A stretch of DNA of 64,000 nt from positions 434,001 through 498,000 of the forward strand of contig OZ251253.1 in the NCBI GenBank assembly GCA_965240325.2. Reading direction: 5' to 3'. Shown here in pieces: positions 1-64,000 of the stretch. Below the pieces are notes generated by a model. That model was given only the letters and a program-made list of their open reading frames with translations, ran no database searches and had not been told where the DNA came from. Source of the DNA: Rebecca billardiae RCC1528. Its lineage: Eukaryota > Protista > Haptophyta. The translations under genes were made by a program, and so were the position numbers. The first letter of the stretch is position 1. Each line of letters opens with the position of its first letter.

Positions 1-1386
1 GCGCGCACTGGGCACGCGCCGCCCCCTCGCCCCCCGGCCCTCGGCTCCCGCGCCTCTCACCACGCGCCGCGCCGCGCCGCCCCCTCGCTTGGTGCGCGCC
101 GCGCGCGCCGCGCCCCGGCCGCAGGCGAATTTCTGGACCGCGAATTCGACATTGTGCCCGCGGCCGGAGTCCTGCTGCCCAACTCGCAGGTGCCGATCCG
201 GCTCGAGCTGTGCTCCCGGAGCGCGGACCGGCGGTACGACACCTCGCTCGTCGTCGACGTCGACGCCGTCGGCACCGACCTCCTCAGCCTCCCGCTCAGC
301 GCGCAGTGCGTCGTCCCCAAGCTGAGCGCCTCGGGCGAGCGGCTGCAGTTTGGAGAGTGCTTCATACGGTACCCGTATACGCAGGCGTTCACGCTGCGCA
401 ACGGCACGGCGCTGCAGGCCAACTTTGAGACCGTCGAGCTCGAGGCGGCGTCGAGCACGATCGCCCTCGTGCAGATCCGCCCGGACCGGGGGCTGCTCGG
501 TACGCGCCGCCGTTGTGGAGCGCTCGGCGCCCCAACCCCGGAGGCGCGGCGGCGCGCGAGCGAGCTGCATGCCGCGCGCCGCGCGCCGCCGTGCCGCGGC
601 GGCTGCGGACGGGGCGGCGGGCGTGGCCCTCACCGCGGTAGCGAGCACGCGCGCGCGCACGCCTCACCCGCCGCGCGCCCGCCCCGCCCCCTCCGCGCCC
701 CTCCCCTCTGCCCCCCCGCTGCGCAGAGCCCGAGCAAGAGCTCACCGTCTCCGTCACGTTTACACCGCAGCGGCTCGGCCGGCTAGAGCTGCCGCTGCGC
801 ATGCGCGTGGTGGGCACGGAGGGGCCGCCGGCGGTGTCGGTGCTGCTGGTGGCCGAGTCGGTGGGCCCGACGATCGAGCTCTCCACGCACTCGCTCGAGT
901 TCGGCAAGACGCCCGTGCTGCAGGAGCGCTCGCAGCCGCTCGTCGTGACCAACACCTCGCTTATCCCGGCGCACCTCACGACCGCCGTGCGCAAACCCAA
1001 CTCGAACTTCAGGGTGGAGCCGACGACCGCGACGCTCGCGCCGGGCGCGGCCTTCACCTTCTCGGTCTCGGCGAACCTCGACGAGACGATCCGCTTCGCC
1101 GACGAGCTGTACGTCGGCGTCGCCGACTCGGACGAGCGCATGGTCAAGCTCTCCGCCTCCGGGACCGGCTCGACGATTTGGTGCGCGGACTCGCTCGAGC
1201 GCGTCGAGTTTGGGCCGTCGCTCACGGCCGCGGTGCTGATGCGCGAGCTCGTGCTGGAGAACAAGGGGCGGAAGCCGATGACGCTCACCTTCACCAACGT
1301 GACCGCGCGCGAGCTCGCCGAGCGCGCCAAGGCGTCGTCGCGCAAGCAGCGCCTCACCGGCGGCGGCGCGGGCGGCGGCGGCGCGG

Positions 1387-1429
<43 letters not shown>

Positions 1430-4400
1430 GGCGGACAAGGCCGCCGCCGCCGCCGCCGCGTCCGGGCTCACCACGACGGGCTTCGAGTGCTTCCGCGTCG
1501 TGCCGGAGCAGCTCACGATCGAGGCCAAGTCCGACGCGGTCATCTCCGTGCGCGGCCTCTCGACGACGCGCGTCGGCGCCATCGAGGAGGTGATGGCCTG
1601 CACGGCTAAGGGCCCGAGTGGCAAGGAGCGCTCGCTCTTCGACATCACCGTCGCCGCGACGTTCGCGCACCCGCTCGTGCGGCCCGAGCCCGCCGAGCTG
1701 CGCTTCGAGTACCTCTGGGCCGCGGACACGCCGCTCTCCTCCTCCACGCAGCCGCTGTCCCTCACTAACGTCTCCGAGCTGCCGCTCACGCTGTTGCTCA
1801 AGGCGCGGCCGCCGTTTGCGTGCGACCGCTCCGAGGTGCACCTGCCCGCGGGCGAGACGGCGACGGTGTCGGTGACGTGGGACCCGGGCTTCCGCGGCGA
1901 CCGGCAGTGCGAGCTCACCGACGCGAAGCTCGCCATCGCCTACCGCGAGCACCCGCAGCGGGACTCGGTCCGCCTCGTCGGCGACGCGCAGTTCCCGAAC
2001 CTCGCGCTGGACGCGCCGAGCGGCAAGCTCGACTTTGGCGCGGTGCTCAACGACATCTCGAAGAAGGCGCACGTGACGATGACGAACACCTCGCGCGTCG
2101 ACGTCTCGTACACGTGGTTCCACGACGAGGCGGCGGGCGAGCCCGCGCTCGGCGCGACGCTCACGTCCACCTCCGGCTCCGGCGCGCCCGGCGGCGGCGT
2201 CGCGGGCGGCGGCGGCGTCGCGCCGTTCAAGCGCACGCCGTCCGAGCGCTCGTTCGGCGGGCGCGCGCCGTCGGAGCGCTCGTACGCGTCCAAGCGCTCC
2301 GCCGTGCAGCCGCTCGTGCAGTCGGCCGCGCTCTTCGACGTGCTGCCGCTGCGGGGCGTCCTCCGGCCCGGTGCGCGCGCGCGCGCGCGCGCGCGCGCTC
2401 GGTGGCGCGGAGCGCGCGCGCGCTCACCGCTCGCTGCGCCGCGCACCTGCCCGCACGCCGCCGCGAAACCCCGCGTGCGCGCGCCCCGCCGCCGCCGCAG
2501 GCGAGTCGCAGCGCGTCGAGTTCACGTACCAGGGGCAGCTCAACCGGCGCGCGCGGTGCAACGTCGTGTGCACCGTGCAGGGCGGCCCTGAGTACTCGCT
2601 CACGCTCAGCGCCGAGTCGGCGGTGGTGCGCTACACGCTGGACAAGCACGACCTCGACCTGAGCGTCGTGCCGTACGACAAGGTGGACGAGAAGGAGCTG
2701 ACGCTGTCCAACGTGGGCAAGGTGCCGCTGGTGTGGTCGGTGCTCAAGGAGGCGCTCTCGCGCCCGTCGACGCTCGAGTGCCTCCCGTCATCCGGCAAGG
2801 TGCGCGCGGGTGAGACGGTGCGCATCACAGTGCTGTTCCTGCCCGGCGTTCCGGAAAAAGTCCGGGAGACGTTCCACCTGCAGGTGAACCACCTCGAGCC
2901 CACGCCGATCGTGATCTCGGCGGACTCGACGTACCCGCGCATCTCCACCACGCTGCCCCGCCTCGACTCGGACGTGACCAAGCAGTTCATGACGCAGGCG
3001 GTCGCCAACTACACTGCGCAGCAGTCGACGCGCGAGCGCGCGCCGAGCCCGAGCGCGCTGCTAGCAACACTCGGCTCGAGCGTCGGCGGCGGCGGCGGGC
3101 TGCGCGCGGAGCTCGGGCTGCCGTACGCTGCCGCGCCCAGCGTCACCGGCTCCGCCGCGCCCAGCGGCGCCGCGGGTGCCGCCAGCGTCGTCGGCACCGC
3201 GCCCGCGAGCCCGTCCGTGGCTGGAGGCGGCGGCGGCGGCGCGCGCTCCGAGGCGGGCGCGGGCGCGCGCTCGGAGGTGCGGACCGAGCGCTCGACGGCG
3301 CGGTCGATCTCCCGGCAGAACGCGGCGCGGCAGGCGGAGGAGGCGGCGCGGCGCGAGATCGAGGCGGAGGCCGAGCGCCTCGCGCTGCGCGAGACGCTGC
3401 TCCGCCTCTTCGACGAGCGCGCGGCGGCAAAGGCGGCGGCGGCCTCGGCCGCGGCGGCCGCGGCCGACGGCGACGCGGCGGCGGGCGGCGGCGGCGCGAG
3501 CGCGCCGGCCGGCCGGCCGGGCGGCGGGACGCCGCGCGCGAAGACGCCGCCGGCGTCGGGCGGCGCGCCGCCGCCCAGCGCGTCGGGCGCCGCCGTCACG
3601 CAGCCCGGCGGCGCGCTCGGCGCCGTCTCCAAGGCGCTGCAGGCGCAGCTGCCGGACCTCCGCGCCGCCGAGTACGCAGCGTCTTCCTACGTGTGCGACT
3701 TTGGCAACGTGATCCGCGGCACGTCGAAGAAGAAGACGTTCCGCGTGCGCAACGCGGGTGCGCGCGCGTTGCGTGCGCGTGTGCGTGCCGCGTGCGCGCA
3801 ACCGCCCCGCACGCCGCACGCCCTGACGCCCGCCCGCGCGCCGCGCCACGCTCCGCCGCCCGCAGGCTACTTTGCCGTCTCGTTCGACGTCGACAAGGCG
3901 GCGCTCGCCGCGCACGGCTTCGCCTTCGAGCCGTCCAAGGTGGTCAAGCTGCCCGGGCTGCCGGAGCCCGAGGAGGTCGAGTTCGTCGTCTCGTTCGCCG
4001 CGACCAAGGCGGGTCACCACGGCCTCGTGCGCCACCGGCTGCTGCTCGACATCAAGAACGGCGCGCCCGTCGCACTCATCTTCCGCGCCAACGTGACTGT
4101 GCCCGAGATCGCGATCTCGCTGGACGCGTACGACTTTGGGCTGGTGCAGGTGGGGCAGCAGGGGCAGCTCACCGTGCAGCTGCACAACAAGAACGTCGTC
4201 GCGGCCGACTGGCAGATCAAGCCGCCGCTCGAGGGCGCGGAGGACTGGGCGTTCTTTACGGCGGACCCGCCGTCGGCGCGGCTCGAGCCGCGGCGCAAGC
4301 AGAACGTCACGCTCAAGTTCACGCCGTCCGCCGCGCGCGCGTACGCGCTCAAGCTGCCGTTCAAGGTGAACAACAACCCGCGGCCGTCGGTCGTCAGCCT

Positions 4401-7400
4401 GCGCGGCCGCGGGCAGGCGCTCCGCCTCGAGGCGACGCCGCCGGCGTTCGAGCTGCCGCCCGCGCTGCCGCACGCGAGCGGCGAGGGGTGCATGGCGGTG
4501 CTCACCCTCACCAACCCCACCGATATCCCCGCGGAGGTGTACTGCACGCAGTTCGACGCGCAGTACCTGGCGGAGGAGGCGGTGCTGCGAGACGCCGACG
4601 GGTACGGCACCGACGGGTACCTCGCGCTCAGGCCGCGCGCGCCGGGCGCGCCGTTCTGGGAGGAGGTGGAGGCGGCGGCGGAGGAGCGTGCGAAGCGCGA
4701 GGCGGCGGAGTCGGCGGCCGCGGCCGCGGCGGCGAGCGCGAACGCGCCCGCGGCGGAGGCGGGCGTGGGCGAGCTGGTCGAGGGCGGCGGCGCGCTCGCC
4801 GCCGCGCCCGCCGCCGCCGCGCTCGCCGCCGCCGCCGCCGCCGAGGCCGCCGCCGCTGTCTGCCCCAAGTACCTGGTCGCGCTCGTCGGCGCGCCGATGT
4901 CGGGCGCGCCCGAGCTCGCGCGCGCGCTCGCCGCGCGCTACGACGCGCCGCTGCTCGTGCTCGACGCGCTCGTCGCGGACGTGGCGTCGCGGCGCGACGC
5001 GCTCGCAGACGAGGTGCTCGCGCTGCAGCCCGGCCTCGCGCCGCCGCCCGAGCAGCCCTCGCTCGTCGTCACGGCCGAGGAGGAGGGCGGCGGCGCGGAG
5101 GGCGGCGGCGCGGGCGGCGGCGCCGACGGCGGCGGCGGTACTGCCGCCGCACTCGCCGCCCCCGCCGAGGCGCCGCCGCCGGGCAGGCCGCTGCCGCGCG
5201 AGCTGCTGGCGCGCGTGATCAAGGCCGCGCTCTGCGCCGAGCCCGTGTGCCGCGCGCCCGTCGCCTTCCTCGCCGGCCTCGGCTGCAAGTACGTCGACCC
5301 TGCGCGGCCGCTCGACGTCGCAGCTGCGTGGGCCGATGGCTGCCGCGCCGCGATCGCCGACGCCGTCGTCGCGGAGCAGAACGCGGCGCAGCTCGCCGCG
5401 GCGGCGGCGGCGGGCGGCGGCGCGGGCGGGACGGGTGGCGCGGGTGCGGCTGCGTCAACGCTCGGCTCCGCCGCGACCAGCACGGTCGGCGGCGGCACGT
5501 CGGCGGCGCAGCAGGCCGCGGCGGTGCAGGAGGCGGCGCGCGCGGCCCAGCGCGAGTGGCAGGCGCGGTACCGCGTGCTCGAGTGCGCGATCGACGCGCC
5601 CGAGCTCGAGGCGAGGCTGGGCGCGCAGCTCGAAGCGACGGTCTCGGCGCTCCCGCTCCCGCCGCCGTTCGCGGAAGTCTCCGAGCCCGAGTACAACTCG
5701 TGGGCGCAGCAGCGCATCGACGCATACGAGGATGAGAGGCGCGCGCACAAGTCGGCGGTGCGCGCGGTGCAGCGCGAGCGCGCGGCCGCGGCCGAGGAGC
5801 ACGCGGCGTTCGCGGTGGGCGCGCGGAAGGAGTGGCGCGCGTGGGTGCGCCGCGCCGCCGAGCTGGGCAAGGCGCTCAGCGGCGAGCCGCTGCAGGAGGA
5901 CGCGCCGCCGCCCAAGAAGGGCGGCGGCGCGGCGGCGGGCGGCGGCGCCGGCGGCAAGGGCGGCGGCGCCGCGGGCGGCAAGAGAGGCGGCGCCGCGAAA
6001 GAGGCGGCACCGCCGCCATCGGAGGAGGAGCTGCCCGCGCCGTTCACTCCCGTCTTTGAGCTCGAGCCGCCGCCGCCGCCGGCCGAGGGCGCGCCGGCCG
6101 ACGCGGAGGGCGGCGCGCCCGCGGCGGCCGCGCCGCCAGTCGCAGAGGCGGAGGCGGCGGCGGTGCTCGCGGCGGCGCCGGCCGCGCCGCCGCCGCCGCC
6201 GCCGACCAAGGCGTCGCTGCGCGCCGAGCGGCACGGCACGGACGGCGCTGGCGCCGCGGCGTTCGCCGAGCGCGTGGGCGACACCTTCCTGGCGGAGCTC
6301 GAGGTGCCCACCACCGAGGTGCGCACCCGGCTGCACGCGCGCGTACCCTCACCCTCACCCGAGCCCCAGCCCCTAGCCAGGGCGCGCGTGCGCACGCGCG
6401 CGTGCGCACGCGCGACAGACTGACTGCGCTGCGCGTGCCGCGCGCGCGGCGCACGCGCTCGCCCGGCGTGCTGCGCGCTCCGCAAACGCCCACGCTCACG
6501 CTCACGCGCTCGCGCCCGCCCGCCCGCCCGCCCGCCCGCGCTCGCTCACCGCTCTCGCCCCCCGCCCTTGCGCAGGAGCCAGTCGAGATCCCGCCGCCGC
6601 GCACCGTGCAGCTGGTTCGCAGGCCCAAGCCGAGGCCGTCCGCGCGCACCAACGAGCGGTTTTGGATTGCCAGCGCGCCGCCGCCCGCCGCCGCGCCGGC
6701 GGCGGAGGGCGCGCCCGCGGCGGCCGGCGGCGCGGGGGCGACGACGGCGGTGGGGGCGGCGGGCGCGCCGCCGAGCGGCGCGGCCGCCGCGGCGTCTGGC
6801 GAGCTCGTGGAGGGCGCGGCCGCCGCGGCGAGCCGGCCGTCCCGGCTCATCCTCGGGCCGCGCCAGTCGGTTCCGATCGCGCTGCACTTTGCGTCCGCGC
6901 AGCTCGGCACGTTCCACCAGTCGCTCACGTTCGAGGTGGCGGGGTTCGTGGGCGTGGTGCCGCCGGTGAGCGTGACCGGCACGGCGGTGTGCGCGCTGCC
7001 TCACATCTCCTCCGAGCCGCGCAGCGTCTTCCACCGCAAGGTGCGCTCGAAGCACCCGATGGCCGTGCGGCGGCAGTGGGTGTCGGCGCGAAACCGCTTC
7101 GAGTACGGGCCGCTGCTCACCGAGGTGGCGGCGGAGCGCGCGGACGGGTACGCGGCGAGCGACTGCTCCGAGCAGTTCCACATCACGAACAACGGCCTCT
7201 TCGACGCCACCGTCTCCTTCTCCTTCCTCAAGGCCGGCGTGGGCGAGTTCGCGCCGCCGCCCCCCTTTGAGGACGGCGGCGTTGACCCGTCGGCGGCGAC
7301 GCCCGCGGACGACAAGGGCGGCAAGAAGGGGGGGCGGAACGAGGGGGTGCGCAAGTCGATTGGCGGCGGCGACTCGCGGCCGCGCTCGTCCGACGGCTAC

Positions 7401-10400
7401 GAGGGCCCGCAGCCCACCGGCGTGCCCGTCTTCACCGTCGAGCCAAAGTCGCTCAGGCTCGGCCGCGACGAGACCGCCGACATCACCGTGACCGCGCGGC
7501 CGGAGGTTCCCGGAAACTTCGCCGACGTGCTCGTCGCGACGATCCAGGGCAACCCGACGCCGGTGACGTTCGCGGTCTCGGCGATCGGCACGTGGCCGCG
7601 CGCCGCGCTCTCCGCCCCCGCGCTCGAGTTCGAGCGCATCCTCGTCGGACGCTCCGACACGCGCCGCACGACGCTCATCTCGCGCTCGGCGCTGCCGATC
7701 TCGTGGTCGCTGGCGGAGGGCGAGCTCGAGCGGCTGGCGCGCGAGGGGACGGTGCCCGGCGCCGCGCCGCCGCCGCCGCCGCCGCCGAGCGGGAAGGGCG
7801 CGAAGGGGAAGGGCGCGGAGAAGGCGCCCGACCCCGCCGCAGCCGCCGCAGCCGCCGCGCCCGCCTCGTCCGAGCCGCCGCCGCCGCAGCTCCCGGACTT
7901 TGTGATCACGCCCACCTCCGGCACGCTCGAGCCGTTCGGCACGGCGGAGCTCTCGGTCACGTTCCGCGCGCGCGCGAACGCCAAGCCTTCGACGGTGGTG
8001 ACGCTGGATGTGCAGGACGCGTCGGGGCTGTGCGGCGTGCGCCAGCGGCTGCCCATCTCCTTCTCCGCCGAGGGGTACTCCGTCGACCTCGCCCCCGTCT
8101 TTGGCGGCGGCGAGGATGGCGCGTACGATGGCCTCGACTTTGGCACGTTCCGCGTCGTCGACGAGCGCAAGGCCACGTTCGAGATTGCGAACACGGGCGG
8201 GTACGAGGTTGGGTACGACGTGCGCTTCAAGCGGCGCGCGCTCGCGAGCGTGCTCCAGATCGCGCAGATCGTGCCGCCGCCGCCCGACGACGGCGGCCCC
8301 GCGCTCATCCCGCCCGGCGGGCGCGTGACGCTCGAGGGGGTCTTCAAGTGCGAATCCGAGATTGCAATCACGGACGCGATGGACGTGCGCGTGCACTTCG
8401 CCGAGCCGCTGACCGGGGAGGCCCTCTCGGACCTGACGCTGCCGATCCGCGTGCGCGCGCGCTCGGTCTTCTCCAAGTACGCCCTCGTCCCGTCGCGCGG
8501 CGTCTCCTTCGGCCCGCTCTTCGTCAAGACAGAGCGCACGCGCACGTTCGAGCTGTCCAACGCGGGCGAGTTCGAATTCTCGTTTGCGATCCGCGGCGTG
8601 GGTGCGGACGACGACACGCCGCGCACGGCGGCGGCGGCGGGGCGCCGCCCGTCCAAGACGGCGGCGCGCTCCGAGCCCACCATCTCGGGCGACACGCTCA
8701 CCGTCGGCCCGTTCACCGTCACGCCGTGCGCGGGCAAGCTCGAGTCGGGCGCGTCGCAGACCGTGACGGTCAAGTTTGTCGCGCCCGCGCACGCCGCGAG
8801 CTTCGTCGAGGCGCTCACGGTGGACGTGAGCGAGCGCGACCCGTCGGACGCGCCGGGCGGGTACCGCTTCGAGCTGGTCGGCGAGTCGTGCATCCCCGGC
8901 ATCGCCACCTCCAACTGGGCCGAGATCTTCGAGGAGCAGGCCGTCGTGCGCGAGCTCGAGCTCGGCGCGGACTCCGTCCGGCGTAACGTGTTCGCGTCCG
9001 CGCCGCGCGTCTTCTCGTTCGGCTCGCACGCGGTCGGCGCGGACGTGGCCGAGCGGATCCGGATCACGAACCCGATCAAGGTGACCGCGCGCGTCAACCT
9101 CGCTGTCAAGCCGCACGCCTCAGGTGGCGGCGGCGCCACGGGCGGCGGCGGCGGCGGCGCCGCCGCCAAGAAGGACGCGGCGGGCGCGGCCGCGGCCGCC
9201 TCCTTGCTGCCGTTTGATGTCGAACCAAAGCAGCTGGTCATCCCGCCGCATGAGCACCGGTACGCGACGCTGTACTTTGCGCCGCGCGCGATGCAGCCGG
9301 CGCGCGCCGACTTCGAGGCGACGGTGGAGGACGGTACGGACCCCGCGACCAACAAGCTCGCCTTCGAGCTCTTCGCCGAGGGGACTCTGCCGCACGTGAC
9401 GGTGGTGGCGCCGACGGCGCGCGACGACGACGGCGCGCCGGCGCTCACGTTCGCGCGCGCGCTCGTGGGCAAGCGCTCGGTGAAGCCGATCCGCGTGCGG
9501 AACGACGGGGTGTTGCCGGCGCAGGTGCGCGTCTTGCTCAAGTCCGGCGCGCCGCACTTCGGCCTGCAGCCGCCGCTCGCCGCCTTCACCGTCGTGCCGC
9601 GCGGCGAGGAGGCGGTGGAGGTCGAGTTCGCGCCGACCGAGGCGGCCGACGAGCTGCGCGGCGCCGTGCTCATCTCGGTGAACGGCAACTCGTTTGAGGA
9701 GCATGTCGTCTCGCTCGGCGCGTCGGCGTACGCGGCGGACGTCGCGTTCGACGACCTGCCGGACGGCGAGAGCTTCCCCGACGGCCTCGGCTTCGGCGAC
9801 GTCGCCGTCGGCGAGCGGCGCGAGCTGTCCTTCACACTCGCAAACTTCACGCGCGAGCACCGCCGCTTCGCGTTCAAGCCGCCGCTCGCGCCGCCGGCGG
9901 ATGGGAGCGTGGGCGGCGCGGCGCTGCGCGCAGTGACCTTCTCGCCCGAGCTCGGCCACCTCCCGCCGGGCGGGCGCAAGCGCATCGTCGCCACGTTCAG
10001 CTCGGACGAGCCAGTCCGACTGAGCGAGCTCGAGGCGCGCTGCGTGCTGCACGCAATCGCGCTCGGCGGCGGCGGCGGCGGCGGCGGCGCGATCTCGGAG
10101 TGGGACTCGTCGATGTACACGGTGCGCTTCGTGCCGCGCGAGGAGGTGGAGGCGGCGATGGAGGCGCACGCGGCCGCGCTCGCCGCCGCCGCCGCCGCGC
10201 CCGCCGCCGCGCCCGCCGCGGCGGCGGACGCGGCCGCGGCGGGCGCCGCCGCGCCTGCGGAGCGGCCACCGCCGCCGCCGCCGCCTCCGTTCATCCTCGC
10301 GCCGGACCAGCCCGCCGGCGACGGCCCGCGCAAGGTGCGCGAGCGTGTGCCCGAGCCGGCGTTCGCCTACACCGCCGACGCCGCGCCCGCGAGCGCCGCC

Positions 10401-13400
10401 GCGCCCACCGTCGCCGCGCCCGGCGGCGGGCCCGCCGCCGCCGCCGGCGGGACGCCCAAGGCGGACGGGCGGCTCGGCAGCGCGTCCTCCCAGCGCTCCG
10501 CCTCGCGCCGCGGCTCGGCGAAGCCGGGGGCGAAGCAGACACCCGCCGAGGCGGCGGCGGCCGCGGCTGCCGCCGCCGCGGCCGCGGCCGCGGCCGCCGC
10601 CGACGCGGGTCCGGGCGTGCCCGCCCCGTCGGAGGTGCTCCCTCTCAAGCTGTCCGGGCTGGCGGAGTACTGCAGGTACGAGTGCGCCGCGCAGGAGGTG
10701 CGCTTCAAGCACACGGCCATGTTCCAGACGCGCTCGCACGCGTTCGAGCTGCGCAACGCGGGCGAGGTGCGTATGCCGTACCGCTGGCACGTGCGCGCGC
10801 CCGGCGGCGCGCCCGGCTCGCCCGGCCCCGAGGCCGGCGCGCCGGGCGGCGGTGTGTACACTGTCACGCCCGCGGCGGGCACGCTCGCGCCGGGCGAGGC
10901 CGTGAGCGTCACCATCGCCTTCTCGCCGGTGGAGGTGGAGGACTACGCGCGCGAGCTGGCGTGCGAGATCGAGAATCTGCCGCCGGCGGGCGAGCCGCTC
11001 GTGCTGCCCCTCTCCGGCGTCGCCATGCGTCCGTACTGCCACTTCGAGCTCCCGGAGTCCGACTACCTGAGCGGCGGGCGCCGGCCGTCCGCGCACGTGT
11101 CTGTGCTGCCGCCCGACACGCGCGTGCTCGAGTTCGAGAGCCTGGGCGTGCGCGTGCGCAACACGAAGCGGTTCTACATGGTGAACCCGACGTCGATCGA
11201 CTACGACTTCTCGTGGGAGCGCGAGCTGGCGGAGGGCGAGAGCGCCGGCGGCGGCTCGGCCGTGCAGTCGCCGTTCAACCTGCACACGGTGCGCGGCTCC
11301 ATCCTCGCGGGCAAGAAGGCGGAGATGGTGATCGAGTTCACGCCGGACTCGGTCGATCCGGTGGAGGAGCGCTGGCGGTTCCGGATCCGCTCGGCGGGCA
11401 TCAACCTGCCCGTACTGCTCGCCGGCTCGATGCGCGAGCCGCGCCTGGCCTTCGACCGCACGCGCCACCAATTCGGGCCGCTGCTGCTCGGCCAGCGCTC
11501 GCGCGAGGTCGTGCAGCTGGTCAACTCCGAGCACGTGCCGTTCGCCTTCGCGTTCGACCCGAAGTCGTTCAAGTCGGCGGGGACGGGCGAGGGGCAGATC
11601 GTCGCGGTCGAGCCCGAGTCGGGCGTGGTGCCCGCCTCCGCCTCGCTCGGCGTCACTGTCCTCTTCGCGCCCGCCGCCGAGAAGGGTTACAACTACAACC
11701 TGGTGTGTGTCGTCAAGAAGAAGCCGACGCCGCTCACGCTCAACGTGAAGGGCGAGGGGACGGCGATCCACGACGAGGTGGCGCTGCTCGACGGGGAGCG
11801 GCACCTGCAGATCGCGCCGGGCGCGGGGCAGCACAACCCGTGCGCGTTCGGCGCCGTGCACATCAACCAGAAGCAGGCGCGCCAGCTCGTGGTCTCCAAC
11901 GGTGGCCGCTTCAACTTTGACGTCTCCTGGGAGCTGCAGGTGCCGGGCGGCGGCGTGCCGCCGCCCTCGGTGGCGATCACGCCGGCGTTCGCCGTGGCGA
12001 AGCGCGGGGAGAAGACGGCGTTCGAGCTGGCGTACAAGCCGGTGCGGGACGCGCCGCTGCCGCCTGGCCTGCTCGCCGTGTGCACCGTGACCAACGGCCG
12101 GCGCTTCGAGATTGCAATCTCGGGCGAGGGCCGCACGCCGCTCGTGCGCTTCTCGTCGCTCGAGCTGGAGTTCGGCGCGGCGTTCCTGCACGCGCGCGGC
12201 ATGCCGGTGGAGCAGCGCACGGTGGTGGTGAGCAACGACGACGCGGTGGAGCATTACGTCGAGCTCGACTGGGAGCGCCGACAGTTCACCTCCGAGCCCG
12301 CGCCAGGCGCCGGCGCCGGCCCGGAGCCGGAGGAGTTGGGAGCGCTGGAGGAGCCGTTCGAGGTCGAGATGGCGCCGGGCGTGCTGCAGCCGGGCGAGCG
12401 GCGCGAGATCGTGATCTCGTTCAAGCCGCGCGCGCTGATGGTGCGCTGCGCCGCGCCGCGCCGCGCCGCGCCGCGCCGATGCGCCCATGCGCGCCGCGCA
12501 CGCGCACGCGCTCACGCGCGCGTGCGCACCGCCGTGGGCGCCGGCCTCTCTGCGCGCGCGCAGCTGCACACCCTCGTGGTGCCCGTGGCGATGAACGGCC
12601 TGTACTCGGTGCCGCTGCGGCTGAGCGGCGAGGGCTGCGAGCTGCGCTGCGAGCTCGCCTCCTCCGCCATGCAGCAGCTGCACATGGGCACGCTGCACGT
12701 CGGCGAGGAGGCGCGCAAAACCGTTACGCTCGTGAACAGGTCGCGCCGCGCTGTCGAGCTCGACCTGCGCGAGGCGGCGGAGACGCTCGCGTCGTCGCAG
12801 GTGGAGCTGGTGCTCTCGAAGAACGCGGGCGGCGCCGCGCCGCTGGCGATGCTCAAGCCGCGCGAGGCGCTCGAGATCACCTTCGCCTTCCGACCAACCC
12901 GGCGCGTGCACCCGTTTGCCATGGAATTGTTCGCTGTGCTGAGCGCGCGGCCGCGCGCGCTTCTCATGCTGCACGGCGCGTGCCAGGCGATGGAGGTGCG
13001 GCTGGAGACGGAGGCGGTGCCGTTCGGCCCGGTGGTGCTGCACTCGCGCGCGACGCGCAAGCTCAACCTGCAGAACAACGGCGACATCGGCACGCGCTTC
13101 CAGTGGGACGAGTCCGGCTTTGGCGAGCACTTTGGCATCAGCCCGACTAGCGGTGCGCGCGCGCGCGCTCGCCCCTGCGCGCGCGCGCGCCCGCCCCTGC
13201 GCGCGCGCGCACTCGCCTCTGCGCGCCCGCCCCGCCCCTTCGCGCGCCGAGCCAGCCATGTGTCCGCGCGGGCCTCTGCGCGAGCGCAGCCAGCCAGCCG
13301 CTCGCGCGGGCGCAGCCATCCGCCCGCGCGGGCGCGGGCGTGCTGCGTGCCGCCGCCCTGCCCGCACCCGCGCGCCCGGTGCGCACGCGCGCGCACGCGC

Positions 13401-15806
13401 GCGCTCACCGCGCGCGCACGCGCCGCCGCGCCGCGTGCCCGCGCGCGCGCAGGCTACATCGGCCCGAACGAGGACGCGACGTTCGAGGTGGCGTTCGCGC
13501 CCACGCAGCTCTCGCGCGACCTCTTCGCGCGGCCGCGGCTCAAGCTCGAGGGCGAGCCGGTCGCGCTGCCGCTCTCCCTAAGCGGAATGTGTGTCGAGGC
13601 GGAAGCTTCCGAGAAGCCGATTCAGTTCCGCGCAAAGGTGCGCGAGCGCGCGACGCAGCCGGTGCCGATCAAGAACACCGCGCTGTCCACGTGGACGGTC
13701 AAGCCGGTGATCGCGTCGGAGCAGTGGGAGGGCGAGCCGTCCATCGAGATCGCGCCGGGCGAGACCAAGAACTACGTGATCACCTACCGGCCGCTGACGA
13801 TGACGAGCGCAGACGCGCCGCACTCGGGTACCGCCTTTTTCCCGCTGCCGGACGGCCGCGCGCTGCTGCACGCGCTCGAGGGACAGGCGGACGCGCCGTC
13901 GAGCGCGGGGACGGTCTCGGTCGAGTGCCCCGCGCAGACGCGCAAGACGATCGTGCTCAGGGTCGACAACTGGCTCAAGAGCCTGCAGCGCTTCGCGGTC
14001 AAGGTCGAGCGGCCGCCCACAGACACAGACAGCGCCGTCACACTCAGCGGGTGCGCGCACCCGCCGCGGCCGCGCGCGCGCGCGGCCCGCGCGCGCGCCA
14101 GAGCCGCCAGAGGCCGGGAGCAAGGCGCCCGCAGCGCCGCGCCGCCGTGCAGCGTTGGGCGGGCCGCGCTGCCGTCGCGGTGGCGCGCGTGCGCCGTGGC
14201 GCGGCGGAGCGTGGCGGATGTCTCTCTCTCGCGCGCGCCTGCCTGCCCGCCTCCCCCCGCGCGGCCTCCGTCCCCGCCGGCGCTGCGCCGCCCTCTGACC
14301 CACCCTCCGCCCGCTCCTGCCGCGCCCCCCGCCCGGCCCGCCCCCGCTCCGGCGCGCGCGCAGCCACGACTTTGTGGACGTGCCCCCGAACCAGAGCAAG
14401 GAGTACGCACTGTCCTTCCACGCGTACAGGGAGGGCACCACCACCGCGGACGTCACGTTCACCAACGAGCGCACCGGTGCGCGCGCGCAACCACGAGCGC
14501 GCGCACGCGGAGCGCGCGCACGCGGAGCGCGCGCACGCGTATGCGCGCGCGCGCGCTCGTGGGCGCGCGCGCGCCCAGCGCCGTGCGCGCCCGCTCACGC
14601 ACGCGCGCACGCGCCAACCCGCCCGCCCGGCACCGCACCCTCCAGGCGAGTACGTGCACTACGCCGTCGTGGCGAAGGCAACGGCCGCGCCGATCGTCTC
14701 GACGATCGCGCTCGCCGCAACGGTGCGCCAACTCGTGACACACTCGCTCGACGTCGAGAACCCGCTCGACTCCGCCACCACGTTCGCCGTCTCGTGCGAC
14801 GCGGCGGACGTGAGCGTGCCCAAGACGCTCGAGGTGGCGCCGGGCTCGACGGCGGTGCTGCAGCTCGGCTGGCGCCCGCTCGTGGTCGGCGCGCAGCCCG
14901 AGCGCTCAGCGACGCTCACGCTGAGCGCGCCCTCCCTGGGGGGCTTCACGCACAAGCTGCAGCTGCGCGCGGCGCCCGCGGTCGACACGCGCACGCTGCA
15001 CTTCAAGGCGGGGCTCGGCGCGTCGCAGGCGCAGGCGTTCCGCTTCACCAACTTCCTGCGCGGCGCCGCGCCCGCCACGTACAAGTGCGCGCTCAAGGCC
15101 GGCACCGACTTTGAGCTCGAGGGCAAGGACGTGGTCGCGCAGCCCGCTCCGCCCGAGGGCGCGTCGGGGACTGAGGTGCGGCGCCGCGCGCCCGACGCGT
15201 TCCGTCGCGTCCCGTCGGCGCGTGCCGTCGGCTGCGGCCGCGAGCCGGGCGGTTGGGCCGGGCCGCGCGCGCGCGCGCGCACACGCACGTGGGCACCGCC
15301 CTCGCGCCGCGCCGCGCCCCGCTTCGCTCACGCGCCTCGCGCCCGCCCGTCGGCCGCGCCCGCCGCGCGCGCAGGTCGCTGTGGAGGTCCGCTTCGAGCC
15401 GAGCCGCCTCGGCACGCTGACGGACACGCTCACCATCGTGCACCCGGACGGCGGCGAGTTCATCTGCAACCTCGTCGGCGTCGGCGCCGAGCCGGGGCGG
15501 CACGGCCCGATCGCGATCAAGGCGGGCGGCAACGTGAGCGTGCCGTTCAAAAACGTGCTGAGCGCCTCCGTCGAGTTTGTCGCGTCGTGCACGCCCGCGT
15601 CCATGTTCACCGTGGGCAAGCCCAAGGAGACGATCGGCGCGCGCAAGCCGGCGGCGTTCGGCGTGAGCTTCAAGCCGGTCGAGGGCGCAGCCGCGGCGGG
15701 CGAGGACGTGCGCGGGCAGCTCACCATCGTCGCCAACGCGCCCGAGTCGGTCACCGGCTCGGACGCGCCGCTGCGCTGGGTGTACTACCTGCGCGGGGAG
15801 GTGTAG
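1..15806 (+). CDS. HYDIN: HYDIN (axonemal central-pair protein), 5'-truncated by window edge. Exons 125-499, 727-2370, 2501-3757, 3866-6318, 6576-12440, 12564-13152, 13453-14050, 14364-14476, 14646-15175, 15375-15806
   Basis: GT..AG splicing joins the ORF-track fragments into one frame (e.g. GLL|EPEQ, SG|HDFVDVPP, TG|EYVHY). Many ASH/Ig-like repeats (xDFGxV...F.L.N.G), a degenerate adenylate-kinase-like segment (ALVGAPMSGAPELARALAARY), and Hydin-like blocks FKHTAMFQTRSHAFELRN, RPYCHFELPESDYLS, TKRFYMVNPT and C-terminal WVYYLRG; stop TAG at 15804-15806. Confidence 0.93.
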
Positions 15807-16206
15807 GCGGCGCCGCTGGCGGCCGTCGCCGCCCGGACGGCGGGCCCGGGCGGTCGACCTGTCGGCTTCGAGCGACGGCCGACGACGCGGGCGCACGCCC
15901 GGCCTTGCGTCGCCGCCCCCGCGGCGACGCGGCTGGGCGGCGGAGGACTGGCGCCATGCTCTGTGGTCATCAAGCCTTGAAACTTTGAAGCTGAGCCTGA
16001 GACGCCCCCAAATTGTACAGTTAGATAGGCCACGTAGGTTCTAATGTGTACACCTTGCGATTGCCGATTGGGACCTCATCAGAAAAATATAGGAGACCAC
16101 GCCGCGAAAGCTCAGATTCGTGCGCGGAATGGCGCTCCGAAAATAGCAATCGGAGTCGGCGGACGGTTGTCATTGGCTGACAGTCGAAAGGACCATGACC
16201 GGCATA

Positions 16207-16800
16207 CAGGTGGATACGGGTGATCTGGACAGTGGCCGACCCAACTCACGCGGAGGCCTCCCTGGGAGCATTGGGGTCGAAGGGGCGCCAGGGACGGACT
16301 TCAGGGGGTCCCTGGAGTTCCGCCGCAGCGCGCTTTCTGCGCTGCGGGCCCGTCTCCGCGCGTGGCGGCCGCAATGGCACTGTCCAATTAGCCCCTGGCA
16401 CTGGCTGAGGCATGGGAATCGAGCTCAGAGACGCGCGCGCGGAGGAAAAGCGTGTGCAGTGGCTCGGACGGTTGCTCTGGGACCTACCCACGCCAGCGCA
16501 ACCGCGCCTTGCCTCGGAGTCCGCCCTTCCTGAGTCCGCGCACGCGCCTTGCGGCTTGAAACGCTGGCGTTCGCCCTTGTGCGCGGGACTCACGAAACAA
16601 GGCGAAGGCGGCGAGAAGCGCGACCTGGCGCGTGCGCAGACGACGTCTCACGACCAGGTGATTTCAGCGAACATCGTGCGCCGTCGTGGCGACCCGCAAG
16701 TGGGCGCTCGTGCTCGTTCGCCCACGAGCCCTCGCCACAAGGCCCGCCGCCCGCTGAGTGTCCAGATAGCCCCTGTGTCCAGATAGCCCGTATCCACCTG
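16207..16800. mobile_element. Non-autonomous TIR element (MITE), Tc1/mariner-like, 594 bp
   Basis: Left end TA|CAGGTGGATACGGGTGATCTGGACA; right end TGTCCAGATAGCCCGTATCCACCTG|TA. This gives 25-bp TIRs with 2 mismatches and TA on both flanks (16205-16206, 16801-16802). TGTCCAGATAGCCC occurs twice at the right end. No transposase ORF recognised. Confidence 0.82.
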
Positions 16801-16944
16801 TACGAACGCGCGCCCAATCTAGTTGTATCTTGAGCAATCTCAACGCCCAATACCCGAGCGACGACTATCAAAATTGAAAAGTCGTTGGCTTGACGCTACC
16901 ACTTTCAATTTCGGTCTGGACTCCGGGATCAGGGGGAGAGGAGG

Positions 16945-19900
16945 ATGGCACGCGCCGCCGCCTTGGCGCTCGTGGCGCTGCTTGCGCCCGCGGCCGCCGC
17001 GGTCGTGCATGCACGCCTCGATGCGCCCGAGTGCCACGTTATCGTCGAGCCGCACGGCGCCGCGACGTACTCCACGCTGCTGGCGGGCTCGCCGTGCAAG
17101 CGACAGGCACAACCGGCCGTTCGCTTCGAGCACATTGCGCTCGCGACGACGGGCGCGCCGCACGAGGTGGCGGTCTCGTTCGCGTTCTGGGCGACGCCGC
17201 GCGGGTCGGGCGCAGATGTGACGAGCGTTCGCATCCAGTTCCTCGCCTCGATCGATGGCGCCCCCTTCGCCCAGATCTGGTCCCGCACGCTTCCGCCCGG
17301 CGACGGCTCGCAGCAGTTGCGCCCGGGCCAGATGAACCACGGCTCGTTCACGCACGCGTTCGCGCCGGGCGCGGGCTGCGACGCCACCGTCGTCATCCGC
17401 GCCGGGCTCGAGGCCCGCGCGCCCACCGACGACGAGAATGCCGCCGAGTGCGCCGCTGACAACGTGGAAGGCGCGCTTCGGCTCGGCCGGGAACCGGCCG
17501 ACGGACAGGTGGCCCCTCGCCGACGCATGACCAACGTGAATGTGACTCGCAGCGGCGGTCACGACGATGACACCCACAGCGCCGGTGACGACGACGACGA
17601 TGACGATGGCGGCGACGACGACGACGACGACGATGACGACGATGACGACGACGACGACGGTGGCGATGATGACGATGACATCATCGCGCCGAGCCCGTCG
17701 CCGCCAAGCCCACCGCCGCCAAGCCAGCCGCCGGATGCTGATGGCGGTGACGATGACGACGATGACGACGACGGCGACGGCAACGACGACGATGGTGATG
17801 ATGATGACGACGACGACGACGACGGTGGTGGCGATGACGATGACGGCACCATCGCGCCGAGCCCGCCGCCGCCAAGCCCGCCGCCGCCAAGCCCGCCGCC
17901 GGGTGCTGATGCTGGCGACGATGACGACGACGACGACGATGGTGACGACGACGACGACGATGACGACGATGATGACGACGATGACGACGACGATGATTAT
18001 GACGATCCACCAAGCCCTCCGCCGCCGAGCCCTCCGCCACCAAGCCCACCACCGAGCTCGCCGCCGCTGCCTCAGCCGTCGCCGCCGCCGAGCTCGCCGC
18101 CAGATGCTGACGCTGGCGACGATGACGACGATGGCAAAGACGACAAAGATGACAAAGACGCGGTGATCCCTCCGCCGCCGAGCCCGCCGCTGTCGAGCCC
18201 GCCACCGGACTCGCTCGGTGGCACCTCGCCCCCAGCGTCACCGCCGCCGGGTGCTGGTGGCGACGACGATGATGACGACAACGCAGACGACGACGACGAT
18301 GACGACGACGATGGCATCATCGTGCCAAGCCCGCCGCCGCCAAGCCCACCGCCGCCAAGCCAGCCGCCGGATGCTGATGGCGGTGACGATGACGACGATG
18401 ACGACGACGGCGACGGCAACGACGACGATGGTGATGATGATGACGACGACGACGACGGCGGTGGTGGCGATGACGATGACGGCACCATCGCGCCGAGCCC
18501 GCCGCCGCCAAGCCCGCCGCCGCCAAGCCCGCCGCCGGGTGCTGATGCTGGCGACGATGACGACGACGACGACGATGGTGACGACGACGACGACGATGAC
18601 GACGATGATGACGACGATGACGACGACGATGATTATGACGATCCACCAAGCCCTCCGCCGCCGAGCCCTCCGCCACCAAGCCCACCACCGAGCTCGCCGC
18701 CGCTGCCTCAGCCGTCGCCGCCGCCGAGCTCGCCGCCGCCGCCGTCGCCGCCGCCGAGCTCGCCGCCGCCGCCGCCGCCGTCGCCGCCGCCGAGCTCGCC
18801 GCCGCCGCCTCCGCCGTCGCCGCCACCGAGCTCGCCGCCGCCGCCGCCGCCGTTGCCGCCGCCGAGCTCGCCGCCGCCGCCGCCGCCGTCGCCGCCACCG
18901 AGCTCGCCGCCACCGCCGCCACCAAGCCCGCCACCGAGCTCGCCACCGCCACCTCCGCCAAGCCCGCCTCCCAGCGTGCCGCCGCCCCCGCCCCCAAGCC
19001 CGCCTCCAAGCCCGCCGCCGCCTAGCCCACCGCCACCACCGCCACCTTCGCCGCAGCCGATGCCACCGCCAAGCCCTCCACCGCCCAGCCCGCCGCCGCC
19101 TCCACCGCCCTCGCCACCACCGATGCCCCCGCCGAGCCCGCCGCCGCCGAGCCCACCGCCGCCACCGCCGCCTTCGCCGCCGCCTATGCCACCGCCAAGC
19201 CCTCCACCGCCGAGCCCGCCGCCGCCTCCACCGCCCTCGCCACCACCAATGCCCCCGCCGAGCCCGCCGCCGCCGAGCCCACCGCCGCCACCGCCACCTT
19301 CGCCGCCGCCTATGCCACCGCCGAGCCCGCCGCCGCCGAGCCCACCGCCGCCACCGCCACCTTCGCCGCCGCCGATGCCCCCGCCGAGCCCGCCGCCGCC
19401 GAGCCCACCGCCGCCACCGCCGCCTTCGCCGCCGCCTATGCCACCGCCGAGCCCGCCGCCACCGAGCTCACCGCCGCCAACGCCGCCCTCGCCGCCACCG
19501 ATGCCCCCGCCGAGCCCTCCGCCGCAGCCGCCGCCCTTGTCAACACCGATGCCTCCGCCGAGCCCGCCACCGCCCAGCTCACCGCCGCCACCGCCGCCTT
19601 CGCCACCGCCGAGGCCCCCGCCGAGCCCGCCGCCGCCCAGCCCTCCACCGTCCCCTCCGCCCTCGCCGCCACCGATGCCTCCGCCGAGCCCTCCGCCGCC
19701 CAGCTCGCCGCCACCGCCGCCGCCGTCGCCGCCGCCGACGCCTCCGCCGAGCCCGCCGCCGCCCAGCTCACCGCCGCCACCGCCGCCCTCGCCGCCACCG
19801 ATGCCTCCGCCGAGCCCTCCGCCGCCCAGCTCGCCGCCACCGCCGCCGCCGTCGCCGCCGCCGACGCCTCCGCCGAGCCCGCCGCCGCCCAGCCCTCCAC

Positions 19901-20793
19901 CGCCCCCTCCGCCCTCGCCGCCACCGATGCCTCCGCCGAGCCCGCCGCCGCCAAGCTCACCGCCGCCACCGCCGCCCTCGCCGCCGCCTTTGCCCCCGCC
20001 GAGCCCGCCGCCGCCCAGCTCACCGCCACCGCCGCCGCCCTCGCCGCCGCCTTTGCCCCCGCCGAGCCCGCCGCCGCCGAGCCCTCCACCGCCCCCGCCG
20101 CCCTCGCCACCACCGATGCCCCCGCCGAGCCCGCCGCCGCCGAGCTCACCGCCGCCTCCACCGCCCTCGCCACCACCGATGCCCCCGCCGAGCCCGCCGC
20201 CGCCCAGCCCACCGCCGCCACCGCCGCCAAGCCCACCCCCAAGCCCGCCGCCGAGCCCGCCGCCGCCAAGCCCGCCGCCGCCGCCGCCTCCGTCGCCACC
20301 GCCCTCGCCCCCGCCGCCCGCGGATGGCGGTGGCGGCCCTGGCGGCCCTGCGCCGCCGCCCTCTCCGCCGCCGACGCCGCCGCCGACGCCTCCGCCGAGC
20401 CCGCCGCCGCCCCCTCCTCCATCACCGCCGCCGAGCCCGCCTCCGCCATGCAACGGCAACGGGGCGGTTCAGGCGACTGCGTACTCGGTCGGTCCTCCGA
20501 CGGGCTACTCGTGCGTGCCCGACGACAAGGCGGGGCCTCCCCGGCCGCGCGCGTCGAGTGTGCCTGACGTGGTGGGTGCGCGTGACGAGGACGAGTGCGC
20601 TGCCGCACTGTCCAGCGTGTGCTCGGTGTTCAGCTTCTGGGCGGACACGGGCGAGTGCTACTGCTGCCCCGGCACGTTCACGCTCTACCCGCGTGCGTCT
20701 GCATCGCTGTGGGAGTCGGAGTGGGTGTGCTCGCCACCGCCCGCGCCGCCAACCCCGCCGCCGAGCCCGCCGCCGCCGCCAACCCCGCCGCCG

Positions 20794-20825
<32 letters not shown>

Positions 20826-20856
20826 ACCGCCCTCGCCGCCGCCGGCGCCGCCGCCG

Positions 20857-20889
<33 letters not shown>

Positions 20890-20919
20890 CCTCCGTCGCC
20901 GCCGCCACGCCCCCCTCCG

Positions 20920-20952
<33 letters not shown>

Positions 20953-20970
20953 CCGCCCTCGCCGCCGCCG

Positions 20971-21003
<33 letters not shown>

Positions 21004-21033
21004 CCTCCGTCGCCGCCGCCACGCCCCCCTCCG

Positions 21034-21066
<33 letters not shown>

Positions 21067-24000
21067 CCGCCCTCGCCGCCGCCGAGCCCGCCGCCGCCGT
21101 CGGCCGTCGGCAGCGGCGCCGCCGAGCCCGCCCCGCCGCCATCGCCCCCTCCGCCCGGCGACTGGATCGCTGAGGCGGTGGTGGCGCTGCTCGACCTGGG
21201 CGTGCTGCCGGACGGGACGGCCGACGCCTCGAGCGCGAGCCTCGGCGGCGCGGGCGGCCTGGACGAGGCGTACGGCGAGGCGACCTACCGCGCCGACCGG
21301 ATCAACGAGGCGGTGGACGACTTCATCGCGAGCCGGCTGGGCACGCTCGCGCCGGGCGAGACGTTCTCCACGACAGTGGACACGCAGCACGGCGCGGCGG
21401 GCGTCACGCTGCAGCAGATCGACCCGTCGACGTTCGGGCTGAGCGACCTGGTGGTCGTCTCGCCCGTGGTGCCCGTCGCCGACGACACCGCCGCCGCCAC
21501 GTTCACCATCCCCGTGCCCACGCTCGAGTTCATGCTCGGCCGCGGCATGCTCAACGTGACCAACTTCTCCGACATCCGCGAGATGTATATCTCGGTCGTG
21601 CTGTGGGAGAACAACTTCCGCGCGTTCGCGCCGCTCGAGGGGCACGGCCTCGCGGACATGCTCACGAGCGTGGTCGTGTGGCTCAACGGCGCGCCGCTCA
21701 AGGTGGACTTCACGCAGTTCACGCAGCCGGGCGAGGCGCCGCCGGTCGTGCTGATCGAGCTGCCCGTCGACCCGGCCGAGCTGCCGCGCGACAACCAGGA
21801 CGGCTTCAGCTGCCGCTTCTGGGGCGGCGCGGCGTGGGACGGCGCGGGCTGCGTGGACGTGGGCGACCGCTTCGACTCGGTGGTCGAGTGCGAGTGCACG
21901 CACCTCACCGACTTCATCGCCGTGTACGAGGCGGCCGCCTCGCTTTCAGCCGACCCGTCGGTCGCGTCCACCGACCCGCCGCTCGAGGTGAACCAGATCA
22001 CGCTGGCGGAGGTCAACTTCTCGTACACGGCGCTGGTGCTCCTGTTTGCGCTGCTGCTCACGTACCTCTCGCTCTACTACTGCGCGCACCGGCACGACCG
22101 GCACGTCGAGCGCGAGCCGTACGTGCCGCTGTGGAAGCGCAAGGAGGCGGAGGGCTTCTGCTACGCGCTGGCTGCGGGGCTGATCGCGCGCTCGTCGCTC
22201 ACGTGGTGGCTCGCGCGGCTGCCGGGCGAGCTGGACACGTCGCGGCAGCGCGTGACGGTGCTGTACAACACGCTGCTCGCCGAGCTGCTCCTCGTCGCGG
22301 TGTTCATCGGGCAGCAGAACGGGCTCGCGCACCAGGTGCTCACGCTCGCCGCGGTCTCGATCGCGGCGGGCGTGCCCTTCGAGTTCGCCATCCACTTCCT
22401 CTTCCGCTGGGCGAACCGGCGGCGCCCGCTGCACCGGCTCAAGACGAGGCTGATCAAGAAGTACGGCCGCGAGCTCAGGCAGCAGTCGCTGTGGCGCCGG
22501 TTCTGCGGGTGCTGCCGCCGCGCGCTGCCGTTCCGGCTGGCGGTGAGCACGCGCGCGCCGACGCCGTTCACGGCCGTCGGCCCGCCGCCGCCGCCCGACG
22601 CGCCGCTGGCGTCGCCGCCGCCGAGCCCGCCGCGCCCGTCCGCGCGCTCGGCCGCGGCGGGCACGCGTCTGGGCGCGCTGCTCGGGCGCGCGCAAGTCGA
22701 GCGGCGCTCGTCCATTGACGCGCCCAACGCCGTCGGCGACGGCGGCTCGGACGGCGACGAGCCGGCGGACTCGCGCGCAGCGGCAGATCGGCGAGCGTCG
22801 GAGCTCGGCCTGCCCGACGACTGGCACGACCTGATCGCCGACGACGCCTCTGAGACGTCGTCCGGCGCGGCGGGTCTGCCGCTGGGCTTGCGCTCGCGCA
22901 CGGAGACGGGCTCGGAGGCGTCGTTGCCCTCGTCCGCCGGCGAGCACGGCGGCGGCGGCGGCGCGGCGTCCAAGCCCGCTGCGCCGCTCACTGACGGCGG
23001 CAGCTCGGTGCCGCTGCCACTGCTCTCCAGCGCGCACAAGCTGCTGTACGTCTGCCCGTCCAAGGTGGGCGTCGCGCCGCGCAGCGGCGACGACCTCGCC
23101 GATCTCGGCGCGCGCGACTCGATCCGGATGCCCGCCAAGGCGCTGATGGCGGTGCACACGCGCCGCGGCGAGATGGTCGGCTTCTTCGTGCGCGTGGGCG
23201 TGGCGGACGCGACCGAGGTCGCGCGGCAGCGCTTCCTCGAGCAGCGCGCCGCGATCGACGCCCGCCGCGGCATCCTCGACCGCGTGATGAGCTCCGTGCT
23301 CCCGACGCGCCGCGCGCGCCGCTCGCGCGCCGCCAACGTCTCCGACGGCGCGCGCGCGCAGACGCAGGGCTTCGGGCACACGGTGCACGCTGAGCACCGG
23401 CCGGCGCACATGCCCGACGTTCGCTTCGTGCAGGCGCACCTGGTGTACAAGGCGGCGGACGCGCCCGCCGACCAGGTGGCGACGCGCTACTACCGCCTCA
23501 AGCCGATCGCGGCCGCGCGGCTCGCCAAGAAGCGCAGCGCGATGGTGCACGTCGTGCCCTTCGGCTCGCCGTTCGTCGACGGGCGGCGCGTGGCCACTGA
23601 CGACCTCTTCTGCGAGCCCGACGTGGCGCGCGCGCAGCTGCTCGCCGCGTACGGGAGGCAGCGGAGCAAGCCCGCCGCGCGGCCTCGCCCGCCGCCGGCC
23701 GCAGCGGCCGCGCCCGCCGCCGCACACGCCGAGGGCGACGAGGTGGACTCGGCGACCGCCGAGATCTGGGGCGGCGCGCGCGGCGCCGCCGCCGCGCCTG
23801 CGCCGGCGGCCGCGGCGCCCCACTCGCCCACGCGCCGGCGGCTGCTCGCTCCCGGACTTTCGGATGTGTCCGAGGTGGAGGCGTACGGGCAGATCGACGA
23901 GAAGTCGCTCAAGGACGCGCGGCTGTGGTGGTCGATGCCGCGGCGGTGGAAGGTGCTGCTCGCGTGGAGCGTGCACGCCGTCCTCGGCCTCGGCATGTGC

Positions 24001-24249
24001 GCGGTGGTCATCCTCTTCTCGCTCACCAACCCGCTGCTCCGCGACGTGGCCACCTGGTCCGGCCCGATGGCCTCGACGCTCGTGCAGGCGCAGCTGCTCA
24101 AGCTGCTCGTGATGGAGCCCGCCGTCGCCTTCATCTCGCCCGTCGGCAGGCTCCTCCTCGGCTGCCTGCCCGAGGAGGTGCAGGACATGGTCGCCGAGTA
24201 CGTCGTCGCGCCCGTCGGCCGGCTGATGGGCCTGTGCGCCTTCCACTGA
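16945..24249 (+). CDS. Intronless 2434-aa surface receptor: signal peptide, Asp-rich and SPPPP-rich stalk, Cys module, GAIN/GPS domain, about 5 TM helices (polycystin-1-like)
   Basis: N-terminal signal (MARAAALALVALLAPAAAA). GPS motif CRFWGGAAWDGAGC...CECTHLTDF at ~21811-21915, followed by hydrophobic helices. Segments TSRQRVTVLYNTLL and LLAWSVHAVLG...LLVMEP resemble PKD1-family TM2-TM5 regions. Confidence 0.78.
17680..18737 (+). repeat. Intragenic direct duplication of ~420 bp (17680-18101 and 18316-18737; offset 636 bp) in GAC/GAT-rich poly-Asp sequence
   Basis: Near-identical DNA and peptide (PPPSQPPDADGGDDD...DDYDDPPSPPPPS...LPQPSPPPSSPP) occur twice. Confidence 0.9.
18644..21155 (+). 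repeat. Coding tandem repeats of extensin-like SP(3-6) units
   Basis: CCG-rich arrays encoding PPPSPPPPSPPPPPPPSPPPM units, interrupted once by a Cys-rich module at ~20449-20730. Confidence 0.92.
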
Positions 24250-25783
24250 AGAGCTCAGTGCGCTGACGACTGCGTGAGGCGCGCGCGCTACTACGACGCG
24301 ACTGCTGACGATAATAATAATGCGCTGATGACAGCGCGCGGTGATGCGGATGCCGTGATGATGATGATGACGATGACGATATGACGATATGTAGTCAGCG
24401 GCCACAGACCCAACAGAGGGCTCAGGACGGGGGTGGGAGAGGCCGAGAGGCCGCGGGTGACGCGTGTGGTCTGTGGATGGCCTCACAGGAGCCACACGAG
24501 TCATCAACGCAGAGTGGGAGGCTGACCAAGTTTTTGGCCCCCTCCTCGGGCGGAGCACGAGCGCGCCGCGCCGTTGGCGACGGCACGCGCCGCGCCGGTG
24601 CACCGGCGGCTCCAGCCACAGTCAGGCGGACGTCCACTGAGTGACTGACCCTATGGGGGGGGTGCATTTAGTCGAACCCCTGGGAGCCAGGGAGCGATGA
24701 GGGTACCAATCGAAAGATCTCCGGGGCGGCGGACGAAGTAACGTAGTCCTCATCGAAGTAATCGACGTCTTCTCACGCCTCGACGTGTTCGAAGGCGTCG
24801 TCACGTCGAACACGGAGGACTCCATCGTGCTGAACTTTTTTTTTCAAGTTCCCGGACTCCAACGGTGAGCTGCGGCCATGTCGGGTGTCGCAGCCGCGCC
24901 CGGCGCGCGGAGACGTCAGCTGGCCAAGCAGACAGAGGACCATCCGATGACGACGGGCTCGTTGACGCGCTCGCGTGGGTGGGACAATGCGCGCGCATCT
25001 CCCAACGAGCGCAGGTACACGGTGACCCTGGCTTGCCCTGGCCATACGGATTGCCGTTGCCCGAAGCACGTCATGGTTGCCGCCAGCACCGTTCACAAGC
25101 GCTTCACGGAGGAAGACGTGCTCCTCGAGCTGCTCGCGCCCCGGGCCGTGCCGTCAGCTCGCGGAGGCGCGGGCGTGCGCACGAGCTCGCGCTTGGCTGA
25201 CGGCTCAGCGAGTTCGCGAGCGCGCCGAGGTGCGGCGGCCGCGGCGGCGGTCACTGATGCGTCGCTCGATCCAGCACTACGCTACGTCTTGACTAGCGAG
25301 GGAGACGCCGAGATCAGGGCTTTGTGCGAGGCGTCGCATGGTCGTCGCGAGGCGGCGCACAGCTGACGCTGTCAATCGACGCCGCTGCACGGCTCCGGCC
25401 CTCAGGCTCAGCGCAGCATTTGCGGCAGTCTGCGCCCATGCAAATCTGGCGAGTTGGGCCCCTATTGAGGCGTATTTGGTCCTTCGATGGGCTGGGGGGA
25501 GCCCCCCCCAGACCCCCCCAAATGGTTAAATGCACCCCTGCTGGACGTCCCGGACAGTGACCAGAGCCCGGCGCGCGTAATAGCAGCGCGCGCTCATCCG
25601 TCGAGCACTCGCGACGAAGCAGCCGGCGCGCGGCGCAGCGGGCTGGCCGATGGCGGCAGGCGGCCATGCATGAACCTCGGCCGCCATCGGGAAAACCCGT
25701 GCTCACCGCCCGGACCACGATGACGATGCAAACCCATGGAACAGTGAGTGACAGAGCATATGTCAGCGGCGGCATCGAATTCG

Positions 25784-25813
25784 ATATATAAAGTCGTATA
25801 CGACTTTATATAT
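25784..25813. repeat. Perfect 30-bp AT-rich palindrome
   Basis: ATATATAAAGTCGTA|TACGACTTTATATAT is its own reverse complement. Confidence 0.95.
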
Positions 25814-26707
25814 ATTCACACTCACACAGTACCGTAGTGCCAGCATCAGTATATCGCATCATCCGAGCTGATCGCGGCCGGCGGCATTGCTGCCATCGGC
25901 ATCGGCAGCGCATGCGCATCATGCTGCTGCCGCTGGCACTGGCCGTGGTCACCGTAGCCCGTACCGCGCGCTGTCACACTATATATACCGTCATTGGCAG
26001 TCGAGTAGCCTCAGTAGGCACTACGGACGACACTGTTACAGCCGCGCGCGCTCCGCCGCCGTCGCCGATATCCGTGACTCGTGAGTCCGTGAGGCGGTGA
26101 CCGCCGCCACTGACCGCCAGCCGAGCGGGACGATCCATGCACGCAAGGCACCGCCGGGCCGCCGGCGGCGCAGGCGCTGCCGGCTCACACACTTCCCACT
26201 TGGGCACGGCCCGTACTCCTGGTCCGGGTTCGGACACTCTTCAGTCAGCACTGTGCCCCGGCACGGTCTGTAGTAAGTCGTAGTGAGTGAGCGTACCGTA
26301 GTCCGTGCTGACTGGCGCGTTACGACCGTGCGGAGTGCGGCACTGGCAGGCGGCCGGGCCGATATGGCAGCGCGTATGATGGCCATGCCGCCACTGGAGA
26401 GTCCCGGTGCAGCCACTGCGGGGCCACCTGACGAATGCGCCCAGCCATTATACGCCGGCGATAACCGGCTCGCCTGAGATCGAGTAGTACCGGTAGTATT
26501 CGCCGGATTTGGCGCCGCCGGACGATCCGTCCGGCGCGTCATCACGGCCTGCTACTATCATCTGAGATATTGGGGGCACGCGGCGTGAGCCGTCCGACCC
26601 GATGCGATCAGGGCCATCGCCATCGCAGGGGCCCCATGCGGATCTGACAGTCCAAGTGAATATCGCGGCGGGCGGCGCTGCGGGCGGGGGCTGCCGGCGC
26701 TCGCCGC

Positions 26708-28082
26708 TCAGGGCAGCTTGCACGCGGCGTCGGACGTGTCGGGCTTGTCCCCCGCGAAGATCCGGGCGCCCACGTTCGCGATGCAGTAGGCCGGCACGAG
26801 GCTCCTGTCGTGCTCGGCGTCCCACGAGAAGACGCCGAGGAAGCTCTTCTTCTCGCCGTAGATCGACCCGTCGAGCGCGCCCTGGAGAAAGGTGAGGCCC
26901 TGCGAAGGGGAGGGCCCGCGCGAGGGGTTGGAGGCGGAGCAGAGGCCGTACACGAACTTGTCCACGCCGCCCGGCGTCTGGCCGATCGCGCTCTGCACTT
27001 GGCCCTTCTGGCACGAGACGGTGCGGCAGCTGGGGTCGGCGTACCTGCGTGAGCGGGTCGCGCCGCGCGCGCGCTCTGTCAGCGGCCGCGCGCTCGCGCG
27101 GGGCGCGGGCGGAGAGCCTCGCCTCGCGCGCGTGCGCCGCAACGCACATCTGCATGTTGACCGCGTCGATGTGGTCCGGGCTGACGTTGGCGTAGTCGCC
27201 GGACGTGCCCCAGCGCGAGTACCACGGCCCGATCGCGGTGATGAAGCCCTTGCCCTGAAAGCGCTGCAGCAGGGTGTTCATCGCCTCCACGAAGTGGACG
27301 TCGCCCGTCCCGCCCTCAAACTGCATCTCCACGCCCTGCGCGCCGTACTGGTGGACGATCTCCGTAACCGACGCGTCCGCGTTCTCGATCCACTCGGAGG
27401 CCGACATGCCCGGCTTGATGGCGAAGGTGCCGCCCGAGTCTGCGGCGCCGCCGAGCGAGATCAGGTAGGAGCGCTCCTTGCCCGTCCGCGCCTTGTACGC
27501 CGCCCGGTCCGCCGTGATCGAGTTGTAGTTGATCTTGTTCTCGATCCACGAGGCGAAGGGGACAAACGAGCCCGTATTCTCCGGGTCCTTGGCGAACGAG
27601 AGCATAACCATGTTGATCGCGTCCGAGAGCTCGCTCATCGGCTGGGGACGCAATGCCGGGTTGCCTGGCATCGCGCCGTAGTATGTGCCGATCACTGGCG
27701 TCGTCATCACCGCCGGCGGCGACGGCGACGGGCCTGGCCCGGGCTGGCTGTTGCAGCCGACGCCGTGACACTCGTAGCACACGCCCGCGGCGATGTCGAC
27801 GCTACAGCCGTCGCAGCAGTACTTGACGCCGTCCAGCTCGAGGTACTCGATCGGCCTGGCCGAGTGCGTGAGGGCCCAGCAGGAGTCGCCCTTCTGAACG
27901 ACGTAACCGGCACACTCGCCGTCCAAACGGGCCACCGAGAGCGAAGAGCGCGGCGCCGTCAGGGCGAGGCAGCCGATCGCGAGCGTGGCGAGCGCGACCG
28001 AGCCGATCGTGAGCGTGCCGAGCACGTGCCGACGGGTGAACGTGGGAGTCGGACGGTCGTCCGCATCGTCGGCCGTCATCAT
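26708..28082 (-). CDS. GH18 chitinase-like protein (narbonin/class IIIb-like) with N-terminal signal anchor and LysM-like segment; intron 27045-27147; start uncertain (28082, 28106 or 28166)
   Basis: Motifs MLSFAKD, LISLGGA, WIENADASVTEIVHQYGAQGVEMQFE, ITAIGP, spliced IDAVNMQMYA and LGVFSWDAE follow the GH18 TIM-barrel order. CAGYVVQKGDSCWAL resembles a LysM start. Confidence 0.8.
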
Positions 28083-28225
28083 CCGCGCGGTTCGCGGGTT
28101 ACCCATCCGGGCCGTGGACGACTTTTTTCTGGCGGGAAAAACTTGGGTATTGTCGTAGCTGTTCATCGACGGCGCGCCCGGTGGCTGGCGCCCGTGGATG
28201 AATGCACAGACGAATACCCAATATT

Positions 28226-28308
28226 CAATATGGGGGTGTCACCCCCATGATGAGTTTTCCCCGTCGATTACAGTTTGTTTGTTTTTTAGAGTGCGTACCC
28301 CCATACTG
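28226..28308. mobile_element. Putative 83-bp MITE remnant
   Basis: AATATTCAATATGGGGGT (28220-28237) versus ACCCCCATACTGTATATT (28297-28314): inverted repeat with 2 mismatches. The right end reads TA|CAGT on the minus strand, as in Tc1/mariner ends. Confidence 0.5.
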
Positions 28309-28541
28309 TATATTAACGACGTGGTATGCAACGGGCAGGCGTCAGAGTCAGCAAGCTGTAGCAGCAGATCGAGCAGCAGAGACAAACACCAGGATCAGCG
28401 CTCCTCGCCGTCGTCCCCCCCCCTCATAGTCGCCCATCACTCCATCGCCGAGCGGAAGCTCGACGCACCGTCTGGCGTCGACGCGCACGCACCACCGCGG
28501 TGGTCGCGGTGCCACGCGTCGTCAGCCGTCGTCTATATATG

Positions 28542-28633
28542 TGGCGTTATAGGGAACCTATAACTGAGTGTCTATGAGCGACGACGCCAAGAATCCGGCT
28601 CGCACGGCATTCCTGCGTTGTCGTCCTGTGCGC
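28542..28633 (+). repeat. Dispersed repeat, copy 1 (shared with 59007-59095)
   Basis: TGGCGTTATAGGGAACCTATAACTGAGTGTCTATGAGCGACG...AAGAATCCGGCTCGCACGGCATTCCTGCGTTGTC occurs at both loci, each just after a (TA)n run. Confidence 0.9.
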
Positions 28634-30353
28634 TCCCGGCACTGGTGCCCACATGGGTCGGCGCGCACGCGTTTTCATGCTGTCGAGAGTGCGTTGCCAG
28701 GTTTGAAAACGCTCATGTTGAGACGATCATGGGAAGGCAGCAAAGCGCGATACAGTAGACTGCGCACTAGACATGCGCAGACCCGGTCGGGGTGGTGCGT
28801 GAACGACTGGCATCCTATGATGGCACAAGAGCCCCCAAGTGCTCGCGTTCCTCGCACTGACGCGCTCACAGCCGCTTGTCCAAGCTCATTTCTGATGGCC
28901 GAGGAATGCTCGACGAGCACCCTTCAGCAGCCGCGTGGAACTTGATCAAGCTCGTGTGCGGCGGCGCGTGGCGGCATGGCGCGCGCCCATCATACGCAAG
29001 CCTCGCCACGGGCGCGCGCCCGACCCGCGCCGACCGCGCCGCGCATCGCGCGCGCGCTCCCGGCTGGCGCGGGGCCACGGCTGGCTCTTGGTGCGGCGCG
29101 CGGGCGCGGGCTGGCCTGAGGCACGGCGAGGGCGCCGGCGAGCGCGGCGGCGCGCGGCGAGGGAGGGTACTACGCGCTGTCTAGCATGCGACCAACCACG
29201 CGCGCCGTGTCTGCGGCCGCTGCCGCGGGCGCAGGAGCCCGCGGCGTGCGCACCCCACGCGCCCTCCAGGGCGGCGCCCCAGGAGACTTAGCCGCTGCGC
29301 CGCGAGGGCGCACGAGCTGATCGATACCCAACCTCCTCTCACTCGCGGCACTGGAAGTGTGCAGCCCTTTCCGCCCTTGCCGGGCCTGTCACTCAGCCCC
29401 GTACGATCCAGCCCAGACCAGTCGCGCACGTCCCGCACGCGTCGTCCCGGGTGGCACGGCAGTCGAGTCAAGCGGCGCGCCGTCAGTCTGTGCGCCGCTG
29501 CCCGTGGCCAGGAGGCGGTGCGCACGCGGTCGCACGCGGCGTCGAGGGTGATGACAAGGCCGGGCCCCGCGACGGGCGTCGCGCTCGAGCAGTGCCACTC
29601 TAGCTGCGCGCGTTCGGAGACAGAGGCGCACAGCTCGGCAAGCCATGCGGCACAGGTCGATCGCGTACGCCGCAGCGGCGGCGGCAGGCGCGCAGTGATG
29701 ATGTGACGGCGGATTTGGGCACTGCGTGTACCAGCGCCGGTGCCCAGCCAGTCGCAACGGGCCCGAGCGCGATCGTGCAGGGGCGAGTGCCGCCACGCGC
29801 GGTCCACGGAGCAGAAGACCGCCATCCGCCGCCAAAAGCGCGAGATCGCTCAGATCGGCGGATGATCGGTACCGAACCGCGCCAGTCCGGTGCAAACGTG
29901 GTTGATCTTTCGATCGTCGGCTTAAGGTACAAAAGCGGACGTCCCCCGGCTGAAGTTTACTAAGAATAAGAGACGCACACAGCTCAGGCAGGCGTTGACG
30001 CCCGCCAACTGTCACCACACGTTATTTGTCAACTCCCTGTCACAAGCATCGGTTTGGTCTTCCTTCGGTCAGCTGTCATGCTACACCGTCAGCGGCGATT
30101 GAGTACTACGACTGTACTGACTAAACGCGCAGCGCCGGCGACCCCGGCCCTCATCACCTGCGACTCTGAGCCGCGCCGCCTGAAGAGGCACTGTGGCCAC
30201 TGGCTGCCGCACTGGGCCCGTCCGGCTAGTCGGCCGGGCAGAGGGAAGCCGTGCCCGTGGAGGCCGCGAGTCGCACGGCGCCTCGACAGTCCGCACCGAT
30301 CCGAGGCACCGCGAGGACCAGCTCGTGAGCACTGCCCGCGCCTCCGGCGACGC

Positions 30354-31727
30354 CTACGACGCCTTCGCCGCGCCCCCGGCGGCGCTCGGCGCCGGCGCGT
30401 CGCCGGGCGGCGGCTCGGTGACGAACGCGGCCGCGTCCTCAAAGGCCAGCGCCTCGAGCACCGCCTCGGGCACGGCGTCGATGGTGCCCACGACGGTGGC
30501 GCAGAGGAGCCCGCCGAGCACGGCGATGGCGAGCGTGGTGAGCAGCGCGAGCGCCTCCGCGCCCGCGCGCCCGCCCTCGCCCATCGCGCCGAGCGTGATC
30601 GTCGCCACCAGGCCACCAAGCACGCCGGGCATGCCGTGGAGCGAGTGGACCCCACACGTATCGCGCAGCCCGATGCGCGCCTCGAGGAAGGGGCCGATCT
30701 TGGTGAAGCCGACGGAGGAGAGGGTGCCCGCGCACAGCCCGACGAGCAGCGCGCCGCCGGGCGTGACGGGCAGCACCACCGCCGAGCCGATCCCCACGCC
30801 GCCCGCCAGCGTCGCGTTCTGGATCAGGACCATGTCCAGCTTGCCTTCGTGCGTCAGCAGCGGGCTCAGCCCGAACGTCGCGACCGTCGCGGCCGAGATC
30901 GAGACGACGGTGTTGCACACGGCGGTGAAGCGCGCCGGCCCGGCGATCGCCGCGTTGAACGAGGGCCACAGGATCCACAGGAACAGCGTGCCCACCATGC
31001 TCGTGATGTCGTTGGCGTACTCGGCGCCGTTCTTGCGGTGCTCCGCGCCGACGCTCGGTTTGTTCGAGTAGAGTCGGTAGGTGGCGGCGAGGCCGAAGTA
31101 GGCGCCGAAGGCGTGGATGCCGAGCGAGCCGCCCGCGTCGGTCGCGCCCATCCCGCCGTACAGCCGCTCGATGCACAGCGCGTCGTTCAGCACGTACAGC
31201 GGCACCTCGAGCAGCAGCAGCAGCGCGAGCTGCGCCGGCGACGCCTTGCCGATCAGCGCGCCGTACGAGATCATGGCGGCGCCTGAGGCGAAGAGGCCCT
31301 GCGTGAGGAGCTCGACGTTGAGCTGGATGAACTGCGGGCCCTGCGTGAAGTCCGCCCGCGGCCACTGCTCCACCGCGCCGAACACGAGCACCGCCTCGAG
31401 CATCACGAGCACGGACAGCCCAAAGTTGAGCGCGACCGCGCCCATCGAGTAGCGCTTGAGGAAGGTCATGAGGAAGCCGAAGCCGATGAAGATCATGATC
31501 GAGACGTGGATGAAGTACGAGTACATCTCCTCCACGTCCTGCTCCGCCTCGTCCGCGTACCGCACGAACACGCCGAAGCAGACCAGAAGCAGGGACGCCG
31601 CGCCGAGCACGATCCGGCTGAAGCCTGCCAGCGGCCACTCGGGCTGCGAGGCGGCGGAGGACGGGTTGTCGGGGTCCATGAGCGCGTGCGTGTCCTTGTG
31701 CGCGGTGTACTCGCCCGACGGTGCCAT
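30354..31727 (-). CDS. Rhesus (Rh)-type ammonium/CO2 channel, Amt/Mep/Rh family, intronless
   Basis: Rh signatures HVSIMIFIGFGFLMTFLKRY, DAGGSLGIHAFGAYFGL, GTLFLWILWPSFN, IQNATLAGGV and DTCGVHSLHGMPG; both pore histidines present. Confidence 0.94.
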   Translation of the reverse strand: MAPSGEYTAHKDTHALMDPDNPSSAASQPEWPLAGFSRIVLGAASLLLVCFGVFVRYADEAEQDVEEMYSYFIHVSIMIFIGFGFLMTFLKRYSMGAVALNFGLSVLVMLEAVLVFGAVEQWPRADFTQGPQFIQLNVELLTQGLFASGAAMISYGALIGKASPAQLALLLLLEVPLYVLNDALCIERLYGGMGATDAGGSLGIHAFGAYFGLAATYRLYSNKPSVGAEHRKNGAEYANDITSMVGTLFLWILWPSFNAAIAGPARFTAVCNTVVSISAATVATFGLSPLLTHEGKLDMVLIQNATLAGGVGIGSAVVLPVTPGGALLVGLCAGTLSSVGFTKIGPFLEARIGLRDTCGVHSLHGMPGVLGGLVATITLGAMGEGGRAGAEALALLTTLAIAVLGGLLCATVVGTIDAVPEAVLEALAFEDAAAFVTEPPPGDAPAPSAAGGAAKAS

Positions 31728-32074
31728 TGTCGAGCCGCACGCGCCCATCCACGGGCTGTCACGGCCGAGCGACGGCGATCGACGACGGCCGAACGACGAA
31801 CACGCGCCGTTCCGACCGACCGGCCCCGCGCCGATCTCAGCTTTCGGCCTGAGAACGGGCACTGGAACCGCCGCACGCAGCCGCGGGCGCGGGCCTGAAC
31901 TCCGAGGACACCCAAGCAGACCGAAAGCTCGCGCGTTGTCGACAGATCCGGCCGCATCATCATCGCCGTCCGCCCGGGTGCATAGCAGGCTCCCGCCCGT
32001 CCGAGCCTGGGCATCATCGTCCGCATCACCCCGGAGGGCGCCCCCGGCACGCGCAGCGCGCGCCCACCGCGGAG

Positions 32075-35000
32075 CTACCCAAAGTCGGCGTCGGGATCGG
32101 CGGAGCGGCTGTAGGGCAGCTGCGCCGCCGACGGGTCGACGCCGAGCGGCGGCGGCTGCGGCCCACCGGCGGCGGCGGGTCCCGGAGGCTCTCCCGGCGC
32201 GCGCCGCCGCGCGCGCGCGGCGATGTACTCGCGCTCGAACTCCTCGACTTCGTCGGAGAGCGCGTCGGAGAGCGCACCGCGCCCCACGGGCGCCGCCGCC
32301 CCCTCGCCGCCCGCCCCGCCAAGCCCACCCCTGCGCTGCTGCTGCTGCTGCCCCTCCGAATCATCCCCCAGTGTGATCAGCAGGTCTCGGACGAGTCTGT
32401 ACGCGGACGCGCGGCGCGCGCGCGGGTTCTTGCGAAGCTTCTCGCGGAAGGCGAGGAGCTCGCGGCGCAGCTCCACCTCCTACACGTGCGCGGGGCCGAG
32501 GGCGGGCGGCGGGAAGGGGGGCGAAGGGACGCCGCCCGTCAGGAGTGCGGCGCTTGCAGGCGCGCGGCCACGAGCGAGCGCGCGCGCGTGCGTGCGGCGC
32601 GCGCCCCGACCGCGCCGCCTCGCGCAGCGGGCGGCGGCGGCCCGCGCGGGCCGGCGGGGCGGGTTGTGGATGGGCGCGCGTGCTCGCCGCCCCAGCGCGC
32701 GCACCGCGGGCGTGAACGTCCCGTCAAAGTTCGCGTCGAGCAGGTGCCTGCTGGTCGTGCTGGCGAGCAGGCTCATCCGGTCGAGGAAGATCTCGAGCAA
32801 TCTCGCGCACTCGATCGAGTTTGTCTCCTCTGCGTCGGACATGGGGACCAGTGTGAGCTGCGGCCAGAGGTCGGAGAGGAAGGGCCGCTTGTGCAGCGTG
32901 ATCACCGTGCCGATCTGCGGCGCGGGCGGCTCGGGCGGCTCGGACGCCCCGCCGCCCTCCGCCGCGCCGCCGCCGCCTCCGCCACGGCGCGCGCCGCTCT
33001 GGCCTGCGGCCGCCGGATCGGCGGCCGGATCCGCCTCCGCCCCCGCCCCCACCGACGGGCCGGCTTCGGCGCGCGGCGCGTCTTGCGCGCCGCCGCGGGG
33101 CGGGGCCGCCGCGCCCGCGGCAACGTCGGCCACGCCGTGCGCCTCGACGCCCGAGCCCGGCGCGTGCGGCTGCGCGCTCAACTCCGCCGCTTTCAACTCC
33201 GCCGCGCCGCCGCCCGCCGCGCCCGCCCCTGCGCCCCCAGCCACCGCCACGCCGAGTGCCGGCGCGCCGCCCGAGCCCGCCGCGCCGGCGAGCGCCTTGT
33301 TCACGGTCATCGCGACCTTGTGGAAGTTCTCGTCGCGCAGCGAGAAGCCGACGAAGAGCATGTGCTTTGTCATCAGCATGGTCTGCACGATGCCTGCGCC
33401 GCCCGCAAGTCGGGCGCGGCGCGCGCGCTCGCACCGAGCTCGGCTCAGCCGCGGCAGGCGCCGCGTCGCGCGCGCTCGCCGGTGCCGTGCGAGTGGGGCG
33501 GCGCGGCGGGGCCGGGCCGGGCGCGCGTGCGACGGGCCGCGCGCGCGCACCGGTGAGCGCCTGCCGCCTGTCCGGGTACTCGTTCATCTGCGTGCGCGTG
33601 AGCACGATGTCCTTCGGGTGGTGCACGCACCCATGCAGCTTTAGCAGCCAGCGCTTTGGGCGCGCGCCGCCGCCGACGCCGCCGCCGCCCGCCGACGGAT
33701 GCCGCTGGCCGCGGGCTCCCGGACTCTCGTCGTCGTCGTCCTCCTCCGCGGGCGCGCCGGGCGCGGGCTCGTCCGCGCCGAGGCGCAACGCCTCGAACGG
33801 TGGCGTGCCTCCTGTCGACGGCGCGCGCCGAGCGCCGCCGCCGCCGCCGCCGCTCCCGCCGCCCACCACAGCGCCCGCCTCATACGGCAACACGGTGTGC
33901 CCGATACCGGCGCCGTCGCAAGCGAGCTCGAACAGGTCGTCGTAGTTCGTCGTGACGTAGCCGTCCACCGGGAGCGCGGCGAGGAGGGAGTGCACCAGCG
34001 AGTGGCGCTCCGTCTGCGGTGTGGCGGCGGCGCGGCGCGCGCGGCCGCGAGGGGTCAGTTGTGAGCGCGGCGCGGCGTGCACGCGCGCACGACACGCGCG
34101 CCCCGGCGCGGCTGCAGCGCGCAGCGCGCAGCCGGTGCCCAGCTGCGTGCCGTGCGCGCGGCACGTGCGTGTGTGCCGCTGGCTGGGCACTGCGTGCCGC
34201 TGCTGGCTGGTGTGTGTGCCACGGCTCAGTGGCTAGGGTTAGGGTTAGGGTACGGGGGTAGGGTTGCGCCGCTCGCTGGGCGGTGCGGCGCACCTGAAGC
34301 TTAAGGACGACCGCGCGCTGCAGCGCCTCGGGCCCGCCGAGCCTGCGCTCGAGCACCAGCGCCTGGTCGAGCACGGAGAGCCGGCTGAAGCCCCGCACCT
34401 GCAGCGCAGCCGGGCGAAGCACGGCACGGCACGTGAGCACAGCGCAGCACAGCGCAGCACAGCGCAGCACGGCGCGGCGCGCCCGCGCGCCCCGCTGACG
34501 CGTGCGCGCGCGCGCGCGTGCCGTCGCGCCGGAGGGGCGGGGACGCTCGGCTCGCGGTGGGGCGCGCCGCCCCGCGGCACGCCCGCGCGCGCACCTCCGC
34601 GGGCGTCATCCCGATCGTCACCGCCAGATTCCGGAGGAGGTGCACCCAGTCCGGGAGTCCGGTGCCAGCGGAGCAGCCTGCGCCCATGAACAGCGCGAGC
34701 TGGCCGTCGGTGGCGAGGCGCGCGAGGCGGTGCGCGGCGCGGAGGTGCGCGGCGGAGAGGCAGCGCCACTGCCGCGCCGCGAGCGCCGCGTCCTCCTGGC
34801 ACAGCTTCCGCCGGCACGCCTGCGCCGCTGAGAACATTCTCGGCGTCTTCACGACGAGCGCGACGTCAATAGCGGAAGTGTCCGCGAAAGCGTACAACCG
34901 GCGGAGGAGGGAGGAGAGGATGTCGCCCGAGGCGCAGCGCGCGTTGCGCGGGCCGGTGCCCACCACGGGCAGCGCGAGCAGGTACCGGTGCCGCCCGTTC

Positions 35001-35626
35001 CGCGGCTGCGCCGGCGAGCCGCGCAGGTCCGCCTCGGCGGCGCTCAGGAATTGCTCGGCCGCGGCTAGGAACCAGGAGAGTGGCGTGTCAGGTCCGGGGA
35101 CGGGGGCGTACTTGGAGTTGAGCTGGCCGAGCCAGATGGCGGGCGCGTTGCTCGGGCGCACGCCCGACAGCCGCTGCACGCGCCGCTCCTCGCTGAACGC
35201 CGCCGGCGGCACCACCTGCGCGCCCTCGGGCGGGCCGCGCGGGAACCAAGCCGGGTTGTGGATGTCGCGCGTCGGGTAGAGTACGGCGTCGCACGCGAGG
35301 CGGCGGAGGTCGCCCTGCACGACGAAGACGTGGCCGGGCGCCGCCGAGCTCGACGGCGGCCGCTCCATGATCTCGCCCGGGCTGTCGAGGCTCGCGCCGC
35401 CGTCGTCGTCCGCGCCGCGCGCGCCGCCGCCGCCCGAGCCCGCGGCGCGCACCGCGCACCGCGCGACGGCGGCACGCGGGTGCGCGGTGCTCGCGGGGCG
35501 GCGTGGGCCCAGCGGCGCGGCGAGGCTGTGCTCCACGCGCGCCACCGAGCCGCCGGCGCCGCCCCACGCGCACGCCGCGACGAGCGCGAGTGCGAGCGGG
35601 CGCCATGGCGCCGCGGCGCCGCCCAT
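32075..35626 (-). CDS. Macrodomain-like + SIR2_2 (sirtuin-like NADase family) fusion, ~897 aa. Exons 35626-34595, 34398-34294, 34013-33551, 33393-32705, 32479-32075
   Basis: Four GTGCGC..YAG introns splice into one frame. SIR2-like motifs LALFMGAGCSAGTGLPDW, VTTNYDDLFE, LLKLHGC...DIVLT and HMLFVGFSLRDENF. Macro-like motifs VFVVQGDLRRLACDAVLYP and LALPVVGTG. Hydrophobic signal plus Arg/Ala-rich leader. Confidence 0.86.
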
Positions 35627-35783
35627 GCTGAGCGCGCGCGACTTCGAGAGCCGACGAGGGCTGTTGACGACTCGCAAGGAGGACTGTATGACGTTACGAC
35701 CTCGTTTCGCCCGATTTGTCTGCTGAGAAAGTTCTGATGATTCATCGCGGTGGGCGGCTCCGGAGGCCACGCGGCACCGCAAG

Positions 35784-36938
35784 ATGGTTCGGCCGCCGCC
35801 GCAGCGGAGCAAGGAGGCACTGCGCCGCCGCGCGGAGAAGCGGGGGCGCACGCTCGAGGAGGAGCGGGCGCACGACCGCGCCAAGCTGGAAGAGGTCGCG
35901 CGGCTGAACGCCGCCGCACGCAAGAAGGGCGGCGCGCGACGCGAGAGCGGCGGCGGCGGCGCCGACGCGCGCGCAGAGCTGTCGACGCTCAGCGAGCACG
36001 TGGCGGAGGGCGGCTCGCAGCTGGTGGGCCACACGGTGGTCTGCCCCGACGGCCGGCTCGCCAAGGTGCTCTCCGTCTCCCCGCCCGACAGTTCCTCCGC
36101 CACCGCCGCCCCCACCCTCGCCGTCAAGCTCCGATACGAGGGCGGCGCGCGGCCGGAAGGCGGCGGCGGCGGCGGCGGCGGCAAGCGCAAGCGCACGCTG
36201 GTGGTGGAGCTGCCCGGACAGCCGGACGCGGGCAGCGCCAGCACCGTCGGCGGCGGGTACAGGCTCGCCGAGGGCTCGGCTCCCGACTGGACCTGCCCCG
36301 CGTGCGGCTTCGTCAACTTCTCGAACCGCGTCGCATGCAACGGCTGCCATGCGGCCAAGCGCCCCAGGGCGGCCGACGGCGGCGGCGGCGGCGGCGGCGG
36401 TGCGCACGGTGGCGGCGCCGGGGCGGCTCGCGCCGCGGGGCGCGCGGACGCGGAGGATGCGCGCACCGAGCGCCGCGCCAAGCGGCCGAAGCCAGCCGCC
36501 GACCCCTCGCGCGCCTGGGAGGGCTCCGAGGTCGACCCGAAAACGCTGGCGGCGAATTTTGCGCTGCGCGCGCAGTACGCGGCTGACCCGGCCGCACTGA
36601 GCGCAGAGGACCGCGCGCGCGCGGAGGTGCTGCTCGCGCGGGACGAGCGCAAGAAGGCGAAGAAGGCGGCGCGCCGTGATGGCGGGGGCGGCGGCGCTTC
36701 GCTCAAGTGGCGCGTGCGCGCGCCACCGCCCGACCCAGGCCCCGGCCACGGCGGGCGCGGCGGCAGGGGCAGGGGCAGGGGCGCGGCGCGCGGCGCGGCG
36801 GCTGGCGGCGGCAGGGGCCGCGGCGGGCGCGGAGGGCGCGGGCGTGGTGGCGCGGGCGGTGGGCGTGGCGGCGCTGGCGGCGGGCGCGGCGCCCGGCGTG
36901 GCGGGCAGGCCGGCCCAGGGCGATCGAGCTCGGGCTAG
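35784..36938 (+). CDS. RanBP2-type zinc-finger protein with C-terminal RGG tract (putative RNA-binding)
   Basis: DWTCPACGFVNFSNRVACNGC fits W-x-C-x2-C-x3-N-x6-C-x2-C; RGG/GRG repeats at the C-terminus; basic NLS-like stretches. Confidence 0.8.
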   Translation: MVRPPPQRSKEALRRRAEKRGRTLEEERAHDRAKLEEVARLNAAARKKGGARRESGGGGADARAELSTLSEHVAEGGSQLVGHTVVCPDGRLAKVLSVSPPDSSSATAAPTLAVKLRYEGGARPEGGGGGGGGKRKRTLVVELPGQPDAGSASTVGGGYRLAEGSAPDWTCPACGFVNFSNRVACNGCHAAKRPRAADGGGGGGGGAHGGGAGAARAAGRADAEDARTERRAKRPKPAADPSRAWEGSEVDPKTLAANFALRAQYAADPAALSAEDRARAEVLLARDERKKAKKAARRDGGGGGASLKWRVRAPPPDPGPGHGGRGGRGRGRGAARGAAAGGGRGRGGRGGRGRGGAGGGRGGAGGGRGARRGGQAGPGRSSSG

Positions 36939-38129
36939 CCGCGCGCGGATACGCGCCGCCGATTGGCGATTCGGCGCGCGCCGCGCCCCGGAATCTCAGA
37001 TAGATGATGGCATGAGCTGAAGGCATCAGGCGGCATCGTACGTCGTATAGCAGTCATCATATCATCATCATCATCATTTGTTGATCGGCGGACGCGACAC
37101 AGTGCAAGAAAACGACCCAACTTGCCCCATTTAGCTGTCCGCACCACTAGTCGAGTCATCGAAAAATTCTGAAGCGGCGCGCCTAAATTCGGCGCACCAT
37201 AGGCGCGTCGAATCGTGGCACAGAGCTTGGTAGCAGGCCACGCCTGAGCGCGCTGCGCGCGCCGACGCGCGCTCGGCGCGGGCAAAAAAGCATGTGCCGT
37301 TGGCACTACGCAGCCCCGCGCAGCGCTGTGGTCGAGCTCGGCGGCGGCGAAAGCGGGCGGGCGCGCACGGCGGTGCCCGTGCGCGCTGCTCCGAGTGCAG
37401 CTGCGGCCACCCCGGCGGCATGCCACCGGTCGAGGTCACGAACCCCGATTTTTTCGGAAAATGCAGAGCAACGGCGCCCGAGCCGCGAGCGCGCCCCGAG
37501 CTCGCGGCAGCACAGTCTCCTGGCGGCTGCGCCTCGTGAAGCCACGCCACGCGGGGCGCTGGCGTGCGCGTGGCCTGCGCCCACCGTGCGCTGCCCGATC
37601 ATGGCCGTCGACCGCTCCGAGCGCCTCACCACGCGTGCTCGGGCCCGCCGGCACTGACGCCCGAGCACGGTGCCGGCAGCGCACGCAGGCGGGCGTCGGA
37701 GAAAACACGCCGGCCGAACGAGCTTGCAGCGTCCGCCGTGACGCCAACGGCTGCGGACGACGTGCGCGCCACCTCGGCGCCGGTCGCCCAGCCCTTGCGC
37801 GGCGGCGCGGGCTCGCTCGTTCGCCGCCATCAGCTGCGCGCGCGCAGCCCGATCACTGCCCGCTGGCTGTGTTGTCGAGCAGCAGCGGCATGCCACACGC
37901 ACTGCCGGACATTGAGCCACAGCGCGAGCACGCGCCTCGTCTGGCACGCGCGAGCACTCAGCACCGTGCGTGGCCACCATGACGCGCCCATCTGTGCCAG
38001 CAGCGATGAGCACGCCGCCGTTCAGCTCGCATCGGGCTCGCTCGCGACGCAGCAACGCGCGGCCGCAGCGGCAGCAGCGGCGCCGTCGAGCACGCGCGGC
38101 AAACAAATCTGCAGCGCGGGCAAGTCGAC

Positions 38130-38880
38130 GGTCTGGCAGATGCGCGATCACGCCACAGCAGGCTGGAAGAGCCCGCCCGAGCTGCAGCATGCCGTAGGTG
38201 CTGCCCCAAGCTCTCGACTGCCCGTAAGCGGCGGCATGTGCGGCGGCGCCGGCGGCGGCCATGCTGCCCCGCGGTTGCGCGCAGCGGGGCGCCGCCGGCA
38301 CCTCCGCGGTGAAGCGCACAGCGCTCGAGCCCACGGGGGCTGGCGACCGTCAAACCGACACCCCATGACGCGGGGCTGCGTGCGCCAGCTGCGCGCACTC
38401 CGTGGGCCCACCTAGCCCGCTCGAGCAGCTCGCCTTGGGTGCGCGCAGCGGCTCGAGCACACTGGTATGCGACGCCTGCCGTGCCGCTGCCGCCGAGCAT
38501 GTGCGGCCGACGGTCACGCAGCACGGGCGACTCGACGGCGGCGAGCAGGCGCGACGGCCTCGCCGCGCCGCGCTAGAGCCTGCCCGAGCTGCAGCACGCC
38601 GTAGGAGCAGCCCAGCGCCCTCCTCCGCCCTCCAGCTTCGGCGCGCGCAGCAGGCCCGCCGGCGGCCATGCTCAGATGCTGGCGTGCCCAACAAGCATGA
38701 AGATGGGCGCGGCCGGCCGCGCCGTCGCAAAGCGCGCAGAACTCGAGCTCGGGGTGGCGGACGGCCGCCAAACTGGCGCCGCAGGACGTGGCACTGCGTG
38801 CGTCAGCTGCGCGCACCCGCTGCGCCCGCGTAGCCCGTGCGAGCGCCGCGCCTCGGGCACACGCAGCGGCTCGACAAAGC
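38130..38880. repeat. Diverged tandem duplication, period ~410-420 bp
   Basis: GCCCGAGCTGCAGCAYGCCGTAGG at ~38175 and ~38582; CTGCGTGCGYCAGCTGCGCGCAC...GCAGCGGCTCGA at ~38376 and ~38794. Confidence 0.7.
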
Positions 38881-40154
38881 CACGGCAGTAGTGCTGTGCG
38901 CCCTGTCCGTGATCAGTCTCAGCTCTGAGGCACGCGCTCAGGAGGGCTGCGGCCGGGCCGAGCGCGATCTGCGCGGACGGTACAGCCTGGCGGCTCATGC
39001 CAGCCAGCCCAAAGCCCGCTCCGCCATCCGCGTCATGGCGCTCCAGCCTCTCGCGTGCTGCGCTGCAGCCGCGCTCGGCTGAAGACGTCGCCGAGTCCGC
39101 CGGGCACGCCGGCTGAGCAGTGGCAGCCAGGCGAAGCGTCGTCGCGGGCGAGGCTGCGCTGGGTGATGCGGCTCGGGTCGGTGGGCAAGTCGCACCCCGC
39201 CGTCGGTCGCCTCCACGCCCCCGGCTCGCTCGAGGTCAAAGTCAACTGCGCGACGCGGAGCGTTCGCGGGCGCGCCGCGGGCGTGGCGCGGTGTACGCGT
39301 GGATACAAGCAGCCTCCCACGGATACTCAGAAGGGTGAGACGCACCGCCAGCGGCACCAGCACACAGTTGCACCCCACAAGACACACCTGCCGTGTCGAC
39401 TGAAGCATCAGGCTCGGGCGCAACCGCGCGCGGCGCATGCGGGCCGCGGCGCGCTCGCACCGCGCGCGCCGTGAGGGCGAAAGGAGAGCACCCGTCAGGG
39501 CGGCGAGGAACTTGCCCAGCGCCACGCGGAAGACGACCCCAGCCCGCGTCGACGCATAGTCGGGTCCGCGAGCAGCCTCGTCGGTCTTCGCGGAGTAGGT
39601 CGCGCCGCGAGCGAGGCAGCCCGCTCGTTTGTCCTCCGTCGCCGCAAAGTCGCCCGCTCCGCGGCGAGCTTCCACTGTCCGGCCGAGACGGGATTCGCTG
39701 ACGGAGTAGCGGACCGTCCGAATGGTCACGGAAAATTCCAATCCGGCACTGTGGATGATATCCCGGACGGCGCGCGCGCCGTGCTACTACGTCTACGCGA
39801 TGATCCCGCCGGACTACACTATACAGCGTCCGTGCGGCCGTTTACTGGCGCGCGCTCGTCGGCCCACTTAATGGGGCCACTGCCCACTCCGTCTCCGCCG
39901 CGCTCCGGTGAGTCCGGACGTCTCCGGACTCTCCGGTCAGCCCGGTCCGTCACTCACCGCCGTCTCACTATGACTAAGTCGTCTTAGGCGCCTGAGACGC
40001 CTGACTACTACGTCTACTGTGTACGACGTCGTCGTAGTAACGGTCAACATCGTCGATATCGATGTTCATCGTCAGCGCAGGCAGTGCGTGCAGCATCACT
40101 AGACACATGCGGCGGTGGCAGAACGCCTCGACTACGAGTACGTGCCGCGCCGAG

Positions 40155-41649
40155 TCAGCAGATGGCCAGGAGGCTGAGCGCCATCGGCGGCGGCGCGCGG
40201 CGCCGAGCTGGCGTGCTGCGCGGCTTGGCCGCCGAGCCGGCGCTGCGCACCGCGCCCGCCACGCCCGCGGCCGCACGCGCGTCCACACTCAGCGTCGGGA
40301 CGGGCTGCTGCAGCGCCGCCGCCGCCGCCGCGCCGCCCTTGTCCGCGGCTGCGCCGCGGCCCGCGTCGCGCGCGGCCGGCGCGGCGCGCGGCGCCGGCTC
40401 GTCGTGTCTCACGCTTGGCAGGATGGCCTCGCCAAAGAGGTCGTAGAGCTGCGCGTAGTTGGCGCCGAGCTGGGGGAGGAGCTGCGCGAGGGCGCGCGCG
40501 GCGGCGGTGGCGCCCACGCCCGCGTCCGCACCGGCGTCCGCGCGCTCGGCGGCGGGCGCGCCGGGCCCGCTCCCGTTGGCGACCCGCTTGTCCGCGTCAG
40601 CGTCGGCGTCAGGCATCGCAACGTCGCCGCCATCCGCGCCGCTCGGCGTGGCGGCGGCGGCGGCGGGCGCGGTGGCTAGCGCGGCCGTGGCCGCACGCGC
40701 CGCCTTTTCGCGCACGCGCGAGCCGCCAACCGTCACCACGCCCGCGGCGAGCGCGAACAGGTGCCGGTGGCGCGAGACATAGTCACAGCACACGCGCAGG
40801 GCGGCGGCGTAGCAGCGGTGTGCTTCGAGCCGGCGCGCGGCGCTGCCGCTCGCGCTGAGCTCGCGCTGGAGCAGCTGCACGTACGGGGCGCACGCCGCGT
40901 CGGCGGCGGCCCCGGCGGCGGCCGCCGCGCCCGCCTTCGTCGCGGCGGCCGACGCCGCTCCCGCCTCGCCCGACCCCCCGCCGGCGAGCGCGGGTGCGTC
41001 GGCCGGCGCGGCCGCGGCGCGGCCGGCGGCGGCGAGCGCGGCGGGCGCGGCGGGCGTGGCGGGCGCGGCGGGCGCGGCGGGCGCGGCGGGGGCGGCGGGC
41101 GCGAGCAGCTCCGGGAGGAGCAGCGAGTGCACGACGTGGGGGCTGAGCGCGTGCAGCCCGACGATCGCGCCGTAGTGCGTGGTGAGCGGCTTCCCCCGGT
41201 CGCGCAGCGCCGCGAGCAGCGTGCGCGACACGCGCGGCTGCAACGTCAGATAATCCTGACCGAACCGGCGGCAGGCGCTGGCGACGACGCGCGCCGCCAA
41301 GTCGCGGACGGCCCAGTGGTCGTCGAGCAGCGGGCGCGCGCAGAGGCGACGGTGGACGAGGCAGGTGAGCAGCGCGGGCATCAGCTGGTGCACGTAGTGC
41401 TCCACCGCGCGCTCCGGGCTCGCGAGCAGCGCCGCCGCCAGCCGCAGCAGCAGTTGCAAATAGGAAGTGTTACTTAGACTCGCCTGGATCGAGGACACTA
41501 GAAAGCGGGTAAGGAACGGGCAGAGCGAGGCGGTGGTGGGCTCGCGCGCGACGGAGGCGAGGGCGGCGTCGAAGACGGCGCGGCGCGAGGGCGCGTCCGG
41601 GTAGAACGGGGAGGCGCGCGCCTGCTCCGCGTCCGTGCCGCCCCACGCG

Positions 41650-41680
<31 letters not shown>

Positions 41681-42749
41681 TCGGCGGCGCGCCGCCGTCC
41701 GCGCCGCCACCACCGCTCGCGTTGCCGCCCTCCGCCGGCGGCGGCGAGCGCATCGCCTGCACCGCCTCGACGATCCGGACGAGCAGCGTCTGCTCCTCCA
41801 GCGTGAGCACGTGCTCGGCGGGCGGGATCAGATCCACGGCGCCGCCGCCGCTGCCGCCGCCCGCCGCCGCGCCGCCCGCCGTTTCCGGCTGCTGCTGCTG
41901 CTGCTGGGAGGAGTCGAGCCGGGCGCGCTTGGGCTGCGGCGCGAGGATCGCGAGCGGGTCCGCCTCCACCGTGGGCACCAGCCGCGGCGGCGGGTTGTCC
42001 GGGCACACCGGCTGCTGCCCCCGCACCGCCAGCCAGTGCGCCTTCAGCGCCGGCGCCGACGGCAGCCGCGGAAATGCCGAGCCCATCACGTCGTCGAGCT
42101 CGACCGCGCGGTCGGCGAGGTGGAAGATGTCGGGCGCGCCGGCGAGGCGCGCGAAGCGGGGCATCTCGGTGGGCTGCATACCCACGCCGCCGAAGCCGTA
42201 CAGCGGCTGTGCCGCGGCGCGGGCGGCGCCGGGCCGCGCGGAAGGGGCGGGCGCGCCGCGCCGCGCGCGTGCGTCGCGGTGTGAGCGATCGGCTGAAAGA
42301 GCGGACGCAGGGGGCGGCGGCGGAGGCGACGCGCGCGGGGCGGCGGCGCGCACCTCGACGTTGCGGAGGCGGAGCGCGTAGTTGATGTCCGCCGTCGTCA
42401 GCGTCTCCCGCTTCGACGCGAGCATGAACTTGCATGCCTCCTGCGAGCGCGCGCGCGCAACGACGGCCGCGTGGTGAGTTGAGGCGCGTTGCGGTGAGCA
42501 AGGGTGGGCGCCACGCGGCGCATGGCGAGGCGCGGCGGGCTGAGCGGGGAGGGCACGCGGGCGGACGGTCGCACCCTCACGCCCACGCCCCCGCTGCGCG
42601 CGCACCTGTATGATGTCGCGCAGCCGGTACTCCACCTCGGGCGCGAGTGCCTCCGCCACGTCTGAGCTGATTGGGCCGAGCGACTCTGCGACCGCGAGGA
42701 TGCTCTCTTTGCCGAGGATGGACGCCGAGCCGCGGGGCGGGCGCTCCAT
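40155..42749 (-). CDS. TAF6: TFIID subunit TAF6; introns 42441-42605 and 42207-42353
   Basis: Histone fold (LAPEVEYRLRDIIQ|EACKFM...LTTADINYALRLRNVE|PLYGF), HWLAVRGQQP, HVLTLEEQ, HEAT region YVHQLMPALLTCLV, DHWAVRDLAA, LQPRV, THYGAIVGL. Confidence 0.95.
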
Positions 42750-43163
42750 GGAGGCCGGGGAGTGGGGGCACGACGGGGTGGAGCCGGGCGTGGGCCCGCG
42801 TGAACGGTGCGCTGGGGCTGCGGCCCCGCGGTGTCGGCCTGGCTCTCGCTCGCCCGCGCAGCAGGAGGCGAGGGCGAGGCCGCGGCGCCGTGCCACGGCC
42901 CACGCCGAAAATCCCGCCCCATCGCGAAGCATTTACTCGAAAAATCGATGGCGATTTTCGTCAGCTTCGATTTCCTGCCCCCCCTCCGCGACAGGGACGC
43001 GGTCACCGCCGCCGATGCCGTGCACCGGCGGATCGAACGTGCAGCTGGAGCATACCGGGGCACCACCTGGCCGCCGTAGCGCGACTGCCAGCGTGGTCGC
43101 GGAGCGCACGATACGAGGACACGCCTACAGCGACCACGTGGACGTGCGCCACACGCCGGTCAG

Positions 43164-44132
43164 TCAGCTGCCAACTGGCATCTGCGGGATGGCGGCGATT
43201 GCCTTCAGCCTGCACTGCACGCCTGCGCCGGAGCGGCGCTCGATGGCGAGGAAGATCTCCTTCACCGACGCGGCCGTCTCGTCCTTCACCCGCACGTCCT
43301 CACCGTTGTGCAGGCGCTCGAGCCGCTGCACCGCCAGGCTGGACGAGTGGAATCCGGACGGCGCGAGCACCCGGACTTTTATGCCGCCGCTGCCGCCCGG
43401 CATGTACGGTCCGGACCAGAGGCCGGCGCCCTCCGCGCCGCCGGGCTCGGTGAGGTAGCGCACGACGTAGTGCGCCGCGCCGCTCTTGTACCGCCCGCCC
43501 GACTTCGACAGCGCGCCGAGCACGCGCGTGGAGAGGTTGAGCGGGAAGATGAACAACAGGTCGCTCACGGTGCGCCACGTGTTCCAGCCGGACGACCAGT
43601 CTCTGTACGGCGTGTTGAAGGCGGCCCAGTCGATGGGCAGCTGCGTGAGCGGCACGAAATACGCCACGTCGAAGCGCACGAGCATCACCGCCGTGCGCGC
43701 GTCGTCGGCGCGCGTGTGCCGCATCACGAGCGCGAGCGCGCGCATGTACGAATCGACGATCTTCGGCAGCGCCGAGGCCGAGAACTCGTGCGCGGCGGGG
43801 CGCAGGATGCGGACGAGCTCGGCGTCCGCACCGGGGCACTCGCGGTGCGTGTACGTGTGGAAGAACGTGCGCAGCTCCATCCCCGCAGCGCGCAGCGGCT
43901 CGAACAGCATCCGCCGCTGGCTCTCCGCGACTCGGAAGAAATCCGAATGCCCCGCGTGGCGGAAGGTGTCGTTGCGCACGTAGTGGCCGTGATACGCGAG
44001 GGCAACGATCTGCGGGAGGGGCGGGTCTGGCCGCGCGCGCACGCTGCCCGGGGACGACGCCGTCGCCAGGGCCATCACGCACGAGAGCGCCCGTCTTCGC
44101 GGCCAGGTGTGGCGGGCGGCCGCGGCCGCCAT
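43164..44132 (-). CDS. Hypothetical protein, possible GT-A-like glycosyltransferase
   Basis: Intronless ORF with coding-like codon use. The pattern VALAYHG...TFFHTY...VMLVRFD...SDLLFIFP recalls uncharacterised algal/viral GT-like proteins; family call is tentative. Confidence 0.6.
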   Translation of the reverse strand: MAAAAARHTWPRRRALSCVMALATASSPGSVRARPDPPLPQIVALAYHGHYVRNDTFRHAGHSDFFRVAESQRRMLFEPLRAAGMELRTFFHTYTHRECPGADAELVRILRPAAHEFSASALPKIVDSYMRALALVMRHTRADDARTAVMLVRFDVAYFVPLTQLPIDWAAFNTPYRDWSSGWNTWRTVSDLLFIFPLNLSTRVLGALSKSGGRYKSGAAHYVVRYLTEPGGAEGAGLWSGPYMPGGSGGIKVRVLAPSGFHSSSLAVQRLERLHNGEDVRVKDETAASVKEIFLAIERRSGAGVQCRLKAIAAIPQMPVGS

Positions 44133-44652
44133 CGCCGCGTGTTGGCCTAGCAACTCACCGCAAGCAGTTTGCTGTTTGCGCCGGTCCTTGGCATTGCTCA
44201 GGATCGATTTGCCTGCCGTCAGTTGATGGGATAATCCGATAATGATGCTGCTGGCTCAGCTGGCAGCTGGGTCGCTTCAGATCGAGCTTGTGGCGCAGCG
44301 CACTCGACGCATCGGGCCACACGCGCATGCCGCGCGCTCGTGGTAGCACACGACGCATCGGGCCACAAGCTGATGCGACTCGATCATGCTTCAAGTCTCA
44401 AATGGAGTTCATCAGAGTCATGGGTGCTGCCACTGGCCCGGCACCGTGCCCGTGGCAGCTCGGCCCGACGGCCCGAAGGCGGCACTGGCCGCACTGGTCG
44501 CGACATCCACGGAGAGCGTCGGCATCGGACCCGCGGCGGTAAGCGCATTACGGATGAATGATGCACAGTGGCCCCGCGAAGTCCGACGGGAGTCCCGGCG
44601 GACTCCGCGGGCTGCGCGACATCAGTCCGGGGGCGGACGTCAGCCGCCTCGC

Positions 44653-45585
44653 TCACGTGTACGTCACGCTCGCGTGCGAGCGGAGGAGCGGGAGCACCTT
44701 GTCGAAGGTGCAGCCCTCCGCGCGCGCCACCTCCTCGAGGATCATCTGCCACTTGTAGTCCTCGAGCGACTTCTCGCCGAACTTGGCCCAGCTGACCGCG
44801 TCCGCCTGCTTCTGCACGTCGGCGACCGAGCGCTGCGAGTAGACTGCCCGGATGGCCTTGTCCAGCCGCTTGTCCGTCTCGGCCTGCGCCTGCGCCTCCA
44901 GGCGGGCGACGATGTCGGCGCGCTGCTCCTCGGGCGACCGCGCGTCCGCCTCCTTGGCCACGCGCTGCAGGATCTTCTTGACCGTTACCTTGAAGTTGAC
45001 GGTTACGCCCGCCAGCTTGTCCGACGCGTAGTCGTCCGGAAACGACACCTGCACGGCCTTCAGCTCGTCCTGCCCCATGCCCGCGGCGATGGCGGGGACG
45101 AAGGCGGAGAAGGGGAGCTTGTGGCCCTCCTTCAGATCGAGCTCGAACATGCTCGCCTTGGTCCCGGGGATCGCCTGCCCCTTCGCGTACCCCTGCGCGC
45201 CGCCGCTCGCGTACGCGCCGTCAAAGTTGATCACGACCGTGTGCCCCATGCGCGCGCCGCCCGCGCCCTCGGCGAAGCGGGGCGAGATGAGCTCGCTCGT
45301 CTTCGCGTTCGCCGCGAGCGCCTTCTCGATCGCCGCCTCGTCCACCTTCACCCGCTCCACGCTCACCGCGATGCTGCCGTCTGCGTACGGCGCCAGCTGC
45401 ACGTCGACCTTGGACCGGCCCGGGCTGTCCATGGAGTCCGCGAGCGGCGCGGGCGTGGCGAGCATGCGCGGCGCGGCCACGGCGGCGCGCGGGGCGCACA
45501 GCCTCGACTGCGCGAGCCGGCCAGCGCCGCCCACCGCGCCCGCCGCGCTCAGCGCGGCGAGGGCCGCCAAGGCGCACGCGACCAT
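44653..45585 (-). CDS. Trigger-factor-like protein (FKBP-type domain + short C-domain), probably plastid-targeted
   Basis: GARMGHTVVINFDG...AIPGTKASMFELDL...VQVSFPDDYASDKLAGVTVNFKVTVKKI matches the trigger-factor PPIase domain; MILEEVARAEG resembles the C-domain; signal+transit-like leader. Confidence 0.82.
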   Translation of the reverse strand: MVACALAALAALSAAGAVGGAGRLAQSRLCAPRAAVAAPRMLATPAPLADSMDSPGRSKVDVQLAPYADGSIAVSVERVKVDEAAIEKALAANAKTSELISPRFAEGAGGARMGHTVVINFDGAYASGGAQGYAKGQAIPGTKASMFELDLKEGHKLPFSAFVPAIAAGMGQDELKAVQVSFPDDYASDKLAGVTVNFKVTVKKILQRVAKEADARSPEEQRADIVARLEAQAQAETDKRLDKAIRAVYSQRSVADVQKQADAVSWAKFGEKSLEDYKWQMILEEVARAEGCTFDKVLPLLRSHASVTYT

Positions 45586-46108
45586 GTCTCTCGCTGTCGC
45601 ACCGGCCGGGACGTCGGTCACTGCGATCGCGTCGCCGGCGACGTCCGCTGCGGCCATCTAAATCAGCCCAGGACCGGCCGTCCGGAACTCCGCTCCCCGA
45701 GCGCATGCATTTCGCTGCGGAATTCGGACGACACTCCAAGTGGCAAGTCCAATCATGGTAACGACTAAACGAGCGAGCACGCACTCGGCCAGCGCCAAGC
45801 TAGGCGGCTCTGCGGATCTACACTACATGGCACCCTACTCATCCCAATACGTGGCACTGGTGCCATCGGCGCGCGCCGCCGAGCAGCGCCAGGTAGCGGC
45901 TGGTAGCGCTGTGCCGGTGCGCGCGGCCGCCACGGCACTGCTGTGGTCCGGCGTGGACCGTCCGGCGCACGGTGGGGTATGATGTGCAGATGGCGTTGAT
46001 AGATGATGCGGGCAACGCGGCCACGGCGAGTGCCTGCCGCGCCTCGCCCTGGGAGGCGCCCCGTCAGCGGAGCACGTCTGCGCGCCCCCTCCTCCGCGCG
46101 CCCAGTGC

Positions 46109-47951
46109 TCAATCCTTGCTGAACGCCACCGTGCGCGTGATCAGCATCCCCATGACCAGCCCCAGTGTGAAGTAGGCGATGTGCAGCGAGAACTGCTTGA
46201 ACGTGGCGAGCAGCTCGGCGTACGTGGGCTCCGGCTTCCCCTTCTCGAAGTCCGGCGGGTCCATCTCCGCGCACGCGCTGAACGCCTCCTCCGTGAGCGT
46301 CTTGCCGATGTCGAGCACGTAGCGCAGCCCGGCGTCGTTGGAGGCGTTCAGCTTCTCGAACACGGAGTTGAGCTCCTTCACGGGCACCACCTGCCGAGGG
46401 GCGCGCCGCCGGGGGGGCGGCACGCGGAGGGACGGGCGGGCGAGCGCGCGCGTGAGCGAGCGCGTGCGCCAGCCACGTCCCAGCCGCTTGCCGGGCGCGG
46501 GCGCGAGCGCGCGGGGCGCGTGGCCGCACAGGCGCCCAGCCGCCCAGCCGCCCACGCGCCCACGCGCACACGTGCGCGGCCGCCGAGGCGCCCAGCCGCC
46601 CAGGCGCGTGGCCGCCCACGCGCACACGCGCACACGCGCACACGCGCACCTTGATCTCCGGGTAGATGCCCTGCGCCGCGCAGAGGTCGACGACCTCCTG
46701 CGTGTTCTTGATGCCGCCGATCACCGAGCCGTGCACGCCCACGCGGTTGAAGATGAGCGGCAGCTGCGGCACGCTGTGCGGCTGCGTGCACAGCCCGAGG
46801 CAGACGTGCTTCCCGGACACGTCCAGAAGCGGCAGGTAGGTCATCACGTCGTGGTTGGCGGAGACGGTATCCAGGAGGAGGTCGATCGACTTGGTCGCGG
46901 CCTTGATGGCCTCCGCGTCGTTGAGCGCGAGGTACCTGTCCGCGCCGAGCGTCTTGAGCGCGTAGTCCTTCTTCGCCGCCGAGCGCGAGACCACGGTGAC
47001 CTCGCAGCCGAGGGCCTTGGCCAGCTTGACGCCCATCATGCCCAGCCCGCCCAGCCCGGCGACGGCCACGCGCGTGCCCGGCTTGGCGCCAAAGTGCTTC
47101 AACGGGTCATACCTGCAGGCCGCGCGCACGCGCCGCGGGTGGCGGCCGGACGCGTTGGGCCGCGGGCCCGGGCGGCGGTGCGCCGCGCCGCTCTCTGCGC
47201 GCTGCCCGGCCGCCTCGCCCCGGCCCCCCGCCCGGGCGGTGTGCGCGAGCGAGCGCCGCGCGCGCGCGGTGTGCGGGCGCGGGCTTGGCGCACGCCCGAG
47301 GGCGGCGCGGCGCGCGGCGCGCACATGGTGATCGCCGCGCACATCAGCGGGCCCGCCATCTCGAGCGGGTACGCCTTCGGGATCTTGATCGCGAAGCGCT
47401 CGTGAATGACCATCTGGGTGGAGTAGCCTCCGAACGTGCCGAGCTTCTCGAGGCCCGGGCCGTGCGCGGCGCGGCCGTGGGTGTTCGCGCCGCCGTAGGT
47501 GACGGTGAGGCCCTTCTCGCAGTACTGCTCCTCCCCCGCCTTGCACTGCTTGCACTCGAGGCACGCGTCGACGAAGCAGCCGACGCCCACCTGGTCCCCG
47601 ACCGCAAATTTCGTCACCTTCTTGCCCACGGCGACGCACACGCCGGCGAGCTCGTGGCCCGGGACGATGGGGTACTTGCTCGTGCCCAGGTCGTTGCGCG
47701 CAAAGTGCACGTCCGAGTGGCACACGCCGCAGTACTTCATCTCTGCGCCGACGGGGCGGCGCGACGCGCGGCGGCGGCGGCGGCGGCGTGAGCGGCGCGC
47801 CAAAGCGCGCGCGTGCGCTCGGCATGCGCGCGCGCAGCGCACCGATGTGCACGTCGTGCTCGCCGAGGTCGCGGCGCTTGAAGTGGATTGGCCGGAAGTT
47901 GCACTTGCAGTCCGCGCACGCCATTGCGATGGCATCGATCCCGCCCGACAT
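46109..47951 (-). CDS. Zn-dependent NAD(P) alcohol dehydrogenase, cinnamyl-alcohol-dehydrogenase (CAD/YahK) type; introns 47743-47842, 47113-47324, 46391-46649
   Basis: YCGVCHSD, PIVPGHE, VGDQVGVG, structural Zn CLECKQC...EQYC, GPLMCAAITM|YDPL, GLGGLG, GSVIGGIKNTQE, RYVLDI. Confidence 0.94.
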
Positions 47952-48177
47952 CGCGACGGCGGCGGCGGTCGCGCTGGACTCGCTGGGCGTGATCGAGGAG
48001 GCACGGTCGATTTCGTCATCCAGTCTCGAAGAGTACTGCTACCTGCGGTTGCGATGGTCCGGGTGGGTCCCCCGGACTGCTCGGCTCTCGCCGAGCGGTG
48101 TCGAGGAACCACTGCGCCAGCGGCTTTCAGCCAGCCACGTATTGAGCCGCCATCCTGCTGGCGGCCGTTGTCTCGCG

Positions 48178-49639
48178 ATGCCCTCGTCCGCCGCCGAGCT
48201 GAACAAGCTCAAGGTGCGGCGCGGCGCGGCGTGCGCGTCGCCCACCCCCGCCACCCACCCGCCCACGCCGCGCGCGCGCGCCCTGACCCGCGCGCCCGCC
48301 TCTACGCGCGCGCGCTCCGCGCCGCAGGTCGCTGATCTCAAGGAGCTGCTCAAGGCTCGGAACCTGCCGCAGACGGGCAAGAAGGACGAGCTCGTGCAGC
48401 GGCTGCTCGAGGCCGAGAGCGGCGACGCCGCGCCGCCGCAGCCCGCCCAGCCAGCCGCGCCTGCCGAGCCCACGCCCGCGCCGCAGCCAGCGGCGCAGCC
48501 GCCGGCGCCGCAGCCTGCCGCCGCGCAGCCCGCCGAGCCTGCGCCGCCCAAGCCGGCGCCCGAGCCGACGCCAGCGGCCCCAGCGGAGCCGGCCGCCCCG
48601 CAGGCCGAGCCGGAGCCAGCAGGCGCGCCGACGCCCGCCCAGCCGTCCGGCGCCGAGGCGCCGGCCTCGCAGGTGCGCGCCACGCGCGGCGGCTGCGGCG
48701 TGCATGCATGCACGCGCGACAGCGCGGCGCGGGGCGCGCCGCGCGCGCGCGCGCCCCGCCGCGCGCTCCGCCTCACGCCGCGTGCTGCGCGCGCGCGCGC
48801 GCGCGCGCTCGTCCGCAGGAGCTCACGGAGCAGCAGCGCCGCGAGCAGCGCGCCGCCCGCTTCGGCGTGCCCCTCGTGCAGCCCGCGACCAAGGGCGCCG
48901 CGGACCCCAAGGTGAGCGAGGCAGGCGGCGGGGAGAAGGCTGCGGCCGCCCCCGCGCACGCACGGGCGGGGGCGCAGCGATCGAGGCGGCGGGGAGAAGG
49001 CTGCGGTGCCCCCGCGCTCGCACGGGCGGGGGCGCAGCGAGGCAGGTGGCGGGGTGAAGGCTGCGGCCGCCCCCGCGCACGCACGGGCGGGGGCGCGCGC
49101 GCGCGGCGCGCTGCAGGCGGGCGCTCGTGGGTGGATGGGGGGCGGTGGGCGCGCGCGGCGTCCGCGGGGGCGCGGCGTGCGGGCTGCGCTGAGCATGCGC
49201 GCGGCGGGTGTGCCGCGGGACCCCCGCAGCACGGCCGCTCCTCGGCTGACGACGCGCTCGCGCGCCCCCGCGCCGCGCGCGCCCGCCCCGCGCCGCCCCG
49301 CGCCGCCGCCCCGGCCCGCGCCCCAAGCAGGTCGAGGAGAGGCGAAAGCGCTTCGGCGTCGTCGAGCCGGCGGACGGCGGCCGCTCGGCGGGCGGGATCG
49401 GCGGCGGCCCGGGCAAGAAGCAGCTGAGTGCCGAGGCGCTCGAGAAGATCAAGAAGCGGCAGGAGCGCTTCGGCGCGGTGGGCGCGGACGAGGCGGAGGC
49501 GGGCGGCGGCGCTCAGAAGAAGCGGCAGAAGGGCGAGGGAGGCGAGCCCGCCGCCGCGGCGCCGCCCATGTCTGAGGAGATGAAGGCCAAGCTGGAGGCG
49601 CGCGCCAAGCGGTTTGGCGGCGCCGCCGCGCCGCAGTGA
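48178..49639 (+). CDS. SAP-domain ribonucleoprotein (Tho1/SARNP/MOS11-like); introns 48214-48327, 48673-48818, 48912-49330
   Basis: SAP motif LNKLK|VADLKELLKARNLPQTGKKDELVQRL; four R-x-x-R-F-G motifs (RAARFG, RRKRFG, RQERFG, RAKRFG), typical of the Tho1/MOS11 C-terminus. Confidence 0.87.
48915..49096 (+). repeat. Intronic minisatellite, 3 copies of ~60 bp
   Basis: GGCGGGGAGAAGGCTGCGGCCGCCCCCGCGCACGCACGGGCGGGGGCGC repeated three times with few changes. Confidence 0.88.
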
Positions 49640-50574
49640 GCCGGGCTGGCCGGCCGTGCGGTTGGGTCCGGGGGTCCGGGCTGCTGGGTGGGGCCTGCGC
49701 TGCGTGCGCGCGTGCTGCCGGCGGCGTCTGCAGCCGCTACTGCGCGGGCAGCGCTCGCCGCGCGGCGCCATCGCCGCGAAGCCTCGCACGCCGCCGCCCA
49801 CCAGCGGGGCACGCCACTGGCGTCGTGCGGCGCCTGGTGTGGCCGCGCCCTCCGCTGCTGCCTGCCTGCCCTCTCTCTCTCTCTCTCGTCCTATGGGTAT
49901 TTCTTTCTCTCGTCCTATTTATTTCCGGGAGACACCGCGACGTCCGCGCGCAGGGCACGCGGGGGGCATCGGTGCATGGTGACCCTGCCAACCTGCCGGC
50001 AGTCACAGCCACAGACGGGCCGCTTGGCAACGCGCTGTGCGCGCTCACACGGCACACGCCATGCTGAGAGCTCGCGTTCGCCAATGGCAGCATCCCGCGC
50101 ATCCGTAACGACACAGGCGCCGGGACGAGTCCGGACTCCGGGCCAGACCGGGAGTGGCGGGACGGCACGGACTGTCGGGCGGACCGGGAGCGACCGCTGT
50201 CACGTGGCCCGCGTGCGACGTGACGGGCAACGCGGTCATCCGCTCAGTGTCAGTGCCCATCTGAGTTCCGACGACGCCGACGGCGGACCGGGCCGCGGCG
50301 GACGCCGCGGGCGCGCGCGGACCGGTCCGGCAACACCGCCGCGGGACCGCCGCCGGGACGGGGCCCATGTATAACGGCACTCGGCACAGTCTGATATTGT
50401 ATAACGCGTCTTATAGACGAGCGCCTGAGCCTGATGACGGTGCCAGCCAGGGTCCGACTTCTATAGACGATATATATATATATATACGAGCAGCTATATG
50501 CATGCGGACCACATCCTCGCGTCGGCGGCGGCGTCGTCAGCACCGCCGTGAATCGGAAATCAGTCACTCAACGG

Positions 50575-51109
50575 TCAGCGCAGCGCATTGAAGAAGCGTC
50601 GCTCGTGCGGCACGCGGCTGGACTTGAGAACGCGACCGCTGAACGCGCTGATTGATAGCCTCGTGCACGCACGCACACTGCCCTCCGCATGCCGTGCGTT
50701 CACCGCCAGCGTCGTGGCCCTCGAGACAGCCTTCCGAAAAGCGTGTCTGTGCCGCATGTGGCGACGGGCCCGACCGAGCGCGCAGGGCCGGAACCCATCC
50801 GGTGCGCGCTCACGACGTGAACATGGTTCCGTCGTGTCCACGCTTGTGGCACTGGATAGGTGTGTATGGAGTCCCCCGGTCGAACATCGCCTCCTCGGCG
50901 AACTGTGGCAGCACGTTGAACTTCATCACGCGCACGCCGCCCAGAGGCTTGGGCGGCGGTTTCTCGTCGTTGACGGGGAGGTCGTCCTCGACGATGTCGA
51001 ACTTCTTTGTGTGCTGCACGATGGTCTGCTCCAGCCGGTCGTTCTCGTCCCTCAGCTTCCGCAGGTCGTCCGCTGTGATCGGCGCAGAGTCGCCGTCCGC
51101 GTTCGACAT
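50575..51109 (-). CDS. Small hypothetical protein with N-terminal coiled coil; probable intron from 50813, 3' end uncertain
   Basis: ORF 51109-50810 has coding-like composition (DDLRKLRDENDRLEQTI) and its stop overlaps a GTGAG donor; splicing could join the 50575 frame. Confidence 0.45.
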
Positions 51110-51418
51110 GGCGACGCGCCCGAGCGATGGGAGCTCCAGACGCAGCAGAAACCGAACCGAAAAGGTAACAGACTAACAGCCGCGGGCGCGGCGTATTGTA
51201 CGACGTAAACAATGGCGGCCGAAAGTTACGTCTTCCCCCGCAAAATATGCTGATGACGACTATTTCATCGCATTCAACCACCGCCTGGTGGCTCCAGAAC
51301 TCTCAGGCCCCAGCGGCACAGCCTGCCAAGACGTGCGGGACAGCCCCGCCCTGGTAGAGCACCGGGCAGGCCGCCACCATCGCCACATCGCGGCCGCCAC
51401 GAGGCACGACGCGGCTCG

Positions 51419-53431
51419 TCAGGGTGAGGGCCCAGCGGCACGGCGGAGCAGCGCGGCCCGCTCCGGGTCGGCCTCGTAGTATCCCGGCGGCGGCGGCGGC
51501 GCACTCGGCGGCGGGTGTTGAGGCTGGCACCCTGCCGCCGTCGCAGCGCCGGCGTACTGCGGCGGGCCCGCTGGCATCGGCAGTGCCGTTGGCGGCGCCG
51601 CGGCCATCGCGGCCGGGTACAAGCCATACTGCGGCGGCGGCGGCGCGGAGGAGCCTGCGCACGCCCAGCTGCCCTGGCTGCCCTGAGGGGGGCTGGGCAT
51701 GCCCGGCGCGGCACCCGCGCCGGCGGCCCATCCGCCCAGCGGCCTGCCGAGCCGGGACGGGAGACGGCCGGCTCGCGGCCGCGGCGCTGCGCTCGCGGAG
51801 GGCCCTGCGCGGCCGCCGCCACCACCCCCGCCGCGCGCCGGCCCGCAGCGCTGGCGCGCGCCGCCGAGCGCGCACGCCGCGCCGGCTGCGACCGAGAGCA
51901 GAGCAGCTGCCAGCAGCGGGCGGAAGCGGAGCCACGCCAGGGCCCCGACGAGGCAGGTGTACATGATGGCGACGCACAGCGCCGCGCAGCCCAGCGCGCA
52001 GCCCGCGAGCTCGCCGATGGCGGGGCCGACGCACGGCACCGCGTCAGGCATCACAGCCAGAGGCCGTCCGATCATCATCAGCCCTGCGTGGGCGCGCGCG
52101 CGCCGTGTGCGGCGCGCGCGGGGGCGGAGCGGCGTGAAGGCGGCGGGGGCACGCGCGCCGCGCGGCGCCGAGGGCCACCGCCGCGCGCGCGCGTCCAACG
52201 CCTCCGCGCACGCGCGCGACGCACCGGCCCAGCTCGCCACCAGCCCGCACGCGCGCAGCGCCCACGTGAGCTGGCCGTTAGCGTCTGTCATGGCGGCGAG
52301 CATTTGACGCGCGCTCAGCTCGCCCTCGGCGAGCTCGAGCAGGCCGTACCCCTTGGGCACGGCGCGCCCGCCGAGCCGCGGCCACGCCTCCGCCTCGTTG
52401 CCCGCCTCGCCCGCGTCCGCTGCGCCGAGGGCAGCGCCCGGGGCCTCGGCGGCCAGCCGTCGCCGCGCGGCCGCAGCGGCAGAGCGCGCGGGCGCACCAC
52501 CGCGCACAAGCGGCGCGGCGCCGCGCGTGCCGTCGTCGCCGTGGAACTCGCGCTGCGGCCAGAAGGCACCGGGCCCGTTGGACGGCGTGGACGCGTCGCC
52601 CTCCCACGCGCCGAACCCCTCGCCGCGCTGCGCCGCGAGCACGGACACGCGCGTCGCCGCCGAGCGCCGGTAGCGCACCCGCACTGCCCCCACCACAGGC
52701 GCTCTTGGATCGGCCGAGTACAACCAGCCGTCCGCGCCGACGACCGTGTTGCTCGGCTCGAGCTTGGCGGGCGGCTGGCGCGCGGGCAGCATGCCGCCGT
52801 CGGCCACGCCCCGCGGCGCCATCGCCACCGGCGCGGACGAGTGGATGCGCTCGGCGAGCTTCGCGCTCAGCGCGTGCGCGCCTGCGCGCAGCCGCGCGGC
52901 CCGTTGCACCGCCGTGCGCTCCGGCCACGCGGAGGCGGGCGGGTTGGCGTGCCGCACGCCAGCCGCGCCGACGGGCCGCTTGAACGCGGACGAGTCGATC
53001 GCGTGCGCCGCCCAGTCCCGCGCGTACGTGTACGTCGTCGTCGTCGTCGTCCCGCCGCCGAGCGCGTCCTTGCGGCTGGAGGTGGCGGAGCGCTCCACCC
53101 ACTGATACATCTGCGCCTCGGTCTGGAGGAAGGCGGTGGCGTTGACGGTGAGCGCGCCGTGGAGGAGGGTGAACGACTCGAGGCCCTCGATCGCGCAGCT
53201 CATGTGCACGAGCCGCCCCTCGAACGCCGGGTCGATCGGCGCGCACGGCGCCTCGACGACCGACCGCGCGCCGGCGGCGATCGCCTTTGCCGTGTACACG
53301 GCGCGGCCCTCGTTGTACCAGATGAGCGGGCCGCTGGCGGCGAAGACGAGGAGGCCGACGACGGCGCAGCCGCACGCCTCGCACAGCTTGTTGCCGTACG
53401 AGCGGTGCGACACCTCCTGGTAGTCGTCCAT
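51419..53431 (-). CDS. TMEM43: TMEM43/LUMA-family membrane protein; intron 52084-52224
   Basis: TM + WYNEGRAV, FEGRLVHMS, QMYQWVE, YTYARDW...IDSSAF, HANP, PVVGAVRVRY, VSVLAAQ, LTWALR, LAWLRFRP. Confidence 0.9.
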   Translation of the reverse strand: MDDYQEVSHRSYGNKLCEACGCAVVGLLVFAASGPLIWYNEGRAVYTAKAIAAGARSVVEAPCAPIDPAFEGRLVHMSCAIEGLESFTLLHGALTVNATAFLQTEAQMYQWVERSATSSRKDALGGGTTTTTTYTYARDWAAHAIDSSAFKRPVGAAGVRHANPPASAWPERTAVQRAARLRAGAHALSAKLAERIHSSAPVAMAPRGVADGGMLPARQPPAKLEPSNTVVGADGWLYSADPRAPVVGAVRVRYRRSAATRVSVLAAQRGEGFGAWEGDASTPSNGPGAFWPQREFHGDDGTRGAAPLVRGGAPARSAAAAARRRLAAEAPGAALGAADAGEAGNEAEAWPRLGGRAVPKGYGLLELAEGELSARQMLAAMTDANGQLTWALRACGLVASWAGASRACAEALDARARRWPSAPRGARAPAAFTPLRPRARRTRRARAHAGLMMIGRPLAVMPDAVPCVGPAIGELAGCALGCAALCVAIMYTCLVGALAWLRFRPLLAAALLSVAAGAACALGGARQRCGPARGGGGGGGRAGPSASAAPRPRAGRLPSRLGRPLGGWAAGAGAAPGMPSPPQGSQGSWACAGSSAPPPPQYGLYPAAMAAAPPTALPMPAGPPQYAGAATAAGCQPQHPPPSAPPPPPGYYEADPERAALLRRAAGPSP

Positions 53432-53583
53432 CGCGCGGCGCGCGCCCCGGCGGTCGGTCCAAGAGGTGCGGCGGTGCTCGCGCGAATCTGAAATCGGGAC
53501 CCCGCTCCCGACGCCCGACCCGGCGTGCCGAGTGCAGGTCCCGGACCGAATGTTGCGGGGCCGCCCACGGAAGCCACGAACTC

Positions 53584-55917
53584 ATGACGGCGGAGCGGAA
53601 GCAGCGCTCCGGCTCGGACGGCGAGGGGCTGTCCGCGCCGCTGCTCACGTCGGGGCTGGAGCGCGCGCACGCGGGCGGTGCGAAGCCCGGCTCGGATGCC
53701 GCGCCGCCGCCGCCCGCCGTGGCGTCCTCGCTGCGCCAGCGCTGGACGAGGGGCTCGCAGCGGAAAGCGCGGCCGCCGTCGGTGCGCGTGGAGGGCGTGC
53801 GCGGCGGCGTGGCGACGAACCCGACGCTGTCGCTCTGGTCGTTCCTGGGGCACATGCTGCTGGTGGGCGTCGACGAGACCGTCACCGCCGAGATGGAGGA
53901 GGCCTCCGCCCGGGAGCGCCGGCGCGGCGTGTACCACTTCCTGAGCGTGCCGTACCAGCTCGAGCAGCTGCTGCTGCTCGGCTATCTGGTCTGCCTGGAC
54001 TCGTTCCTCTTCATGGTGACGATGCTGCCCGTGCGCGTGCTCATGGCGCTCCTCGGCGCGCCCTTCACCCGCCGCCTCTCCTGGCTGCAGGTGTGCGACG
54101 TCATGTGCGTCGGCGCGATCGTTCTCACCGTGCTCGCTCTCAATCAGATCGACACGTCGCAGGCGTACCACTCGGTGAAGGGGCAGGCGGTGATCAAGCT
54201 GTACGTGGTGTTCAACGTGCTCGAGGTGTTCGACAAGCTCTGCGCCTCCTTCGGCCAGGACATCCTGCACACCCTCTTCTGGTCCTCGATGGCGCGCCGC
54301 CGGTGGCGCGGCAACCTGCTGCTGGACTTTGTGATCGTGGTGTGCTACCTGGTGGTGCACGCGCTCGTCCTCTTCTACCAGGTGCGGCGCGTGGCGTGCG
54401 GAGGGAGGAGGGGCGGTGGGGAAGGCGTGTGCGCGCGCGCGGTGGCGGGCTGGCGTGGCGGGCGCGTGCGCGGCAGTGGCCGCGGCGCTCAGCCGCGCCG
54501 CGCCGCGCCGCTCGCGCCTCCGCTGACCGCCGGCTCGGCCGGGCAGGTGGTCAGTCTGAACGTGGCGGTGAACTCGCACAACAACGTGATGCTCACGCTG
54601 CTCGTCTCGAACAACTTCGTCGAGCTCAAGAGCAACGTCTTCAAGCGGTTTGAGCCCGAGAACCTCTTCCAGGTCGCGTGCGCGGACATGGTCGAGCGCT
54701 TCCAGCTGACCGTGTTCCTGGTGTGCGTGTCGTTGCACGTGCTGTCCGTGCACGGCTCACACGCGGCGGACTACGCGATCCTGTCGAACGTGGGCGGCGC
54801 GGTCGTGATGGTCGCCGCGGCCGAGCTCCTCGTCGACTGGATCAAGCACGCCTTCGTGATCAAGTTCAACTCGCTGCTGCCGACCGTGTACAGGCGGTTT
54901 CACTACGTGCTGTGCCGAGACCTGGCCAACTCGATCGCCGGCGGGCACGAGGAGCGGCAGGCGGGGCCGCACATGCTGCAGTCGGGCGCGGCGGCGTCCA
55001 CGCGGATCGGCTTCTCGTGCATCCCGCTCCTCTGCCTCGCCGTGCGCTCCGTCACCGCCTTCATCGGCTGGCTCGGCCTCCACCGCTCCCCGAGCGGCCT
55101 CTGCGTCCTCGCACTCGGCTGGGTGCTGCTGTTCGCACTCAAGGTGCTGTGCTCGGTCGCCCTCACCGGGTACGCGTGCGCGCGGATCGTGGAGGGAGGG
55201 CGCGTCCCGCACTCGCCGCACGTGGGGCCGGCCGCGGCGGACGCGGCCAGCGTGCCGCCGCTGGACGGCGGCGGGCACCGCGGCGCGAGCGCCGGCGGCG
55301 GCGACGGCGCGTGCGCGGGCGGCGCGCCGAGCGCGGCCAACTGCCGGCACTCGCCGCACGGCTCCCGGGGCAACTCACTCACGCTCCCGCCGGCTGCATT
55401 GGACGGCGGGCTGGCGGGCAGCGGCGGCGGCAGTGCCGCGACTGCCGCCGCGCAGGCGGGGAGGCCGGGCGGTGCGCACGCGCCCTCCGGCCCGCGCTCG
55501 CCCGGGCGCAAGCCCGCCAGCCCGGCGGCCGGCGCGCGCGGGGCCCCGGCGGCGCGCGGCCGCTCGGCGTTCGAGCGAGCGGTGGAGGGCGAGGCGAGCG
55601 CGCTGCGCGCCTGCTGCCCCTTCTCCGAGCTCTCGAGCCCGACTTCGAGCTGCGGCGAGCTGGCCCCGGTGGAGCGCCCTCGGCGCAGCTCGGACGGGCC
55701 GGGCTCGGCCGGCGCGCGCGGCGCCGCGCGCGCGCCCCGCTTCGGCCGCGACAGCGGCGGGCGGCGCAGCACGGCCTCGGACGACGTCGACGGCGTCGAG
55801 GACTCTCTGATCGCCCACAACGTGTCGCAGTTCTCGCCCGCGCGGCTGGAGGACGCGTCGCGGCTCAACCTGGCGAGCGGGTGCATCCCGTCGATGGACT
55901 CGACCGCGGACCTCTGA
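53584..55917 (+). CDS. TAPT1: TAPT1/Emp65/POD1-family ER membrane protein; intron 54382-54546
   Basis: YHSVKGQAVIKLYVVFNVLEVFDKLCASFGQD, LNVAVNSHNN.MLTLLVSNNFVELKSNVFKRF, DMVERFQ, ELLVDWIKHAFVIKFN. Confidence 0.94.
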   Translation: MTAERKQRSGSDGEGLSAPLLTSGLERAHAGGAKPGSDAAPPPPAVASSLRQRWTRGSQRKARPPSVRVEGVRGGVATNPTLSLWSFLGHMLLVGVDETVTAEMEEASARERRRGVYHFLSVPYQLEQLLLLGYLVCLDSFLFMVTMLPVRVLMALLGAPFTRRLSWLQVCDVMCVGAIVLTVLALNQIDTSQAYHSVKGQAVIKLYVVFNVLEVFDKLCASFGQDILHTLFWSSMARRRWRGNLLLDFVIVVCYLVVHALVLFYQVRRVACGGRRGGGEGVCARAVAGWRGGRVRGSGRGAQPRRAAPLAPPLTAGSAGQVVSLNVAVNSHNNVMLTLLVSNNFVELKSNVFKRFEPENLFQVACADMVERFQLTVFLVCVSLHVLSVHGSHAADYAILSNVGGAVVMVAAAELLVDWIKHAFVIKFNSLLPTVYRRFHYVLCRDLANSIAGGHEERQAGPHMLQSGAAASTRIGFSCIPLLCLAVRSVTAFIGWLGLHRSPSGLCVLALGWVLLFALKVLCSVALTGYACARIVEGGRVPHSPHVGPAAADAASVPPLDGGGHRGASAGGGDGACAGGAPSAANCRHSPHGSRGNSLTLPPAALDGGLAGSGGGSAATAAAQAGRPGGAHAPSGPRSPGRKPASPAAGARGAPAARGRSAFERAVEGEASALRACCPFSELSSPTSSCGELAPVERPRRSSDGPGSAGARGAARAPRFGRDSGGRRSTASDDVDGVEDSLIAHNVSQFSPARLEDASRLNLASGCIPSMDSTADL

Positions 55918-56556
55918 CGCGCGCGCCGGCGCGCGTCGCGCGGCCGCGCGCGAGCAGCGCGCACGCAGCCGACACTGCTGCGGACAGCGGAGTGCGGCGC
56001 CCGGCGGCTTCGGGCGCGGCTGGCCTCTTGGCGCTTGCTTCAAGCGTGCCTTGTGGTGACGAGCGTTACTACCAGCGGCAGGATCGCCGGCGTTGAGCGT
56101 CCGTCCTGGCGACGGCACCGCGGCCGATCAGTCGGGTAGTGGAGACGCCCACTGTGGCTCGCAGCGGAGAGAGCTGACGCCAGTAGACCTGTCCACCGCG
56201 GCTGGCCCCGCGGCCGTCGGAGGCCCGGAGGGCGGGCTGTCCTTGGTGCCGGGCCGACCGGCCGGACAGATTTCGATCGCTTGCTCCACATTGATTGAAG
56301 GCCTTGCTCTAGCCAGGCTCTCACAATCTCAAATCGCGCCCCCTACAAAATATGCAGGCCGGTACTCAAAGATCGAAGATTGATGCTCATCAGATTGCGT
56401 TCGGGGCGGCCACCTCCTAGGAACCATTCGGAGGGTGCCGGTTGGCTTCCAAGATCTGGGTAAAACGGAGTTGGTTATTGCTAGCGCCGACGCCCGCGAC
56501 CGGGCGACATCAAAGCCGAGCCCCGCTCGGTGGGCGGCCAGCCAAGCGGCCAGCCG

Positions 56557-58789
56557 ATGGCGCTGGACGCGCTGTACCTGCAGATGCACGGTCTGCGATG
56601 GCAGCGGCTCGACGATCACCTGCCCATGCGCGCACGCCGGCGGGGCGACGACGTGGAGGCCGACGCCGGCGCGGCCGGCGCCGAGGCCGGCGCCGCAGGC
56701 GCGCCCGCGGCGGCCGAGGACGAGCCCGTGCCTTTCCTCGCGCGCTGGCGCGCGGCGACGTGGGCCGGGCGCGGCGAGCTCCTCCTCACCTCTCTCTTCG
56801 CCTTCGCCGAGCGCCTCGCGCTCCTGCTCCTGCTCATCGCCGCGCTCATCCCGGCGTTTGTCGCGCTGGCGTATGCGAGCTTCCTGCTGCTGCTGCTCGT
56901 GTCTGCGGCGGTGAGCTTCACGTCGGAGCACGCGATGTGGGTGTTCATCGCGCTGTGGCTGACGTACGGGCTGCACGCGGTGAACGGCCGCATGCGCACG
57001 CAGCTCGTCGTCAACGACGAGAGACACCCGCTGCACCTGAGTGTGCTTGTGCTCATGCTGTGTGCCATGGTGCGCGCCGCTCGCGCGCGCCGCGCCGCGC
57101 GGCGGGCGTGGCGGTGGCCCAGGCGGCTGTCGGCGTGCGTGGCGCGGTGGTCAGGGGCGCGTGGCGTCTGCCGCCGCTCGCGCGCGCCGTGCGCGACAAC
57201 CACGCCTGTGCCCTGCGGCAGCAAGCCTGGCGGCCGCACGACCGGCAGCCCTCGGCCAGGAGGCCTGCCCTCGCCCTGGGCTGCCCTAACCCTAACCCTA
57301 ACCCTAACCTAGGCCTGCCCTTGGCCTGGGCTGCTGCAGCCAGGCGGCGGCTGTCCCGCCCGTGCAGCCGGGCTGCTCTCACGCACATATCCCTACCCGC
57401 ACGCCCCCCCTCCTCGCGCGTGCGCGTGCGCCACTCGCCGCGTCGTGCCCGTGCACGCACGCGCGCGCCGCGCCCGCCGCGGCCTGCCCCGCCCGCGCCG
57501 CGCCCGCGCCGCGCGCGCACAGGTGTTCCTAACGGTCCGCCTGTTCGACCCGAGCAACGCCGTGATCGGGCGGCACGTGTGGTTCGCCCCGCCGCACCCG
57601 CTGCCCGCCTCGGCGGCGGAGGTGCTCTGGCGGACGGTGCTCACGGACCTGGTGCGCGCCGATTGGCCGGGCGGCGCGCGCCCAGCCTTGCCCCTGCGCC
57701 TTTGCCGCCGCGCCGCCCGCTCTCGGGGGCACGCGCCGGCCAGCGGCATCGCTCGCTCGCGCGTGCGCGCGGCGGGCGGGCTGGCCGACGCGCTCCCGCG
57801 GTGCCGCCGCTCACTGCGCTGCACCCCCGCGCCTCCTCCCGCCCCCCGCGTGCGCCCGGGCCGTCCCCTGCGCCGCCCAACCCGCCGCTGCCTGCTGCCT
57901 TCCGCCCGGCGCCACATCCGGCGCGCACCCGCCATCGCCGCGATTCATTGTTTTTGCCATCGCCGCGATTCATTGTTTTTGGGTGTATACCGCACCGTGT
58001 CAATCAAACGTGCAGATTGTGCGCTACCTGTCCACAGCTGCCAAGCTGCTGGTGACGCTGGCGCTCGCGAGGCGCGCGCCGATGCGGCAGCTGCAGCGGC
58101 TCTTCCTGGGCTGGGAGATGGCGTGGGGTCTGTACCGATCGCTGCTGCCGACGCAGTGGTACGGCTGGTGGGGCGAGCGCGCGCTCGTCACCGGCGACTT
58201 TGGCGGTGATGGCAGCCCGCTCCCGGCGCGCTGGCGGGCAGTCGTCGCGTTTCTCTTCCTGGTCGCGCTGCTGGTGAAGACGAACCTGCTGCTCTTCCAG
58301 CTCAGGCAGATCGGCACGGCGTTCCGCTCGAGGGCGGCGAACCGGCCGGTGCGCGCCGCGTGCCGACGCGCACGCTCGTGGCGCCGCGGCCGCGCGGCCG
58401 CCGGCCGACTGTTCACCCGGCCCCCCACTGCCATCTTGTGCCCCCTGCGCTGTGCCGCGCTGCGTGCGCGCGCGCGCGACTGGTCCGCCCGCCACCTCGC
58501 GCCGCGCTGCCCGCGCCAGCTGTACGGCCGCTACGCGACGGACGCCGACCTCGCGGAGCATGGCGATGAGCCGTGCCCCATCTGCTACTGCGAGCTGAGC
58601 AGCCCGGTCACGCTCACGTGCGGGCACACCTTCTGCGAGCACTGCGTCGCCCTCTGGCTCGAGCGCGACAACTCGGAGACGAAGGCGGACTGCACGTGCC
58701 CCATGTGCCGCGCGCGCGTGTTCCGCGGAGACCCGATCGCGTGGTACAAGAGCGACGGCACCACGCCGCTGCTCTGCCAGTTCTTCTAG
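56557..58789 (+). CDS. RING-HC finger transmembrane E3 ligase, RNFT1/2-like; introns 57070-57522, 57652-58015, 58349-58519
   Basis: Several TM helices, TDL|IVRY, YRSLLPTQWY, YATDADL, C3HC4 RING CPIC...CGHTFCEHC..WLER...TCPMCR, C-terminal DGTTPLLCQFF. Confidence 0.88.
57284..57307 (+). repeat. Interstitial telomere-type repeat (CCCTAA)4 in an intron
   Basis: Direct reading; a shorter tract is at 34234-34250 on the opposite strand. Confidence 0.9.
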
Positions 58790-59003
58790 GCCGGGGCCGC
58801 CGCCGGCTAATGTGGCTCGGCGCGAGGCGTGGCGGGTGGGTCGACGGATGAGACGCCGAATCGGCGGGCGGCGTGCATTTGCGGGCGGCGTCCGCCTTGA
58901 GTAATATAAGCCGCCAAGCGCTACCGGCCGACTCCGGGCGGCTGGCGGACCCGAGAATCTGATAGCGCAGACGCGCTTATCATTAATATATATATATATA
59001 TAT

Positions 59004-59522
<519 letters not shown>

Positions 59523-59923
59523 TAATAGTAACGTAGTACGGTCGATCTATATACGGATGACGACGGCACTAGCCGCCGCGCTGCTGAATTGAGAGAATTC
59601 AGATATAATTAACGACGCGCATCATGATATATCTGAGACGACTGTGCACAGTCGTCTGATGATGATGGTCACGCAGGCGCCGTCGATCGAGCCAGCAAGG
59701 GCCTGCATGGTGCGCGCGAGGCCGCCGCCCGACTGAGCAGGTCTAGAGTACTAGCCGTAGGTAGCTCCGAAGAGCATTATCGAGCCGGTCGGTCGCAGCA
59801 GCGTGCCAGCAGGAGGGGGCGGCGAGGGGCGGCTACCCGCTGCGGCAGGTCGAGGCGCCATCCATGGGCCACACCTCCGCGGCGTGGAGCGCGGCAGCAG
59901 CGCCCGTGCTCGCAGGGGGCGCA

Positions 59924-60661
59924 TCACTTGGCCGCGGAGATGGCGGCGTCGGCGCCGGGCTCGGCGCCGGCGCCGACGAGTGCGGCCGCGGCCCTGAAGG
60001 CGCCGGGCCACGCGGAGGTGTAGCTCAGCGCGAACGTGCCGAGCCAGACCACGGCGAACACGGCCGCCAGCGCGAGCGCCACGCCCATCGTCGTCCCGTC
60101 ATAGTTGAGCAGCCCCAAGTACTGGATACCGATCACGACGGTGATGACGGCGAGGAAGACGCAGAGGTAGCCTGCGCCCTTGTGCCAGTACTCCCACACG
60201 CGCCGGGCGGTGGGCTTGGGCTCGCCGGGCTCGGGCGCGTGCGGGCGGACGAGCGCGTTCAGCGGCTGCAGCGTGCCCAGCGCGACGACCACGAGGCCGA
60301 GCAGCTCGTGCGGGCCGGCGAAGTGGCCGAACGTGCCGTGGCCCTGCACGTACGCGACCGCGCACGCAAAGCCGACGAGCTGCAGCACCCAGCCGGAGTA
60401 CTGGCAGGCCTGGTGCAGGCGGAGCCACGCGCCCGTCTTCGCGCCGTGCCCGTCCCGCCCGCGGCGCGCGAGCACCACGCCGAGCGGCAGCAGCAGGAAC
60501 CACGAGAGCAGCATACAGATGAAGTGGGCAAAGAGCACCGGCGGGCCGCGCTTGGGCCCCGGGCCGTCGCCGTGCGCGAGGGCGGCGGGGAGGTGCGCGG
60601 CGAGGAGCGCGAGGGTGGCGGTAGGGAGGCCGAGCGCCGTGCGCGAGCCGGGGGGCGCCAT
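59924..60661 (-). CDS. Cytochrome b561 domain protein (FRRS1/CYBDOM-type b561 domain without DOMON)
   Basis: Four haem histidines in the expected contexts: AHFICMLLSW, WLRLHQACQ, PHELLGL...LQPLNALVRP, RRVWEYWHKGAG; signal-like leader. Confidence 0.88.
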   Translation of the reverse strand: MAPPGSRTALGLPTATLALLAAHLPAALAHGDGPGPKRGPPVLFAHFICMLLSWFLLLPLGVVLARRGRDGHGAKTGAWLRLHQACQYSGWVLQLVGFACAVAYVQGHGTFGHFAGPHELLGLVVVALGTLQPLNALVRPHAPEPGEPKPTARRVWEYWHKGAGYLCVFLAVITVVIGIQYLGLLNYDGTTMGVALALAAVFAVVWLGTFALSYTSAWPGAFRAAAALVGAGAEPGADAAISAAK

Positions 60662-61214
60662 GATCGCGGCTCGACGCTGGTGGAGCAGCGGCTGCCTGCT
60701 GCGTGCGCGGGGGCTGCCTGCCACCGCCGCCTTCGCCGGAGCGACGGCCGGTTTCGCAGCGATCAAGGCCCTTCCGCTGGCGTGGGGGATGACCGCTTCG
60801 GTGCGCGAGATGGCGCGAGATTGAACACCGGCCGGACGTGGAAAGCGGCTAAGCGCCTGGTTCGCCGGACAATAATGTCAATGTCAGCGGACACGGTCTC
60901 GCAGGGGAAGCCCCTGGTCACGTGAGTCCGTGAAGGTTACGAGTACCTGACTCGTCCGACGTGGCAGTGAGTCTGACAAAGTCTGACACAGTATATCATC
61001 AGCGCCTTGGTATAGTAGTAATGCGACGCCTGCGCTGCTGAGGCCTGATCGGCATGGCGCGCGGCGCCTGCCGCGGGGCTGAGAGTGAGGGCTGAGGCGG
61101 TGACAGTCGTGACTCGTGGCCGTTGGCGTTGGGCTGTGGGCGTTGGGCCGTAGTTCTAGTCGGCGGGGGCGTAGTCGTTCCAACGCGGGCCGTTGCACAG
61201 ATCTCGCCCGGAGA

Positions 61215-62852
61215 TCAGATCTCGCTAAACAGCTCGCCCATGCCCGCCTGCTCCTGCGCGCCGCTGAACTGGCCGAAGTACGCGTCCGCGTCCTGCTCGG
61301 CTGGCGGCGGCGTGAGGCGCAGCAGCGCGCTGCCGCCCGTCTCGCCGTCGTGCAGCGCTGGCTCCCGGCTTCGACTGCCTGCGGCGGCGCCGCCGGCGCC
61401 GGTGCCGCCGGCGCCACCGCGATCCCGTCGCTCCGGATCGGGGTGTGCTGGGCGGGTGCCGCCCGCGCCTGAACCGCCGTCGGCCGCGCCGCCATCCGCG
61501 CCCGCGCCGCCGCTCCCACCGGCGCCGCCACTGGCTGCGGCCGCGCCCGCGCCGGCCCCTGCTACCCCTGCTGCACCCGCGGCCGCCGCCGCCGCCGCCA
61601 CCGCCGCCTCCTCCTTGACCTGCGAGACGAGGAACACGTCCACGGGGCCCAGCTCCGACTTGAGGAAGATCTGCGTGTGTGCGCGCAGCACGGCGGCAGG
61701 TGGCGGCGTGGCGGACGCGAGTGAGCCAGCACCGCGCGGGGCGTGCACGCGCGGCGCGCGCGCGCACGCGGCTCGGCGGCGCGGCGCGGCGCGCCTTGCG
61801 CGCAAAAGCGCGGCCAGCGCACGCCCCGGCCGCCCCCCGGCCGCCCCCGGGCGTCTGCGCCGCGTGTGCGCGCGGCGCACCTGGTACCGCCGGTTCGGGT
61901 ACTCCATCCCCTCGTCCGGGTCGGGCACCTCCAGCGTCGTGCCGGACGGCGCCTTGACTGCGATCAGCGTCTCCCCTTGCATGCACGCCAGCTCGCGCAC
62001 GTCTGAGTGCGTGCAGTAGGCGAAGCTGGGAGGGGGCAGGCAGGATGGCGGCCGGCGTGGGGGGCGGGGGGGAGCGGGGGGGGTCGGCTGGGCGGGCTGG
62101 CGCGCGGCGCCGCCGGGCACGGCTCCCCGCAGCGCTGCCGCGGCGCCCACGCCACGCGCACACGCCCACAGCGCACGGCGCGGCGCGGCCGCCCTTGCGC
62201 CGCGCGCACACCGCGCGCGCGCTCGCACGGCGCGCGCTCACGCGGCGTTCGACTCATCTTCGCTGAGCTCGCGCAGCGTGTTCTGCATGAGCGCGATGTA
62301 GTCGTCCAGCATCATCTCCTGCCCCTCCAGCTGGCTGATCGCCGCCTTCATCTCGTCGAGCTCGCCCTTGAGCTCGCCCGAGGTGCTGAGCCCCAGCCCC
62401 CGAGAGTTCCACTGAATATTGTTCTTCGACTTCTTCTCGATCAGGCCTGCGCGCGCGCGCGGGTGCGCGCAGCCCGATGGGGGGGGAGGGCAGGGGGAGG
62501 GCGTGCGAGCACGCGCGGGGGGGGAGAGCGTGCGGGGTGCGTGAGCGGTCATGCGCTCATGCCGCCGGCACCGCGCTGCTGCTGCCGCCACCGCCGCCCA
62601 GCCCAGCGGCCGTGCCACCGCGCTGCCATCGTCCCCACACGCGCACTCAGCACGCGCGCTCAGCACACGCACACAGCACACGCACGCAGCGCACGCACAC
62701 AGCGCACAGCACACAGCACACAGCATACACGCGCGCGCACGCACACACACACGTGCACACGCGCGCGCCAGCGCACGCACACGCACACACGCACACACAC
62801 GCGCGCACACGCACGCACACGCACACACACGCACACGCACACACACGCACAC

Positions 62853-62894
<42 letters not shown>

Positions 62895-63606
62895 GCGCGC
62901 GCGCACACACACACGCGCACACACGCACACACACACACACACACACACGCGCACACACGCACACACACGCACACGCACACACACACGCGCACACACGCAC
63001 ACACACACACACACACACACGCGCGCACACGCACGCACACACACGCACACGCACACACACACACACACACACACGCGCACACACGCACACACACACACAC
63101 GCACACGCACACACACGCACACACACGCACACGCACACACACACACACACACACACGCGCACACACGCACACACACACACACGCACACGCACACACACGC
63201 ACACGCGCGCGCACACCGATGCCCTCGAGCACGTTGGTGATGTCGTAGATGCGGCGCTTCTGCACGTTGAGCGCGGTGGCCGCGAGGTTGAGGTCGAGCA
63301 CGCCCTCCTCCGCGTTCTGGATCAGCGACACAAACTTCTTCGTCAGCAGCCCCAGCGAGGAGTCGAACCGACACGACGTCATGCCGACCGCGCCGCGCCG
63401 CTTGTGTTCGTCCGTGATCAGCGCGGCCTGCCGAGCCATCGCGGCGATGGCGGCGGCGTTGGACGCGGCGACGGCGGCGGCGGACTGCGTGGCGGGCGCG
63501 GCCGGCGGGCGCACCGCGGCGGCCTTGCGCGAGCCGCCGCCGGGCCCGGCCGACCCCGCAAGAGCGTTCATCGAAGCTGGCGCAGCGGAGGCGCCAGAGC
63601 CGCCCG

Positions 63607-63638
<32 letters not shown>

Positions 63639-63976
63639 TGGGCGTAGTCGGCGCCGGCGTCGTGGGCCGGGGGCGGCCCGTCGGCGCCGGGCTGCTGCCC
63701 CGCCTGCCGCGGGTGCATCGCCGCGAGCGCGCTCCCCTTGTCCGGCGCGATGTTGTTGCGGTTGGCAAAGCCCGCCACGGTCGCGGCGACGCTGCCCGCC
63801 GCGGGCTTCACTCCGGCGAGTCCGGGCGCGGGGCCGGGGTGGTGCGGGGCGTGGTCGGGGGGCGAAGCGTGCGCCGCGAGCGCCGCCCCGCCGTCGGGCG
63901 CGCCGCCGCCGTTGCCCACCTCGTCCGCGCGCGCGCGCTTGTGCGCAGGCTCAGAGCTCTCTGCGCCCCGGTGCAT
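61215..63976 (-). CDS. E2F: E2F transcription factor; introns 62447-63216, 62026-62241, 61671-61880
   Basis: DNA-binding domain [13 protein letters not shown]...[16 protein letters not shown]|[13 protein letters not shown], coiled coil, marked box [18 protein letters not shown]...YQ|[15 protein letters not shown], and Rb-binding-like tail DAYFG...GMGELF. Confidence 0.96.
62640..63216. repeat. Compound (CA/CG)n alternating purine-pyrimidine tract in E2F intron 1
   Basis: ~570 bp of CACACACGCA/CGCG units reaching the donor site. Confidence 0.95.
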
Positions 63977-64000
63977 TGTGCCGCGGCCGCTCGGCGCGGC

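Follow-up and report, generated by a model that had tools for sequence, protein, structure and literature searches.

The window analysed here, a 64,000-nucleotide stretch of genomic DNA from Rebecca billardiae RCC1528, carries on its minus strand (32075..35626) an intact gene in which a divergent macro domain is joined to a ThsA-like SIR2_2 domain. By its likeness to a listed Diacronema entry and by its place in our own tree, the encoded protein is a member of clade C of the eukaryotic "sirims", and phylogeny makes it a descendant of a widespread bacterial family of single-gene Macro-SIR2 proteins of about 520 aa. We consider it probable that this intact algal clade C gene encodes a ligand-gated NADase of bacterial descent.

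Gene structure and exon junctions

Splicing the minus strand as 35626..34595, 34398..34294, 34013..33551, 33393..32705 and 32479..32075 gives 2694 nt that read in frame to a single terminal stop (TAG, 32077-32075) and encode 897 aa, which bears out the five-exon gene proposed in an initial annotation of this DNA. The protein runs from an N-terminal leader through the macro domain and the SIR2_2 domain to a helical C-terminal tail, with its motifs at model residues 105 (GDLRRLACDAV), 217 (LALPVVGTG), 315 (GAGCS), 400 (TTNYD), 504 (KLHG) and 547 (FVGFS). All four introns start with GTGCGC and end in AG. Intron 1 (34399..34594, 196 nt, ending in CAG) contains a 10-nt unit repeated four times (34436-34475), intron 2 (34014..34293, 280 nt) has three copies of the telomere-like TAGGGT (34234-34251), intron 3 (33394..33550, 157 nt) is in phase 1, and intron 4 (32480..32704, 225 nt) ends in TAG.

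The end of exon 1 (34595..34756) encodes a linker helix and the start of the SIR2 domain, where the GAGCS Rossmann motif aligns with GAGLS of ThsA; positions 18-52 of the PADLOC ThsA profile match this piece. Exon 2 (34294..34398, residues 345-379) supplies a helical SIR2 insert that is collinear with the homologue P0001 and with other homologues, both junctions being gapless. The SIR2 core lies in exon 3 (33551..34013), with TTNYD at 33939-33953, KLHG at 33630-33641 and a Gly/Ala/Pro-rich insert at 33657-33875. Exon 4 (32705..33393) encodes the FVGFS strand, a 125-aa Ala/Gly-rich insert recognised by its composition (32918-33292) and the conserved C-terminal portion of the SIR2 domain, while exon 5 (32075..32479) encodes the conserved helical tail, collinear with bacterial C-termini, followed by a low-complexity C-terminus.

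The exon junctions are supported by cross-genome comparison with an orthologue, ~62-65% identical, in a eukaryote-type genomic contig of 13.6 kb from a relative (L081). Across junctions 344/345, 379/380 and 533/534 the orthologue reads in one frame without gaps, and introns 1 to 3 are absent there. At junction 763/764 its frame changes over a 151-nt gap that matches the position of intron 4, so that this position is common to both genes; residues 764-808, encoded by exon 5, find their counterpart in the other frame with 64% identity, 151 nt downstream of the part of the orthologue that corresponds to exon 4. Past its insert, exon 4 is 81% identical to the orthologue, from which the Ala/Gly/Pro-rich inserts (residues 426-498 and 568-692) are mostly missing.

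At 75% GC, the DNA has long spurious ORFs in every frame, which is what would favour reading the locus as chance ORFs, a pseudogene or bacterial contamination. We find such an artefact scarcely credible, and it is effectively refuted by the four spliceosomal-type introns, which fall within conserved domains and whose removal restores the frame exactly, by the orthologue in another eukaryote-type contig with one intron in common, by the flanking genes for an Rh/Amt transporter and a RanBP2 zinc-finger protein, whose DNA has the same composition as that of the Macro-SIR2 gene, and by the motifs, all of which are intact. On this sequence evidence, the gene is confirmed as real, intact and nuclear, with its catalytic and structural motifs complete. 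There is no paralogue in the window, where tblastn of the 897-aa model returns these exons alone. Among reads of unspecified kind from one sample, a single identical contig of 220 nt falls inside exon 1 and covers no junction; reads of the same sample also pile up within the introns, on the telomere-like repeat and the 10-mer repeat.

The macro and SIR2 domains

Exon pieces, the stop-free ORF region and homologues served in the searches and structure runs as stand-ins for the spliced 897-aa protein. The initial annotation had described the N-domain (34757..35338, residues ~97-290, with GDLRRLACDAV and LALPVVGTG) as macro-like, and a macro fold is well supported by modelling: AF2 predicts the domain with a pLDDT of 92.8 and a pTM of 0.90, macrodomains make up 50 of its 50 best Foldseek matches in the PDB, and VIA-align superposes 165 residues at 2.9 Å (Z 15.8) on an ADPR-bound macrodomain. 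Pfam Macro (PF01661) matched neither the N-domain piece of the window nor its homologues, and a profile built from 87 N-domains matches macroH2A1.1 at E 3.8e-7. This protein (PDB 7NY6, 1YD9, 1ZR3) is the sole macro class among nine listed matches of this profile with E up to 10; its domain aligns with that of the window family over GDL..CDAvv.PT and lAfPsiGsG, with a fold Z of 13-14, but the two are only 16-17% identical, strand 2 is followed by an extra insert in the window family, and the macroH2A1.1 domain is fused to a histone whereas that of the family is fused to SIR2. Within the family, the Asp of CDAV and the G-T-G are conserved. In the window protein, P0001 and P0002, Asn replaces a Gly of the GTGxGG loop that is at least 90% conserved, so ligand specificity or binding could differ.

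By sequence comparison the SIR2 domain is of the defence, or ThsA, type and not a canonical sirtuin, as had been claimed at the outset, and its predicted catalytic residues are Asn402 and His506. Pfam SIR2_2 (PF13289, cut-off 24.5) gives 40.3 bits on the exon 3 piece, 24.5 bits on the exon 4 piece and 72-144 bits on the homologues, and matches to the PADLOC ThsA-SIR2 profiles run collinearly through the end of exon 1, exon 3 and exon 4. Alignment of the family profile places TTN and KLHG opposite N112 and H152 of BcThsA. All four SIR2 motifs named in the initial annotation (GAGCS, TTNYD, KLHG and FVGFS) are in place in the spliced model, and its observation that a CxxC zinc module is lacking also stands, as the 897 aa contain no C..C pair or Cys4 zinc ribbon. 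Nor does the protein resemble canonical or class M sirtuins: canonical SIR2 (PF02146) has no match in the window pieces or homologues, there is no similarity to SirTM, and the best canonical sirtuin in the PDB is sirtuin-7 at E 0.13, versus 1.6e-28 for ThsA, the PDB matches of which span E 1e-28 to 1e-35 (7uxt, E 2.9e-35). Residues 115-681 of P0002, a homologue 50% identical to the window protein, give a compact two-domain model (pLDDT 92.4) for which the best 50 structural matches in the PDB are all KomC, ThsA or DSR2. PADLOC matches to PDC-S25, LmuA, Dsr1 and Dsr2 were rejected as identities, being generic SIR2, and PADLOC has no model for the N-domain; the family is thus not a PADLOC-2023 system. 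An NCBIfam search gave no useful match.

The closest solved SIR2 domains are those of type I Thoeris ThsA, a SIR2-SLOG NADase (PDB 6LHX, 7UXT, 8BTO). GAGxS, TTNYD (N112), KxHG (H152) and FVGFS align between the two proteins, and both have a ligand-sensor domain and SIR2 in a single chain, the sensor role being a predicted one in the window protein. The sensor of ThsA is, however, a C-terminal SLOG/STALD domain, whereas the window protein has an N-terminal macro domain and no Pfam match to STALD, its ThsA profile matches being limited to SIR2 (positions 11-220 of 478). In type II Thoeris, ThsA is a TM-Macro protein in which the macro domain senses an ADPR-derived signal (His-ADPR/ADPR/IAD; PMC11204291). 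It has the macro domain in common with the window protein but differs in its transmembrane helices and in having no SIR2, and its macro chain is absent among the nine profile matches listed (to E 10) and among the 50 structural matches of each search. Human FAM118B and FAM118A (SIRal/SIRanc, clade A sirims) are likewise eukaryotic SIR2_2 proteins of bacterial-defence ancestry with no zinc module (PMC12700824), but they match weakly (E 7e-6), have no macro domain and were acquired independently according to the published tree. The example of FAM118B shows that eukaryotic SIR2_2 proteins need not be strong NADases (PMC12700824).

Bacterial relatives, the published clade and the leader

The family comprises 710 representatives, most of them ~510-540 aa long and with an N-domain that spans residues 2-180, and occupies at least 474 bacterial loci; in the Atlas, a related bacterial cluster is labelled Macro+SIR2_2 by Pfam. 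Eukaryote-type sequences, the window protein included, form one clade of 13 rows in the tree, nested among bacterial homologues with an SH-aLRT of 100. The proposal of a domesticated bacterial-type sensor-effector can be upheld in part: its domestication agrees with the introns, the low-complexity inserts and this single nested clade, but bacterial homologues lack the conserved TIR or other signal-generating partner that would be expected of such a system. Across 80 bacterial loci there is no conserved neighbour, and TIR is not one of the 25 most frequent Pfam families in their 102 immediate neighbours. A Thoeris-like operon in bacteria was rejected on these grounds, in contrast to type I Thoeris, where the ThsB/TIR gene is adjacent. 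NrtR, a regulator of NAD metabolism (Nudix + wHTH), adjoins the gene in 5 of the 80 loci; in Polyangium it is flanked by a kinase-AAA_16 gene on one side and a patatin gene on the other, and one homologue carries a PD-(D/E)XK nuclease. A scan of IMG/VR found no Macro-SIR2, only generic SIR2 cores with ~30% identity over residues 328-422.

Eukaryotic fusions of SIRim with Macro, the same architecture as that of the window protein, were described from 83 species as sirim clade C, which branches with ThsA-like bacterial sirims (Bonhomme et al., bioRxiv 10.1101/2024.09.18.613514). Table S4 of that study lists Diacronema sp. CCMP2436 P011225 along with members from Pavlova, Emiliania, Chrysochromulina and Capsaspora; the window sequence is not in that table. 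The homologue P0015, whose leader and N-domain equal those of the Diacronema entry, is the top match to the window N-domain (E 6.5e-69, 63% identity). The novelty that the initial annotation implied for a eukaryotic Macro-SIR2 fusion is thus withdrawn: this kind of fusion is already catalogued, and the locus reveals no new kind of system. On the gene structure, leader, inserts and function of clade C the same study is silent (10.1101/2024.09.18.613514).

The leader (35369..35626, residues 1-86) consists of a hydrophobic segment at residues ~10-21, where the Kyte-Doolittle maximum is 2.3 (residues 10-20), and of an Ala/Arg/Pro/Ser-rich stretch, and it resembles a signal peptide followed by a transit peptide. 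The model begins at the ATG at 35626, with Met87 at 35368 as the alternative start. Nearly all Met-started homologues of the eukaryote clade have a leader of 35-130 aa with an N-terminal hydrophobic segment; bacterial homologues start directly at the macro domain. The sole unreported feature found here is this conserved signal- and transit-like leader of the eukaryotic clade. It could conceivably be a bipartite leader that routes the haptophyte-type Macro-SIR2 into the plastid or endomembrane system, where a defence-type NADase would control organellar NAD(P)+ or ADPR signalling, a speculative idea to which we give a rather low likelihood. If true, it would point, for example, to plastid shutdown in viral infection or stress rather than to cytosolic action; to our knowledge, all characterised SIR2 effectors act in the cytosol.

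Predicted function and alternative readings

Bacteria and eukaryotes share immune modules, of which defence-type SIR2 NADases are a clear example, and among the eukaryotic branches we know of experimental work on vertebrate FAM118 only. The Macro-SIR2 branch is a large one, given its bacterial loci and the 83 eukaryotic species of the published survey, and a clean gene model, in which Asn402, His506, the macro domain and the leader are defined, makes it testable in an alga facing giant-virus predation.

The most likely reading of the function is that of a ligand-gated NADase, and the initial suggestion of nucleotide-gated NAD+ depletion in immunity or cell death, with ADPR feedback, is plausible by analogy. 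The macro domain would be a non-catalytic binder of ADP-ribose or a derivative; macroH2A1.1 is nearest to it in sequence, and the adenine-contacting Asp and the G-x-G phosphate loop are both retained. On binding its ligand, it would switch on the SIR2 domain allosterically, possibly via a change of oligomeric state as in ThsA, and the activated domain would then hydrolyse NAD+. No partner gene accompanies the bacterial homologues, so the ligand may be ADPR itself, in a product feed-forward, or a metabolite from unlinked enzymes. The leader suggests that in the alga the protein may act within the secretory or plastid pathway, or by way of it. Taking into account the lack of Thoeris-like operons in bacteria and the NrtR neighbours in some of them, an immune role of Macro-SIR2 is only an analogy.

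The protein could instead be a housekeeping or stress enzyme of the plastid or ER lumen, where it would regulate or consume pools of NAD(P)+ or ADPR, and not an immune effector. The conserved leader of the eukaryotic clade would suit such an enzyme, as would NrtR next door in some bacterial loci and the lack of any conserved defence partner or TIR gene beside the bacterial homologues; we nevertheless regard this as unlikely, because the SIR2 domain is nearest to proven antiphage NADases, the nuclease of one homologue is typical of conflict systems, the Polyangium gene has kinase-AAA_16 and patatin genes on its two sides, and the SIRim subfamily is found in defence-enriched neighbourhoods according to published analysis. 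It is also quite improbable that the chain unites a writer and an eraser, with SIR2 ADP-ribosylating protein or nucleic acid and the macro domain removing the mark or hydrolysing O-acyl-ADPR, even though macro domains linked to sirtuins do so in SirTM operons (PMC12700824) and hydrolytic MacroD/YmdB-type domains are also among the matches to the fold. Similarity of the SIR2 domain is to ThsA (E ~1e-28 to 1e-35) and not to SirTM or to canonical SIR2, as the sirtuin-7 value illustrates. Hydrolytic macrodomains carry a NAAN-type motif, which is not seen at the 'DAV/W-L-PT' position of the window family; this position aligns with 'DAVVHPTN' of macroH2A1.1, and the macro sequence matches only the non-catalytic macroH2A1.1 class.

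Gene model and locus

The motifs quoted in the initial annotation are spread over four minus-strand ORF pieces, in a window that carries long ORFs in every frame because its GC content is about 75% throughout. Joining the minus-strand segments 35626..34595, 34398..34294, 34013..33551, 33393..32705 and 32479..32075 at GT..AG sites gives, by computed splicing, a frame of 2694 nt with a single terminal stop, and an 897-residue product in which those motifs lie at residues 105, 217, 315, 400, 504 and 547. All four introns (196, 280, 157 and 225 nt) start with GTGCGC and finish with CAG or TAG, and the window holds no second copy of the gene.

A 13.6-kb genomic Logan contig of 69% GC from a related genome, L081, carries the gene for the best homologue, P0001 (65% identical). 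Against model residues 97–575 this orthologue reads in one frame, gapless at junctions 344/345, 379/380 and 533/534, and precisely at junction 763/764 it shifts to another frame over a gap of 151 nt. Introns 1–3 (within window 34014–34594 and 33394–33550) are absent from L081:6289–7566, where a continuous frame spans them, and intron 4 occupies the same position in both genes. Since the relative lacks the first three introns and shares the fourth, the comparison validates, at the sequence level, all four predicted junctions. The Gly/Ala/Pro-rich stretches at residues 426–498 and 568–692 are mostly missing from the orthologue and are thus lineage-specific low-complexity expansions.

Three sequencing runs of unknown kind share a little of exon 1, contributing only one identical 220-nt contig and pile-ups on two intronic repeats. 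Intron 1 contains four copies of the 10-nt unit AGCACAGCGC (34436–34475, 96% matches), and intron 2 three copies of the telomere-like TAGGGT (34234–34251; CCCTAA on the coding strand), which drew short contigs of very great depth from an unrelated environmental sample.

Just downstream lies an Rh/Amt-type ammonium transporter ORF (30354..31862, minus strand; Pfam Ammonium_transp, E 2.8e-52), and a divergent RanBP2-type zinc-finger gene (35784–36938, plus strand) begins 157 bp upstream of the ATG. Base composition is even across all three genes; judged from its sequence, the locus is host DNA and not a contaminant. The 157-bp gap between the divergent genes (35627–35783), a short patch of lower GC, is probably a bidirectional promoter.

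The macro and SIR2 domains

Macro and ThsA-type SIR2 domains are combined here in one compact chain. Pfam SIR2_2, a search proposed in the initial annotation, matches the pieces from exons 3 and 4, and PADLOC ThsA-SIR2 profiles match the last part of exon 1 and then exons 3 and 4, collinearly. The best matches of the family profiles are ThsA structures (7UXT, E 2.9e-35; 6LHX, 8.3e-32), after which come DSR2, KomC and related SIR2 NADase chains (about 1e-22 to 1e-28), whereas FAM118B is matched at only 7e-6 and a canonical sirtuin at only 0.13. The printed profile alignment sets TTN(112) and K-HG of BcThsA under the family vTtN and KLHG, and 8BTO, the ThsA N112A mutant entry, has Ala at the position of the family Asn. 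For the 50%-identical homologue P0002, a full-length model of residues 115–681 (pLDDT 92.4, pTM 0.93) finds KomC, ThsA or DSR2 in all of its 50 best PDB matches. Profile and structure therefore refute a grouping with class I–IV or class M sirtuins, and the defence-type motifs read in the initial annotation hold: by motif, the domain is ThsA-type and catalytically complete. The reported lack of a CxxC zinc module is likewise borne out, there being no C..C pair among the 11 cysteines of the 897-residue product.

The N-domain matches no model in Pfam, NCBIfam or PADLOC. An exhaustive HMMER search recovers 710 representatives related to it, most of them 510–540 residues long with the N-domain at residues 2–180 and SIR2_2 thereafter. 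A profile of 87 N-domains matches the macroH2A1.1 macrodomain (E 3.8e-7), placing GDLtrlaCDAwLlPT on GDLTEVRCDAVVHPT and LALPvVGtG on IAFPSIGSG. Modelled with AF2 (pLDDT 92.8), the N-domain of the window protein has macrodomains as all 50 of its best Foldseek PDB matches, and aligns with an ADPR-bound macrodomain in VIA-align at Z 15.8 (165 residues, 2.9 Å). Together with the profile match, these make the suggested macro fold a sound, model-based assignment, to a divergent macro domain. In AlphaFold DB, the uncharacterised R1DA46, R1DBG3 and R1C6F2, the 1082-residue B-box protein A0A0D2U2P1 and a bacterial 'SIR2 family protein' rank above ordinary macro proteins. The window protein, P0001 and P0002 have Asn at the second Gly of GTGxGG, a position that is Gly in at least 90% of the family. 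The sequence resemblance of the domain is to macroH2A1.1, a non-catalytic class, so that binding is a more probable role for it than hydrolysis.

Bacterial origin and possible mode of action

A maximum-likelihood tree built from 91 full-length proteins, rooted at the midpoint only, pairs the window protein with P0001 (support 100) inside a 13-row eukaryote-type clade (SH-aLRT 100, stem length 0.51) that is nested among bacterial rows. The window gene descends from stand-alone bacterial proteins. IMG/VR contains no Macro-SIR2 relative. With one genome counted per species, at least 474 bacterial loci encode the family, mainly in Myxococcota, Planctomycetota and Actinomycetota.

When ORFs were called around 80 of these loci and their 384 neighbours clustered, no conserved neighbour emerged, no family occurring in more than eight loci. 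A family scan of the 102 immediate neighbours revealed no defence partner that recurs; Ser/Thr kinases, the most frequent family, account for only five, and TIR is absent from the commonest families listed. A Thoeris operon reading was accordingly rejected, the bacterial proteins appearing to stand alone. In Polyangium (L005:4120–11906; also L011, L012 and L061), the end of a gene for a 1294-residue Ser/Thr-kinase–AAA_16 protein overlaps the start of Macro-SIR2 by 4 nt (positions 8001–8004) and a patatin-like phospholipase gene lies downstream; the three may form a conflict module. A Nudix/NrtR-type NAD-metabolism regulator lies within 2.3 kb in five of the 80 loci (L060, L064, L072, L076 and one further actinobacterial locus). 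The metagenomic bacterial family member P0124 (870 residues) carries a C-terminal PD-(D/E)XK nuclease (PDDEXK_13/REase-ARP) after Macro-SIR2, a predicted second effector on the same sensor.

By analogy with ThsA of type I Thoeris, whose SIR2 domain is gated by a SLOG domain, and with the macro-gated type II Thoeris effectors, we propose that the macro domain would bind ADPR or a derivative and, when ligand-bound, gate NAD+ hydrolysis by SIR2. As the bacterial loci offer no partner gene, the signal would have to come from ADPR feed-forward or from an unlinked maker. A writer–eraser ADP-ribosylation cycle is less well supported than such gating, as is organellar NAD/ADPR housekeeping, a reading that touches on the N-terminal leader. 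Residues 1–86 comprise a hydrophobic core at about 10–21 and then an Ala/Arg/Pro/Ser-rich stretch; comparable leaders of 35–130 residues occur in nearly all members of the eukaryote-type clade that start with Met, and the bacterial homologues, which start directly at GHVFVV, have none. Bipartite plastid-targeting leaders are a feature of algae with secondary plastids, and the window leader resembles them.

Place in a catalogued family

SIR2 proteins have been split into sirtuins and 'sirims' (Bonhomme et al., bioRxiv 10.1101/2024.09.18.613514), and Table S4 of that work lists clade C proteins, eukaryotic SIRim and Macro fusions, from Diacronema sp. CCMP2436, Pavlova gyrans, Emiliania huxleyi, Chrysochromulina and Capsaspora. 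In leader and N-domain, the Diacronema entry P011225 is the same as the homologue P0015, whose identity to the window N-domain is 63% (E 6.5e-69). Table S4 contains none of the window's own peptides, and the searchable text and supplementary tables make no mention of a leader in clade C proteins. Searching the literature for 'Macro-SIR2' yielded no paper, and related searches surfaced no functional study of the fusion. With clade C already catalogued, the window gene therefore adds a well-annotated new member to a Macro-SIR2 family that is catalogued but uncharacterised. Some members of the eukaryote-type clade (P0006 and P0038) bear an extra C-terminal EF-hand pair (weak Pfam matches below the curated cut-off), hinting at a calcium input in that branch.
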